Shown here in pieces: positions 1-64,000 of a stretch of 64,000 bases of DNA (position 1 is its first letter; each line of letters begins with the position of its first letter). The position numbers were made by a program, and so were the translations under genes. Location: assembly GCF_963921235.1 (NCBI RefSeq), contig NC_086097.1:59522001-59586000 (forward strand), written 5' to 3'. Under the pieces are notes generated by a model. The model saw only the letters and a program-made list of their open reading frames with translations. It made no database searches and was not told the DNA's origin. This DNA comes from Mobula hypostoma (lineage: Eukaryota).

Positions 1-729
1 ACTGAAATAATTAATTGGTTAGACATTATTTTGAACACCCTGACCAGGTATTAACATTTCCAAGTAAATCTACCTATCTCAAGATTATTTGCTTCAGATT
101 TTTAAATCAGGAAACTACAATCCTTGAAAAATCGTCATTTTCAACTTTAAAAAAATCATTAATTGAGGAGGGGGACGGTACAGCAGGCAGTGGGTGATAC
201 TAGTGAGAAAGATGAATTGAATGGCTCACCACTCAGGTTTTCCTGTTGCATGGCTGGAATAGTAAGCACAAGAAATGGATGCTGATGATAATGCCTGCTT
301 TACCAAAATCATCTGATATCATCTGCTTTAAAGCTTTGTTTAGATGTCAGCATACCATCATATTTGCAGACAGTTTTCATGAAAGGAGCATCATTGTTGA
401 GAGGAATTATCAGGAATATACACTTTGGTACAGAATAGATGTTTATTTTCTATATAAAATCTACATTTAATCTGTAACTTACAGAATATTGTTGAGATCC
501 AAGTTCTGACTGAAACCTGGACAGATTCAGGTGTATATTCTGATAAATCAATTTCATTGAGTTACTCTGCTCTGTTTAGGCTGGTTTGCTTTCTACTATC
601 ATGTCTTTCGATCATTGTTATTTATTTGCGAATGATCAATTGCATGAGATTGCTGGGTTGGGTCGAGGTCAGATTGGCCAGAATTGGGCTCAGATCAAGG
701 GCAAGTTCAAAGATCATGAGCATGGCTGA

Positions 730-900
730 TTTTTAACTTGCAGAGTTGTAGCTGCCTGGAAGGTGCTGCCAGGTGGGGTGGTAGAGGCAAATACAAAAGA
801 GGCATTTGAGAGGCTCTTGAACAGGCACATGACTGTACAGAAATGGAGAATGGATATTGGTGTATGCAAGACAGATTAGTTTAGTTAGTTTGGAACAACT
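730..900 (+). mobile_element. CR1 LINE 3'-end fragment
   Basis: Decayed match to the CR1 ORF2 C-terminus (RVV.AW..LP..VVEA.T...F.R.L.RHM) seen intact in ORFs 30378-30890 and 52252-52992. Confidence 0.75.
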
Positions 901-1179
901 TTGCTTTACTGATATCTTCTTTGTTCTGTCCTGGATCGAGTTTTAATTTTATAACCAAGTAGAGCTTTATTTTTTAAAAAATGTGTCCTCTGCTTCTTTC
1001 TGGAGGAAAGACCCAATATTTCTTTCTATTAAATCACTTAACTGTCTGAACGATTTCTTTTGATTCCTCCCACCTTTTACAAATAAAATACTTCCCATCT
1101 TTTATGTCTTTTACATTTGTTTTTCATCTTGAATGTGATTCTGGGATTTGCAGTTTGGAGATTGTTTGGGTGCTTCAGT

Positions 1180-1698
1180 GCTGTGCAGTCTCTGAGGGGA
1201 TTACAGGAGACATAGACAGTGTGCAGGAATCTTGTGGCGAGAAGACTGCGACCTGGCATTCAACTCCATTTCTCTGATTAAAGCCTCCATTGTTTGCTGA
1301 TTAAAGGAACGACTGAGACTGGAATGCTGGATGCTTGCCTTTTTATTGCTGAGGGATGAGTCTGCTGCTGGAGATGGGAGACTGCCTTCTTATTGCTAGT
1401 GTGATCACTCTGCTATGGAAAGGGGAGACCGCATTTTTATCCCTGGTGAGATTGCTCTGCTACAGAGAGGGAGAATATTGCCTAGGTTTTCTGTGGACTT
1501 GGACTGTTGACTTTCTTTCAGGCTTATGGCTTCTTTCTATTCTGTGTTTTTCGCCCAATCTTTCTCGCTTTTTGTGTGTGGGGAGGAGTGATTTAGGGGT
1601 TGATGATCATTCTACCGTTCCTTTCTTTCTTGGTTTCATGGCTATTGGAGAATAAGAATATCAGGGTTGAATACTTCAATAATAAATTAACCTTTGAA
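1180..1698 (+). mobile_element. Non-coding retroposon fragment with Rex1/Babar-type 3' tail
   Basis: Ends tcagggttgaatacttcaataataaattaacctttgaa, like the tail of the Rex1 LINE at ~6905-6965 (minus) and the copy at 63660-63958. 5' limit approximate. Confidence 0.55.
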
Positions 1699-1929
1699 AA
1701 GTTGTAGCCCTGTACTCTCAAACAAACATATTCTTTTGTTGTATAGATGGAAAAGTCCTCATTCCAAAGCTATTCTGTCACCCCTCCCCAACTCTCCCTA
1801 CCCTATTGCTGCTACATTCTGTACTTATGTGGAACTCAGTTTTATTACCTTTCATATGAATTTCTGCCCTGCTCTTCTGACAGATCTCTCCCTTTTCTTT
1901 ATCTTCATCTGTATTTCAGGATGCTAACC

Positions 1930-4510
1930 ATCCACTGATTCCTACTATATGCCCATTCCCATACCATGACTACACTCGCTACTCACCTCCTTTAAGGATA
2001 CAAATTCTTTCAGTTTCTGTGTCCATGCTGCATGTACTAAAGACAAGACTTCACATTCCAACACTCCAAAATGTCCTTTTTCAGAAAAATTAGCTTCCCT
2101 TCCACTGTGGTTTGAGTGCTTACTTGCATTTCCTCCCTTTCGAGATATCTGCTATGAACTTGATCCTTCTCCAGACAGAATTCCCGTTCTCCTCACCTTT
2201 CACTACACCATTCTCTGCAGATGATTCTTCCCTATTTCTGCTGGATGCAACAGAATCCCACCACAGGTCACATCTTACCCTCTTCCCAAGCACTTTGCCT
2301 TTTGCAGGAATGAATCTCTCACCAGTCTGTTCATCCCTTCTCACCTATCCATCCTTCTCATCCACCTAGGTCTTCCTTCCCTCAGACACTATCCCCTGCA
2401 ACAGTAAGAGATGCATCCCTACATCTCCGCCCTCAGCGCCATCCAGGGATCCAAACAGCCCTTCCAAGTGAGGCAGAAGATCACATGAAGCCCTTCCAAA
2501 CTGGTTATTCCATTTGGTGCTTCTTAATGTGGGATTCTCTACATTGGTAAGATTGAACTTAGACCATATAATGCTTTGCAAAGTACCTGCACTGACTGGA
2601 ATAGCCACCTTTAGCATTGGGTTGTTTGTCTCATTCCCACACAAACTTTAAGACCATAAGACATAGGCAGAGTATTAGGCCGTTCAGCTCATTCAGTCTG
2701 CTCCACCATTCCATCATGGCTGATTCTGGATCCCAATACACCTGCCTTGTCACCATATTCTTTGACGCCCTTACCGATCAACAAACGGTCAACTTCCACC
2801 TTAAATATATGCACGGACTTGGCCTCCACCGCAGTCTGTGGCAGAGCACTCCACGGATTCACCACTCTGTAATTCCCTTTATTCCATTGTGATACTGATA
2901 TATGTGACTTTTGCTTCTCGCCTTCATATTCAATCACATGAATTCAATCATATTCTGATCACTGCCTTCTAAGGATTCCTTTACACCTAAGCTCCCTCAT
3001 GAGATCGGGATTATTACACAACACCTAATCTAAGATAGCCTTTCCCTGAGTAGGCTCAAGGACAAGCTACTCTCAAAAGCTATCCCGTAGGCATTCAACA
3101 AATTCCCTCTCTTGCGATCTGACACCAACCAGATTTTCCCAATCCCCTTGCATATTGAAGTGCCCCGTTACAATTGTGACATTACCCTTAGTACGTGCCT
3201 TTTCCAGCTCCCTTTGCAACCTCAACCCCAGATCTTGGCTACTATTTGGAGGCCTATATATGATTAACATAACGGTTTTTTTACGCTTGAGTTTCTTAAC
3301 TCCATCCACAAAGATTCAACATTCTCTGACCCTATGACACCTCCTTCTAAAGACGTAATTCCATCTCTTACCAACAGAGCCCTCCACTGCTTATGCCGCT
3401 CCTTTCGATACAAAGTACATCCGTTGATATTAAGTTCCCAACTGCGGCCTTCTTCCAGCCACAACTCAGTGATGCCCACAACGTCACACTGACCAATGTC
3501 TAATTGTGCCACGACATGAGTTTGACAACCTTATTCCGAATACTACGCACATTTACATACAGCATCTTCACTCCTGCATTCTTTGCCCTTTTGAATTTTG
3601 CCTCTGTGGTACAATTTAACTCTTTGCTCTGTCTACATTTGTAGCCAATCATTGGCTTGCCCTTCCTTACATTCATGTTACACATCTCATCTACTTACAA
3701 ACCTGCTGGTTCATCCCCAGCTCTATCATACTGGTTCCTAGCCCCCTGCCATATTAGTTTAAACCACTCCTAACAGCTCTTGTAAATTTGCCCGCATAAA
3801 TATTGGTTCCTCTCAGATTCAAGAACAACCCATCCCTTTTGTACAGGTCACAACTGCCCCAGAAGAGGTCAATTATCCAGAAATCTGAACCCCTGTCCCC
3901 TACTCCAATTCTTCTGCCACACACTTAACTGCCAGCTCATTTTATTCCTATCTTCAACGTCGCATGGCACAGACAGCAATCCTGAAATTATTACCCTTGA
4001 GGTCCTGCTTCTCAGCTTCCTTCCTAACTCCCTGTATTCTTTTTTCAGGACCCCCTCTCTTTTCCTTCCTCTGTCATTGGTACCAATATGTACCACAACT
4101 TCCAGCTGCTCACACCCCCTGCCATTTCAGGATATTGTGAATGCACTTAGAAACATTGTGGACCCAGGCACCTGGGAGGCAATCTACCATCCGTAAATTC
4201 TCCAATGCCACAGTGAGGGCAAATGCAAACCAAAACAATAGCACCTCAGATTCCTCTTGGGTAGCCTGCAACCCAATGGTATGATTATTCAGGTATCCCA
4301 CTCCTCCTGTGTTCTCTTCCTACCCCTACTAGAGCAGCTAGGTTCTCTTACCATTGCTTATCTTTGCTACTTCATCACACCCCACACCACCATTACCACA
4401 GATCCATCTGTTACCCTTCCCACTTGTTTCCATCAGCCTGTGACCCAGTCACTAAGGGATTCTTCTCCTTTGACCTATCCTGCATATCTCTCCTCCTCAC
4501 CCCTATCCCC
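1930..4510 (+). mobile_element. Old Penelope-like element, split by a CR1 insertion (pieces ~1930-2645 and ~4200-4510)
   Basis: Decayed similarity to the RT C-terminus and GIY-YIG region of the copies at 50493-51628 and 55632-56342; sequence resumes in register after 4200 (cacctcagattcctcttgggtagcctgcaaccc). Confidence 0.7.
2650..4200 (-). mobile_element. CR1 LINE, internally deleted (ORF1 esterase, endonuclease N-terminus, 3' tail)
   Basis: ORF 3869-4096 VHIGTND...RELGRKLRSRTSRVIISGLL (CR1 ORF1 SGNH-like); 3500-3685 LYVNVRSIRNK; 3264-3512 DVVGITELWL; 3073-3309 IYRPPNS (APE endonuclease); 3' end in ORF 2689-2937. RT missing. Confidence 0.85.
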
Positions 4511-6275
4511 AATTTCACTAGCTCAATTAAAAAGACAAATAATTCAACTGAAGAAAAAAGCTTTGCACCAACTAGGTTGAACCAAAAGACAAAAATAAGT
4601 ACAATGTTACCTTATTAGTGTAACTATAATTGGCTAGATCTCACATTGTTTGATGCCTGTATTGAAATAATTAAAATGCTTCACCTGTGTGGGAACATTA
4701 AAAATAGGACATGTACACAGATTAGTTTGAATAAATGCACCCAAGGCTTAGATGAGATTCAAGTTTCTCACCTTCATATTTAATAATACACCTGACTTCT
4801 TCCAACCTAAATTCCCTTTCCTCCAATAATACAGGTGTTAGTTTTTCACATACAACAATCTAGTAGGAAAGGAATTTTTCATCCCAGTACCCACAAATGG
4901 CAAAGTTTGGCTTGGCAATTAAAAGGATCTTTGTTTTTTTTTGTCATTGACATGCTAGAGAACCCTCGTGGGAGTTGTGATCAGACAGCATTTGGAAGCT
5001 CAGTTATCATTTGCAGACATTGGTGGGTTTGGCTCACTGGGGCATCAAGTTCATCTATGAGTTGTGTATTGGGGAATCAGGAGGCAAGACCACAGATCAA
5101 GCACTGGGTCAGACCAGTCTAAATCTCAGTATCCTGCGGGGAGCAGGAGGTTGAAGTGCAAAGGATAGAAGGCTATTATGGGACTTGCCTTACTGTGTGA
5201 TCACAGCTCTGGTTCTGCTTCCAAGTCACTGACAATGATCACTCCAAGAATAATGCTGAATTACACCAAAATTGCCCCAAACTTTTACCAAATGGTTATC
5301 ACCATCATCTCTGTCTAGTTTATATTTTAAATAATATATCCTGCAATTAACAGCACTACATGATCCAGTTTGTAAGCTACTAAACATTTACAGCCACAAA
5401 GTGAAACCTCTGATCCAAAATATCCGAGCATATGTGGGCACAATATAATTCACTCAAATGGCAAAGAATTTTAAAATGTGTATTCTCCCATAATTATATG
5501 TTTCAATCTCTGTTTAGTTAACTGAACAGGTAGCTATGCTTCCTGACATACCTTCTGCAGATTTCTTCAGTGTGATTAACTACTCAGTCCCTTTGCTCGT
5601 AGCACAATTGCTGGGCCCTGTGGAGTCTCTTTGAATTGATCTGGACAGCAGCAGTTACTGGACACCAGGAGTCTTAACCACAGAGATCACTAGATCTTTG
5701 TGAAGAGCTCTGAAGGTCAATGCCTCCCAGGTGAAAAAATTCAAGCCAAGAGTTAAAGAATATTTAATGTAAATTTTGCTAACACTGTTGCCAGCAATCC
5801 TCGGTATACTCATCTAAGAAGAATATGTGTTGATATCCAAGTGTGAATCCCCTAAGCAACTGACGGGAGAATGGCAAATGCGAAAAATGGAAGGTATTGA
5901 ATAATTCCTGTGGATTATTACGCAAATCATGCAGCCGAGGAACTGTTATCGTAATGCTGCTTCTATTTGTGTTTATCAATGTGAACAGGGTTATAGGAGT
6001 CATGCAGCTGCAGCAGAGTAAATCTTGCTTCAGGCAGTTGATCACGCAGAACTTGAATAAAACACACATTTCCCTTTTTTCCACATGTAGTTTCAAGTTC
6101 ATTCCACTGCTAATTTAACTTTTCAAAAGAATCCTAGCAGCATGGAAGGTGATTCAGCTCAGTCTTATTTCCCTCCTCTTTCCCCAGAGACCTGAATATC
6201 ATTGTGTCCTCCCAAAGCAATTCTCTTGAAAGCCCCGTTATAATATAATGGGGCACCATGGTAGCTTAGTGGTTA

Positions 6276-6740
6276 AGCCTGATTTATACTTGTGCGTACG
6301 GGCTACGCCGTAGCCTACGCCATAGGCCTGATTCATACTTCTGTGTAGCCCTACGCAATAGCGAGCATGCGTTGTTGTGACTGCGCCGCTCTGTAATTCA
6401 CCGCCAAAACACTAGGTGGTGGTGGGGTTTCTATGCCACTGTGTTGAGTTTCTTTGTGAGAGGCATAGACGAGGAAATGCACTTCAAATATTTTCAGATG
6501 TCGGCAGGTAGATTTGACGATTTTGTTCATCATCTCCAACCATTTATTTCACTTCAGTGTACAGACATGGCAGAGAAAAGCATCCGGAAATGCAATGTTA
6601 CCAAGCGGACCAATCACAGTTGTTGCAGTCTGCATCACCGCGACACGTGAGTTACATTTTTGGGGAGGTGCACGTCACCCTACGGCATAGGGTACGTGGT
6701 ACCAACAGCATACATTTGACGCAGAAGTATAAATCAGGCT
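6276..6740 (+). mobile_element. Non-autonomous PIF/Harbinger DNA transposon
   Basis: 22-bp TIRs agcctgatttatactt(g/c)tgcgt with one mismatch; TTA duplication at 6273-6275 and 6741-6743; internal remnant DEEMHFKYFQMSAGRFDDFVHHLQPFI resembles the Harbinger transposase N-terminus. Confidence 0.9.
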
Positions 6741-6900
6741 TTAGTGTGATGCTATTACATTCCAGGGAATTCCAGATTGTGGAGTTCAATTCCTGTATCA
6801 TTCTGTAAGGAGTATCTGTATGCCCTTCACATAGAATACATGGGTTTTCCCCCAGTGCTCTGGTTTCCTCTCAGTCCGTAGGTGTACCGGGTAGATTAAT

Positions 6901-9225
6901 TCAATATACAAAATCAATTTATTATTGAAGTACATACTGTATGTGTTACCATATACAACCCTGAGGATCATTGTATTGTGGGCATACTCAATAAAACCAT
7001 AGAATGATAACAATAATGAAATTGATGAAAGACTGCACGGACTTGGGGATTCAACAAACTATGCAAATACAAAAAGAAATATATAATAATAATAAATAAA
7101 TAAGCAATAAATATCGATAACAGGAGATGAAGAGTCCTTGAAAGTGAGACCATAGGTTGTAGGAACATTTTAATGATGGGGCAAGTGAAGTTAAGTGAAG
7201 TTATCCCTTTTGGTTCAACAGCCTGGTGGTTGAGGGGTAGTAACTATTCCTGAACCTGGTGGCATGGGTTCTGAGGCTCCTGTACCTTCTTCATGATGGC
7301 AGCAGTGAGAAGAGAACATGTCCTGGGTGGTGGGGGCCCCTGATGATGGAAATTGTTTCTCTGTGACAGTGTTTCATGTAGATGTGCTCAATGGTGGGAA
7401 GGGCTTTACCTGTAATCTACTAGGCTGTATCCATTACTCTTTGTATGTCTTTCCATTTAAGGGCGTTTATGTTTCCATACTAGGCTAGTCAGTGTACTCT
7501 CCACTACATATCTATTGAAGTTTCTCAAATGTTTCGAGATCATGCTGAATTTTTGCAAACTGTTAAGCAGAGGCGCTGCTATGTTTTCTTCGCAATGGCC
7601 CTTAGGTGCTGGGCCCCAGAAAGGTCCTCCGAAATAATATCACAGAGGAATTTAAAGATGCTGACCCTCCGATGAGGGCTGGCTCATGGACCTCTGATTT
7701 CCTTCCCCTGAAGTCAATAATCAGCTCTTGGTGTTGCTGATGCTCAGTGAGAGATTACCATTATGGCACCACTCAGCCAGATTTTCAATCTTGTTCCTAT
7801 GTGCTGACTCATCATCACCTTTGATTCGGCCTTTGACCGTGGTGTGATCAGCAAACTTGAACACGGCATTGGAGCTGTGCTTAGCCACAGAGTCATAAGT
7901 GTAAAGAGAGTGGAGCAGGGGGCTAAGCACACCGTCTTCTAGTGCACCTGTGCTGGTGGAGATTGTGGAGGATATTTTGCTGCGAATCTGAACTGACTGT
8001 GGTTTAAAAGTGAGGAAATCGATGATCCAATTATACAAGGTGGCTTTGAGACCATGGACTTGGAGTTTATTGCTTAGTTTTGAGGGGATGGTGAATGCTG
8101 AGCTGTAGCTGACAGAGAGCATCCTGATGGATGCATCTTTGCTATCCAGGATTCAGGATTGAGTGAAGAGCCACTGAGATAGCATTTGCTCCGGTAGGTA
8201 AATTGGAGTGGATCCAAGTCGCTTCTTAGGCAGGAATTGATATGTTTCATCACAAACCTCTCAAAACACTTCATCACTGTGGATGTAAGTGTTACTGGAA
8301 GATAGTCATTGAGGCAAGTCACCATGGTCTTAGGCACCAGTAGAATTGAAGCCTGATTGAAACAAATGGGTGCCTCAGACTGCCAAAGTGAGATGTTAAA
8401 TATCTCAGTGAACACTCCAGCCAGTTGATGAGCACAGGTCTTTAGTACTTGACCAGATACCCCACCTGGGCTGCATACCATTTGCACATTGGCCTCAGAG
8501 TCTGAAATCACAGGATCATAGGGGGTTGTGGGAGTTTGTGATGGTTCCTTCTTTTTTTTACAAATTGAGCATAGAAGGCAATGAGCTCATCTGGAAATGA
8601 GGTCTTCTCACCTATGTCACTTGATTTAACTTTTTGAGGTGATAGTATTCAAGCCCTGCCACAATAGACAAACATACTTTGCCAGTTTAAGTTTAGTCCA
8701 GAAATACCACTTTGCTGATGAGATGGCTTTTTGGAGATTGTATCTGGACCTCTTGTAACTTTCTTGGTCACCTGACTTGAATTCCCTTGATCTGCCCCTC
8801 AGCAGATTACAGATCTCATGGTTCATCCAAGGCTTCTGATTGGGGAAGATTCTGAATGATTTTTCTGGGGACACACTCATTTACAACTGTTTTAATAAAA
8901 TCCATGACAGCTATGGCGTATTCTTTCAGATCCACAGATGAGTGTTTGAACATGGTCCAGTCCACCGACTCGAAGCAATCCCCTAGCTGGTCCTCTGCCT
9001 CCCATAACCACTTCTTTGCCCTAATCCCTAAAACTTTGCTCTTTAGCCTCTGCCCGTATGCATGCAGGAAGACAGCCAAGTGATCCGATTTACTGAAATG
9101 TGGGCTGGGCATGCAACAGTAGGCGTTCCTTATCTTAGTATAACAGTGGTCTAGTGTGTAGGGACCATGGTCCTACAGGTTATATACTGATGGTAATTGG
9201 GCAGACCCTGTCCAAACCGTGCCCA
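6901..9225 (-). mobile_element. Rex1/Babar LINE, 5'-truncated and decayed
   Basis: ORFs 8816-9112 (PHFSKSDH), 8074-8511 (CLNDYLPVTLTSTVMKCFER), 7721-8122 (SSAFTI...STGALEDGVLSPLL...KFADHTT); tail gtacttcaataataaa. Confidence 0.9.
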
Positions 9226-10584
9226 ACTGGTCATTGTAAATTGCCCCATGATTATATTAGGGTTAATTGGAGTTGTTGGGTTGCTAGGATGGCATTGCTC
9301 AAAGGGCCAGAATGGCCTACTGAATAAAATAAAAATAGAATTAGAAAAATCCTGACCTGATCTTTGTTAAGTGCTTTATATTTGAATTGTATTAATGAGA
9401 TTTTTGTCCAATCTGATACTAACATTGTACATTGGATTCACCAGAACTACCAGCATTTTATTGAACTGAATGCTTTTCTTTCATGAAATTCTTTCTTTAA
9501 AAAAAGACAACGCAAATGTAAACAGAATGCAAGTTTCAAATCATTTTGGCTTATGTACAATATAAGCAAATGTTTCAATTATAACTCTTTGTTGAACTGA
9601 AAACCAAAAGATAAGCACTTTTAGATGCTGAATTTCTAATATCACTCATCATTCATCAACCCCTATGCATTATTACTCTTGTCATTCTTTTTAACACCTC
9701 ATTCTATTTAGAAATCTTCTGATGTGTTTTGAAGTTAGAATTGACTGCAGCACTCTAAGTAGTCTGACCAACAGTGAAAAACTTTTGATATTATCTCCAG
9801 AGCCTTGTATGTTTTTGCTCCAGCTATTCATCCAATCCTTCAGTTTTCTTCCTCTCTTATTCCACCCACTAGTCTGAGTTTGAATGATCGATAACTGTAT
9901 GATAGAGTTTTGTCAGTAAGTTGGAAATGTATCTCACTTCTTGTGCTGTGGTTATCCCCTTGGGAGCTTAAAATGTAACACAGAAAATAACTGATCCTCA
10001 AATTTCTACAAACTATTCCCTAATAACATATGGAGATGGCATCAAAGTCACTTGTAATATTTTTGCTGTGATTTATGGCAAATAAAAACATTAGATTGTC
10101 TTCAGTCTTCTCTTTGAAAAGTACTTAAATATTGTAAACTGGAAATGGAAAAATTAGGACATTGGACTGGTCTGACAATGTACTTTTGAATGAGGCCGAA
10201 ACAATTCTTCAGAATGTTTGGCTTTGAGATTTCTGCATGGGTCACTTACGATATTCCCCATCACATTACGTACTCCAGCAAACAATGGCAAAACCTGAAC
10301 TCATGGGTCCAGTTACAAGTATTTGAGCCAATGTTGAGTAAAAGAAAATAGGAAAATTTAAAAGTTTAGAAATGCATTGCTCAGAAAGCTGAGATCATAA
10401 GGCAATCAGATTTGGGCCAGTTTTATTTTCCCCTTTGAAATTCACAATGAATATTAATAAGCAAGGATCTGATATTCACTGATAATACCTACCCAGTTTC
10501 AATGTCAATGTCAGGAATTAATTCACTTCTCACCCCCACCACAATTACCACCTGTCATACCACAGGACTGCCATTGGTTTCAAG

Positions 10585-10860
10585 TGTGTAATTTACCCAC
10601 AGGAGTGAAGGCCAAAGTTTACTTTGTCACCAGATGATCTGTGGTAGGAGCAGATCCAAAGTATACTAAATAGAGGATGTGGGGCTTGTATGTGCAGTAG
10701 TGAAGTTACCACCTTTGGTTCAAGAGCCTGATGGTTGAGTGTAATAAATATCTCTGAACCTAATGGTGTGAGTTCTGAGGCTCCTGTACCTCTTTCCTGA
10801 TGGCAGCAGTGAGAAGAGGGCATGGCCTGGAAGACGGACAGCTGCTGGTGGACTCCTAGA
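10585..10860 (-). mobile_element. Rex1/Babar LINE 3' fragment
   Basis: HALFSLLPSGKRYRSLRTHTIRFRD in ORF 10720-10974, homologous to 7210-7340. Confidence 0.75.
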
Positions 10861-10999
10861 ATGTCTCGGAAATCGAAGTAAAAACAATTTATATGCAATA
10901 GCCCATGACTTATACAAAAGGAAATCAGAAATACCTTTGAGCCAAGGCAACTGATCTAAAACTCTTTCTGGCACAATAGTGCAGGCAGCAAATCTACGC

Positions 11000-11140
11000 T
11001 TTCAGTCCTGAAGAATAGTCTCGACTGGAAACGTCAACTGTTTATTCAATTCCATAGATACTACCTGACCTGCTGAGTTCCTCCAGCATTTTGTGTGTGT
11101 TGCTCTGGATTTCCAGTATCTGCAGAATCTATTGTGTTTT
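11000..11140 (+). mobile_element. Isolated Penelope terminal (pLTR) tail
   Basis: Matches the tail ...cctgctgagttcctccagcattttgtgtgtgttgc...tctgcaga shared with 28321-28465 and 51520-51628. Confidence 0.85.
11003..11040 (+). ncRNA. Minimal type I hammerhead ribozyme motif (Penelope-associated)
   Basis: cagtc-CTGAAGA-a-tagt(ctcg)actg-GAAA-cg-TC-aactg: CUGANGA box, 4-bp stem II, GAAA, ACGU palindrome, UC cleavage site, stem I with one mismatch. Confidence 0.75.
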
Positions 11141-11254
11141 AGATCTTTATTTTAACACCTGGAAAGGAACTATTTTTCCCGTGGAGGTGATATGTATTTA
11201 CCAGGTGAATTAATAAGTGCTTGTAATAAACTGTTTGTTTAGGTCTTGGGAGCC

Positions 11255-12810
11255 ATTCAAGGAGAAGGTGCTTGGAAAGCAGAAAGGTCTGAAGGTAGCT
11301 AAGTTATCTGGACCAGATGGACTGCAACCCAGGGTTCTGAAAGGGGTAGCTGAATAGATTATGGATGCAGTAATAATGATCTTCCAAGGTCCACTGGATT
11401 CTGGAACGGTTATGAAGGACTGGAAAATTGCAAATGTCACTCTACTCTTTAAGTAAGAAGAGATGAAAAAAGGAAATTATAGGCCAGTTAGCCCAACTTC
11501 ACTGGTTGGGAAGATGTTGGAGTTCATTATTAAGAATGAGGTTTCAGGGTACTTAGAGGTGCATGATAAAGTGGGTCAAAGTCAGCATGGTTTCCTTGAG
11601 AGGAAATCTTGCATGACAAATCTGTTGGAATTCTTTGAAGAAGTAACAGACAAGATGGACAAAGGAGAGAATCAGTGGATATTGTTTACATGGATTTTCA
11701 GAAGTCTTTTGACAATGTGCCGCATATGAGGCTGCTTAATAAATTAAGAGCCATGGTATTACCGGAAAGATACCAGCATGGATAGAAGATTGGCTGACCA
11801 GCTGGAGGCAAATGGGAATAAAGGGGGCCTATTCTGGTTGGCTGCCAGTGACTAGTGGTGGTCTGTATGGGTCTGTACTGGACTGCACTTTTCATGTTAT
11901 ATTTCAGTAATTTGAATGACAGAATTGATGGCTTTATGGTCAAGTTTGAAGATGATACAAATATATGTGGAGAGTGAGGTGATATTGAGGAAGCAGGGTG
12001 TCCGAGGTAGGAAGTAGACAATTTGGACAAAGAAATGGAAATGAAAAGTATACTGTTGGGAAGTGTGTGATCATACACTTTGGTAGTAGGAATAAATACA
12101 AAGACCATTTTCTAAACAGGGAGAAAATTCAGAAATCAGAGGTGAAAAGGAACTTCAGAGTTCATGTAAAGGATACGCTAAAGGGTAACTTTAGGTTGAG
12201 TCAGTGGTGAGGAAGGCATGTTAGCATTCGTCTTGAGAGGACTAGAATATAAAAGCATGAATGTGCTGTTGAGGCTTTATAAGCATCGGTCAGACAGCAT
12301 CTGGAGTATTGAGAGCAGTTTTGGGCTCCTTATTCAAGACAATGTTTGCTGACATTGGGGAGGATCCAGAGGAGGCTCATGAGAATGATTCTGTGAAAGA
12401 AAGTGTTCAAGTATGAGGAGAGTTCAATGGCTCTGGCCCTGTACTCACTGGAGTTTAGAAGAACGAGGAGGGATCTCATTAAAACCTATTGAATATTGAA
12501 AAACCTAGATAGAGAGAATGTGGAGAGGATGTTCCCTGTAGTAGGTGAGCCTAGGATTAGAGTGCACAGGATCAGAATAGAATGATGTTAATTTAGAACA
12601 AAGATGAGGAGAAATTTTTTTTAGTGAGAGGGTGGGAAATCTGTGGAATTCCTTGCCATAGATGGCAGTGGACATCTTTGAGTATATTTATAGTGGAGTT
12701 TGATAGGTTCTTGATTAGTCTGGGCGTCAAATCAGCCACGATGGGATGGTAGAGCAGACTCGATGTGCCATGTGACCTAGGTCTGCTCCTATGTCCTATT
12801 GAGCTATGGA
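11255..12810 (+). mobile_element. CR1 LINE RT region and 3' end, decayed
   Basis: ORF 11463-11729 GNYRPVSPTSLVGKMLE...SQHGFLERKSCMTNLLEFFEEVT; tail ctgctcctatgtcctat. Confidence 0.92.
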
Positions 12811-12814
12811 TGTT

Positions 12815-13035
12815 GTTTTTAACACAGAGTGGTTACTGCCTGGAATAAATTGCCAGGGGTGGTGGTAGAGAGAGACACATTACAGACATTTTATAGACAT
12901 TTACACAGGTACATGAATGAAAGAAAAGTGAAGGGCTATGTGGCAGGGAAAGAGTAGACTGATCCTGGCGTAGGTTAAATAGTCAGCACAACATCATGGG
13001 CTGAATGGCCTCTGCTGAGCTGTACTGTCCTATGT
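12815..13035 (+). mobile_element. CR1 3'-end fragment (second subfamily)
   Basis: ttttaacacagagtggttactgcctggaataaattgccaggggtggtggtagag...gggctgaatggcct...tgtcctatgtt. Confidence 0.75.
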
Positions 13036-13464
13036 TGATGAATATCAGAGAGATTTATTCAGCATGCTAACAGACCCCAGCCTACCAAGTCTGCAGCAAA
13101 CATCAAGCCCCTAGTTACATCAATACCAATTTAATCTCTCCTCAGTTCCACAGACTGTACCACTGACCTACACACGAAGGTATGTTCTACCACAGACTTA
13201 CACGACACTTAATTCACATCTCAGCAATAACTCCCTGTCCACCCACCTCCAAACAAGTTTTAAAGGCCTCATGACATCACGATCAGTGGCGCTGGACATT
13301 TACAGAACACTGCTCTGTTACCTGACTCCCGTCCAGTCAAACTATTGAAAACTATTAGAAATAGTAACGTGACTGCTGTCTATGACATTTAACATCAATT
13401 TTCACCTGTTTGTTGTTCATGTTGTAACAAAGGAAATAGGCATCTGGACAGCTTCATATAGGCT

Positions 13465-13668
13465 GTTTCTTCACTCAGAGTGTCATGAGAGGGTGGTGCA
13501 TGTGGGCTCGATTTCAATGTTGAGGAGAAATTTGGAAAGGTACATGGATGGTAGGGATATGGAGGGCTAAGATCGGTGCAGGTTAATGGGAGTGGGCAGT
13601 TTACATAGTTTCAGTATGGGCTAGATGGGCCAAAGGGCCTGTTTCTAAGATGTACTTCTCTATGACTA
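13465..13668 (+). mobile_element. CR1 3'-end fragment
   Basis: ttcttcactcagagtg...gaaaggtacatggatgg...atgggccaaagggcctgtttct. Confidence 0.65.
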
Positions 13669-14083
13669 TTAAAATACTGCTGATCTTCATACAAAAGCAC
13701 AGAAGTACAGTGGGTGCCAGAAAGTTTGTGAACCCTGCAAAATTTTCTCTATATCTGCATAAATGTAACAAATGTGATCTGATCTTCACATAAATCCTAA
13801 AACTAGATAAAGAGACCCCACTTAAATAAATAACACAAAACATTATATTTGTTCATTTACCTATTGAGAAAAATTATTTAATATTACATGTATTTGTTGG
13901 AAAAAGTATGTGAACCTTCGAGGTAATGCCTTCTACAAAAGCTATTTGGAGTCAGGTGTTCCACTCAATGAGATGAGATTGGAGGTTTGGGTTGTAGAGG
14001 CGCCCTGCCCTATAAAAAAGACACACAAAGTCAGGTTACTAACAGAACCTGATCTTTTCAAGAAAGATCTGCTTATGTGCACC

Positions 14084-15975
14084 ATGCCTCGATCAAAACA
14101 ACTTTCAGAGGACATTAGAAGAATTGTAGAGATGCATGAAGCTGGAAAAGGCTACAAAAGCATTTCTAAAGACCTGAATGTTCATCAGTCCAGAGTAGAA
14201 GAAATTGTCTACAAATGGAGGAAACTCAGTACTCCCTAGAAGTGGGCATCCTGCAATGATCGCACCAAGAGCGCAATGTGCAATGCTGAAGGAGGTGAAA
14301 AAGAACCCAAGGGTAAGAGCAAAAGACCTACAGAAACCTCTAGAACTTGCTGAAGTCTCTGTTCATGTGTACACATGAAAAACACTGAAAATGAATGGTG
14401 TACATGGAAGGACACTGCATAGCAAACCACTGCTCTCCAAAAAAAAATTGCCACACGACTTAAGTTTGCAAAAGACCAACTGGATGTTCCACAACACTTC
14501 TGGGACAATGTTGTGGACAGAGGAGACAGAAGTTGAACTTTGAACTATGAAGCATAGTAGAAGGAGCATCACACACAAAATGCTGGAGGATCCCAGCAGG
14601 GAGGGCAGCATCTGTGGAAAAGAATATTGATGAAGTTTCAGGCTGAAACCCTTCAGCAGGACTGGAGACAAATAGCAGAGGAGTAGATTTAAAAGGTTGG
14701 GGGAGGGGAGAGAGAAACACAAGATGATAAGTGAAACCTGAAGGGGAAGTTGATAGGTGAAAGAGACAGAAGGTCATGGAAGAAAGTAAAAGGGGAGGAC
14801 CACCAGAGGGAGTCCCTTAGGAAGGCAAGGAGATAGGGAGAGAGAAGGAAAGGGGGATGGGAAATGGTGACAGAGGGGGCAGTGGGGTGGTGTGGGGCAT
14901 TACTGGAAGGTCAAGAAATCGATATTCATGCCATCAGGTTGGAGGTACCAAATGGAATAAAAGGTGTTATACTTACAACCTAAGTGTGGCCTCATCACAA
15001 CAAGTGGAGGAGACCATGGATAGACATCAGAATGGGTATGGGAGGTAGAATTAAAAAGAATGGTAACTGGGAGATCTCACTTTTTCTGGCGGATGGAGCA
15101 TAGGTGCTTGGCAAAGTGGTCTCCCAATCTATATCGGGTCTCATTGACATACAGGAGGCCACACCGGAAGTCCTGCATACAGTAGATGACTCCAACAGAC
15201 TCACAGGTGAAGTGTCGCCTCACCTGGAAGGACTGTTTAGGACCCCGAATGTTAGTGAGAGAGGAGATGTAGGGACAGGAGTAGCACTTGTTCCACCTTC
15301 AAGGATAAGTGCCAGAAGGGAGATCAGTGGGGTGGGACGAATGGACTAGCGAGTGCATAGGGAGTGATCCCTGCGGAAAGCAGAAAGTGGGGAGGAGGGA
15401 AAGATGTGCTTGGTGGTGGGATCCCATTGGAGATTGCGGAAATTTTGGAGAAAAATTATGTGCTGGATGCAGAGGCTGGTGGGATGCTAGGTGAGGACAA
15501 GAGGAACCCTATCCCTGGTAGGGTGGTGGGAGGATGGGGTAAGCATCATGGTTTGGGGCTGCTTTGATGCCTCAGGGCCTGGACAGCTTGCAATCATTGA
15601 GGGAAGAATGAACTTGAAATTGTATCAAGACATTTTACAGGAGAATGTCATGGTAGAAGTCCATCACCTGAAGCTTAATAGAAGTTGGATAATGCAACAA
15701 GACAATGGTCTGAAAGACAAGAGTAAATCAACAATGGAAGAAGAAATTTGTGTTTTGAAAGGGCTGAGTCAATGTCCTGACCTTAATCCTATAGGAATGT
15801 TGTGGAAGAATCTGAGGCAAACAGTTCATGCAAGGAAGCCGACCAATATCCCAGAGTTGAAGTAGTTTTGTAAAGACCAATGGCCCAAAACTCCTTCAAG
15901 CTGATGTGCAGAATCAACAGATACTGGAAACATTTGGTTGAAGTTTTTGCTGTACAAGGGGGTCACACCAGTTAC
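14084..15975 (+). pseudogene. Tc1 transposase pseudogene
   Basis: MPRSKQLSEDIRRIVEMHEAGKGYKSISKDL (paired-like HTH); SIMVWGCF; QQDNGLKDKS; SQCPDLNPIGMLW (catalytic E of SPDLNPIE replaced by G); frameshifts. End approximate. Confidence 0.9.
14572..15541 (-). mobile_element. Penelope-like element (GIY-YIG end and tail), 5'-truncated
   Basis: Reverse-complement homolog of 50540-51628; flanked by agcatca at 14565-14571 and 15542-15548. Confidence 0.9.
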
Positions 15976-16249
15976 TGTAAGGAAAAGCTCACATACTTTT
16001 ATCAAAAAATACATGTAATACTGGATCATTTTTCTCTATAAATAAATGAACAAGTATAATGTTTTTATGCTATTTATTTAATTGGCTTCTCTTTATCCAG
16101 TTTTAGGACTCACATGATGATCTGATCACTTTTTATGTCATACTTATGCAGAAACAGAGGAAACTCTGCAGGGTTCACGGTGAACATATTAGCACCACTG
16201 TATTTGAAACATGGAGTAAAAGACGAGCAGTTTACCTCTCTGAGGTTCA

Positions 16250-16495
16250 TTTATACTAATCCCATTTTTTATTCTTTTCATATTAGCATCAATTTCTCCA
16301 ACTGTTTACCAACAAATTTGGGGTAAATTACAGTGGCTAATTAACCTACCAATACACATCTCAATGACACAAGAGGGAACCCAAGCACCCAGAGATAACT
16401 CAGTCACAAGAGAGCACTCAAATTTAACACTCTATGCCGAAAGTTTGTTTTGTACCAAGACCTCGAACACTGTAGCAACTTTACCAGCTGCCCCT
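16250..16495 (-). mobile_element. Decayed V-SINE-like fragment
   Basis: aattacagtggctaattaacctacc is the reverse complement of the V-domain-like ggttaattggtcattgtaaatt motif. Confidence 0.5.
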
Positions 16496-16847
16496 CCCAA
16501 CAGTCTTAACTTTCACCTTCATTAATCCTGAGCAGCTCGTACCACATTTATTAATACACAACTGTTATTGTCTTCCACATTTGAAATGGAGCTTTGAATG
16601 TTTTTTTTTCATTTATAACATCTTTCCAATTTGATTTATAGTCCTCAGGATTTTCTGGATGGGTTATTTCCATTAATCAATGCACACTAGCATGGAGCTT
16701 TTTCTATATTTCGAGACAGTCTCCAGGCAGCTTAATTTTTAAATCAATTACTGAGCAACAAGACTATACTCATCAAGTAGCATTCACTCCCACTACTCCT
16801 CTTGGAGGCCATTTCCTGTTCCACATAATGGCAACAGCCTGTCAGTC

Positions 16848-18010
16848 AAAGTTCTAAGTATATTTATTATCAAAGTATGTGTATGAAAACTTGCTTAAGG
16901 TTTCTTAACATGCTTAAAGCTAGGGAAGACGCACTCAGGCCCTGCCAAACCTGTGAGATTAAGACGACTGTCCCACCCCGAACCCCGGTTTGTGTGGAAT
17001 GCTGTGTAATTTGCAACCCTGTTGCAACTCAGTGACAAGAAACAACAGACAGCGCACTGCATATGATTAAAGGAATAATATTTATGAATCTTAACTAAAG
17101 GGTTAAAGAAAATTTTATAAACATACAAGAAGAGTCCATTATAATTATAATTTGCACGAGTTGGAGCTCACTTTACCGATTCTCAGTTGATCTCACCGGC
17201 TGGCTCCATCGGATCACCATTTCCCCCCCAGGTCATATCCAATGACGAGCTCTCTCCAGCGTTTTCTCTCTTCATCTCACACTGAACAAAAGACTCAACT
17301 CACATTCCAAAGCATCTGTTATCTCTAACCATAACCCAAATGCTGTTTCTACAGAAAGATCATTATGTTAGCAGTGAAACCTTTCCCGGGGTGTTATACA
17401 TACATTATGCAACCTTGAGATTCATCTCTAACAGGCAGCCACAAAACAAAGAAATCTAAATGAACACATTAAAAAATCGCCAAACACCCAAAGAAAACAA
17501 ATTGAGCAAACAATAGAAGTAAGTAAATAGCATTCAGAACTAAAGTCAGTTCACAGAGCCGAAGCCAAGCATCACTGTAGCTGGAGCAGGCCAGAGCTTC
17601 AGTCTCAGTTCAGCACAGAGATGACTAAATATGTATGGAACAGCAAACAGAACTGGCCCCACCCTTACCTCTGGTCCCAACACCCTGTCTTTCCGATCTG
17701 GCTCGCTGTTTAAATTGTCCGAACATTGGGTCATTCCCTGCTCTAGAACCTGGGCCCACTTATTTCAGTACGCTCTGCGTCTGGAGCCCCCCATCATGTT
17801 TCGACCTGGACCCAACCTTTCCAAATCAGCATGGTGTTTAGATCAATCAAGCCTCACTCTTGGTTTAGGTGGATAGCCTTGACTCTTCCTCACCTCCCAC
17901 TGCCTGACTTTGCCTCACCTCCATTTCCCCCGAATCTGCCTTGACCACATCTCGCACCCGCTTGCTTCAATTCTCAACTCTGCCTCATCACTGCTTGTTT
18001 CAACCTTGAC
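16848..18010 (-). mobile_element. Non-coding retroposon with Rex1-type tail, split by the solo LTR
   Basis: tttattatcaaagta|...caaccttgagattc rejoins to the same tail as 6915-6970. 5' limit approximate. Confidence 0.5.
16884..17398 (-). mobile_element. Solo LTR
   Basis: Minus strand begins taacaccccgggaaaggtttcactgctaac, like the LTR at 18427; flanks tgta/cata; interrupts a retroposon tail (16848-16883 continuing at 17399). Confidence 0.7.
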
Positions 18011-18114
18011 TCTTCCTCTCCTCACCGCCTCTCCATTGTTTATGGTGATCATTTACCATAAATATTACCAAAACAAGTGCTATTAATAAAGTATTTAGTG
18101 GTATTCTTTCACAA

Positions 18115-18272
18115 GTAAGAGAAAATCTGCAGATGTTGGAAATCCATGCAACACACACAAAATGCTGGAGGAACTCAGCAGACCAAGCAAGGTTAACATT
18201 GATGTCGACTGTACCCTTTTTCATAGGTGCTGCCTGTCCTGCTGAGTTCCTCCAGCATTTTGTGTGTGTTAG
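18115..18272. repeat. Inverted pair of Penelope tail fragments
   Basis: 18150-18181 aacacacacaaaatgctggaggaactcagcag is the exact reverse complement of 18239-18270. Confidence 0.9.
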
Positions 18273-18426
18273 TTGTATTCTTTGTTTTGTTTGCTGCCAG
18301 TAAGTAGTTGCTGGGTATCACCATGACGACAAAATTGACACACCATTGGTTTATTACAATTTGGTTCAAGTCCATTATGTTCAAGAACACGTTAGCAAAA
18401 TAAAAGACTTACATTATTAAAGTAAG

Positions 18427-19012
18427 TGTAACACGCTGTAAGGTTTCACTGTTAATGTAATGGCCTCGATGTTATGTTTCACTGCTAAGGTAATCATTTC
18501 TCTGTAGCAGCAATGTTTGGGTTATGACTAGAAATGACAGGGCGTGTTAGCCAATGAGCGGGATGTTATTCTATCTTGTGTGTCTGGGAGCAGTGATTTC
18601 ACGGTCTTTTGCGGGGGGGGGGGGGAGATGAGGAGAGAAGACGTGAATGGAAAGAGTTGGTAGACCGCTGGACAGAGTGGACTTAGAGCGAAGGTCCGAA
18701 GGTCAGCAACAATCAGTGGAGGTTAATGGTGGATGAACGGCCTTATCAGTGAGCTCCAACGTTTATGCATTAGACTGTTTCATGAAAATGGGCCCTTTTC
18801 TTTTTTTGTTTCTTCACTAACTATATAGTCAAATTGAGAATTATAAAGCTCAATTGTTTAATCGTATAATGTGTACTGTTTGTTATCTCATGTTACTGAT
18901 TTGTACTAGGGGCACATAGCACAGCATCCACCCAAATGAGACTTCTTAAGTTTGGCCGGGCCGGGGGGCTATCATCCCCTAGATTAAGCCGCTAGCCGAA
19001 CTGAGAGTTTCA
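18427..19012 (+). mobile_element. Solo LTR (Gypsy-type)
   Basis: Begins tgtaac, ends gtttca; flanks taag/taaa; homologous to 16884-17398 and 42126-42280. Confidence 0.75.
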
Positions 19013-19094
19013 TAAACAATTCTCACATTCCCCTTCAATGATTACCTGTAAAATAGGAAGTCTGTTCAATTAATCCAGGAAACAATATTGCTCA

Positions 19095-19283
19095 AAAGAG
19101 AGCAAACACTGCAAAAAATCTTGTTTCTCTCCGTGCCTTGTGGTACATCTGGTGGCACCCTTGTCATTTCATCAGCATTTATCACCCAGCATGGATGGAA
19201 AGCAGGCAAGGAACCGGCCAAATTTCAACTCAAGACTGTTCGCCCTGAAGTCTGGTTCAGATGCCACTACACCACTGGCCAGC
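19095..19283 (-). mobile_element. tRNA-derived SINE, decayed
   Basis: Minus strand ggccagtggtgtagtggcatc...gagttgaaatttggcc gives A/B-box-like head, similar in layout to 53992-54183. Confidence 0.55.
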
Positions 19284-19339
19284 TAGGAAAAAATACCTTC
19301 TCTATTTATGCCTTTAACTCTAATCACAATCCCCAACTC

Positions 19340-19450
19340 AAACTGCTTCATTGGGCAGAGAATTCCATAGATTCACCACCCTCTGGGAAAAGCAGTTCCT
19401 CCTCATCTCCGTCCTAAATCTACTCCCTCGAGTCTTGAGGCTATGTCTGC
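19340..19450 (-). mobile_element. CR1 fragment
   Basis: gggcagagaattccatagattcaccaccctctgggaaaagcagttcctcctc, CR1 3' coding end in reverse. Confidence 0.7.
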
Positions 19451-20929
19451 AGGTGCATCGGATTCCAACTCAGAGAATGTTATTTCTCTTCATCTTACAC
19501 TATAAAAACATTTCACGTGAATTATTTTGGAATACCTTCCCTTCTTTCTCTGATCCATTTACATCATTCAGGTCCATATTATTACAATGGAAGATCATCA
19601 TATCCAAAAAGAGATGAAATCCAAAAGCTTTACATGTGCATTTCAACAAAAGAAGGGAATACATAAAAGTTCCATACAATATGATATGAAATTTAAATCA
19701 CCTCCTCTTTTCAGAATTAAGGTGGGTAAGTGAAAGAGCTATGATTGTCCCACTTAGCTGTATTCTTGGATAATTAACTACATGAAAGACACTTACAGGG
19801 AGCAATTTTAACCCTTGTTTCCAATAAGAATTGAGTGTGGATGGAGTAGAATTGAAGGTTGAGTTCTCCTCAAGTCTGTGCTGCTTATACTCCTGCTCAG
19901 CCATGAGGAAGATCTTTGCCATATTAACCCAATTTCACCTAAATCAAAGGAGAGAATGATTCATCATATTGAGAACCCGGACACAATTTTATCGCACGGT
20001 CAGGTAAAGTGGGTGACATCTCTTAAATTAGTTTCCATGTTTTACCATGGATGTATGAGGTCCTCCCATCAAGGTATGTTAGGGTATCCGGTGTGTTATT
20101 AAATTAGAGGTGGGCACTCCTCTTGCAAAGCAAGGTGAGATTTAATCTTGCAACTCATCACCATTTTCAGTCATAATAACGGTGAGGTTGTAGGTTTCCG
20201 CAAATAAAACAAAGTGAGGCATCTTTTATTTAATGAAGCCCATAACACATTTCATTGAACTCCAAACCTACACAAGAAGAGCATGTTAAAAACTTTTTAA
20301 GCAATAATGTCATCATGTCTAACCGGCCTCTTAAAGCACAACCCAAAGTCAATATTGGTGGTTGTGGATTATGTACATTTCTCCGAATTGCATTACCCTA
20401 CAAGGTAAATAATGATTTCTATGTGCACATGGTACAGCAATATTAGACAAGAGGTTGATGTGTATTTAAAGGTAAAGAACTAAGTTGTGCTACTTTGTTA
20501 GCTGTACAGAATAGTAACCAGTTCTCTTACCATTGAAACATCCTATTTTCCTTTCTGCTCCATCATCAGCTGACACCTTCAATAACTTTACATAAATATT
20601 ACACCCTAATTAGGCCTATCATCAAATATCAGTATTATACAACAATGTATGCATTGTTCAACAATTAGCTTTCCAATCAGTGAGGCGTCCCACTTAAGGG
20701 AGCATATTTTTCACATTTTTCAGAGTGCAGCTTTTTGAAAGAGACCTCATTGCCTGAAATATTGCATCCGGGTGAAATTAGGAGGCCAAATATCCTCACT
20801 TTTCATGAAATGTTTGTGAGATGTGGTGAATGCTGGCAATTCTGTACAGACATTTATTAAAGAAAGACATTCTTTGGTTCATTGTTTGAGGGTGGGAGAA
20901 GGTAGAACCTTCAACGCTAAAGAGTGGCT

Positions 20930-21606
20930 GGTATAAGTTGTGGCCTGCCTTGATGTTTGATAATGTGCCTGAAGAAAAGCTTGAAGATGATTTTACAGAT
21001 TTTGTGTATTAAAGGAGAAAGTAGTTGTTCATGATTTGCTTGTGTATGGAGAAGTGATACAAGACCTGCTTTCAAGGATATAGTAAATAGTCTTAATGAA
21101 GGAAATCTATGTGAATGGATGATTGTTGATGATGAAACACCTGTTGTGCATCACCTTATGGACTCAGAAATTATAGACAGTGTTCTGAACACTGACAAAA
21201 ACATTGCAAGTGATGATGAAGCAGATGAAACTGAAGCATTTACTATTGATGAGTTAATTGAGTTGTTGGGTGATTTAATTAAAGGGTTAGAAAAATGTAC
21301 CTTCAGGACAGAACAAGAGCTAATGAATTTGTATTTGATGCAAGAAAAATGACACAGGGAGAGATCAAAACACATAAAACAATTTTGTTGGGATGAAATG
21401 TTTAAAAACATAACCAAGAAGCAACATTCTTTGTGAGCACAGTAAATAATAAATTTACATTTAATCTTTGTTTAATTAATAATCCTTTCTAAGCTTCTAC
21501 ATTCCATTTTTGCCATTATTATTGAGTGACCTCTTTTAATCCGGCCAAAACAACAATCTAGCAAGGCTCAGGAACCAAGGGTGCTGGAAAGTCAGTGGTC
21601 AACCTG
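20930..21606 (+). mobile_element. Tigger/pogo-like DNA transposon 3' remnant
   Basis: EWMIVDDETPVVHHLMDSEIIDSVL plus acidic run (ORF 21119-21352) resembles the Tigger/Jerky transposase C-terminus; ends in a Tigger-like ...ggtcaacctg. Confidence 0.55.
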
Positions 21607-21849
21607 CATCATATTTAATGCCTATGTTTTCCTAGCTCTTATAAAAAGTTGTCAAAGTGAAATATTAGCACAGTTTCTCACTTTGCAGATAATGGTTGAC
21701 AAGCTGTGAAATTCAAGTGTTGTCTGAAATTACACCACTGTTTATGCCTGAGATTAAGTGTTATTTAAGAAAGAGTGCTCACAATATGATAAAACTGTAC
21801 ATTAAACTTGAAAGTGCTTTAAGTCAATTTAAAGCTAATGTCTTAAAAC

Positions 21850-22220
21850 TGAATGCATCAAAGCATCCCAGCATTCTGGACACCTTCAAAATGTAATGCC
21901 TCAAAAAGCTGATATCCATCACTGAGGACCCCCATCACCCAGGACATGCCTTCTCCTCATTGTTATCATCAAGGAGGAGGTACAGGAGCCTAAAGATCAC
22001 ACTCAACATTTCAGAAGCAGTTTCTTCCTCTCCACCATTAGATTTCTGAATGGACAATGAACTCATGAACATATATTTTTTCTCTCTTTCTGCGCTATTC
22101 ATTTAATTTATATATATAGTAATTTATAGATTATTATGTGATGTGTTTCAATGTGCTGCTGCCACAACACAACACATTTCATAACATAGCCAGTTATATT
22201 GAACCTGATTCTGATTCTGA
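21850..22220 (+). mobile_element. Rex1/Babar LINE 3' end
   Basis: gacccccatcacccaggacatgccttctcctcattgttatcatcaaggaggaggtacaggagcc (DPHHPGH...RRYRS); tail cctgattctgattctga. Confidence 0.8.
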
Positions 22221-22459
22221 GTGATAGTATGAATGTACAAGGCCTAAGCTCTACAGCACATGTTATGATGGAAGGCAAGCACTGACTAAAATTCAACAAA
22301 CTATATGGCACAAAAATCCACCAGTGTCCAGATTCAACAAAAATGGACCAAGATATTGATAAGGAAAGGGAATGTGGAGCATGAGTCCAGTGAGAATATA
22401 AGTGAAAAATAACACAAAAGGAAAAGGTGAGGAAAAGTTGATTTAGGCCCCTAATTTAA

Positions 22460-23066
22460 GGGGAGGAGAAGATGGCGATGCGACACAGCACGCGCGGCCG
22501 CTCCGAATGATATCGTATTTGTTAAATAGGGGCCGTGCACAATCCTGATTTGACGGAGACAGATGTGAGAAGCACGGAGGAACATTTGGAGAAACTTCTG
22601 AAATGCCTATTGCCTGTTGCTGGGGCCAGAGTCGAAGCGCTCGGCAGAGATGGTGCCTGTTGCTTGATGTCGGAGAACTGGTCGGAGGCTCGAAGTTTTT
22701 GGATGGACTCAGAGTCGGACTGTTGTCGGGGTGATTCCAGGATGCTGCATCGGCAAGTTTGCGGCGCTGGAAGCTCATGGCAGGGAAAGTTTCTCCCTTC
22801 AACCATCTGTGTGAGATGATGGGACTTTCGAGAGACTTTGAGACTTTTTTTTTACCATGCCCATGGTCTGTTCTTCATCAAATTACGGTATTGCTTTGCA
22901 CTGTTGTAACTATATGTAATAATTATGTGGTTTTTGTCAGTTTTTTTTAGTCTTGGTTTGTCTTGTGTTTCTGTGATATCATTCTGGAGGAACAAATTGT
23001 ATCATTTCTTAATGCATGCATTACTAAATGACAATAAAAGAGGACTTCGTGTCCTCATAATCTAAT
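22460..23066 (+). mobile_element. Non-autonomous retroposon (AAGATGGCG head, 3' stem-loop, aatct tail), copy 1
   Basis: 9-bp TSD ctaatttaa (22451-22459, 23067-23075); collinear with 43485-44155. Confidence 0.85.
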
Positions 23067-23099
23067 CTAATTTAATAGACTAAACAAATTATATCACTA

Positions 23100-23560
23100 A
23101 ATAAGGAAATAACAGGATTGAAAGTGTTTAAATCCCAAGTTTATACCTGTCTCCTAAGACTTTGAACAATGTTGCTATGGATGTGGTGCACTCATTTGTT
23201 ATTATCATTCAAAATTCCTTGGATTCTAAAGAGGTTGTCACATTTGGGAGGATAATAGATGGTAACACAAAATCCTTGAAAGAAAGGAGAAGAAAACAAG
23301 ATGTTACAGTTTGGTTTTAGTAGTAGGGGAAATGCTTGAAACCAATATTGAGACATACTTACAGGACAATTGGAAAATTAATAATGTGATTGGCAAAAGC
23401 CAATATAGAGTTATGAGAGGGAAATCATGTTTAATAAATTTTTTGACTGTTACTTGAGGAACTAAAAAAGAAAAATATACAAACAGAAAGAACTGATCTG
23501 TTTCATTTGGATTTTTATGTCATCTTCAAAAGGACCCCAGAAGAGATTCTTAATAAAAAC
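23100..23560 (+). mobile_element. Highly decayed CR1 RT fragment
   Basis: caaaattccttggattct...agggaaatcatgtttaataaatttt...ttggattttt parallels 11380-11700. Confidence 0.55.
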
Positions 23561-24204
23561 CAAACATATCCTTTGTTTTAATACTTCCGAATATGCTATT
23601 TTCTTGTCTAGGATCGGAAAAAAATGTATTGTAAAATTTGAAAGCTAGAGATAATTTAACAATTATGTTTAAGTATTCAGTGCATTCTCACATTAACTGA
23701 AATCTCACTACTCAGAATAACAGTCATTAAATTTCTGGTGCTATTAAACTATCACAGATATAAATAATAACATCTTAATTATTTCTAAAAAAATCTGCCC
23801 ATAGTGATGTTGAAGTGACCAGTTAGAAATACTTTTTTTACTGCTTCACTGCATCAAATAGCATTATTGAATCCTATGAAAATGGAAGTGAAACAAATAC
23901 ATTGTAAAAGAGACATACTTAATGGGTGACTAGTTTGCGATTATTACACCAAACAAAAGCACTTTGCATTGAACTCTAAAGTACATTACAATGATGCAAG
24001 TTATTTTGTATATGAAAAAATAACGTGGAATAATTTATCCTCGTTATATTTACGTTTATAGCAGCAGTCAGGAATCTTGGGAACCATTAAAGGAATATGC
24101 ATTTTCAATAGTGAACTATTATGTAAAAAAACTGCACAGACAGAACTGAAGAAAGTAAAATGTACACCTAGAGATTTTGTGGCACTCTCAAAAGCAACGG
24201 ATTA

Positions 24205-24745
24205 CACCCAGTGGCCACTTTATTAAGTACACCAATACACCTGCTCGTTAATGTAAATATTTAATCAGCCAATAATGTAGCAACAACTTAATGCATAAGA
24301 ACATGCAGACATGGTCAAGAGGTTCATTTGTTGTTCATACCAAACATTGGGATGGTCTTGCAATATGATCTCAGTAACATTAATGGTGAAATGACTGTTG
24401 GTACCAGATGGCGTGGTTTGAGCATCTCAGAAACTGCTGATATCCTGGGATTTCCACACGCAGTAGTCTACAGAGGGCAAAAAGCAAACAATAAAAAACA
24501 TCCAGTGAGCTGCAGTTGTGGGAATGTAAACACCTTGTTAATGAAAGAGATCAGAGTAGAATAGCCAGAATGGTTCAAGCTGACAGGAGCGGTGACAAGC
24601 ATTACAACAGTGTTGTGCAAAAGAGCATCTCTGAATGCACAATATGTCGAACCTTGAAGTGGCTGGACCACAACAGAAGAAGATCACAACCATACACTCA
24701 GTGGCCACTTTATCAGGAGATACCCAATAAAGTGGCCACTGAGAG
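24205..24745 (+). mobile_element. Non-autonomous Tc1-like element with a third internal TIR
   Basis: TA|cacccagtggccactttat ... ataaagtggccactgagag|TA; HTH remnant GEMTVGTRWRGLSISETADILGF; extra TIR at 24695-24713. Confidence 0.9.
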
Positions 24746-25724
24746 TATGTGTGCTAGTTGGAGCTAAATAAATAAGAAATCTCATTGTACGTCAATTTTT
24801 CCAAGATAGAAATAATTCTGAACATGATTTTAAAGGCAACGAGTTATAGCATTGGATTCAATGTAGCAAAGAAAATTTACTTGTAGCCCTATCACCTAAA
24901 GTAAGCAATGTCATCGGTATTCATATTTCCTGTCAGACCACTCGAATTTTGCAGTGTGTTATACCCATGCAGAATATGCAATCAAAATAAACAACAATTT
25001 TCTACCTTGCTATAGACAAACTCTTCCCCTGCACAAACCAAAAGTCAGTAACTGAATTTATCATCTTCCATCAGCTGACTCTGGGAACTAACCATTGAAA
25101 GAAATGACTTATCTTTACACTCTTTGCGGGTAATGAAAAGAGCAGGGAAAAGACATTTCATTCATTTCTCACATAAAGGGTATGTACTAAATACATTATT
25201 CAACAAGCAATATCCAACAGTTTTTTTTAGGAAATACAAGCTCAGATTAATACACATTTTTCTTAAAGTGTCAGATGGATTGATAGAAATCCTTAATCAA
25301 ATAACAGCAACATGTCTCTGTGCCACTGCTGGAATAACGGACGCATTTTCATCATGTCCTAGTTAAAGTAAGGAAGCATGTTTCAAAATTAAGCTCATAT
25401 TCAGCTCTTTGTTTTCTGTAAAATTTCAATTTCTTGGCAAGAAAGCTCAAGGGAGTTTCCTTCTAGTACTTGTTTTGCTCTTCAGGAATAAAAATAGCAT
25501 TAACTCGAAAGTCACATCCAATTTACTGTGCTGTGATGCTAGGGATTGGGGAAGGGAGATAAATTATTAACTATTTATACTTGTCTTCATTCAAAATTCT
25601 GTGTAGAATTATTAATGTAACATACATTTTAATGGAACAACCATTGATCAATAGATAAAAAGCCTGGAGTGCGAAAAGAAGAAACCTCTCTTTTCCAATA
25701 TCCAAGCAACACTTACAGAGCAGT

Positions 25725-25809
25725 CGTCGTCATCGTCGTGGCTATCCCTCGAGGTCGAGGATGATAGTCTTCGTTCTGTTGATCTACTAATGGACTCTCA
25801 AGAACCAAC
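25725..25809 (-). mobile_element. 85-bp RTE-like 3' end
   Basis: 11-bp TSD tacagagcagt (25714-25724, 25810-25820); minus-strand (GAC/GAT)n tail after atcatcctcgacctcgagggatagcc. Confidence 0.75.
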
Positions 25810-26849
25810 TACAGAGCAGTACTGCTAACACTTAAACCTGGGCATACTTGGGTATCCCTGCACAAATACTGGTTTCCAGCACTGGTCAGAGCCTCAGTGG
25901 ACATCTAAACTCCTGGCCCTGCTACTGCCACAGAGGGTGCCGTGTGGAGTCCAAAGATGCTGCATGATCCCCTACTGGCTTTCCAGCTCAAACAGAATCA
26001 CAGTTCCCAACGAAATTACAAAATGACATCAGCTACCAAGAAAGTGTTCAGAAAATTATTTAGTAATTACTTTCAATGTGTAATTGATTGCTGTTACTGA
26101 ATGTTTCTAAGTTTGAATGGGAAACACTAAATTATTGTATTATCTTATACAAATTCTAAGCATTAAAATGTTCAGTGGTCCTGCCCTAGTCCCTAATCAC
26201 AAGTCTGGGGATGGATCCTCACTATTAAAACTAAATGAGAGCCTCATTGCTGCACTGGTTGTGGCAAAGAGATGAAAACGAGGCTCCCTGTGACACACCT
26301 CAGTGAACACCAAGGTAAAACAACAACCTAGCCCTGGGGCAAACAAACAACAATTTTGGAGAAATGCCAGATTTATTCTCTTTTGGTAATGATTTTAAAT
26401 TCTGGACAATTGTGTTATATTTCCATTTCCATTTGTGCCAGACAACAGTATATGTCACAGAAATGCTACTGAAATACTTTCAGAGAAGTAAGTACAAAGG
26501 ACTAGAGACATGACCCGTTCCCCTTGTCCATTCGTCTACAGTCTTTTACAGAAAAAAGAACAAAGTGAAGTGTGGGTGTAATTGCAATATGCTTCTTGCT
26601 GATGTCTATTTTCCTGGGAATATTCGAGTAATATCATTGACTAAATGAAGCAGATATCACAGAGTGCCAGATCTTATGTTTCCCAGTCCAGCCATCAGCC
26701 ATTGCAGGGTTACATACCATAATGGGTTACAAAATAGAGTTGGGCAGCATTGCCAACCACAGCACATTTCTTCCCAATGAGCTAAACGTACCCTATGCAT
26801 GCTTTGAACCAAAATGAATGGGTATGTCACCACCCACCCTGAGAGTATC

Positions 26850-28880
26850 CAGTGCAACTAAATCTACAGTCACCATTGAGGACATCAGATTGGTCACCTG
26901 TAGGGTGAACCCACAGAAAGTATCAGTCCCTGGCCATGCTTTTAGATCCTGCGTGGATCCACTGGTAGAGGAATTTGCAAGCATTTTTAAACTCTTCCTA
27001 CTTCAGATTGTGATTCCCTCCCTCATCCTGATAACCAGGAATAACAAGGTAACATGTCTTAATGACTACTGCCCATTCCCTCTGTCATCTACCATCATGA
27101 AGTGCTTTGAGAGTGCAGTCAAGGCACACATTAATTCCAGTCTCCTAGACAATTTCAACCCCCTGCAATTCTGTCTACCATTGAAACAGGTCTGTGGTGG
27201 ACACCATCTCCCTGGCTCTGCTTTCTGGAGCTTCTGGACAGTAAAGACACCTACAAGAAACTGCAGAGAGTTGTGGACCCATTATAGAAACCAACTTGAA
27301 ATCTATGGTTACCCATTGATGCTGCCTTCCCTGCTGTGATCCTCCAGCATTTTGAGTGTGTTGCTTGGATTTCCAGGATTTGCAGATTTTTTCTTGTTTG
27401 TGCATCTCTTCCATTTCACACGTGTGCCCTCACTCCATCCACTCACTGCATCACCAGGGACGGGGCTTCACCTGCCACCCCACCAGCTTCCGTGGCTAGC
27501 CTATAATTCTCTGTAACTCCTGCCATCTTCAACAGGATGCCACCATCAAACACATCTTTCCCTCCCCTCCCCCCAACTTTCCACATCCCTCAAGAATTGC
27601 TCCCTATGCAATTCCCTTATCAATTTGTCCCTCCCTACTGATCTCCCTCCTTGCATTTATCTTTGTCAGTGAAAGATGTACTATACCTGCCCCTGCATCT
27701 CCTCCCTCACTACCATTCAAGGTCCTAAACTCCTTTCAGGTGAGTTGACACTTCACCTGTGAGTCTGTTGGAGTCATCTACTGTATATGGTGCTCCCGGT
27801 GTGGCCTCCTGTATATCGGTGAGACCCAAAGTAGATTGGGAGACTGTTTCGCTGAGCACCTACACTCCATCCACCAGAAAAAGCAGGATTTTCTGGTGGC
27901 CACCCATTTTAAATCTACTTCCTATTCCCATTCTGACATGTCTGTCCATGGCCTCTTCAACCTCCATAATGAGGTCACTCTCAGGTTGGAGAAGCAACAC
28001 CTTACATTCCATCAGGGTAGCCTCCAACCTGTGACATGAACACCAATTTCTCCAACTTTCGGTAAATGCCCTCCCCCCCTTCACCATTCCCCCTTCCCTT
28101 ATCTCTTTACTTGCCCATCACCTCTCTCTGGTGCTCATCTACTTTTCCTTTCTTCCATGGCCTCCTGTCCTTTCCTATCAGATCTCCCCTTTATCTCTTT
28201 CACCAATCCACTTCCTAACTCTTTACTTCACCCTTCCCCCTCTTCTGGTTTCACCAATCACTTACTACCTTGTATTTCTTCCTCCCCTCCCCCCACCTTC
28301 TTACTCTGACCTCATCTTTTTTCTTCCCAGTCCTGATGAAGGGTCTTGGACTAAAACATTGACTGTTTACTCTTTTCCATAGATGCTGCCTGGCCTGCTG
28401 AGTTCCTCTAACATTTTGTGTGTGTTACTTCGATTTCCAGCATCTGCAGATTTTCTCTTGTATGTGACTGACCTCAGTGGTCACTTCTTTACTTCTTATT
28501 GCCTCAGTAATGCAGCTAGCATAATCAAACCACCCACTGCAAAAATTCTCTCTTCTCTCCTCTCCTATTGGTCAGAAGGTACAAAAGCCTAAAAGAACGT
28601 ACCACCAGGTTCAAGCACAGCTTGAATCCCACTATTATCAGTCACTTGAATGGATCTCTTGTACAATAAGATGGACTTGACCTCACAATCTACCTCCTCT
28701 TGCACTTTATTGTTTCCCTGCGCTGCCCTGTCTCTATTGCTTTCACACTTTCTTTTGCATTGTTATCGTTTTACCTCAATGCACTATGTAATGTTTCGAT
28801 CTGTATGAGCTGGATACAAAACAAGCTTTTCCCTGTACCTTTGTACAAGTGACAATAATAAACCATTACTAATACCAGTA
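26850..28880 (+). mobile_element. Rex1/Babar LINE remnant split by Penelope (~26850-27295 and ~28470-28880)
   Basis: ORF 26818-27339 KVTCLNDYCPFPLSSTIMKCFE...NPLQF; 3' part gtcagaaggtacaaaagcct... with tail gtgacaataataaacc. Confidence 0.8.
27315..28465 (+). mobile_element. Penelope-like element with a direct partial tail upstream
   Basis: Tail copy at 27315-27400; GIY-YIG region (gtcatctactgt...ctgtatatcggtgagacc = VIYC...LYIGET); full tail with decayed hammerhead at 28328-28365. Confidence 0.9.
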
Positions 28881-29670
28881 CTCTGGACAATGAGATCAAA
28901 TATTGATTGCAGTATTGATTACCAGATTCCAGGTTTTTTTTATGTAATTGAAGTCTAGTCTCTGTCGCCGTATAGATAATTTTTGTTAGCTTAGACTTTC
29001 AATGTCTTCTTCATCAGACACTGCTTGGGGAAATGATTTTTTCATTGAATATGGCACATATTCTCTCTCTCTTCCTGTTAGTCACTAGAATAATCATTTG
29101 TTTCAAGATGTCTTGTAATGTCCTTGTAATGCAGAAATGTATTGTACAGTGTATTATTTGAGAGCCTTACATAATGTTCCAATTATCTTCCCTTTTTACC
29201 AGTGAAACACAAAAGCATTTGAACTTTCATCTTATCTGGTTTATCTGCTACAGTTAGCTCAATATAGAGTAAAAACACTTCCAACCATTGTCTCTGTCCA
29301 TGCTTTGGATGAGTTAATCATCTGGAAATGCAGTGGCTTGGCAGCTTTATTTGTTCCAATCATGCACTATCTCAATTGAATCACTCAGTTCTTTGTCCTG
29401 TGTTATCTCATCTGCCAGGAAATCTACCCAGTGCTCAGCATCTGGATTCAGGCATGGAATAATTTTATAGTTTCATTAACTGGTGCTTCTGACACAACAT
29501 CTCAGTTTCTTTCTCTCAGTTCACTCAGCAAGTTACTGAACGATATTTATTTACTTAAACTAACATATTACATTATTAAAGGGAAGCTGGAGACGAGCAA
29601 CACTTCTACAGTGCTTACTTTACATGATCTCACTGATTCTGCCAGTTCTGCACTGAAGCATTTTAAATTA

Positions 29671-29698
29671 AGAGAGACAGAGAGAGAGAGAGAGAGAA
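29671..29698. repeat. (AG)n microsatellite
   Basis: agagagacagagagagagagagagagaa. Confidence 0.9.
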
Positions 29699-30286
29699 AG
29701 TTGATCATGTCTTACATTTACCCAACGTTACTTTAGGCACGTGTAACAGCAGCGGCAATAAGTCCTTTTTGACTCGTTGTCATAGTTACATTTCTGAATA
29801 AATGCTAAAGAGTTTGAGATTTAGAACCATACGGATCTGCTTATTTTATCTTTAAATAGATTATTGGACAATTCCAATTACAGATATGTAATCCTCTTCC
29901 TTAACTGTTATCCTTTTGACTTCTCCCACTTTCTCCAAATTGAAGGTGTAAACCATCGGCATAGCCCCCAGCGTTGACTTTTCATTGGTTCTGTCAAGCA
30001 GTGCATATTCCAAACATTCTCCAGAACCCCTCACCAACTCCTTCTGTCACATTGATGACTAGATTGGTGTTGCCTCCTGCACCCATGTGGAACATGTCAC
30101 TTTTATTAACTTAGCGACCAGCTTCTTCCCAGCCATCAACTTTACTCAGACCATTTATGATACCTCTCTTTGTTCTCTCTGTCTCAGGTGACAGAATATC
30201 CACTGACATATACTACAAACTCACCGGCTGCCACTGATACCTTGCCTACACCTCCTCCCATCCTATCAGTTATAACGATGCTATTT

Positions 30287-30665
30287 CATAGAAACATAGA
30301 AAACCTACAGCATAATACAGGGCCTTCAGCCCACAAAGCTGTGCTGAACATGTCCTTATCTTAGAAATTACCTAGGGTTACCCATAGCCCTCTATTTTTC
30401 TGAGCTCCATGTACCTGTCCAGGAGTGTTTTAAGAGACCCCATCGTTTCCGCCTCCACCACCGTCGCTGGCAGCCCACTCCATGCACTCACCACTCTCTG
30501 TGTAAAAAACTTACCCCTGTCATCTCCTCTGTACCTGCTTCCAAGCAGCTTAAAACTGTGCCCTCTCGTGCTCGCCATTCCAGCCCTGGGAATAAGCCTC
30601 CGACTATCCACACGATCAATGCCCGTCATCATCTTATACACCTCGATCAGGTCAGCTCTCATCAT
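30287..30665 (-). mobile_element. CR1 3' end, relatively young
   Basis: DLIEVYKMMTGIDRVDS...FFTQRVVSAWSGLPATVVEA; tail tttctatgtttctat; same subfamily as 52160-53533. Confidence 0.95.
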
Positions 30666-31544
30666 CAGTTTCTCTGTCTCCGCCACATTTGATCTCAAGA
30701 TGAAGCATTCCATTCGAGGACATCTGAGATGCCCTCTTTTTTCATAAAACAGGTTTCCCCCACTGTTATTGATGGAGATCTCACCTCCATCTCTTCCCAG
30801 TAATTCTGCCCTTTCCCCACCTGCTGCTTCCCCAGACAGAACAGGAATAGAGTTCCCCTGGTTCTCACCTATCATCCCATCAGCCTCCACATCATGCTTT
30901 ACACCATCTCCTAACTACAACTTGATTCCACTACCAGCCACAGCTTCCTCTCCCCATGCTTCTATATTTTCTGCAGGGATTACTCTCTCAGTTAATCACC
31001 ACTCATTTCATTCCTCATACTCCACTGGCAGCTTCCCCTCTAACTGTAGGAGATGGTGTAATCACTACCTCTACACATCTTCCCTCACCACCATCCAGGA
31101 GCCTAAACAAATTTTCCCAATGAAGAAGGCATTCACATGCAAAACCACCACCTTTACTTATTGAATTTGGTAATCCTGATGTAGACATCACTACACTAGT
31201 GAGACAGGCTCACAAAAACTGGGTCGCTGTGGCCATCTGGATCTTCTGTTTGCCAGTCATTTTAATTCTTCCCTTATTTGCACACTGACACGATTGTCTT
31301 CAAGCCTCTTCCACTGCCAGGTTAAGGCCAAATGCAAACTAGAGGAAGAGCACCTTATACTCCACCTGGGTATTCTACAACCCAAAGGGATGAATATTGA
31401 ATTCTCCAACTTCCAGTAAACTGCTTTTCAGACCCTGTTCTCTCTTCTTCTGATCTACCCATTTCTTCTTACACTCAGCCCAGCCTCCTTAACTCTGTTT
31501 TCCCCACCTCTCCACCCAATTCACCTTCCCATCACCCACATGCT

Positions 31545-31730
31545 CCAAGTTCAAAATAAATTGATTATCAAAATATGCACGTTACCATATATTGCATTGG
31601 CATTCACTTTCTTGTAGGCATTTATAGGGAAAAAAATACAATAGAACTTTATGAAAAACTGTATATAAACAAGGCTGAAAACCAATGTGCAAAAGAAGAC
31701 ACCGAGAACATGTGTTGTAGAGTCCTTGAG
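31545..31730 (-). mobile_element. Rex1-type 3' tail fragment
   Basis: caagttcaaaataaattgattatcaaaatatgcacgttaccatat resembles 6905-6960. Confidence 0.6.
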
Positions 31731-32938
31731 CCTCTCCTGTCACAGTTCACTTGCTCAATACTTTTCTCTGCCTGCCCATGTCTGTCACTTGATTCTATGC
31801 TTCCCCTTTCTCTCCTAATAGATTCAATCATCTTTAGCCTTTTGGTGTCTCCATCTATCATCACCCTGTCTCTGTTATTAATTTCAATTCAGCCCTCCAC
31901 CAAATGCCGATCAACCCTCCTCACCTGGATCCACCTATTGCTCACTAGCTCTTATTCTACCTCTTCCCTTTGCATTTTTATACTGGCTGTTTCTCCTCAA
32001 TCTTTCAGTCCAGTTGAAAATCCTGACCCAATACACTGACTGTCCTTTTCCCTCCGTAGATGCTGTCTGACCCGATGAGTCCCTCTAGCATCTTACCTTT
32101 AGCTTCATATTTCAGCAACTGCAGACTCCTGTGCCTCCATGTCACCCTGTTTGCACAATTTTTCACCCTCAGATCTATCCAGCAGATTATTGAAACCAGA
32201 GTGGAAATGAGGAATTTCAGCATCACTTGTAGGATGTTTAAGCAAATAGGCTTGACTTTATCATATAAGTACTGACAACAAAAGTAGCTTTCTTTTTCAG
32301 AACAAGTCTTTGTCTTCGGCCAGTCATCCAGTCATCTAACTATGCAAGTACCTTTCCAGTAATGTCATGGGCTCTTGTCCTGTTGAGTAGCATCATGTGT
32401 GGTACATAATCAAAGCCTTCTGAAAATCCAAGTAAACAACATTCACTGACTCTCCATTGTCTATCCTTCTTGTTATTTCCTCAAAGAATTCCAACAGATT
32501 TGATGGCAAGATTTCCCCTTAAGCAAACTATACTGTCTTTGGCCTATTTTATCATGTGTCTCCATGTACTTGAAACCTTATACTTAATAATGGACTGAAA
32601 CATCTTCCCAACCACCGAAGTCAGACTAACTCACCTATATTTTTTTCTTCTTCTGTCTTCCTCACTTCTTGAAGACTGTAGTGACATTTGCAATTTTCCA
32701 GTTCTCCAGAAACATTCCAGAATCTAGTGATTAGAACATAAAACATAGAAAAGTACAGAACAGGAACAGGCAATTCAGCCCACAATATTGTGCTGAACCA
32801 CTTAAAAAACAAATCAAAATACAAATCCATCCTACCTACACCACATCCATATCCCTCCATCTTCCTTACATCCATGTGCCTATCCAAACACCTCTTAAAA
32901 GCCTCTAATGTATTTTCCTCTATCACTATACCAGGAAC

Positions 32939-33028
32939 GGGGGGATGAGGTCTGGGCCTGACGTCCCGCTCACCCAGGGAAAGTGTACGCACAATACATT
33001 GCCTCTCCTTTCCCGGTGTAGTGATCGC
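32939..33028 (+). ncRNA. Candidate HDV-like ribozyme at the RTE 5' end (decayed)
   Basis: Pairings P1 ggg(a)tgag/ctcaccc, P3 ggg/ccc around cctgacgt, P1.1 ct/ag and P4 gggaaag/ctttccc occur in HDV order; P2 is weak and the catalytic C is not evident. Confidence 0.4.
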
Positions 33029-33769
33029 TGTGTGGTTACTGTCTGGCCTGCAAGGCAGAAGGCCACTGAAAATGGCCTCTCCTACATTACTGCATCTGTA
33101 GCAACACCTTCTCGTCGGTGTTCCCTGTTTCCACTGAGCTTGCTACGTGATGGCGTGACCGAGCGTCCGGCGGTATAACTGGATGGATAGGCTGGGCTCG
33201 TTAACCTTGGTTGGCAGCCAGCCCAAGAGAAGGACAACTCTGAATCCAAACCCGGGCAGATGGGGCTCGTCAGCCTTGGCAGGACATCCACCTAGGAGAA
33301 GAACACTCCGACATAAATCCTACGACCCGAGGACTTCGCTGTCACTGTCCCAGTTTGCTGGGCTATGGCAGGTGAACCCTGGGTGTAAAGGGTGGGGCCA
33401 GTACCGCACACACTGCACTCCACCTAAATTACCATTGCGCAGGCTGAAGCACATGCCCACATCTACAACCATCCTCCCCGACCATTCATCAAGCCCTGCA
33501 GCGATGGGAAGGGGGTGAAAACAGCAGGTGGAAGATGACACTGGAAGCCGCAGTTCCGATCCTGCATGCAGGCGGTTCAGATGTATGGGTCGTCTGATGT
33601 TGACCCCGGAGACGACGATATCACTCGGCAGCACCCGGAACGACCAAACAGCCTTCTCTAGGGACAGCACTGCTCGCTCCACATGGAGCGGTGCCTGGAA
33701 AAGGTGGCCTAACCAAAGCTCGTTTCCATTCCCCCAGTTGGCTAGGCGCAGTCAACGGGCATCCTCAAA

Positions 33770-36700
33770 TATGGTCGAGCAACAATAAAAAGAAAAGGAG
33801 AACACCTGCCTCACAAGGAGTGCAAGGACTAACGCTCGCATGCTGGAACATCAGAACCACGCTCGATACAGCAGACAGTGGTCGCCCAGAACGACGATCT
33901 GCCCTAGTTGCACATGAACTTTCAAGACTGAATGTCGACACCACTGCTCTCAGTGAAGTCCGCTTCCCAGAGGAAGGCAACCTTCAAGAACATGGTGCTG
34001 GCTACACCCGCTACTGGTCGGGCAAGCCAGAGACTGAGAGATACCTTTCTGGCGTTGGCTTTATGGTCAGGAACTCCATTGCCTCCAATCTTGAAAACTT
34101 TGCCAATGGGTTACTCCGACCACATCATCTCCATGCGCCTCCCACTTCGAACCAAGCAGCATGCCACAGTCTTCAGCGTGTACTCTTCAAGTGGATCCTG
34201 CAGAAAAGATCAAGTTTTACACTGATCTGTGCAATCTCGTACGGAACGCCCCTGCAGACGACAGGGTCTTCATCCTTGGCAACTTCAGTGCCAGAGTAGG
34301 TCAAGATTCAGAAACCTGGAAAGGAGTACTTGGCAAACATGGTGTGGGAAACTGCAACGATAATGGTCGCCTTCTGTTAGAGTTTTGCGCGGAGCAGCAA
34401 CTCCCCATTATTAACACCATTTTCCAGCAGAAAGACAGTCTGAAGACAACCTGGATGCACTCTCAGTCCAAGCACGTCATAGACTACATCTTGATGCGCC
34501 AGAGAGACCTTCGGGACGTCGTACTCACCCGAGTGATGCCCAGCGCAGAGTGTCATACGGACTATCATCTTGTCCGCTGCAAACTCAGTCTCCATTTCAA
34601 ACCCAAGCCAAAGGGAGGAGGCACTCCAAGGAAGAAGTTTTAGGTTGGCAACCCCAAGTCAGCTGAAGTGAAAGCTGACTTTCAGACGAATCTTCAGTGG
34701 AGGCATTAGGATCCCAGTTTCCCTACAGACTCTTCTCCAGAAGTGCTTTGGAAACACCTAAAAACCACCATCCTGCAAATCTCTGAAGTCCTAGGGTTTT
34801 CCACAAAGAAGAACAAGGACTGGTTCGATGAAAACAACCAGGAGATCCAAGAATTGCTAGCGAAGAAGCGATCCGCCCCAGCGCACCTTGCCTTGCACTG
34901 ACTTGTCTTGATAAGAAAGCACCCTTCCGCCTTGTATGCAGCAACCTCCAGTGTAAGTTTTGAGATATTCAGAACTTGTGGTGGACCAACCTTGAAAAGA
35001 GAACTCAGCTTTGCACAGACACTGGTGACTACAGAGGGTTTTATGAAGCCTCGAGAGCGGTGTACGGCCCTTTGCACTAGGCCCAGAGTCCCTTGCACAG
35101 TGCAGATGGTCAGGCGCTCTTCACAGACAAGGCATCCATCCTGAACCGGTAGTCAGAACATTTCCAGACTCTCTTCAGTGCCAACCGCATGGTCCAAGAC
35201 TCAGCAATTCATTGCATCCCACAACAGCCAGAGAAAACAGAACTGGACAAGATTCCAACACTAGAAGAGACAGTCAAGGCCATAGAGCAAGGCCTTGAAA
35301 AGTGGCAAGGCAGTGGCAGTTGTTGGAATCCCACCTGAGATTTGGAAGCATGGGGCCCATCGTTATACACCAGACTCCACGAGTTCTTTGTCTGCTGCTG
35401 GGGACAAGGTAAACTACCACAGGACTTCCGTGATGCAGTCATCATCACCCTGTATAAGAACAAGAGGGAGAAGTCCGACTGCTCCAACTACCGGGGGATA
35501 ACGCTTCCCTCTATCACTGGAAAAATCTTTGCAACAGTACTCCTGAATAGATTGGTGCCCGTCATTGCAGAAAAACACCTCCCAGAGAGCCAGTGTGGCT
35601 TCAGAGCCAACAGGAGCACCACCAACATGGTATTTGTTCTCAGGCAGCTCCAAGAGAAATGTAGGGCAAAGAACAAGGGATTGTACATGACATTTGTCAA
35701 CCTTACCAAACCATTTGACACCATGAGCAGGGAAAGCCTGTGGCAATTCATGGAATGACTGGGATGCCCCCCAAAGTTCCTCAGCATGGTCATCCAGCTA
35801 CATGAAGATCAGAGTGGCCAAGTCATACACAACAATGACCTCTCAGAACCCTTCCCAATAGACAACGGAGTAAAGCAAGGCTGCGTCTTCACGCCAACTC
35901 TCTTCACCATCTTCTTCAGCATGATGCTCGAAAGGGCCACAGAAGACCTTGATGATGAGGACGGTGTTTACATCCGATACCACACCAATGGCAGCCTGTT
36001 CAACCTGAGGCAACTACAGTCCCACACCAGGACATTGGAGCACCTCATCCGAGAGCTACTCTTCACCGACAATGCTGCTCTTGTTGCCCACACAGAGACA
36101 GCCCTGCAGCGTATAACATCTTGCTTCGCAGAGGCTGCTGAGCTCTTCGGACTGGGAGTCAGATTGAAGAAGACAGAAGTTCTCCATCAGCCTGCATCTC
36201 AAGAAGATTACCACCCTCCTCGCATCACCATCGGTGAAGTAGAGCTGAAGACAGTCCATCAGTTCAGCTACCTGGGTTGCACCATCTCGTCAGATGACAA
36301 GGTCGACAAACAGATTGACAAAAGACTGGCAAAGGCAAACAGCGCATTCAGCAAGCTGTACAAAATAGTTTGGAACAACAAGCATTTGAAGAAAGGCACA
36401 AAGTTCAGTGTGTACAGAGCCGTTGTACTGACCACCCTCCTGTATGGCTCTGAGTTGTGGGTCACCTACCGTCACTACCTACGACTCCTTGAGCGTTTCC
36501 ACCAGCACTGCCTCCGCACCATCCTCAACATCCACTGGAGTGACTTCATCACCAACATCGAAGTCCTTGAACAGGTGGAGGTCACCAGTATCGAGGCCAT
36601 GCTGTTGAAGACGCAGCTGCGCTGGGCAGGACACGTCTCCAGCATGGAGGATCATCGCCTGCCCAAGATTGTGCTGTATGGCGAACTCTCTACTGGCCAC

Positions 36701-37027
36701 CGTGACAGAGGAGCACCGAAGAAGAGGTGCAAGGACTCTCTGAAGAAATCCTTTGGTGCCTGTCACATTGACCATCGCCAGTGGTCTAATCTAGCCTCCG
36801 ATCGCGAGGCCTGGCGACACACCATTCACCAGTCTGTCTCCACCTTTGAGAATGCACGCAGGGATGGCATTGAGGACAAAAGGAGAAGGAAGAAGAACCA
36901 TGACACAGCAGCACCAAACCCAGAACAGAATTTCCCTTGCAGCCACTGTGGCCGAACTTGCCTGTCCCGTATTGGCCTCATCAACTACCAACGAGTCTGG
37001 AGCAGACACAGGCAGCCCCCTTCCTAA
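33770..37027 (+). pseudogene. RTE endonuclease-reverse transcriptase ORF, disrupted
   Basis: LACWNIRT, ALSEVR, ILGNFSARVG, IDYIL, NYRGITL, LPESQCGFR, GVKQGCV, LLFTDN (FADD degraded), YLG, QLRWAGHV, FPCSHCGR; several frameshifts and stops. Start approximate. Confidence 0.95.
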
Positions 37028-40000
37028 ATCTTCGTTCGCGAAGCCAAGCCATGATGATGATGATACCAGGAAGTGCATTCCAGGCATCTACGATTCTCTG
37101 AATAAAAAAACTTATCTCTCACATCCTCCTTGAACCTACCCCCTCTCACCTTCAATGGATACTCTCTGGTATTAGACATTTCAGTCCGAGGAAACAGATA
37201 CTCTGTCCAGTCTGTCTATACCTGTCGTAATCTTCTAAACATCTATCAGATCTCCTCTCAGCTTCTGGCACTCCAGAGAAAACAACCCTACTTTATCCAG
37301 CCTCTCATTATAGCACATAACCTCTAAACCAGGCAGCATTCTGGTAAACCTCCTCTGCACTCTCTCCAAAGCCTCAATATTCTTCCCATTGTGGGGGTAA
37401 CCAGAAATGTATGCAATACTTCAGATGTGACCTAACCAGAGTTTTATGACTTTGAACTCAATGAATTTTGACTGATAAAGCCAAGCATTCCATAAGCCTT
37501 CTTAACCTCTTTATTGACCTGTGTAGCCACTTTCAAGGAGCTATCAACCTGGATCCCAAGTTCTCCCTGTTCAGCAACACTGTTAAGGATCTTGCCCTTA
37601 ACAGTGTACTGTCTCCCTAAATTTGCCCCACCAAGGTGCAATATTTCATATTTATCTGTGTTAAACTCCACCTGTCATTTCTCAGCCCATATCTGTAACT
37701 GGTCTATATCGTGCTGTATTCTTTGCCAGTCTTCTACAGTATCCACAAGTCCGCCATCTTGGTATCATCCACAGACTTACTTATCCACCCATCTACATTT
37801 TCATCCAAGTCATTTGTGTACATCACAAACCGCAGAGGTCCCAGCACAGATCACTGCAGAACTCCACGACATGCAAACTCCGAGCTTGAATAAGTCCTTT
37901 CAGTCACTGCCCTCTGTCTTCTATGTGCAAGGCCTTTCTCTATCCAAATGGCCAATTCACCATGGACCCCATTCACCTTAATCTTTTGGATTCACCTCCC
38001 ATGAGGGACTTTGTCAAACACCTTACTAAAATCTATGTAGGCACTGTCCTACCCTCATCAATCTCTCATGTCACCTTATCAAAAAACTCAATCAATTTGG
38101 TAAGGCACGACCTGATACGCACAAAGCCATGCTGGTTCTCCCTAATTAGACAATGGATTTCCAAATGCTCCAAATGCTGGAGAATTTTCTCCAGCAATTT
38201 CTCTATAACTTGCATGAGACCCACCAGTCAAAAGCTCCCAGGATTCTCTCTTGTTCTATTCTTAAATAGCATTACAATATTCACGACTCGCGAGTCCTCT
38301 GGGACCTTACTTCTGGCTAGAGAAGATGTGAATATACTGGTCAAGGGCCCAGCAATCTCATCTCTTGCCTCCTTCAATAATCTGGGGTAAATCCCATCAG
38401 GCACTGCGGACTTATGAACCTTAATAATTATTAGGAGTCCCAACACTTTCTCTTCCTTGACCTCTAAGTGCCCTAACATATTTAAACACTCAGCACTGAT
38501 TATCTGGTCTTCCATATCCTTTTCCTTGGTAACTACTAAAGCAAAGTATTGATTATATACCTCACTCATATTCTCTACATCCATACAAATGGTCCCCCCT
38601 TTATCTTTGTGTGGTCCCACTCTCTTTCTCTAGATATCCTTTCACTCTTGATATGTATAGTATGCCTTGGGATTCACCTTAATCCTACTTGCCAAAGACT
38701 TTTCAAAGTGCCCCCTGGCTTTCCTAATTCCCTTCCCTAGTTCTTTTCTGGCGTCTGTATACTCCTCATGTGCTCCAGTTGATCTGGGCTTCTGAAGCTT
38801 TACATGCTTTTCTTGATCCTTCTTGATTAAATTCATCACCCCTCAAGACATCTAAGGTTCTCTTATCTTTCCATCCCTGTGCTTCCTGCTAACAGGAACA
38901 TACCTTCCCTGTACTCTGTACGATTGATGCTTGAAAGCTCGTTACTAACGCCTCCATCATCTCTTCAGTTACCTTCTTTCAGTACCCTGGAGTGCAGTCC
39001 ATCTGTTCTGGGTAACTTATCTACCTTCAGACTTTTCAGCTTCTAATTTTCTATCCTTAGTAATAACAACGACACTCACTTCTGCCCTGTGACACTTTCG
39101 AAATTTTGGCTAGTACCTTCCACAGTAAATACCGATGTAAAATACTTAATAGTTCATCTGCCATTTCTTGCCCCACCCTTATTATTACCTCTCCTGCATC
39201 ATTTTCCAGCACTCCCTTCTCACCTCTCTTTTACTGGATATATATCTAAAACAAACTTTTGATATCTTCTTCTATATGATTGGATTGCTAACCTTCATAT
39301 TTCACCTTTTTCTTCCTTATGGCTTTACTAGTCGCCTTCTGCTGGCTTTTAAAAGCTTCCCAATCTTTAACTTCCCGCTAATTTTGCTCTATTTTTCTCT
39401 ACCTTTTATGCTGGCTTTGACTTCCCTTGTCAACCACGAATGGCTCATCCTCCCTTTAGAAACCTTCATCTTTGAATGAATCTATAATGCGCCTTCCAAA
39501 TTGCCTGCAGAAACTCTAGTCATTGCTTTTCTGCCATCATCCCTGCTAGTGTCCCCTTGCAATTAACTTTGGCCAATTCCTGTCGCAAACCTCTGCAATT
39601 CCCTTTATTCCACTGAAACACTGATACATTTGGTTTTTTCTTCTCCCTCTCAAACTGCAGGATGAATTCTATCATATTATGATCGCCACCTTTATATGAT
39701 AGGCTTCAGTGCTTCATGTTGAATCAATAAAAGTTTATCACTTTGGAGGTTTGCTGCCAATTTTTCTGACCACTATTGAATTTAATCCATTGATCTTCAA
39801 TGCATTATGTGATGCAGTGACTCTTCAGTCCATCTTATGATTCCTTCCACACTTTCTTACCTTCTTCATCATACACACTCACTCCTCCCAATCTATAAAG
39901 TAGCACTGCAATGCAAATTTATACACAATGGAACATGTGTTGTTCTTCAGGTTAATCGATCAATATTACAGAAAGTTCAATAGGATATTGAAACTCACAG

Positions 40001-40829
40001 GCTGGAATCTGCAGTTTGAAAGTATATTTGCATGTCAACTTAAAAATAAACAACTTGTTTTCTTATATGTTTTTCAGCCTTTGATGATAGATCTTCTAGG
40101 ATTCTATGATTTCTTTCCAGAAAAATAAAAGAATCATAACCAGGTTATCATTGATTTATCTTTTCCATTTTCCCATTGGAGCTATTAATAATAACAGAAT
40201 AATATTAGAATAAGCAACAGGATAGATGGAATACAGGCCACAAAAACCTAACTATGGATAAAATTTGAAATTCATTCTGACACAACCTGCATATATATGC
40301 AATAGGTGCTTTGAAAGTTGCATCTTATATATACTAAAATTGTCTTTGAATGTGAATCAGACCATGGGTAAATTCAGCAAAAATGTAAAGTAGATACCTT
40401 GTGTACTTAATAAATATATCGAGGTTGACATTACTCATTTTGTCAAAACTTGTTACAGACTTGCTATGGAGCTTGCTGTCTAAGCCTCATCTTACTCCAG
40501 GAATATTTAAATTGGCAGGCAGCAATGAGTCATTAGAACAAGTGTCTGCAGCTGTTCATTGATGTGCTTCTGATGGGGACATTGGAGGGATGACAAGAAC
40601 TGGAAGAATGAAATAACCAAACTGATGGACTCTATGCCATTCAGTTTCGGAGCCACCTTCTCATTGATGAGTGTGGAGCTGGTTGAGTATGATATCTCCC
40701 CAAAAGAGCTGTGGACACAGCAGTCCCTGCAGTGAGGAGAAAAGTGTCACCAACTTTGTAGCAATGATAGGCTGGAAATTCAAATTTATCCATTATGTGA
40801 ACTAATTTCCACCTACTTAAGTATGAACT

Positions 40830-41411
40830 ATTGCAAGATCTCACTTTGACTCATTGGCTGCAAGGATATTGGGGCAAGGAAAAGCAGAGCCACATTTCAG
40901 TGAATTTTTGAATAAGTAACTAAATATGTTGATTAGGATAGTGTAGTTAAAGTAGTTAACATAGGTTTCAGTAAAGACTTTGACAAGATCCCACATAGAA
41001 GGTTGGTTCAAAAGATTAGAGCACGTTGGATCCAAGAAAGTTGGATTTAGATTTGATTTCATAATAGGAAGCAGAGGCATTTGATAGTGGATTGTTTTTG
41101 TGATTGGAAATCTGTGACCAGAGTGTGCCACAGGTTTTGGTGTTGGGACACTTGTTATTCATTACAGTATATACATTGATGACCTAGATGTGAATATAGG
41201 GGGTATGATTAAGAAGGTTGCATACTTCTTGAAATTGGTGCTGTTGTTGATCGTGGGGAGGGAAATCTAAGGCTACAGAATGATAATGATCAACTGGGAC
41301 ATGTGAGGTAATACATTTGCAGGTCTAATGAGGGTAGGACATATACTATACATGTTCGAGGCCAAGGTAGTTCTGAGCAACAAAATATGTTGATGTTCAA
41401 GTCCAAAGACC
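40830..41411 (+). mobile_element. Decayed CR1 RT fragment
   Basis: gtaaagactttgacaagatcccacat (K.FDK.PH), gtgccacagggtttggtgttggga-like VPQG region, attgatgacctagat. Confidence 0.75.
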
Positions 41412-42125
41412 TGTTAGATTTGGAGATGGTATTGTCCAAAAGGCTATTCAGAAACCAAGAATGAGGTGTGAGGGTTGATCAAACTCAAACTATTGAAGTG
41501 TTCAGGAGATATGGTAATAATAGAGTAACTTAAGTCTAATTTATTATCATAAAATAGAAAGCACAAATAAACCACACAAAATACTACGTAGCAAGTCAGA
41601 AAGATTTCCGGGCTCACCATTCGTAGTCATCACATGATTGTTGCTGTTGTTAGGGGAGTCTCCCAATTCCAACTCACTCGAGAAACCACCCAAGTCCTAA
41701 GCACCAATAGCAATTTCCGGCCATTGGTTGAAGTCCAGAAAAACCAGGAAGTGCACCCAGATGAATACAAGTTTCACAAGCTTAGGGCAATCACGAGAGA
41801 GAGATGAACTGTTAGATCTTTTGTTCTCATGCCATTAACTTGGCCTGGTTTCTTTCAACCAAGCAACACCTGTTCTTTAACAATTTTCAGCATGACCTCA
41901 TAAATCAATTAGACACCTTAATGGTAACTCCCTGTAGCACACGACGTTCCTTGGACTGACCAAAGGGTATTAATATTACATACAAGTGATAAGCCTGAAT
42001 CTAAAAAAGAACCCATTAATCCAACTTGGCAGACTTTCACATGGTAACTGTGACTTTCAGGTTCTATTGGCTGTGCAAGTCTAGGGAAGACAATCCCTGG
42101 CCCCACCAAACGTGTGAAATTGAGG

Positions 42126-42664
42126 TGCAAACCCCTCATGTTTGTGTGGATGCTGCGTGATTTGTTCCCCAGTTACAAATCAGTCCCAGGAAATAATAGA
42201 CAGTGCACCATATGCAATTAAACAATCTAGTTTTATAATTCTTAATTTGACTAAAGGGTTAGTAAAGAAAAAACAAAAGGCAGTGTGTACCAAACCCCCA
42301 TTTCCTCATTCTCCGTATCAGTATCCCTTTCAGGGGCAGGGGCCGGTCTAATCTCTCCCGCTGTTGGGCCTTCAGTCACCCCGTATCGCCACAGAGTCCT
42401 CTTACAAGGTGTAGGTTCCAGGTCGGGCTCTGGGTCAACCCACACCTCTTGTCCCAAAGGCAGATGGTGGTTCCAATGGAGAATCTTGACAGGCCCATTC
42501 CCATCCTCTGGTTTCATCTGGAAAACTGGTAGGTTTGGCATCTGACTCTCCACTACATAGGGCGTAGCCGCACAGTGGTCCGCCAACTTATGCTTTCCAG
42601 GTAACCAAACATCAGATAATATGGTGAGTAATGTTTGTGGTGAAACCTTTCCCAGGGTGTTATA
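42126..42664 (-). mobile_element. Chimeric LTR enclosing a Gypsy integrase C-terminal fragment
   Basis: 42635-42664 matches the LTR start and 42126-42280 the LTR end of the 16884/18427 family; between them LPGKHKLADH...PYVV...PVFQMKPEDGNGPVKILHWNHHLPL. Confidence 0.7.
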
Positions 42665-43484
42665 TAGTGGTGTCCACAACTAAGAAAGAAACCAGCTGCT
42701 ATCAGCAAACATTATACATTAACGGACCTACAGTGTTTACCCTGTACAGACACTCTGCAAACATTGCTCACAAACAAACATACGGACCCCACATGCTAAG
42801 GGTTCAGAAAGTGTTAAATTGTCATTTTGAACTGTTCATTTCATTCATTGTTCTACAAAATTTAATATAATACATGAGGTTCAAATCTTATAGTTACAGC
42901 CACAGTCATAAAGTATCAGCTTATACTAGCCATTGAGAGTAAACAAAGTAACAAAAAACTTGTGCTCTCCATTTACACTTTAAGACTACAAATTAGATAA
43001 GGAAGTTTGATAACAGCTCGTGAATTGTATTGTGGTGAGCATTTGGTCCATAATGATAGACCACAGTGGCGGTGCCAGAGATTTTTTCTTGCTGGTGCTA
43101 CTGTGGGGCTGAATTATTCAGCGACAATGCTGAGAGATGTGCTGTATGGTAATATGTATTCACAAGGCCAGACGCGTGGCATTCAAAAGTCAGTTTCAAG
43201 CATTATGTGCCTACTATAAATGCCTCTGTTGATTCACAAGCAACAGCGATTGATAGATCTAATATAGAATTGAACTGTGACAGTGTCAACGGCATCGGAG
43301 ACAAGCCGGGCTACACAGAGCATAAACAAACAAACCAACAGAGCATCCGACCCACAGCGCATAACGTGAATCACGCACTAATCCTGCAATCAGCATCAAT
43401 TGTGTGCTTTTCAACTGAAAAACACAACACTAACCTCAATGTCCACTGCTATTCACATTACATAGACAGACAATTACATAGACA

Positions 43485-44155
43485 GGAGGAGGAGAAGATG
43501 GCGCGACGCAGTTTATGCGGCTACTCCGTTGAATGATATCTGTAATCTGTCAAGTAGGGGACCGTGCACAATTCTGATTTGATGGAGACAGACGTAAGAG
43601 AATGGAGGAAAATCTAGAGAAAATTCTGAAATGCCTTTTTCGCTGCCGCTGTTACTGTTTGATCCAGAATCTCTGGAGGGGAAGGCCCCAAGTCCTCGGC
43701 TTTGCTTCTTGCTCGACGGCCGGGACAGGGTCAAAGCGCTCGGCAGAGATGGTGCTCGGAGCTTGGTGTCGAAGGGCTAGTCGGAGGCTCGAAGATTTCG
43801 GACGGACTCAGAGTCGGCTGGGGTTGGGTGCTTCCAATGCATCGACAGTTGTCAGTGCCTGGAGGTTTATAGCAGAGAGAATTTTTCCCTTCTGCCGCCT
43901 GCTATCGGGGACTATCAAGAGTGGATTGGAACCTTGAGACTTTTTTTAACTGTTCCCATGGTCTGCTCTTTATCAAATTATGGTATTGCTTTGTACTGCT
44001 GTAACTATATGTTGAAATTATGTGGTCTTGTCAGTGTTAGTCTTTGGTTTGTATTTTTTTTTGTGATACCACTCTGGAGGAACATTATATCATTTCTTAA
44101 TACATGCATGCATTTCTAAATGACAATAAACGAGGACTGAGTGTCCTCATAATCT
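43485..44155 (+). mobile_element. Non-autonomous retroposon (AAGATGGCG head), copy 2, inside the hAT
   Basis: Collinear with 22460-23066 from ggaggagaagatggcg to atgacaataaa-gaggac(N5)gtcctc-ataatct. Confidence 0.85.
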
Positions 44156-44657
44156 GAAAAAAAGATGCACTGTTATTAAAGTCAAATAAGGCAAACAACA
44201 AATGCAAGGCTTTACCAGGAGTTGGACAAATCGTACTCTGACCATGCAATACCTCAATTAATTCAGCTCCTGAATTTAAAACAAAAATCCACAGAATCAC
44301 CGCTTGGAAGTCTAAGCAAAACCAGTAGGCTTAATAGCAGTAAATGTAATATTTTAGGATTTGCAGGAAACATAAGGACTATGGGGTATCCACCACAAAA
44401 TAATAATAATAATCAGCATGAGTCTTGGCCCAAATTTTTGGAAAAATCAACTGCACTCACCATTGATGTTTTCAGAGAAGCACAATCCATCTGTTGTTGT
44501 GATTGGTGGCGAAAGCATCAGTGATTTTAAGGATGTCAAGTGCTTTGGTCCTCCGGCTGTTTATGGCCAACAGGGCCAAGTTGCTGTTCCGAGCATCGCC
44601 GCTGCTATTCCTTAGGTAGTTTTTGAGGCGTCTGAGGCAAAAGAAACTCCATTCGCA

Positions 44658-46843
44658 TCAGGCAGATGTCACAGGCAGAGTCAGTGATATGCAGATTAGA
44701 TTGTATAAATCTATAACTGCATCACGGTAAGGTCTCATTAGAGCTAGAAATTCTACTGTGTCATTCACTGTCTGTCCTTGCTTTTGTTTTGTTTCCAGCA
44801 GACGCCGAACCTGATGTAGCTCTGCAGTCAGGTTCACTTCAGTCACTCCATAGTATTGGGCCATTGGCCAAAGACTATTCTTGTCTAGGAAGAGCTTGTG
44901 TTGGGGACTCAGTGCTGAGACTCCAGTCAAAACAACCCCCCCCCCCCACCGCCGTCTCAATTGAGAACTGCCTTTTCATTTCAGTCAGAAGTCTGTCTAT
45001 AACTGGATAGAAACAGTGCTTGAAAAGGTCATCAGAGGATGTGACAGGTGTGCGTTCAGTTTGGGCCTCAACAACAAAATCATGTAGGCGGCAGGGTGGC
45101 TGGGCCTGTCTCCTTTCATGTGGTCTGCTCTGTATACCGGCCTTGACGCACAGCTCCCTAGCTCTTGCCTGAATTTCACTCCATGATTCCTCTCCCCGTT
45201 TTGCTGAGAGTGCATCGATAACAGACTGAGCCAATTCCACAGCTGATGAAAGCTCCAAACTGGGAGATTGTAGCTGGTCTGACATGAACTTGGTGACTCA
45301 GAATAAATCCTCAAACAGAGTGAGAAGTAAAGCAAACTGCTCATCAATCAGTCCATTTACAGCTCTGGCCTCCGTTTTCCACCGTGCATTTGGTTGACCT
45401 ATAATATCCTGCTAGAATGGCAGGGAGTGATTTCCTTATAGCACACAAAACTGTATACTGCCATGCCCAGCGTGTATCTGACAATTTCTTCAACTCCACA
45501 GGCTGTGCAGTTGATTCCAGTTCTCTCTGTTTCTTCATGAAAAGATCATGGGCAACAGAGTTTGAAAAGAGGTTGTAAAGCAGCTGCACAGTTTCAAAAA
45601 ACTCACCTGCCCGCTAGTTGTACATTGCTCACAACATTCACTAAAACAAGGTTAAGTCTGTGAGCATGGCAGTGTATATATAATGTCTGCGGGACCTCTT
45701 TCCTGAACCTCTCTTGTACCCCGTTATTGCACCCAGACATCACTACCGCCCCGTCCTAATACTGACCTATACACGCGTTCTTATCAATAACACACTGGGC
45801 GAGTGTCTGTTCAATGCTTTTAAGAAGCGACTCTGCGTCCAACCCTTCTGCTGGAGTGAAGTGCAAGAATTCTTCAAGCACTGTTTCGTTATTCAAATAC
45901 CGCACCACCACTGATATTTGCTCCTTTTTACTCAAGTCTTTACTTTCATCCACCATGATCACAAAATGTCCAGCCTCCTTGATTTCTGCACATATTTGAT
46001 GTCTGACCACATCTGCCATAATACCCATAATTTCATTTTGGATATCTTGATGGGTGTTTTTTGGAATTCCAGGATTGTCCTCTATTTTTTTAGCTACAGT
46101 CTTATCAAACTGTCCAATTACACTGAGCAACTCAACAAAGTTTCCCCTGTTGCCAGATACATCATCCTCCCGGTGTCCTCGCTGGGCAATGCCTTGGCAC
46201 GCAGTATAGCGTAGAGACTCAACCATTGCTCTCATATACTCATGATTTTCCTGGACAATCTTTGCATGTCCTTTGTCAAGCATACTTCCCAATCTTGAAC
46301 CGCCTTGTTTTCTCAATCTGAATTCGGCCCATGCCTCCATCGCAAACTTATGAGCTGCACTTACATGGTGGGTTTGAAAGCTGTTGTAGCTCTCCGCCAG
46401 TTGCAGTAACCGGTGACAGTGAAGGTAGACTCAGAATGGAACCCATGTCCTCCACACAGGAAATGCCTGCATGCGAAGCAGAACGTAGTATCTTTCGTGA
46501 TCGAATATTCCAGCCAGTCAAACCGGCCATGAATAAAACTCTTTTGCTGATTGCCAAACTGTTGTGAACAGCGAGGATACTTTTTCAATGCTGGCCGACG
46601 GGGTCCTTCCTCAGGTTGCTGGCTAACATCGCTAACAGTATTCCCACTAGCACTAAGAGCAGCTTCATCCACATTCTCTTCTGAATCCCACTCCATTTCT
46701 TGTTCCTCTACTTCGCCCTCACACTCCTTCGATGAACTGCTGTCGTCCTCATCCCCACTTACTTCTTTCTGCATGTCACTTTCAATTAAGACAGGCTCAG
46801 GCTGCGACACCACTGATTCCTCTGGATGAGGTCGTTTTCTCAC
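44658..46843 (-). pseudogene. hAT transposase pseudogene
   Basis: WLEYSITKDTTFCFACRHF (TTF ZnF), GNRGNFVELL and IMVDESKDLSKKEQISVVVRY (DUF4371-like), YIHCHAHRLNL at ~45650-45680, LSDTRW, LTLPVTSA (dimerisation domain, truncated); frameshifted. Confidence 0.92.
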
Positions 46844-47626
46844 TAAAAATCAATCTATTTTTCACACCGGCCAAAATAATGCACGTGCCAGCCCCACGCT
46901 AGCTTGTATAAACACAATGCGTGTGTGTGTGACATCTGTTAGTCTTGCGAGACCATGGATCTGTGCCTGGATGTATACTATCAATCTCTTGCGTGAGTGA
47001 GAGTGACTGACATCACCACCTTCTGTGATCTTAGATCAGCTTAACTGATCTGAGGACAGCAACGGCAAGACAGTGACAACGAACGAATAAGCAGAAGTGT
47101 AGAGTGGATCTGACCTTAGTCCAGCACAGAGTTTATAACTTTATTGCTGCATAGCTGCTATGGTAATTGGGGGTGCTGTTTCAATAGATCAACTGGAGAA
47201 ACAAGCTGTGTTCAAAACTATACAGAGAAAGCAAAGCAGCTGCAATTTATATATCAAATTTCAGTTATTTTCTTGGTGGTGCTACAGTGGTGCTATTGTA
47301 ATTTCTAGCACCACCTTAGCGCTGCCCCTGACAGACTTGCTAAACTCAAAAACTGTTTCATTGTGATAAGCACTAAACAGTGCACACAACCAATCTCGTA
47401 CAGATGGGGGAGATGACCATCACACACACCGGTTATAGTTAGTGTGCCCCACAAATACACAAGCAAAGAACTGTGTAAACCAAGCTAAAATTTAACAATA
47501 AATGAACTGGAACTTCCCACCGTAATCCCACAAAAGCATTTTAACACAGAACAATAAACAGTGCTGGTCATTAGAAATGCAGGGGCGGGCTGTCGATCAC
47601 GACCCCCCCTCCCCCAGAGCGTCACA

Positions 47627-48360
47627 CTGCCAACTCCAAAATGGCCGGCACCCACCAGACCATGCGCTGACTGTTGCACTGTGGTGCAGAGCCCCCGGGG
47701 GACCACCAGCTGCAAGAGATGTCTGCCGCCGTCGAACAACCACCATCGCCGGAACAGCAACCCATCGCGCACCTCCGGCGTTCCCCACTGCGAGTGTGGG
47801 GCTCTGTTCTCTGGGTCCAGGACAGGGACCTCTGCCTCACTCTGGCCGTCATCCCACACTCAGCCATTCCATCACCCGGGCCAACACGGGGTCACTCACC
47901 TGCCCCCTGCGCAGTTGCTCGTGGTCCTTTGTGGGGAGGTCATCGCTGGCTGTCACCTGAAGCGCCGTCACCGTCGATTGACAGTGGTTCAGCTGTGTTG
48001 AGTTAGGCCGCTGCTGGGTGTGCTGTACTGCCACGGGCTGCGGTGAAACCGGCGGTAGTTGCTGCCCCCGCTGGGACACTTCCTGGAGCTGCCCTGCCGC
48101 AGAGCCACGGATTCAGTACCGAGGTAGAGTGTTGCCTCTGACACATCCACATGGACCCCCTAGTGGGACAGCAGGTCCAGGCCAATGATGCAGGGCTCTC
48201 GGATGTCGATGAGCCACACCTCATGCTCCACTGTGTTTTTCCCCACTGCGATGTGCAGCCACCTCTTCCCTCGCAACATCGCACAGTTGCCGGGGGCTGC
48301 AGCCGGTTGGACCGCCATCGTTGTCCACCCAGACAATGATGGCTGGTCCGTGTCGGGGAT
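47627..48360 (-). mobile_element. Gypsy pol remnant, heavily deleted
   Basis: PCIIGLDLL (protease C-terminus, ~48165-48195); DPVLARVMEWL; EVRDGLLFRRW...QLVVPRGL...AHGLVGAGHFGV (integrase zinc-binding N-terminus). Confidence 0.8.
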
Positions 48361-49939
48361 GTAACTGGGATAGAATGTCTCAGTTAGAGGTGAGACTGCG
48401 GCAGAGCAAATTGGGGGCTACTTGTTAGATGTAATCAAAATTCGTGGATAGGATGGGTAATGGGGATAGCAGGTTGGTGGTTATTCCCTTTTGTTCTTTA
48501 TCATAATTATCATGATCATATTACTCCTTCCATGAGTACTGTTGCCAGTCGATTTTATGAATGAGTGAACAGAAGTAACTATAAATTAAGGAGGGAAAGC
48601 GAAGGGTGAAAGCTTGTATCATCTCACTCTTCGCAAGCATGGGATGAAAAACTACTGAATGTCACAAATATGATGGCAAAACAATCTTGACTTCCAGCCT
48701 TCATTCCCATCTCCCATCACATTGGCTGCTCACCCAAGTCCCTTTAAGGTGGGGATACATCTAATCTGCATTTGTTCAGTTGAGCTGCAGAGGTGAATCA
48801 CTGCTTGTTTTCTGATGCATTCTTGGAGGTTCTGCAAAAAAAAAAATTAGACTATTCAGTGAAGTGCCTGCTAATTACTGGTGAAGTTTCCATTCTCTGC
48901 ATTTAACATGCAACAAAACTCACATCTGAGCCACATTCTCAAGACATTCAACAACTGATATAAAGTGACATTGAACCATCCATCCACTTAGTTGTTTGTG
49001 GTTTAACCAAAGCAGCAGTAGAAACTGATAATTTTCACTTCAGAACAGAACAAAGATTTTACATTGAATTACCAGAAAACTTCTGTAATTTTAGCTGAAG
49101 TTTTATCACACAGATGAACAATTTATGATGTTCAGTTATACAATAGCAGAAATGTGCCTTGTAGCAAGCAAGCATACTGATAGAGTAAGACACACAGAAG
49201 GGCTTGGGGATTGTTTTTACTTTGTTATTTTTCTGCCTTTTTCACCCTGACATTATCTTTTTCACCTGTGACATTATCTGTCAGAAAAATGACAAAATTC
49301 TTTCTGCAGACACTTAGTTACTGAAAAACATATTTTTTCTGTTCAACCTAGTTTTATAGTCACTTACAATGACAGATTTAGTTTCAGCATATTGCCTGAA
49401 ACTTTGGATTTGTTTATTCCCCTTCATAGATGCCGCATGAAATGCTGAGTTCCATCAGCATTTTGTATGTGTAAGCCATCCCTCCTCATCGAATTAAAAA
49501 AAAATCTTCCATTAACTTTCTCTGACTTACAACTTATCATTTTATGGTTGCTGTGAGACAACTTGGGGTGGGTTGTCCTCTCATGATACACTACCGTTCC
49601 ATGATTAAAGGGTTTATATCTGAGCTAGCCTGACCATTTATGGAAGCTGTTCTGAGAATCATGTGACTGTGACAGTTCAGACCCCCTTTAGGGTTTTCAG
49701 TCTAAAGATTTTGCTTGGAGTAACAATAAACTCTATTTTGAGCTGACAGACAATGGCCATCAGAATGTGACCAAACAAACAGAACATTTTCATCAAACAC
49801 TTTCCACGACTATTCATGTGTTATAACCTTTCTATCCAACATAAAGCCTTAATTTCTAATATATCCTTGGCCTTCTCTGTTGACAACCGTTAATGTTGGA
49901 TGTGTGTGATAAGTTAACACATTAACTTCCAATTTAAAA

Positions 49940-50200
49940 CCTTAACAGGATCTAAGAATACTTAACATAGATGGTCAAAATCATGAAGACCATGCATAGA
50001 ATTGAGATGGAAGCTGTTCTAATAAGCAAATGAGTTTGTGAATTTGAGGCATTTGGCAAAAGAATGAGAGCCAATATGATTGAAAGGGTGGTATAAACTG
50101 TTACCTTTCACAATGGAATTGGATATATATTTGAAGTATACAAAGCTATGAGGAAAGAATAAGCATGCAGGAATAATTGGATAATTATTTCAAAATTAAC
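49940..50200 (+). mobile_element. Very decayed CR1 3' fragment
   Basis: aaaatcatgaagacc...ggaattggatatatatttgaag...gctatgaggaaag. Confidence 0.45.
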
Positions 50201-50429
50201 AAAGGCATTATCACCAAAATAGCATTTGCTCATCTCAGGAAGGAAAGGTTCTGGCGGAGGCAACATAGAGATGAAGAATTTTTCTGAAGGTACACAACCT
50301 CAAGGCACCATCTAGAACTGCATGGATTAGATATGGAGACAATGGCCCTGTACAAGTGGAAAATGAATGAACAACAGTGACTGGTTACAGCCTGCCCTGG
50401 AGAAAGAAGAGAACATCTGGTGAAACATG

Positions 50430-51628
50430 ACATGAGGAAATCTGCAGATGCTGGAAATTCAAGCAACACACACAAAAAATGCTGGAGGAACGCCATCAAC
50501 TCTGCTCTCAAACGCATCTCTCCCATTTCACACACATCTGCTCTCACCCCATCCTCCCGCCATCTCACTAGGAATAGGGTTCCTCTTGTCATCACCTACC
50601 ACCCCACCAGCCTTCGGGTCCAATGTATAATTCTCTGTAACTTCCGCCACCTCCAACGGGATCCCACCACCAAGCACATCTTTCCCTCCCCACCTCTTCC
50701 TGCTTTCCACAGGGATCGCTCCCTATGTGACTCTCTTGTCCATTCGTTCCCCCCATCCCTTCCCACCGATCTCCCTCCCAGCACTTATCCTTGTTAGCGG
50801 AACAAGTGCTACACATGCCCTTACACTTCCTCCCTCTCCACCAGTCAGGGCCCCAGACTGTCCTTCCAGATGAGACGACACTTCACCTGTGAGTCGGCTG
50901 GTGTGATATACTGAGTCCGGTGCTCTCGGTGCAGCCTTCTATATATTAGCGAGACCCGACGCAGGCTGGGAGACCATTTCGCTAAACACTTACGCTCTGT
51001 CTGCCGGAGAAAGCAGGATCTCCTAGTGGCCACACATTTTAATTCCACATCCCATTCCCATTCTGATATGACTATCCACGGCCTCCTCTACTGTCAAGAT
51101 GAAACCACACTCAGGTTGGAGGAACAACACCTTATATTCCGTCTGGGTAGCCTCCAACTTGATAGCATTAATATTGACTTCTCTAACTTCCATTAATGCC
51201 CCTACTCCCTTTCACACCTGATCCCTTATTTATTCATTTAATATATATTTTTTTTATTTTTTCCCCTTTTTTTTCTCTCTCTCTCTCTTTTTTCTCCCTC
51301 TATCTCTCTCGCTCTAACTCCGGAGGGTGCCTGCTCTCCACCCTCCGGGCTCCCCTCCACCCTTCTCTTTCTCCCCAGGCTTCCCATCCCATGATCTCTG
51401 CCTTCTCCTGTCTGGTATCCCTTTTGCCATTGATCTTCCCAGATCTTAGATCCTCCTGTCTTCTCCTATCATTTCGGATCTCCCCCTCCCCCTCCTACTT
51501 TCAAATCTCTTACTATCTGTTCTTTCAGTTAGTCCTGACGAAGGGTCCTGGCCTGAAACTTCGACTGTACCTTTTCCTACAGATGCGGCCTGGCCTGCTG
51601 CGTTCACCAGCAACTTCTGTGTGTGTTG
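50430..51628 (+). mobile_element. Neptune-type Penelope-like element with inverted tail at its 5' side
   Basis: Inverted tail 50430-50491; then RVPLVITYHP, YPC.RNKCYTC Cys linker, GVIY...C..C.LLYISETRRRL (GIY-YIG) and tail with hammerhead motif. Confidence 0.93.
51530..51567 (+). ncRNA. Minimal hammerhead ribozyme motif
   Basis: tagtc-CTGACGA-a-gggt(cctg)gcct-GAAA-ct-TC-gactg; core boxes intact, ACGU palindrome mutated to ACUU. Confidence 0.65.
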
Positions 51629-52159
51629 GTAAAACATAATCTTTATTGTGTGTTTTGAGTCTAGATCAGATCCATACTGAGAGATTCAAATGACCTTGGA
51701 TTAATTAAGTATAGCATGAAGATGATCTGTGATTTAGAAATTCAAAAACTTGCAATCATCCTGTCTTCTTGTCCAACAAAATATTTTCCAGATTATTCAC
51801 CCCAAGAATCAATCCCTCCTTACCTTACTCTAGCAAATAATCTCCCTGTATTTGCCTTTCTCTCTGAGATTCTGCATCTAAAGAGAATCTTTACAGCTTA
51901 TCTTCCGAAAGTCCAAAACATTTCCTCAACTGGCTGCAACAACATTCTTTTCCCATTCACCATGTACAAATAACAACGGAATGATTTCTAACCTATCCAA
52001 ACATGGACTAACATTAAAACAGCGCCTGTTTATCTCCTTTCTCCAGAAGACCGTAAGACATAGGAGTAGAATTAGACCATACAGCCCATCGAGCCCACTC
52101 TGCCATTTCATCATGGCCCATTCAACCCTATTCACCTACCCTCTCACCATATCCCTTGA

Positions 52160-53533
52160 AATGTAGAACCATAGAAAACCTACAGCACAATACAGGCTCT
52201 TCAGCTGACAAAGCTGTGCAGAACATGTCCTTACCTCAGAACTACCCAGGCTTACCCATAGCCCTCTATTTTTCTAAGTGCCATGCATCCATCCAGGAGT
52301 CTCTTAAAAGACCCTCTCGTTTCTGCCTCCACCACTGCTGCCAGCAGCCCATTCCATGCACTCACCACTCTCTGCGTAAAAAACTTACCCCTGACAGTTC
52401 CTCTGTACCCCCTTCCAAGCATCTTAAAATTATGCCCTCTTGTGCTAGCGATTTCAGCCCTGAGAAAAAGCCTCTGACTATCCACACGATCAATGCCTCT
52501 CATTATCTTGTACACCTCTATCAGGTCACTTCTCATCCTTTGTCGCTCCAAGGAGAAAAGGCTGAGTTTACTCAACCTATTCTCGTAAGGCATGCTCCCC
52601 AATCCAGGCAACATCCTTGTAAATCCCCTCTGCAATGTTTCTATAGTTTCCATGTCCTTCCTGTAGTGAGGAGACCAGAACTGAGCACTGTTCTCCAAGT
52701 GGTGTCTGACCAGGGTCCTATATAGCTGCAACATTACCTCTCGGCTCTTAAACTCAATCCCATGATTGATGAAGGCCAATGCACTGTATGCCTTCTTAAG
52801 CACAGAGTCAACCTGCACAGCAGCTTTGAGTGTCCTATGGACTCGGATCCCAAGATCCCTCTGATCCTCCACACTGCCAAGAGTCTTGCCATTAATGCTA
52901 TATTCTGCCATCATATTTGTCCTACCAATATAAACCACCTCACACTTATCTGGGTTGAACTCCATCTGCCACTTCTCAGCCCAGTTTTGCATCCTATCAA
53001 TGTCCTGCTATAACCTCTGACAGCCCTCCACACTATCCACAATACCCCCAACCTTTATGTCATCAGCAGATTTACTCACCCATCCCTCCACTTCCTCATC
53101 CAGGTCATTTATAAAAGTCACAAAGAGTAGGGGTCCCAGAACAGATCCCTGAGGCATACCACTGGTTACTGGCCTCCATGCAGAATATGACCCATCTACA
53201 ACTACTCTTTCTTTGCCTTCTGTGGGCAAGCCAGTTCTTGATCCACAAAGCAATGCTCCCTTGGATCCCATGCCTCCTTACTTTCTCAATAAGCCTTGCC
53301 TGGGGTACCTTATCAAATGCCTTGCTGAAATCCATATTCACTACATCTACGGTTCTACTCGCATCGATGTGTTTAGTCACACCCTCAAAAAATTCAATCA
53401 GGCTCGTAAGGCACGACCTGCCTTTGACAAACCATGCTCAATATTCCTAATGATATTATGCCTCTCCAAATGTTCATAAATCCTGTCTCTCAGGATCTTC
53501 TCCATCAACTTACCAACCACTCAAGTGAGAATC
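52160..53533 (-). mobile_element. Inner CR1 LINE, 5'-truncated and relatively young
   Basis: ORFs 53105-53380 (MDFSKAFDKVP), 53008-53271 ([13 protein letters not shown]...SADD) and 52252-52992 (246 aa C-terminus). Confidence 0.95.
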
Positions 53534-53991
53534 TGATGCCCAACCAATCAGGAATCTATCAACTCCCGCTTTCAGTATACTCACAGACTTGGCCTCAAAT
53601 GCTGTCTTTTGCAGAGCATTCCACAAAGTCACCACTCTTTGACTAAAAAAGTTCCCTCTTACTTCTGTTCTAAAAGGTTGCTCCTCAATTTTAAGGCTGT
53701 GCCCTCTAGTTCTAGATAATCCCACCAGAGGAAAAGCCCTCTACACATCCACCTTATCTATTCCTTTCAACATTCAGTAGGTTTCAATCAGATCCCCACT
53801 CATTCTTCTCAATTCCGGTGAGAACAGGCCCAAAGCTTCCAAATGCTCCTCATATGTTAACCCGTTCATTCCTGGAATCATCCTCATGAACCTCCTCTGG
53901 ACTGTCTCACATGATAATACATTCTTTCTGAGATATTGGGCCCAAAACTGTTGACAATACTCAAAGTGCAGTCTGATTAGTGTCTTATAAA

Positions 53992-54183
53992 AGAAGAAGA
54001 AGAATAGCCCTTAACTCGGCAGTGGAGTTACCGGGGCACCGTCATGAAGGTGTTTCCGTAGCAAGCTATTCTTGTTTTTATGAGGCCGAGTTGCTAGCTC
54101 GACGCTCAGCCCGACTTGGATTCAAATGCGGGAACCTTCGCTCAGGAGTCCAGTGCTGATATTATTGCGCCACCAAGTGGGGG
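53992..54183 (-). mobile_element. tRNA-derived SINE with (TTC)n tail
   Basis: 13-bp TSD agtgtcttataaa (53979-53991, 54184-54196); head tggtggcgcaat...catttgaatcc; 3' hairpin taactc/gagtta. Confidence 0.88.
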
Positions 54184-54997
54184 AGTGTCTTATAAAGCCT
54201 CAGCATTATCTCCTTGTTTTTATATTTTATTTCCCTTGAAATAAATGCTAACATTGCATTTGGCTTCTTTACCACAGACTCAACCTGTGAATTGACATTC
54301 TGGGAGTCCTAAGTCCCTTTGCAACTCTGATGCTTGAATTTTCTCCTCATTTGGATAATAGTTTGCACTATTGCTCCTTTTACCAATATGCATTATCATA
54401 TATTTCCCAACACTGTATTCCAACTGCCACTTTTTTGCCCATTCTTAAGTCCTGTTGCAATTGCACCACTTCCAGAGGGGGAGTACTACCTACCCCTACC
54501 TAGTTTCTTAATCATCTGCACACTTTGCCATGAAGCCATCAATTCCACTGTCTAAATCATTGTCAAACAATGTGAAAAGTAGCAGTCCCAATATTGATCC
54601 CTGAGGAACACCACTAGTCACTGGCAGCCAACCTGAAAAGGCCCCTTTTATTCCCACTCACTTCCTCCTGCCTGTCAGCCATTCCTCTATTCGTGCCAGT
54701 ATCTTTCCTGTAACGCTATAGGATTTTATCTTTTTAATCAGCCTAATATGTAGCACCTTATCGGATGCCTTCTGAAAATCTAAGTAAATGACATCCACTA
54801 CCCCTCCTTTGTCTACCCTGCTTGTTACTTCTTCAAAGAATTCCAGCATATTTAGAAGGCAAATTCTCCCTTTACAGAAACCATGCTGACTTTGACTTAT
54901 TTTATCATTAGCTTCCAAATACACCGGAACCTCTTCCTTAATAATGGACTCTAACACTTTCACAACCACTGAGCTTAGGCTAACTGGTCTATAATTT

Positions 54998-55628
54998 CGC
55001 AAACGCGAGTCAATCTGCAGATGCTGGAATTTGAAGCAACACACATAAAAGTTGCTGGTGAATGCAGCAGGCCAGGCAACATCTCTAGGAAGAGGTACAG
55101 TTGGCGTTTTGGGCCGAGACCCTTCGTCAGGACTAACTGTGAGAAGAGCTAGTAAGAGGTTTAAAAGTGGGAGGGGGAGGGGGAGATCCGAAATGATAGG
55201 AGAAGACAGGAGGGGGAGGGATGGAGCCAAGAGCTGGACAGTTGATTGGCAAAAGGGATATGAAAGGATCATGGGACAGGAGTCCTAGACAGAAAGAAAA
55301 GGGGGAGGGGGAAAAAAAAACAGAGGATGGGCAAGTGGTAGAGTGAGGGGAACAGAGGGAGAAAAAGGAGAGAGAGAAAAAGAATGTGTGTATATAAATA
55401 AATAATGGGTGGGGTACAAGGGGGAGCTGGGGCATTAACAGAAGTTTGAGAAGTCAATGTTCATGCCATCAGGTTGGAGGCTAACCAGACGGAATATAAG
55501 CTGTTGTTCCTCCAACCTGAGTGTGACTTCATCTTTACAGTTGAGGCCGTGGATAGACGTATCAGAATGGGAATGGGACGTGGAATTAAAATGTGTGGCC
55601 ACTGGAAGATCCTGCTTTCTCTGGCCGA
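54998..55628 (-). mobile_element. Penelope inverted 3' segment
   Basis: Reverse-complement homolog of ~51000-51628, with decayed hammerhead at 55098-55135. Confidence 0.92.
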
Positions 55629-55631
55629 AAG

Positions 55632-56342
55632 AGCCAACTTTCACCCTGCCCTCAAGTTTACCTGGTCCATTTCCAACACCTCCCTCCCCTTTCTAGATCT
55701 TTCTGTCTCTATCTCTGGAGACAGCTTATCTACTGATGTCTACTGTAAGCCTACTGACTTTCACAGCTATCTGGACTATTCCTCTTCTCACCCTGTTTCT
55801 TGCAAAAATGCCATCCCCTTCTCGCAATTCCTCCGTCTCCGCCGCATCTGCTCTCAGGATGAGGCGTTTCATTCCAGGACGTGGGAGATGTCCTCCTTTT
55901 TTAAAGAAAGGGGCTTCCCTTCCTCCACTATCAACTCTGCTCTCAAACACATCTCCCCCATTTCACTCACACCTGCTCTCACTCCATCCTCCCGCCACCC
56001 AACTCGGAATAGGGTTCCCCTTGTCCTCACTTACCACCCCACCAGCCTCCGGGTCCAACATATAATTCTCCGTAACTTCCGCCACCTCTAACAGGATCCC
56101 ACCACTAAGCACGTCTTTCCCTCCCCCCCCCTCCGCTTCCCACAGGGATCACTCCCTACGTGACTCCCTTGTCCATTCGCTGCCCCCCCCCATCCCTCCC
56201 CACCGATCTCCCTCCTGGCACTTATCCTTGTAAGCGGAACAAGTGCTACACATGCCCTTACACTTCCTCCCTCACTACCATTCAGGGCCCCAGACAGTCC
56301 TTCCAGGTGAGGCGACACTTCACCTGTGAGTCGGCTGGGGTG
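55632..56342 (+). mobile_element. Penelope RT C-terminus and linker, cut at the GIY motif
   Basis: ORF 55474-56091 NFHPALKFT...LPFLDL...TDVYCKPTD...YSSSHP...IPFSQFLRLRRICS; YPCKRNKCYTC; stops at CESAGV. Confidence 0.93.
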
Positions 56343-57489
56343 AACCGTGCCTCCGATGCCTTGCTTTATGGTAAAGGTGTAGTCATGTCACAATATAAAG
56401 AGTGTTGGAAGTGAGCATCCCATCGCCTTTGCATCACATTCCCTTACCACTACAGAGAAAAATTATGCACAGTTTGACAGCGAGGCCCTGAGTTTGGTTT
56501 GAGGTGTAAGACATTTCAACCAGTATCTGTATGGAAGAGAGTTTACCCTCATTACTGATTATCAACCAGTAATGGCCATTTTCAATCCACAGAAGGGTGT
56601 TCCACGAACAGCAGCAGTATGAATGTGGAGCTGGGCTCTGCTTCTTGGAAGAACAATTAAAACATCGGATTCAAGAAGATGACTAATCATGGAGATGCTG
56701 ATGGATTGTCCTGTTTATCCTGAGAAAACAGGAAATACATAAAAAATTTTCAAAAGGGGACACTCAGCTTGAAGTATCTCCCTAATGCAAAGCGAAAGTC
56801 TCCTTATTATAGCAAAGATGATCCAAAGGGAAACTAGACAAGACCCCACACTGTCTCAGGTCTACATGGCAACCCAAAATGGCAGGAAAGTACAGCAGGA
56901 ATTCCAGTTCCCCCATTTTACCAGTGCTGGAATGAACTTGTCCTTGACGGGGGTTGCCTTGTGTGGAGATTGAACGTTGTTGTACCATCCAGGCTTGGAG
57001 CTAATGTGTTGGAGGAGCTACATGCCGGTCAGCTATATGTGGTCAAAATAAATGCATTGGCTCAAAGCTTTGTTCAGTGGCATGGGATAGACCAGCAGGT
57101 CGAGGAGTTTGTCATGCACTGTTTGGGATGCCAGCACGTCCAGGAGAAAGGTGCCAGAACTGTCAGAACCTGCTCCTGCATTCCCAGTGTCATGGTTTGG
57201 TCCGAAATCCGCATTCTGGTTCACGGTCCAGTCCGTGGACTCTAGACTCCGGGTCTTCTGGCTGTCCCTGATTTGGTTGGACTTAAACATAAGCACCTGA
57301 TGCTCATCTTGGGGCTGGGAATATAACTGGCCCTGGGATCGAGTATGTTTGCTGGTTGTCTCATCAGTCTCCCTTTAGAGCAACCCACTGGTGGAAGGCT
57401 AGTGCAGTCATCAGGATATGGATTTGACTGTTCTGCAGCCCGCCGAGGTTACTGGCTGCCTTGAGTCTTGGAGCCACCCCAGGCCTAGC

Positions 57490-57655
57490 TCCCTTCCTGT
57501 CCCTTGCCTCAGTCGTTAAGCCAGGCTGTTTGCCGTTACCCTGCGGTTAGTTCTGCCCCTTCCTGTCCCTTGCCTCTATCGGGTAAGTCAGGCCAATTTC
57601 TGCTACTCTGCGGTTGGGTCCATCCCTCCCTGTTCTTGCCTCTGTGGGGGTGAGT
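57490..57655. repeat. Degenerate ~66-bp tandem repeat, about 3 units
   Basis: cccttcctgtcccttgcctc recurs at ~57491, ~57557 and (diverged) ~57624. Confidence 0.7.
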
Positions 57656-57698
57656 GCCGCATCCTGCCCAGGAGTTGCCTCCAATCACCCAAGCCTTC

Positions 57699-58922
57699 AA
57701 GAACCCAAGCCTCGCCACGTCTTTGCCTGGTCTCTTAGGAACCCATGCCTCGCCAAGTCTTTGCCTGTTCTCTTAGGAACCCAAGCCTCTCCACGTCTTT
57801 GCCTGTTCTCCAGGAACCCAAGCCTCGCCACGTCTTTGCCTGGTCTCCAGGAACCCAAGCCTCGCCACGTCTTTGCCTGTTCTCTTAGGAACCCAAGCCT
57901 CGCCACGTCTTTGCCTGTTCTCTTAGGAACCCAAGCCTCGCCACGTCTTTGCCTGTTCTCTTAGGAACCCAAGCCTCGCCACGTCTTTGCCTGTTCTCTT
58001 AGGAACCCATGCCTCGCCAAGTCTTTGCCTGTTCTCTTAGGAACCCATGCCTCGCCACGTCTTCGCCTGTTCTCCAGGAACCCATGCCTCGCCAAGTCTT
58101 TGCCTGTTCTCTTAGGAACCCATGCCTCGCCACGTCTTCGCCTGTTCTCCAGGAACCCAAGCCTCGCCACGTCTTCGCCTGTTCTCCAGGAACCCAAGCC
58201 TCGCCACGTCTTCCCCTGTTCTCCAGGAACCCAAGCCTCGCCACGTCTTCGCCTGTTCTCCAGGAACCCAAGCCTCGCCACGTCTTCCCCTGTTCTCCAG
58301 GAACCCAAGCCTCGCCACGTCTTCGCCTGTTCTCCAGGAACCCAAGCCTCGCCACGTCTTCGCCTGTTCTCCAGGAACCCAAGCCTCGCCACGTCTTCGC
58401 CTGTTCTCCAGGAACCCAAGCCTCGCCACGTCTTCGCCTGTTCTCCAGGAACCCAAGCCTCGCCACGTCTTCGCCTGTTCTCCAGGAACCCAAGCCTCGC
58501 CACGTCTTCGCCTGTTCTCCAGGAACCCAAGCCTCGCCACGTCTTTGCCTGTTCTCTTAGGAACCCAAGCCTCGCCACGTCTTCGCCTGTTCTCTTAGGA
58601 ACCCAAGCCTCGCCACGTCTTCGCCTGTTCTCTTAGGAACCCAAGCCTCGCCACGTCTTCGCCTGTTCTCTTAGGAACCCAAGCCTCGCCACGTCTTCGC
58701 CTGTTCTCTTAGGAACCCAAGCCTCGCCACGTCTTCGCCTGTTCTCCAGGAACCCAAGCCTCGCCACGTCTTCGCCTGTTCTCCAGGAACCCAAGCCTCG
58801 CCACGTCTTCGCCTGTTCTCCAGGAACCCAAGCCTCGCCACGTCTTCGCCTGTTCTCCAGGAACCCAAGCCTCGCCACGTCTTCGCCTGTTCTCCAGGAA
58901 CCCAAGCCTCGCCACGTCTTTG
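57699..58922. repeat. 37/38-bp minisatellite, about 33 copies
   Basis: Unit aggaacccaagcctcgccacgtctt(c/t)gcctgttctc(c/tt), head to tail with no spacers. Confidence 0.98.
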
Positions 58923-59372
58923 TCTGGTTTTGGAGTCCGAGCCTAAGTCAAGACTCAGGTTCTGTGTCCTTGTCCAGTCTCTGGCTCGGAGTCCACGCCC
59001 AGGCTCCTTGTTCCCAGTCCCTCGTCCTGGTCCTACTTCCCTAGCCTAGTGTGTGTTCCTGTCCTAACTCCTTGTCTGTTTCCAGTCCCGTCCCTAACTC
59101 TAGTTCTCTGGTCAAGTCCTGTTCCTAGTACTTCAGTGTCTGTGTCTTGCATTTGGATCTGTTCCCAACGCCCCCACAATAACATCCAGAGTCAACTCCT
59201 GTTACCACCACAGAAGAGACCCCAGAACCTGAGATTATTTGGCAGCCACAAGATTCACCTACCAAGCAGGAAAGACATTATCCCACAAGAGTAAGAAATC
59301 CTCCACACTCTTGAAAGGAACAATTTAAAATTTGCTGTGCTTTGCATGTCTATATAATAGTTGCATTATATA

Positions 59373-59693
59373 TGAGAGGTGATTGATCATTTCGTGGCCT
59401 AAGGTAGAAGGAGTCAATTTTAGAAAACCTAGCACATTTATTTTTCAATTTGGTCCCCTCCTACATTTACACGCTTAGTCCAGCGGTCGTGCAGCATACT
59501 GATCGTGGACCTCCAGAAAGTGCCTACAGCAGGGGTGATTGGTAAGTTTGTGGCCTAGGGTAGAAGGAGATGAGTTATACAGCTCTCGTCACATGCACAT
59601 GCAATTCAACTTTTTGAATGACTACGCAGAAAGTTTGAAGTTAATAATTCATCTCCTTCTACCTTAGGCCACAAACTTATCAATCACCCCTTG
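59373..59693. mobile_element. mariner-type MITE with a third internal TIR
   Basis: TA-flanked; ~40-bp TIRs (ggtgattgat...gtggcctaaggtagaaggag); extra TIR copy at 59531-59578. Confidence 0.9.
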
Positions 59694-59704
59694 TATAGTA
59701 TCGC

Positions 59705-59737
59705 TGTGTGTGTGTGTGTGTGTATGTATATATATAT
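59705..59737. repeat. (TG)n/(TA)n microsatellite
   Basis: tgtgtgtgtgtgtgtgtgtatgtatatatatat. Confidence 0.9.
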
Positions 59738-60009
59738 TTTGTATTGAGTTGGAGTTTATAGCAAAGCAGGGAGGAGTCTTGTGTATTTAATATTTCATTA
59801 ATACTTGAGTATTATTGAAATACATTGTTGGATTAAGTATTCTTTGTTATTTTTGGGTTATATGTAGAACTACGTAAATGGCACAGGTCATTACACCACT
59901 TCATTATAAGTGTGCACCTTACTAAAGTAAGAACAAAGTGGACATGTTATCTTCAGCTCCAAGTTTTTCTTTCAAATAGTTCCACACTTTGGAGTTTAAG
60001 AACATAACA

Positions 60010-60593
60010 GTGATGATCTGAAGGGTCTTTCTGTAAGACATTTGTTAATTCGGAGGGCCAAAGTGATGAGTCCTTCAATGTCGGTGGGCATCTCCTGGGT
60101 CTTCCAAGCACACCAAAAGATTGTGATGGTATGTGCCAGCAGTGCTTCTGCATTCCAGCTGCACTCCACGGCAAGAGTCCTAACTTCCACTGTAGAATCC
60201 ATCACTAAACACCAGACATGGTGCGGGTGAAATAACTGATCTGCTGTCGACTTCATCTTCCTGGATGGACGTTTTCTTGTTTTCTGACTGCTGGGTCAAT
60301 TTCTGGTTCACTCATCCTGTCAGGAAATGTTGAGGAGGCTTGGCCCAAATGCAGGGCAGCAGAGATAATTCAGCAGTGAGTGATAACTTTAATAATAAAT
60401 TGCAAAATAACAAGCCACAGGAGGCCACAAAACAAGAGAGAACAGATACTTAACACAGCTGGAGGGTGGGAGCAATTGGTTGAGGCTGTGTTGTTCATAG
60501 GAGGGAACAAGGAATGAGAGCTGGGTTTCAATAGACTGCAGGTGATGAGTTGGAAATAAGTGGAAGGTGTCTCCTATTAGCGTAGGCCTGACA
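60010..60593 (-). mobile_element. Sushi/chromovirus-type Gypsy 5' LTR (60318-60593) and gag remnant
   Basis: tgtcagg...cctgaca termini; gag-like VEVRTLAVECSWNAEALL...EMPTDIEGLITLALRINKCLTER; decayed MDPA-like start (ttgacccagca). Confidence 0.75.
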
Positions 60594-60914
60594 TTGTCAT
60601 CTCCTTTCTCCATCTCATTCTCTCAGTGTTTGGTGAGGAGACACATTCTCTGAAAAGTGAGAAAAGAAAGGCGTGCAAGGCAATGCTTTTGTGGAATTTG
60701 TCCAGGAGCCATGCAGATTCTCTCAGATAGAACAGTTATTCAAAAGAGGGAAGGAAAATAACATAGTAACCATGCATAGATATTCACTATTTTCTGTTGC
60801 TAGTGCTCGTCCCCTATTATGGGCAATTTATACTGGAAAGACAAAGGGAAGCAGATAATTACATAATTGCTTCAGCTGAACTCTGTTTAGAGATGTATTT
60901 AAATATATGTGCGT

Positions 60915-61290
60915 GGTCATAGAGTAATCGAGCATGCAGCACAAGCATGCTCTTCCGAAACAAGCCCTTCCGACCATCTAATCCATACTGATCTATTATT
61001 CTGGCCAGTCCCATTGACCCCGAACTGGACCATAGCCACCCATACTCCGGCAATCTATGTACTTATCCAAATTTCTCTTAAATTTTGCAGTCAATCCTGC
61101 ATCTACTGTTTCCATTGGCAGCTCTTTCCACCTTCATGCCACCCTCTGGTTGAATACGTTCCTCTTCAGATTCCTCTTACGTATTTCACTTTTAACACTT
61201 AACCTATGACCTCTGGTTGTTCTCTCACCCAAATCTCAATGGAAGGAGCCTGCTTGCATTTACCCTATCTGTATCATATTTTTGTAGGAG
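60915..61290 (-). mobile_element. CR1 3'-end fragment
   Basis: cagcacaagcatgc...gcccttccgaccatc...ggcagctctttccaccttcatgccaccctctgg. Confidence 0.7.
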
Positions 61291-61371
61291 GTGTGCATTC
61301 ATATATTGCGGAACAGATCTATATTAGCACTAACTCTCTTTGAATGGGTGAGAATGTCTTTATCCATGCTT

Positions 61372-61417
61372 ATGTTTGTGTGCGTGTGTGTGTGTATGTG
61401 CATGTGCATGTGCGCAC
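61372..61417. repeat. TG-rich alternating purine-pyrimidine tract
   Basis: tgtgtgcgtgtgtgtgtgtatgtgcatgtgcatgtgcgcac. Confidence 0.8.
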
Positions 61418-63124
61418 TAGTCTTTAGTCAACTGTTTCCCTGTATATTGTGAGTGTGTGTGAAAACTCTGAGGTTGTGATTTGATGGGATGGTGGTTGAA
61501 AAGAGATTCAACTGCTGGAATATAATAAAAGCTACAATATTTTAACATTCCCATTGAGGAGCTAATAAACATCTAGGCCTTCATTTCTTTTCTGGTATGC
61601 ATTTTTTATTGAACCTGGTGACAAACCAGTGATAAGTGCTGAGAGACTATATTTCAGGCAGAGATAGACAGAAATCATAATTAAAATTCAACTAAATTGC
61701 ACACACTTGGCATTGTGAGAAGATATTTTGGAAACTGGATGCAAATTCCACCTGTATATCATCAATACAAATATAATAATCCAGTCAATGTACAAAGTAA
61801 ACAACTTAATCCATAATTGGTATCAGCTGCAGCAAAAGTCAACTTCACTAAAAAAGAGAAGCATCAGTTGGTAGTCTATTTTTAAAAACAGTATTAAAAG
61901 CCTTTAAACCTTTATTTCAGTTAGGTTATTTTAATTAATCTTACACCTTCAGGCCTTTACCTTGGATGTAAGCACTCAGCTGACAGGCTTTGGGCTATTC
62001 TTTCCTGTCCAAAGTGATGTTACACATTTTTATAAGCTGAATACCATAATAAATTCAAATGCTTAGTCACATGCAGTATGTTGAATCATCTGGAATAGCC
62101 TAGTTGACTCTTGCAAATAAGATTACCATTTCTCTTCTGGCAGGAAGATGTGAAAAATGGCAGGTGATGTGAGGTAGTGGGGAGAAGTATTCAAAGGAAG
62201 CATTCCATGGAAGAAGGAACCATTCTGAAAGACCTAAAATCAGAATTAATCCATTTTCTCTTCTGGAATATTTATTGACTCCTTAGAGTTGCTGGGATAT
62301 TAAAAAAATAGCAAATGAAATGTGTATAGACTGAATGTTGGACATGAAGCTCACAGACAGAACTGACATGTACTAGTAGGAGATGAGAAAACAGGAAGGA
62401 CAAATGTACACTGAGAAAAGAAACTGAGACACTGACTCAGACAACCAGATGCCAAGAAAGAAATCTAGACAAACGAGATAGCAGGCAACAAAGAGATGGA
62501 TCTTCCTGATCTGCCCTGTCACACATTGACTCCACTTAATGTGACATCCTCCTACCTGCACACACTTGGGTGATACGAGGAGGACGGATGTTACTGGTTG
62601 AGAACTGTCATTTATGCAAAGACACTGTCACTGACTGTCTCTGGCAAATATTTACAAAAGGCAATGGTTGGGTAGTCTTAGTTTTCTGTCAAAGCTTGAA
62701 GGATTTTAAATAGGTTGAAACATTTTTGGTGTTAGCTGTCATTTAAAAACTTCTCAACAAAATATAATAAAAAGTAAAATCTAGTTAAAATACTCAAAAG
62801 CCTTTGAAAATGCAGCCATTAGGTATTAAAATACTCATTAAAGATTAAATCAACAAAACAAAATTTAAAAAATATTTTTTCTATTCTACAGGCTGAGGAT
62901 TTAATTGACATGAATAGGATGTCTGATCTTCCCCTGATCAGATGGGATATCGGTCAGAGAGCTGTTCTCCCCAGCTTGTAGTGAGGGGATTCCAGCAAGG
63001 AGCAGCTCCATCTCTCGACTTCATGTCCAGTCCTGCAGCACAATAGCAGTACAGATGTAGTGGCAGCTGTACTCAGCAAGCCACAGATTTACAATGCATC
63101 TGCTCAACTCTTGGGCTTACTGGA

Positions 63125-63570
63125 TAGAACATAGAACACAGAACACTACAACACAGTACAGGGTACTCCAGCCCACAATATTGTGCTGACCTTTTAGCAA
63201 GAAAATGCTGGAAACACTCAGCAGGTCGGCGCGGCAAAGTGGATTTTCTAGAGGAGCTGCTGCCTCACCTCTCCATGGACTTGGTCTTAATCACAACCTT
63301 AGATGCTGTCAGGGTGGATCTTACATGTTCCCTCTGAGACGGCATGGACCCCTACTGTGTGCTTTAGCTTTCCACTACTTTCCAATGACGTGGCGGTTGG
63401 TATTAATAGGCTACTCTGTTAATTGCCTTCAGTCTGTTAATAGTAGAATCAGCCAGAAATGTAGAAGAAATTATGGGGAAGCTGGGAGAATGGTGCAAAT
63501 GGCTGGCTGACGGTCAACATGATTCATTGGGCCCATAACCATGCTTCCCTGTTCTGCCTGACTCCATGAA
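63125..63570. mobile_element. Cluster: CR1 tail (minus), Penelope tail scrap and decayed V/HE1-like SINE (plus)
   Basis: agaacatagaacacagaac...cagcccacaatattgtgctgacc; aaaatgctggaaacactcagcagg; gagctgctgcctcac...gttggtattaataggctactctgttaattgcc. Confidence 0.55.
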
Positions 63571-63654
63571 CTTATGTATTCTAAGCAGGGTAAGAAACTT
63601 AAAACTGTCAGAAAGAAGCAGGTCCAATGCAAATAAGATTTAATAAAGGCTGGC

Positions 63655-63958
63655 TTCTTTTTCAGTCTTACAGTTTTTTTTATATTCCGTTCTTTTCCTA
63701 ATTTTTCTATTTTTCTGAGTGGAGAGGGTGATTTGGGGGTCGATATGTCTGTTCTGCTCTGTTCATTTTTGTGTGGGAGGAGGGACTTGGTGGTTGATGT
63801 GCCTGTTCCATTTTATTTGCTTTTCTTTTGTGCAGGGAGGGGGGATTTGTGGGCTGGTGATTGTGCTGCCTTTCTTTTCTTTCTTGATTTCCTGGCTACC
63901 CGGAGAAGAATTTCAGAGCTGTATACTTTGATAATAAATGAACCTTTGAACATTTGAA
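63655..63958 (+). mobile_element. Non-coding retroposon with Rex1-type tail
   Basis: Ends gaagaatttcagagctgtatactttgataataaatgaacctttgaacatttgaa; homologous to 1510-1698; internal three-fold ttt-gtg-ggag-gg-gattt repeat. Confidence 0.65.
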
Positions 63959-64000
63959 ACCCTATTGATATAGGTGCATTTTCAACTGGACTTCACTCTG

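Follow-up and report, generated by a model that had tools for sequence, protein, structure and literature searches.

Minimal type I hammerhead ribozymes (min-HHRs) in the pLTRs of Penelope-like elements (PLEs), together with their dispersed truncated copies, have already been published. Cervera and De la Pena (2014, PMC4209133) describe them in Xena, Poseidon and Neptune elements of fishes, the coelacanth (~4,000) and Xenopus tropicalis (~9,000). As characterized there, these ribozymes combine a CUGANGA and GAAA core with an A15.1-U16.1 pair, H17, an extra nucleotide separating position 9 from 10.1, a palindromic 15.2-16.2 segment without helix III, and a helix I of 4-5 bp; they lie in pLTRs, mostly as single truncated copies, and intact ones are described as not cutting as monomers and cutting weakly as dimers. 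The Poseidon ribozyme of Anolis carolinensis cut only in the presence of protein, its cleavage was not required for insertion in vitro, and, according to the same account, its site showed no RNA ends (Frangieh et al. 2024, PMC11167929).

The motif studied here lies at positions 11003-11040 of the window, i.e. the whole 64,000-nucleotide stretch of the Mobula hypostoma genome that was analysed (NC_086097.1, positions 59,522,001 to 59,586,000). Its family is the published minimal type I hammerhead and shows the four traits given in PMC4209133, namely consensus families, an additional base following A9, G10.1-C11.1 and a palindromic 15.2-16.2; the first-pass annotation was right to call it a minimal, dimer-type type I motif. 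The 11003-11040 copy itself shows the core, A15.1-U16.1, H17, the extra nucleotide after position 9, the palindrome without helix III and the short helix I, and it shares the pLTR location and the single, truncated state. Unlike the published motifs, and unlike the family majority, which has G10.1-C11.1, it has lost both this pair and the 1.1-2.1 pair. We regard it as a decayed member in which three structural features are gone: the 10.1-11.1 pair, helix II (by prediction) and the closing of helix I. Helix II of the family has 4 bp, as against the 7-8 bp given for Schistosoma in PMC4209133, and the copy numbers reported below (~72,000 complete, 6,803 perfect) are far above the counts in that paper, although the counting methods differ and the figures are not strictly comparable.

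The parent element resembles the Neptune clade of C-terminal EN+ PLEs as presented by Craig et al. (2021, PMC8557442), with a single ORF, RT, a CX2-5CXXC linker and GIY-YIG, partial tandem pLTRs, an inverted 5' copy and an optional tail. It shares with Anolis Poseidon (PMC11167929) a pLTR hammerhead near the ORF start and two preferred 3' ends; however, the Poseidon ORF is described as starting inside the ribozyme, whereas the likely start codon of our best-preserved element, L153, is at 2431, 166 nt downstream of C3 (2265). Vertebrate non-LTR retrozymes (10.64898/2026.07.22.740005) and the amniote intronic hammerheads (RECK and others; PMC6155905) are likewise type I and of PLE origin. In contrast to the retrozymes, the 11003-11040 copy is a dispersed monomeric tail and not a tandem unit, and in contrast to the amniote motifs it lacks a canonical helix III and gives no evidence of ultraconservation. 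Retrozymes have been reported in one Chondrichthyes species (10.64898/2026.07.22.740005). Our literature search found no publication on Penelope hammerheads in cartilaginous fishes, and none in the shark literature as judged by title.

Organization of the 11003-11040 motif

The letter-by-letter reading of the motif given earlier matches the sequence exactly. On the plus strand, the 5' strand of helix I, CAGUC (11003-11007, with C2.1 at 11007; CAGTC is the majority in older subfamilies), is followed at 11008-11015 by the core C3-U4-G5-A6-N7-G8-A9 (CUGAAGA, 11008-11014) and an unpaired A at 11015, before position 10.1; such an extra nucleotide is a trait listed for PLE min-HHRs in PMC4209133. 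Stem-loop II (11016-11027), predicted to be unstable, consists of UAGU (11016-11019), the loop CUCG (11020-11023) and ACUG (11024-11027). At 11028-11035 come GAAA (11028-11031, i.e. G12-A13-A14-A15.1), CG and UC, C17 being nucleotide 11035, after which the cut would be expected. The letters confirm that a palindrome, ACGU (11031-11034), replaces helix III, the architecture described in PMC4209133. The 3' strand of helix I, AACUG (11036-11040), carries a G1.1-to-A change of the CpG-decay type, so that C2.1 faces A1.1; this C.A mismatch beside the cleavage site, already pointed out in the first-pass annotation, also occurs in 36 of 189 sampled copies.

The designation "near-intact" could not be maintained, as five of the eight stem II positions differ from the family, including both bases of the conserved G10.1-C11.1 pair. 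The family stem II is GGGU/GCCC, and that of the 11003-11040 copy is UAGU/ACUG, in which four pairs can still be drawn (U.G, A-U, G-C and U-A). U10.1.G11.1 in place of G10.1-C11.1 was seen in none of the 189 sampled copies. The statement that other copies have GGGU/GCC(C/U) holds for three of the five other stem II-spanning copies in the window, but not for those at 28325 (GGGU/GACU) and 32002 (degenerate).

The motif is not a chance match, since it belongs to a repeat: a profile built from 59 other copies has 11 matches within the window and 302 in a 1.35-Mb sample of the genome. Our own minimal-hammerhead descriptor returned 51 rows in this sample (some copies twice) and none in each of three shuffles; it found no match in the window, where the 11003-11040 copy fails it because the helix I pair beside the cleavage site is broken. 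No Rfam hammerhead family was detected in the window at E<=1, nor in the 11003-11040 copy at E<=10, a negative that is uninformative for minimal hammerheads, as an intact copy was also missed at E<=10.

The tail and its parental element

The hammerhead lies in an isolated, 5'-truncated 3' tail, which is the pLTR end of a Neptune-type PLE from an older subfamily; it is located at 10999-11140 on the plus strand and has no ORF attached (BLAST; nhmmer E 3.5e-37). The starts of BLAST matches concentrate at 10999-11005 and their ends at 11126-11139, and in comparisons with the fetched loci coverage was zero at the points sampled in 10840-10980 and 11160-11240. These boundaries and the empty flanking points define a 142-bp isolated insertion. 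The proposed "isolated Penelope tail" was thus borne out, with fuller copies tying this type of orphan 3' end to a Penelope ORF. One of them is a longer, older-type copy on the plus strand at 27402-28464, in which a GIY-YIG end (27749-28039; Pfam E 8.5e-4, below the gathering cut-off) is followed by a 294-bp spacer and a decayed hammerhead at 28333; its tail match, at 28325, is 82% identical to the 10999-11140 tail, and the succession of a GIY-YIG frame and a hammerhead tail provides the link.

Other fragments of the family in the window include a younger-subfamily copy at 50495-51635 (plus strand, 81% identical to L153), comprising a linker, an endonuclease end, a 3' UTR and a hammerhead tail with a broken palindrome, as well as a decayed, minus-strand hammerhead tail with A6 changed at 14564-14665 (profile match). 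At 55010-56343 an inverted pair, typical of PLE inverted insertions, joins a minus-strand tail with a decayed hammerhead to a plus-strand RT thumb and CX4CXXC linker. The RT-thumb fragment (55633-56088), used as a query, gave 77,132 candidates in the genome.

Ten loci with long frames (L148-L157), chosen by likeness to one window fragment, were fetched. L153 has the order pLTR (1804-2359)-ORF-pLTR (5316-5869), with pLTRs that are 98% identical, an open frame of 825 aa and an inverted 5' copy upstream. Each of its pLTRs ends in a hammerhead tail, with C3 at 2265 and 5775, and two same-strand tails are also present in L150 and L154. In fuller copies the two hammerheads, one in the upstream and one in the downstream pLTR, are ~3.5 kb apart, and the tail sits 294-299 bp past the GIY-YIG stop as well as in both pLTRs. 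Two of the long ORFs matched RVT_1 (E 8.5e-6 and 7.5e-3) and GIY-YIG (E 1e-3), all below the gathering cut-offs, and the frame of L149 contains the linker CKRNKCYTC (CX4CXXC) at residue 907. RT followed by a C-terminal GIY-YIG, the CX2-5CXXC linker, partial tandem pLTRs and the inverted 5' copy are all features of the Neptune type, to which we assign the parent element; the clade was set by domain order and linker only, and Nematis shares the linker.

The 3' ends of the 302 sampled tails cluster at two places: 80 tails end within profile columns 108-115 and 121 within columns 131-136. These two groups, ~22 columns apart, resemble a PLE tail, the second one touching the profile end. Ribozyme-made 5' ends were sought in the same 302 tails, which show no accumulation of starts at the predicted cut (2 begin at the column after it), although local alignment ends are blurred.

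Abundance and subfamilies

The sample consisted of 135 evenly spaced 10-kb stretches (1.35 Mb) of the 3.48-Gb genome. It contained 302 tails, 189 of them spanning the ribozyme, which extrapolates to ~780,000 and ~490,000 genome-wide, respectively. Among the 189, the core is kept in 66, of which 50 also pair stem II; a subset of 28 further retains the palindromic CG together with four pairs of helix I, and G10.1-C11.1 is present in 8 of these as well. The 28 structurally complete copies correspond by extrapolation to ~72,000 in the genome, or one per ~50 kb. The exact 34-place pattern of the intact motif has 6,803 genome matches (control, 0). The earlier suggestion that this genome holds many dispersed hammerhead motifs is supported, with ~490,000 ribozyme-spanning copies, 6,803 of them perfect. 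The unpaired nucleotide between 9 and 10.1 is present in 89 of 93 sampled copies.

Clustering on the non-ribozyme columns of 165 copies plus the 11003-11040 copy gave 5-7 clusters, the larger of which differ just downstream of helix I. The 11003-11040 tail falls into an unremarkable older subfamily, in which GGGT/GCCC predominates. Majority ribozyme letters of the larger clusters vary only at N7, in loop II, at 2.5 (C-G or U.G), at 11.1 (C or U) and at CpG sites, and no both-side changes were found between these majorities; one cluster is mixed at A6, and two tiny old clusters are noisy. Judged from these letters, the cluster majorities would fit constraint on the master lineages, without both-side covariation.

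All ten long-ORF elements (L148-L157) have U at 11.1 (G10.1.U11.1), with most other CpGs intact, and T stands at 11.1 in 35 of the 56 copies of the youngest cluster. It seems that a recently active lineage replaced the conserved G10.1-C11.1 by a wobble. A further 926 copies genome-wide have G at 11.1, giving a G.G mismatch. As A11.4 is absent from the first 100 listed, some of these G11.1 copies seem to stem from a young master in which the 10.1-11.1 pair was broken. On contigs C116 and C171 (L192), eight identical copies of one variant motif occur in pairs ~5.5 kb apart, probably as a segmental duplication or a tandem unit.

Predicted folding and cleavage

Two of the G-C pairs of stem II have become U.G and A-U in the 11003-11040 copy, and its predicted stem II energy is +0.6 kcal/mol, compared with -3.7 and -2.0 for two intact copies. 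The predicted probability of stem II is 0.02 for the motif alone and 0.00 in 76- and 141-base contexts, as against 0.87-1.0 for the same two intact copies. Stem II is predicted to remain unformed, its new GACUG being taken up by pairing with CAGUC of helix I. In helix I, the C2.1.A1.1 mismatch leaves four outer pairs. Drawn as an active dimer, the copy has an energy of -3.1, versus -16.7 and -11.5 for the intact copies; for all three, the predicted minimum is an inactive extended duplex. These predictions ignore help by protein, which was needed by the one vertebrate PLE ribozyme tested (PMC11167929).

The 10.1-11.1 pair is described as the most conserved one after A15.1-U16.1 (PMC3088659). 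Its loss is not decisive, since the same source lists natural hammerheads with a U10.1-U11.1 mismatch and a very weak stem II. Among the tail matches over 164 kb, the closest copies on the same strand are one 17 kb downstream that has lost GAAA and one 38 kb upstream whose 10.2 pair is broken; these matches, starting 50 kb upstream of the window and running beyond 73 kb, include no intact same-strand partner. The 11003-11040 copy probably does not work as a ribozyme.

Origin of the stem II changes

With a probability of roughly 90%, in our estimate, the 10999-11140 segment is the orphan 3' end of a Neptune-type element and carries an old, neutrally decayed hammerhead, predicted not to fold, whose stem II owes its drawable pairs to chance. 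Within the parent element neither hammerhead has its own helix III; the ACGU palindromes of the two would pair and the dimer would cut after C17 (PMC4209133, PMC11167929), probably only with the protein of the element (PMC11167929). Most insertions are 5'-truncated tails, and ~10% changes have accumulated in the 10999-11140 copy after insertion: set against the majority letters of 71 older-type copies, it departs at 12 of ~125 columns, 5 of which fall in stem II. In stem II, C11.1-to-G may have made a CpG in which C11.2 was then deaminated to T, with G11.4-to-A, G10.2-to-A and G10.1-to-T arising independently at background rates; the resulting GACUG would, by prediction, pair with CAGUC instead of stem II.

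The first-pass annotation had taken the stem II changes as compensatory. Understood as a sign of selection, this reading is not supported by the genome-wide counts. Given the pairing T11.2, A10.2 occurs 200 times and G10.2 2396 times, and given the non-pairing T11.3 the respective counts are 247 and 3045, which makes a pairing/control ratio of 1.03 (95% CI 0.85-1.25, p 0.80). In the 189-copy sample there are 20 both-side changes that keep a pair, versus 15.5 +/- 3.3 after shuffling, and 217 of 2000 shuffles reach 20. Non-CpG core columns are changed at 143 of 1576 places (9.1%) and downstream columns at 238 of 3284 (7.2%). The absence of covariation and these change rates indicate that inserted copies decay regardless of structure. 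It follows that the covariation test on genomic copies proposed in the first-pass annotation is unsuited to the family, as only the masters can show constraint.

The frequency of such a variant can be estimated from its parts. Copies with G11.1 carry T11.2 in 356 of 1282 cases (28%), those with C or T at 11.1 in ~2%, and the two changes of the 3' arm are presumably linked, because C11.1-to-G makes a CpG that then deaminates. There are 33 copies with an ACTG arm, i.e. 28 with GGGT (8 of them duplicates of one locus), 3 with GAGT, 1 with TGGT and 1 with TAGT, so that intermediate states are represented, and they occur on several subfamily backgrounds. For TAGT copies with a TG arm, the expectation is ~349 x 14/125 x 2/125 = 0.6 per genome, where 14/125 (A10.2) and 2/125 (T10.1) were counted by eye among the matches listed, with the 11003-11040 copy left out; for the exact TAGT/ACTG arm pair it is ~0.05 per genome. 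In two of the first 100 among 2,680 A10.1/T11.1 copies, counted by eye, another pair has changed on both sides while all pairs remain, which suggests that all-paired double-change copies number in the tens genome-wide, U11.1 being partly inherited. Two apparently compensatory pairs in a 4-bp stem can therefore arise by chance among about half a million decaying copies, and since chance pairing is helped by the creation and decay of CpGs, "covariation" in a single copy is not evidence of function.

Some observations speak against simple decay. The copy stands out as an outlier, given the expectation of ~0.05 for its exact arm pair; none of the 9 sampled copies (of 189) with at least four stem II changes keeps all pairs, and A10.2 is found slightly more often in TG-arm copies, in 15 of 126 (the 11003-11040 copy included) versus 200 of 2596 (odds 1.6, p 0.09). 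Its core is intact at all 12 nucleotides, as is the palindromic CG.

A quite improbable alternative is that one arm (or CAGTC, or the downstream TCGACTG) was copied onto the other in a single event of DNA template switching, which would mimic compensation without selection. A study of RNA stems describes this mechanism (10.1101/2021.04.15.439925); the 11003-11040 copy contains the perfect DNA inverted repeat AGTC-TC-GACT, and GACTG is the reverse complement of CAGTC. However, A11.4 is equally frequent in pairing and control doubles (12 of the first 100 of each, by eye), and no three-base event is needed, since 323 GCTG arms and the usual 8-12% of A11.4 account for the 33 ACTG arms. Template switching was rejected on these grounds as the source of the 3' arm.

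It is still less probable that the copy was exapted by the host, its core being kept and its stem II rebuilt by selection, and that, acting as a dimer in cis or in trans, it cuts a host RNA. Amniotes are known to have domesticated hammerheads in introns, but these are described as canonical, ultraconserved motifs with tertiary contacts (PMC6155905). The intact core and palindrome, and the four pairs still drawable despite five changes, would be in line with exaptation. They stand against the loss of the conserved 10.1-11.1 and 1.1-2.1 pairs, a stem II predicted to be unformed and a chance expectation of ~0.6 for this class of variant, and there is neither a nearby partner nor a Pfam host exon (see below). 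Persistence of the insertion can be cited in favour: in four related organisms, single contigs cross ~10804-11079, showing 11-26 differences and no more than one gap; the 10999-11140 insertion is therefore shared and old. The letters of these organisms at 11003-11040 are masked by paralogous contigs swamping 11000-11140.

Least probable of all is true master-level covariation, with the copy belonging to a small subfamily derived from an active master whose stem II had diverged. We rejected this because, even though subfamily-level variants exist at 11.1, N7, loop II and 2.5, a single TAGT..ACTG match with an intact core exists in 3.48 Gb, the tail groups with an ordinary GGGT/GCCC subfamily, and ACTG arms occur on unrelated backgrounds.

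Host context and neighbouring elements

The suggested cutting of host pre-mRNA finds no support at this locus, with no host exon found in 164 kb and no intact same-strand partner nearby. Pfam gave no match to host exons in 115 of the 252 unmasked stop-free stretches of the window (at least 52 aa, outside two transposon blocks), and in 114 flank stretches (drawn from the 150 longest among 169, once overlapping frames in a single block had been removed) two retroviral matches only; short or family-less exons would escape this search. As a general proposal, we consider it unlikely, though less so than any of the above alternatives, that two same-strand copies in one long intron, or copies on different transcripts, dimerise and cut host pre-mRNA in the presence of the Penelope protein. 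If they did, the Penelope hammerhead family would be a genome-wide source of self-cleavage sites, and the 11003-11040 copy would represent a disarmed relic; a retuned copy, retained across at least five related organisms, would be the less likely case. Related retrozymes of Xenopus are reported to be under-represented in introns (10.64898/2026.07.22.740005). With 6,803 perfect copies, long-ORF elements and paired pLTRs, the genome is a rich test bed for the role of the PLE hammerhead, and the same material bears on whether host genes avoid sense-strand PLE hammerheads.

Several other elements were recorded around the locus. A minus-strand region 6-8 kb upstream of the window (L158:1641-3729) matches TLV_coat env (E 3.4e-11) and an integrase C-terminal domain (E 1.6e-4) and is, to judge from these domains, an endogenous retrovirus remnant. 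About 12 kb of sequence 30-42 kb upstream of the window (L161 and L162:8000-10000) is stop-free in several frames of up to 1175 aa; the three frames scanned had no Pfam match, and the region is probably a tandem repeat. Within the window, a tandem array of 37-38 bp units, open in several frames, occupies 57700-59050, and a near-perfect hairpin at 24690-24750 scores as mir-9256 on both strands (47.7 and 43.1 bits against a gathering cut-off of 80), although it more probably represents a small DNA transposon's inverted repeat. Remains of DNA transposons were found at 13770-16133, with a DDE_3 fragment (15491-15865, E 0.007) between inverted arms, and at 44783-46932, where the frames at 45756-46849 are presumably hAT-like. 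A plus-strand LINE at 33604-37027, which we take to be of the RTE type, has endonuclease-like and RT frames, with an RVT_1 match (E 2.5e-9) at 35759-37027.
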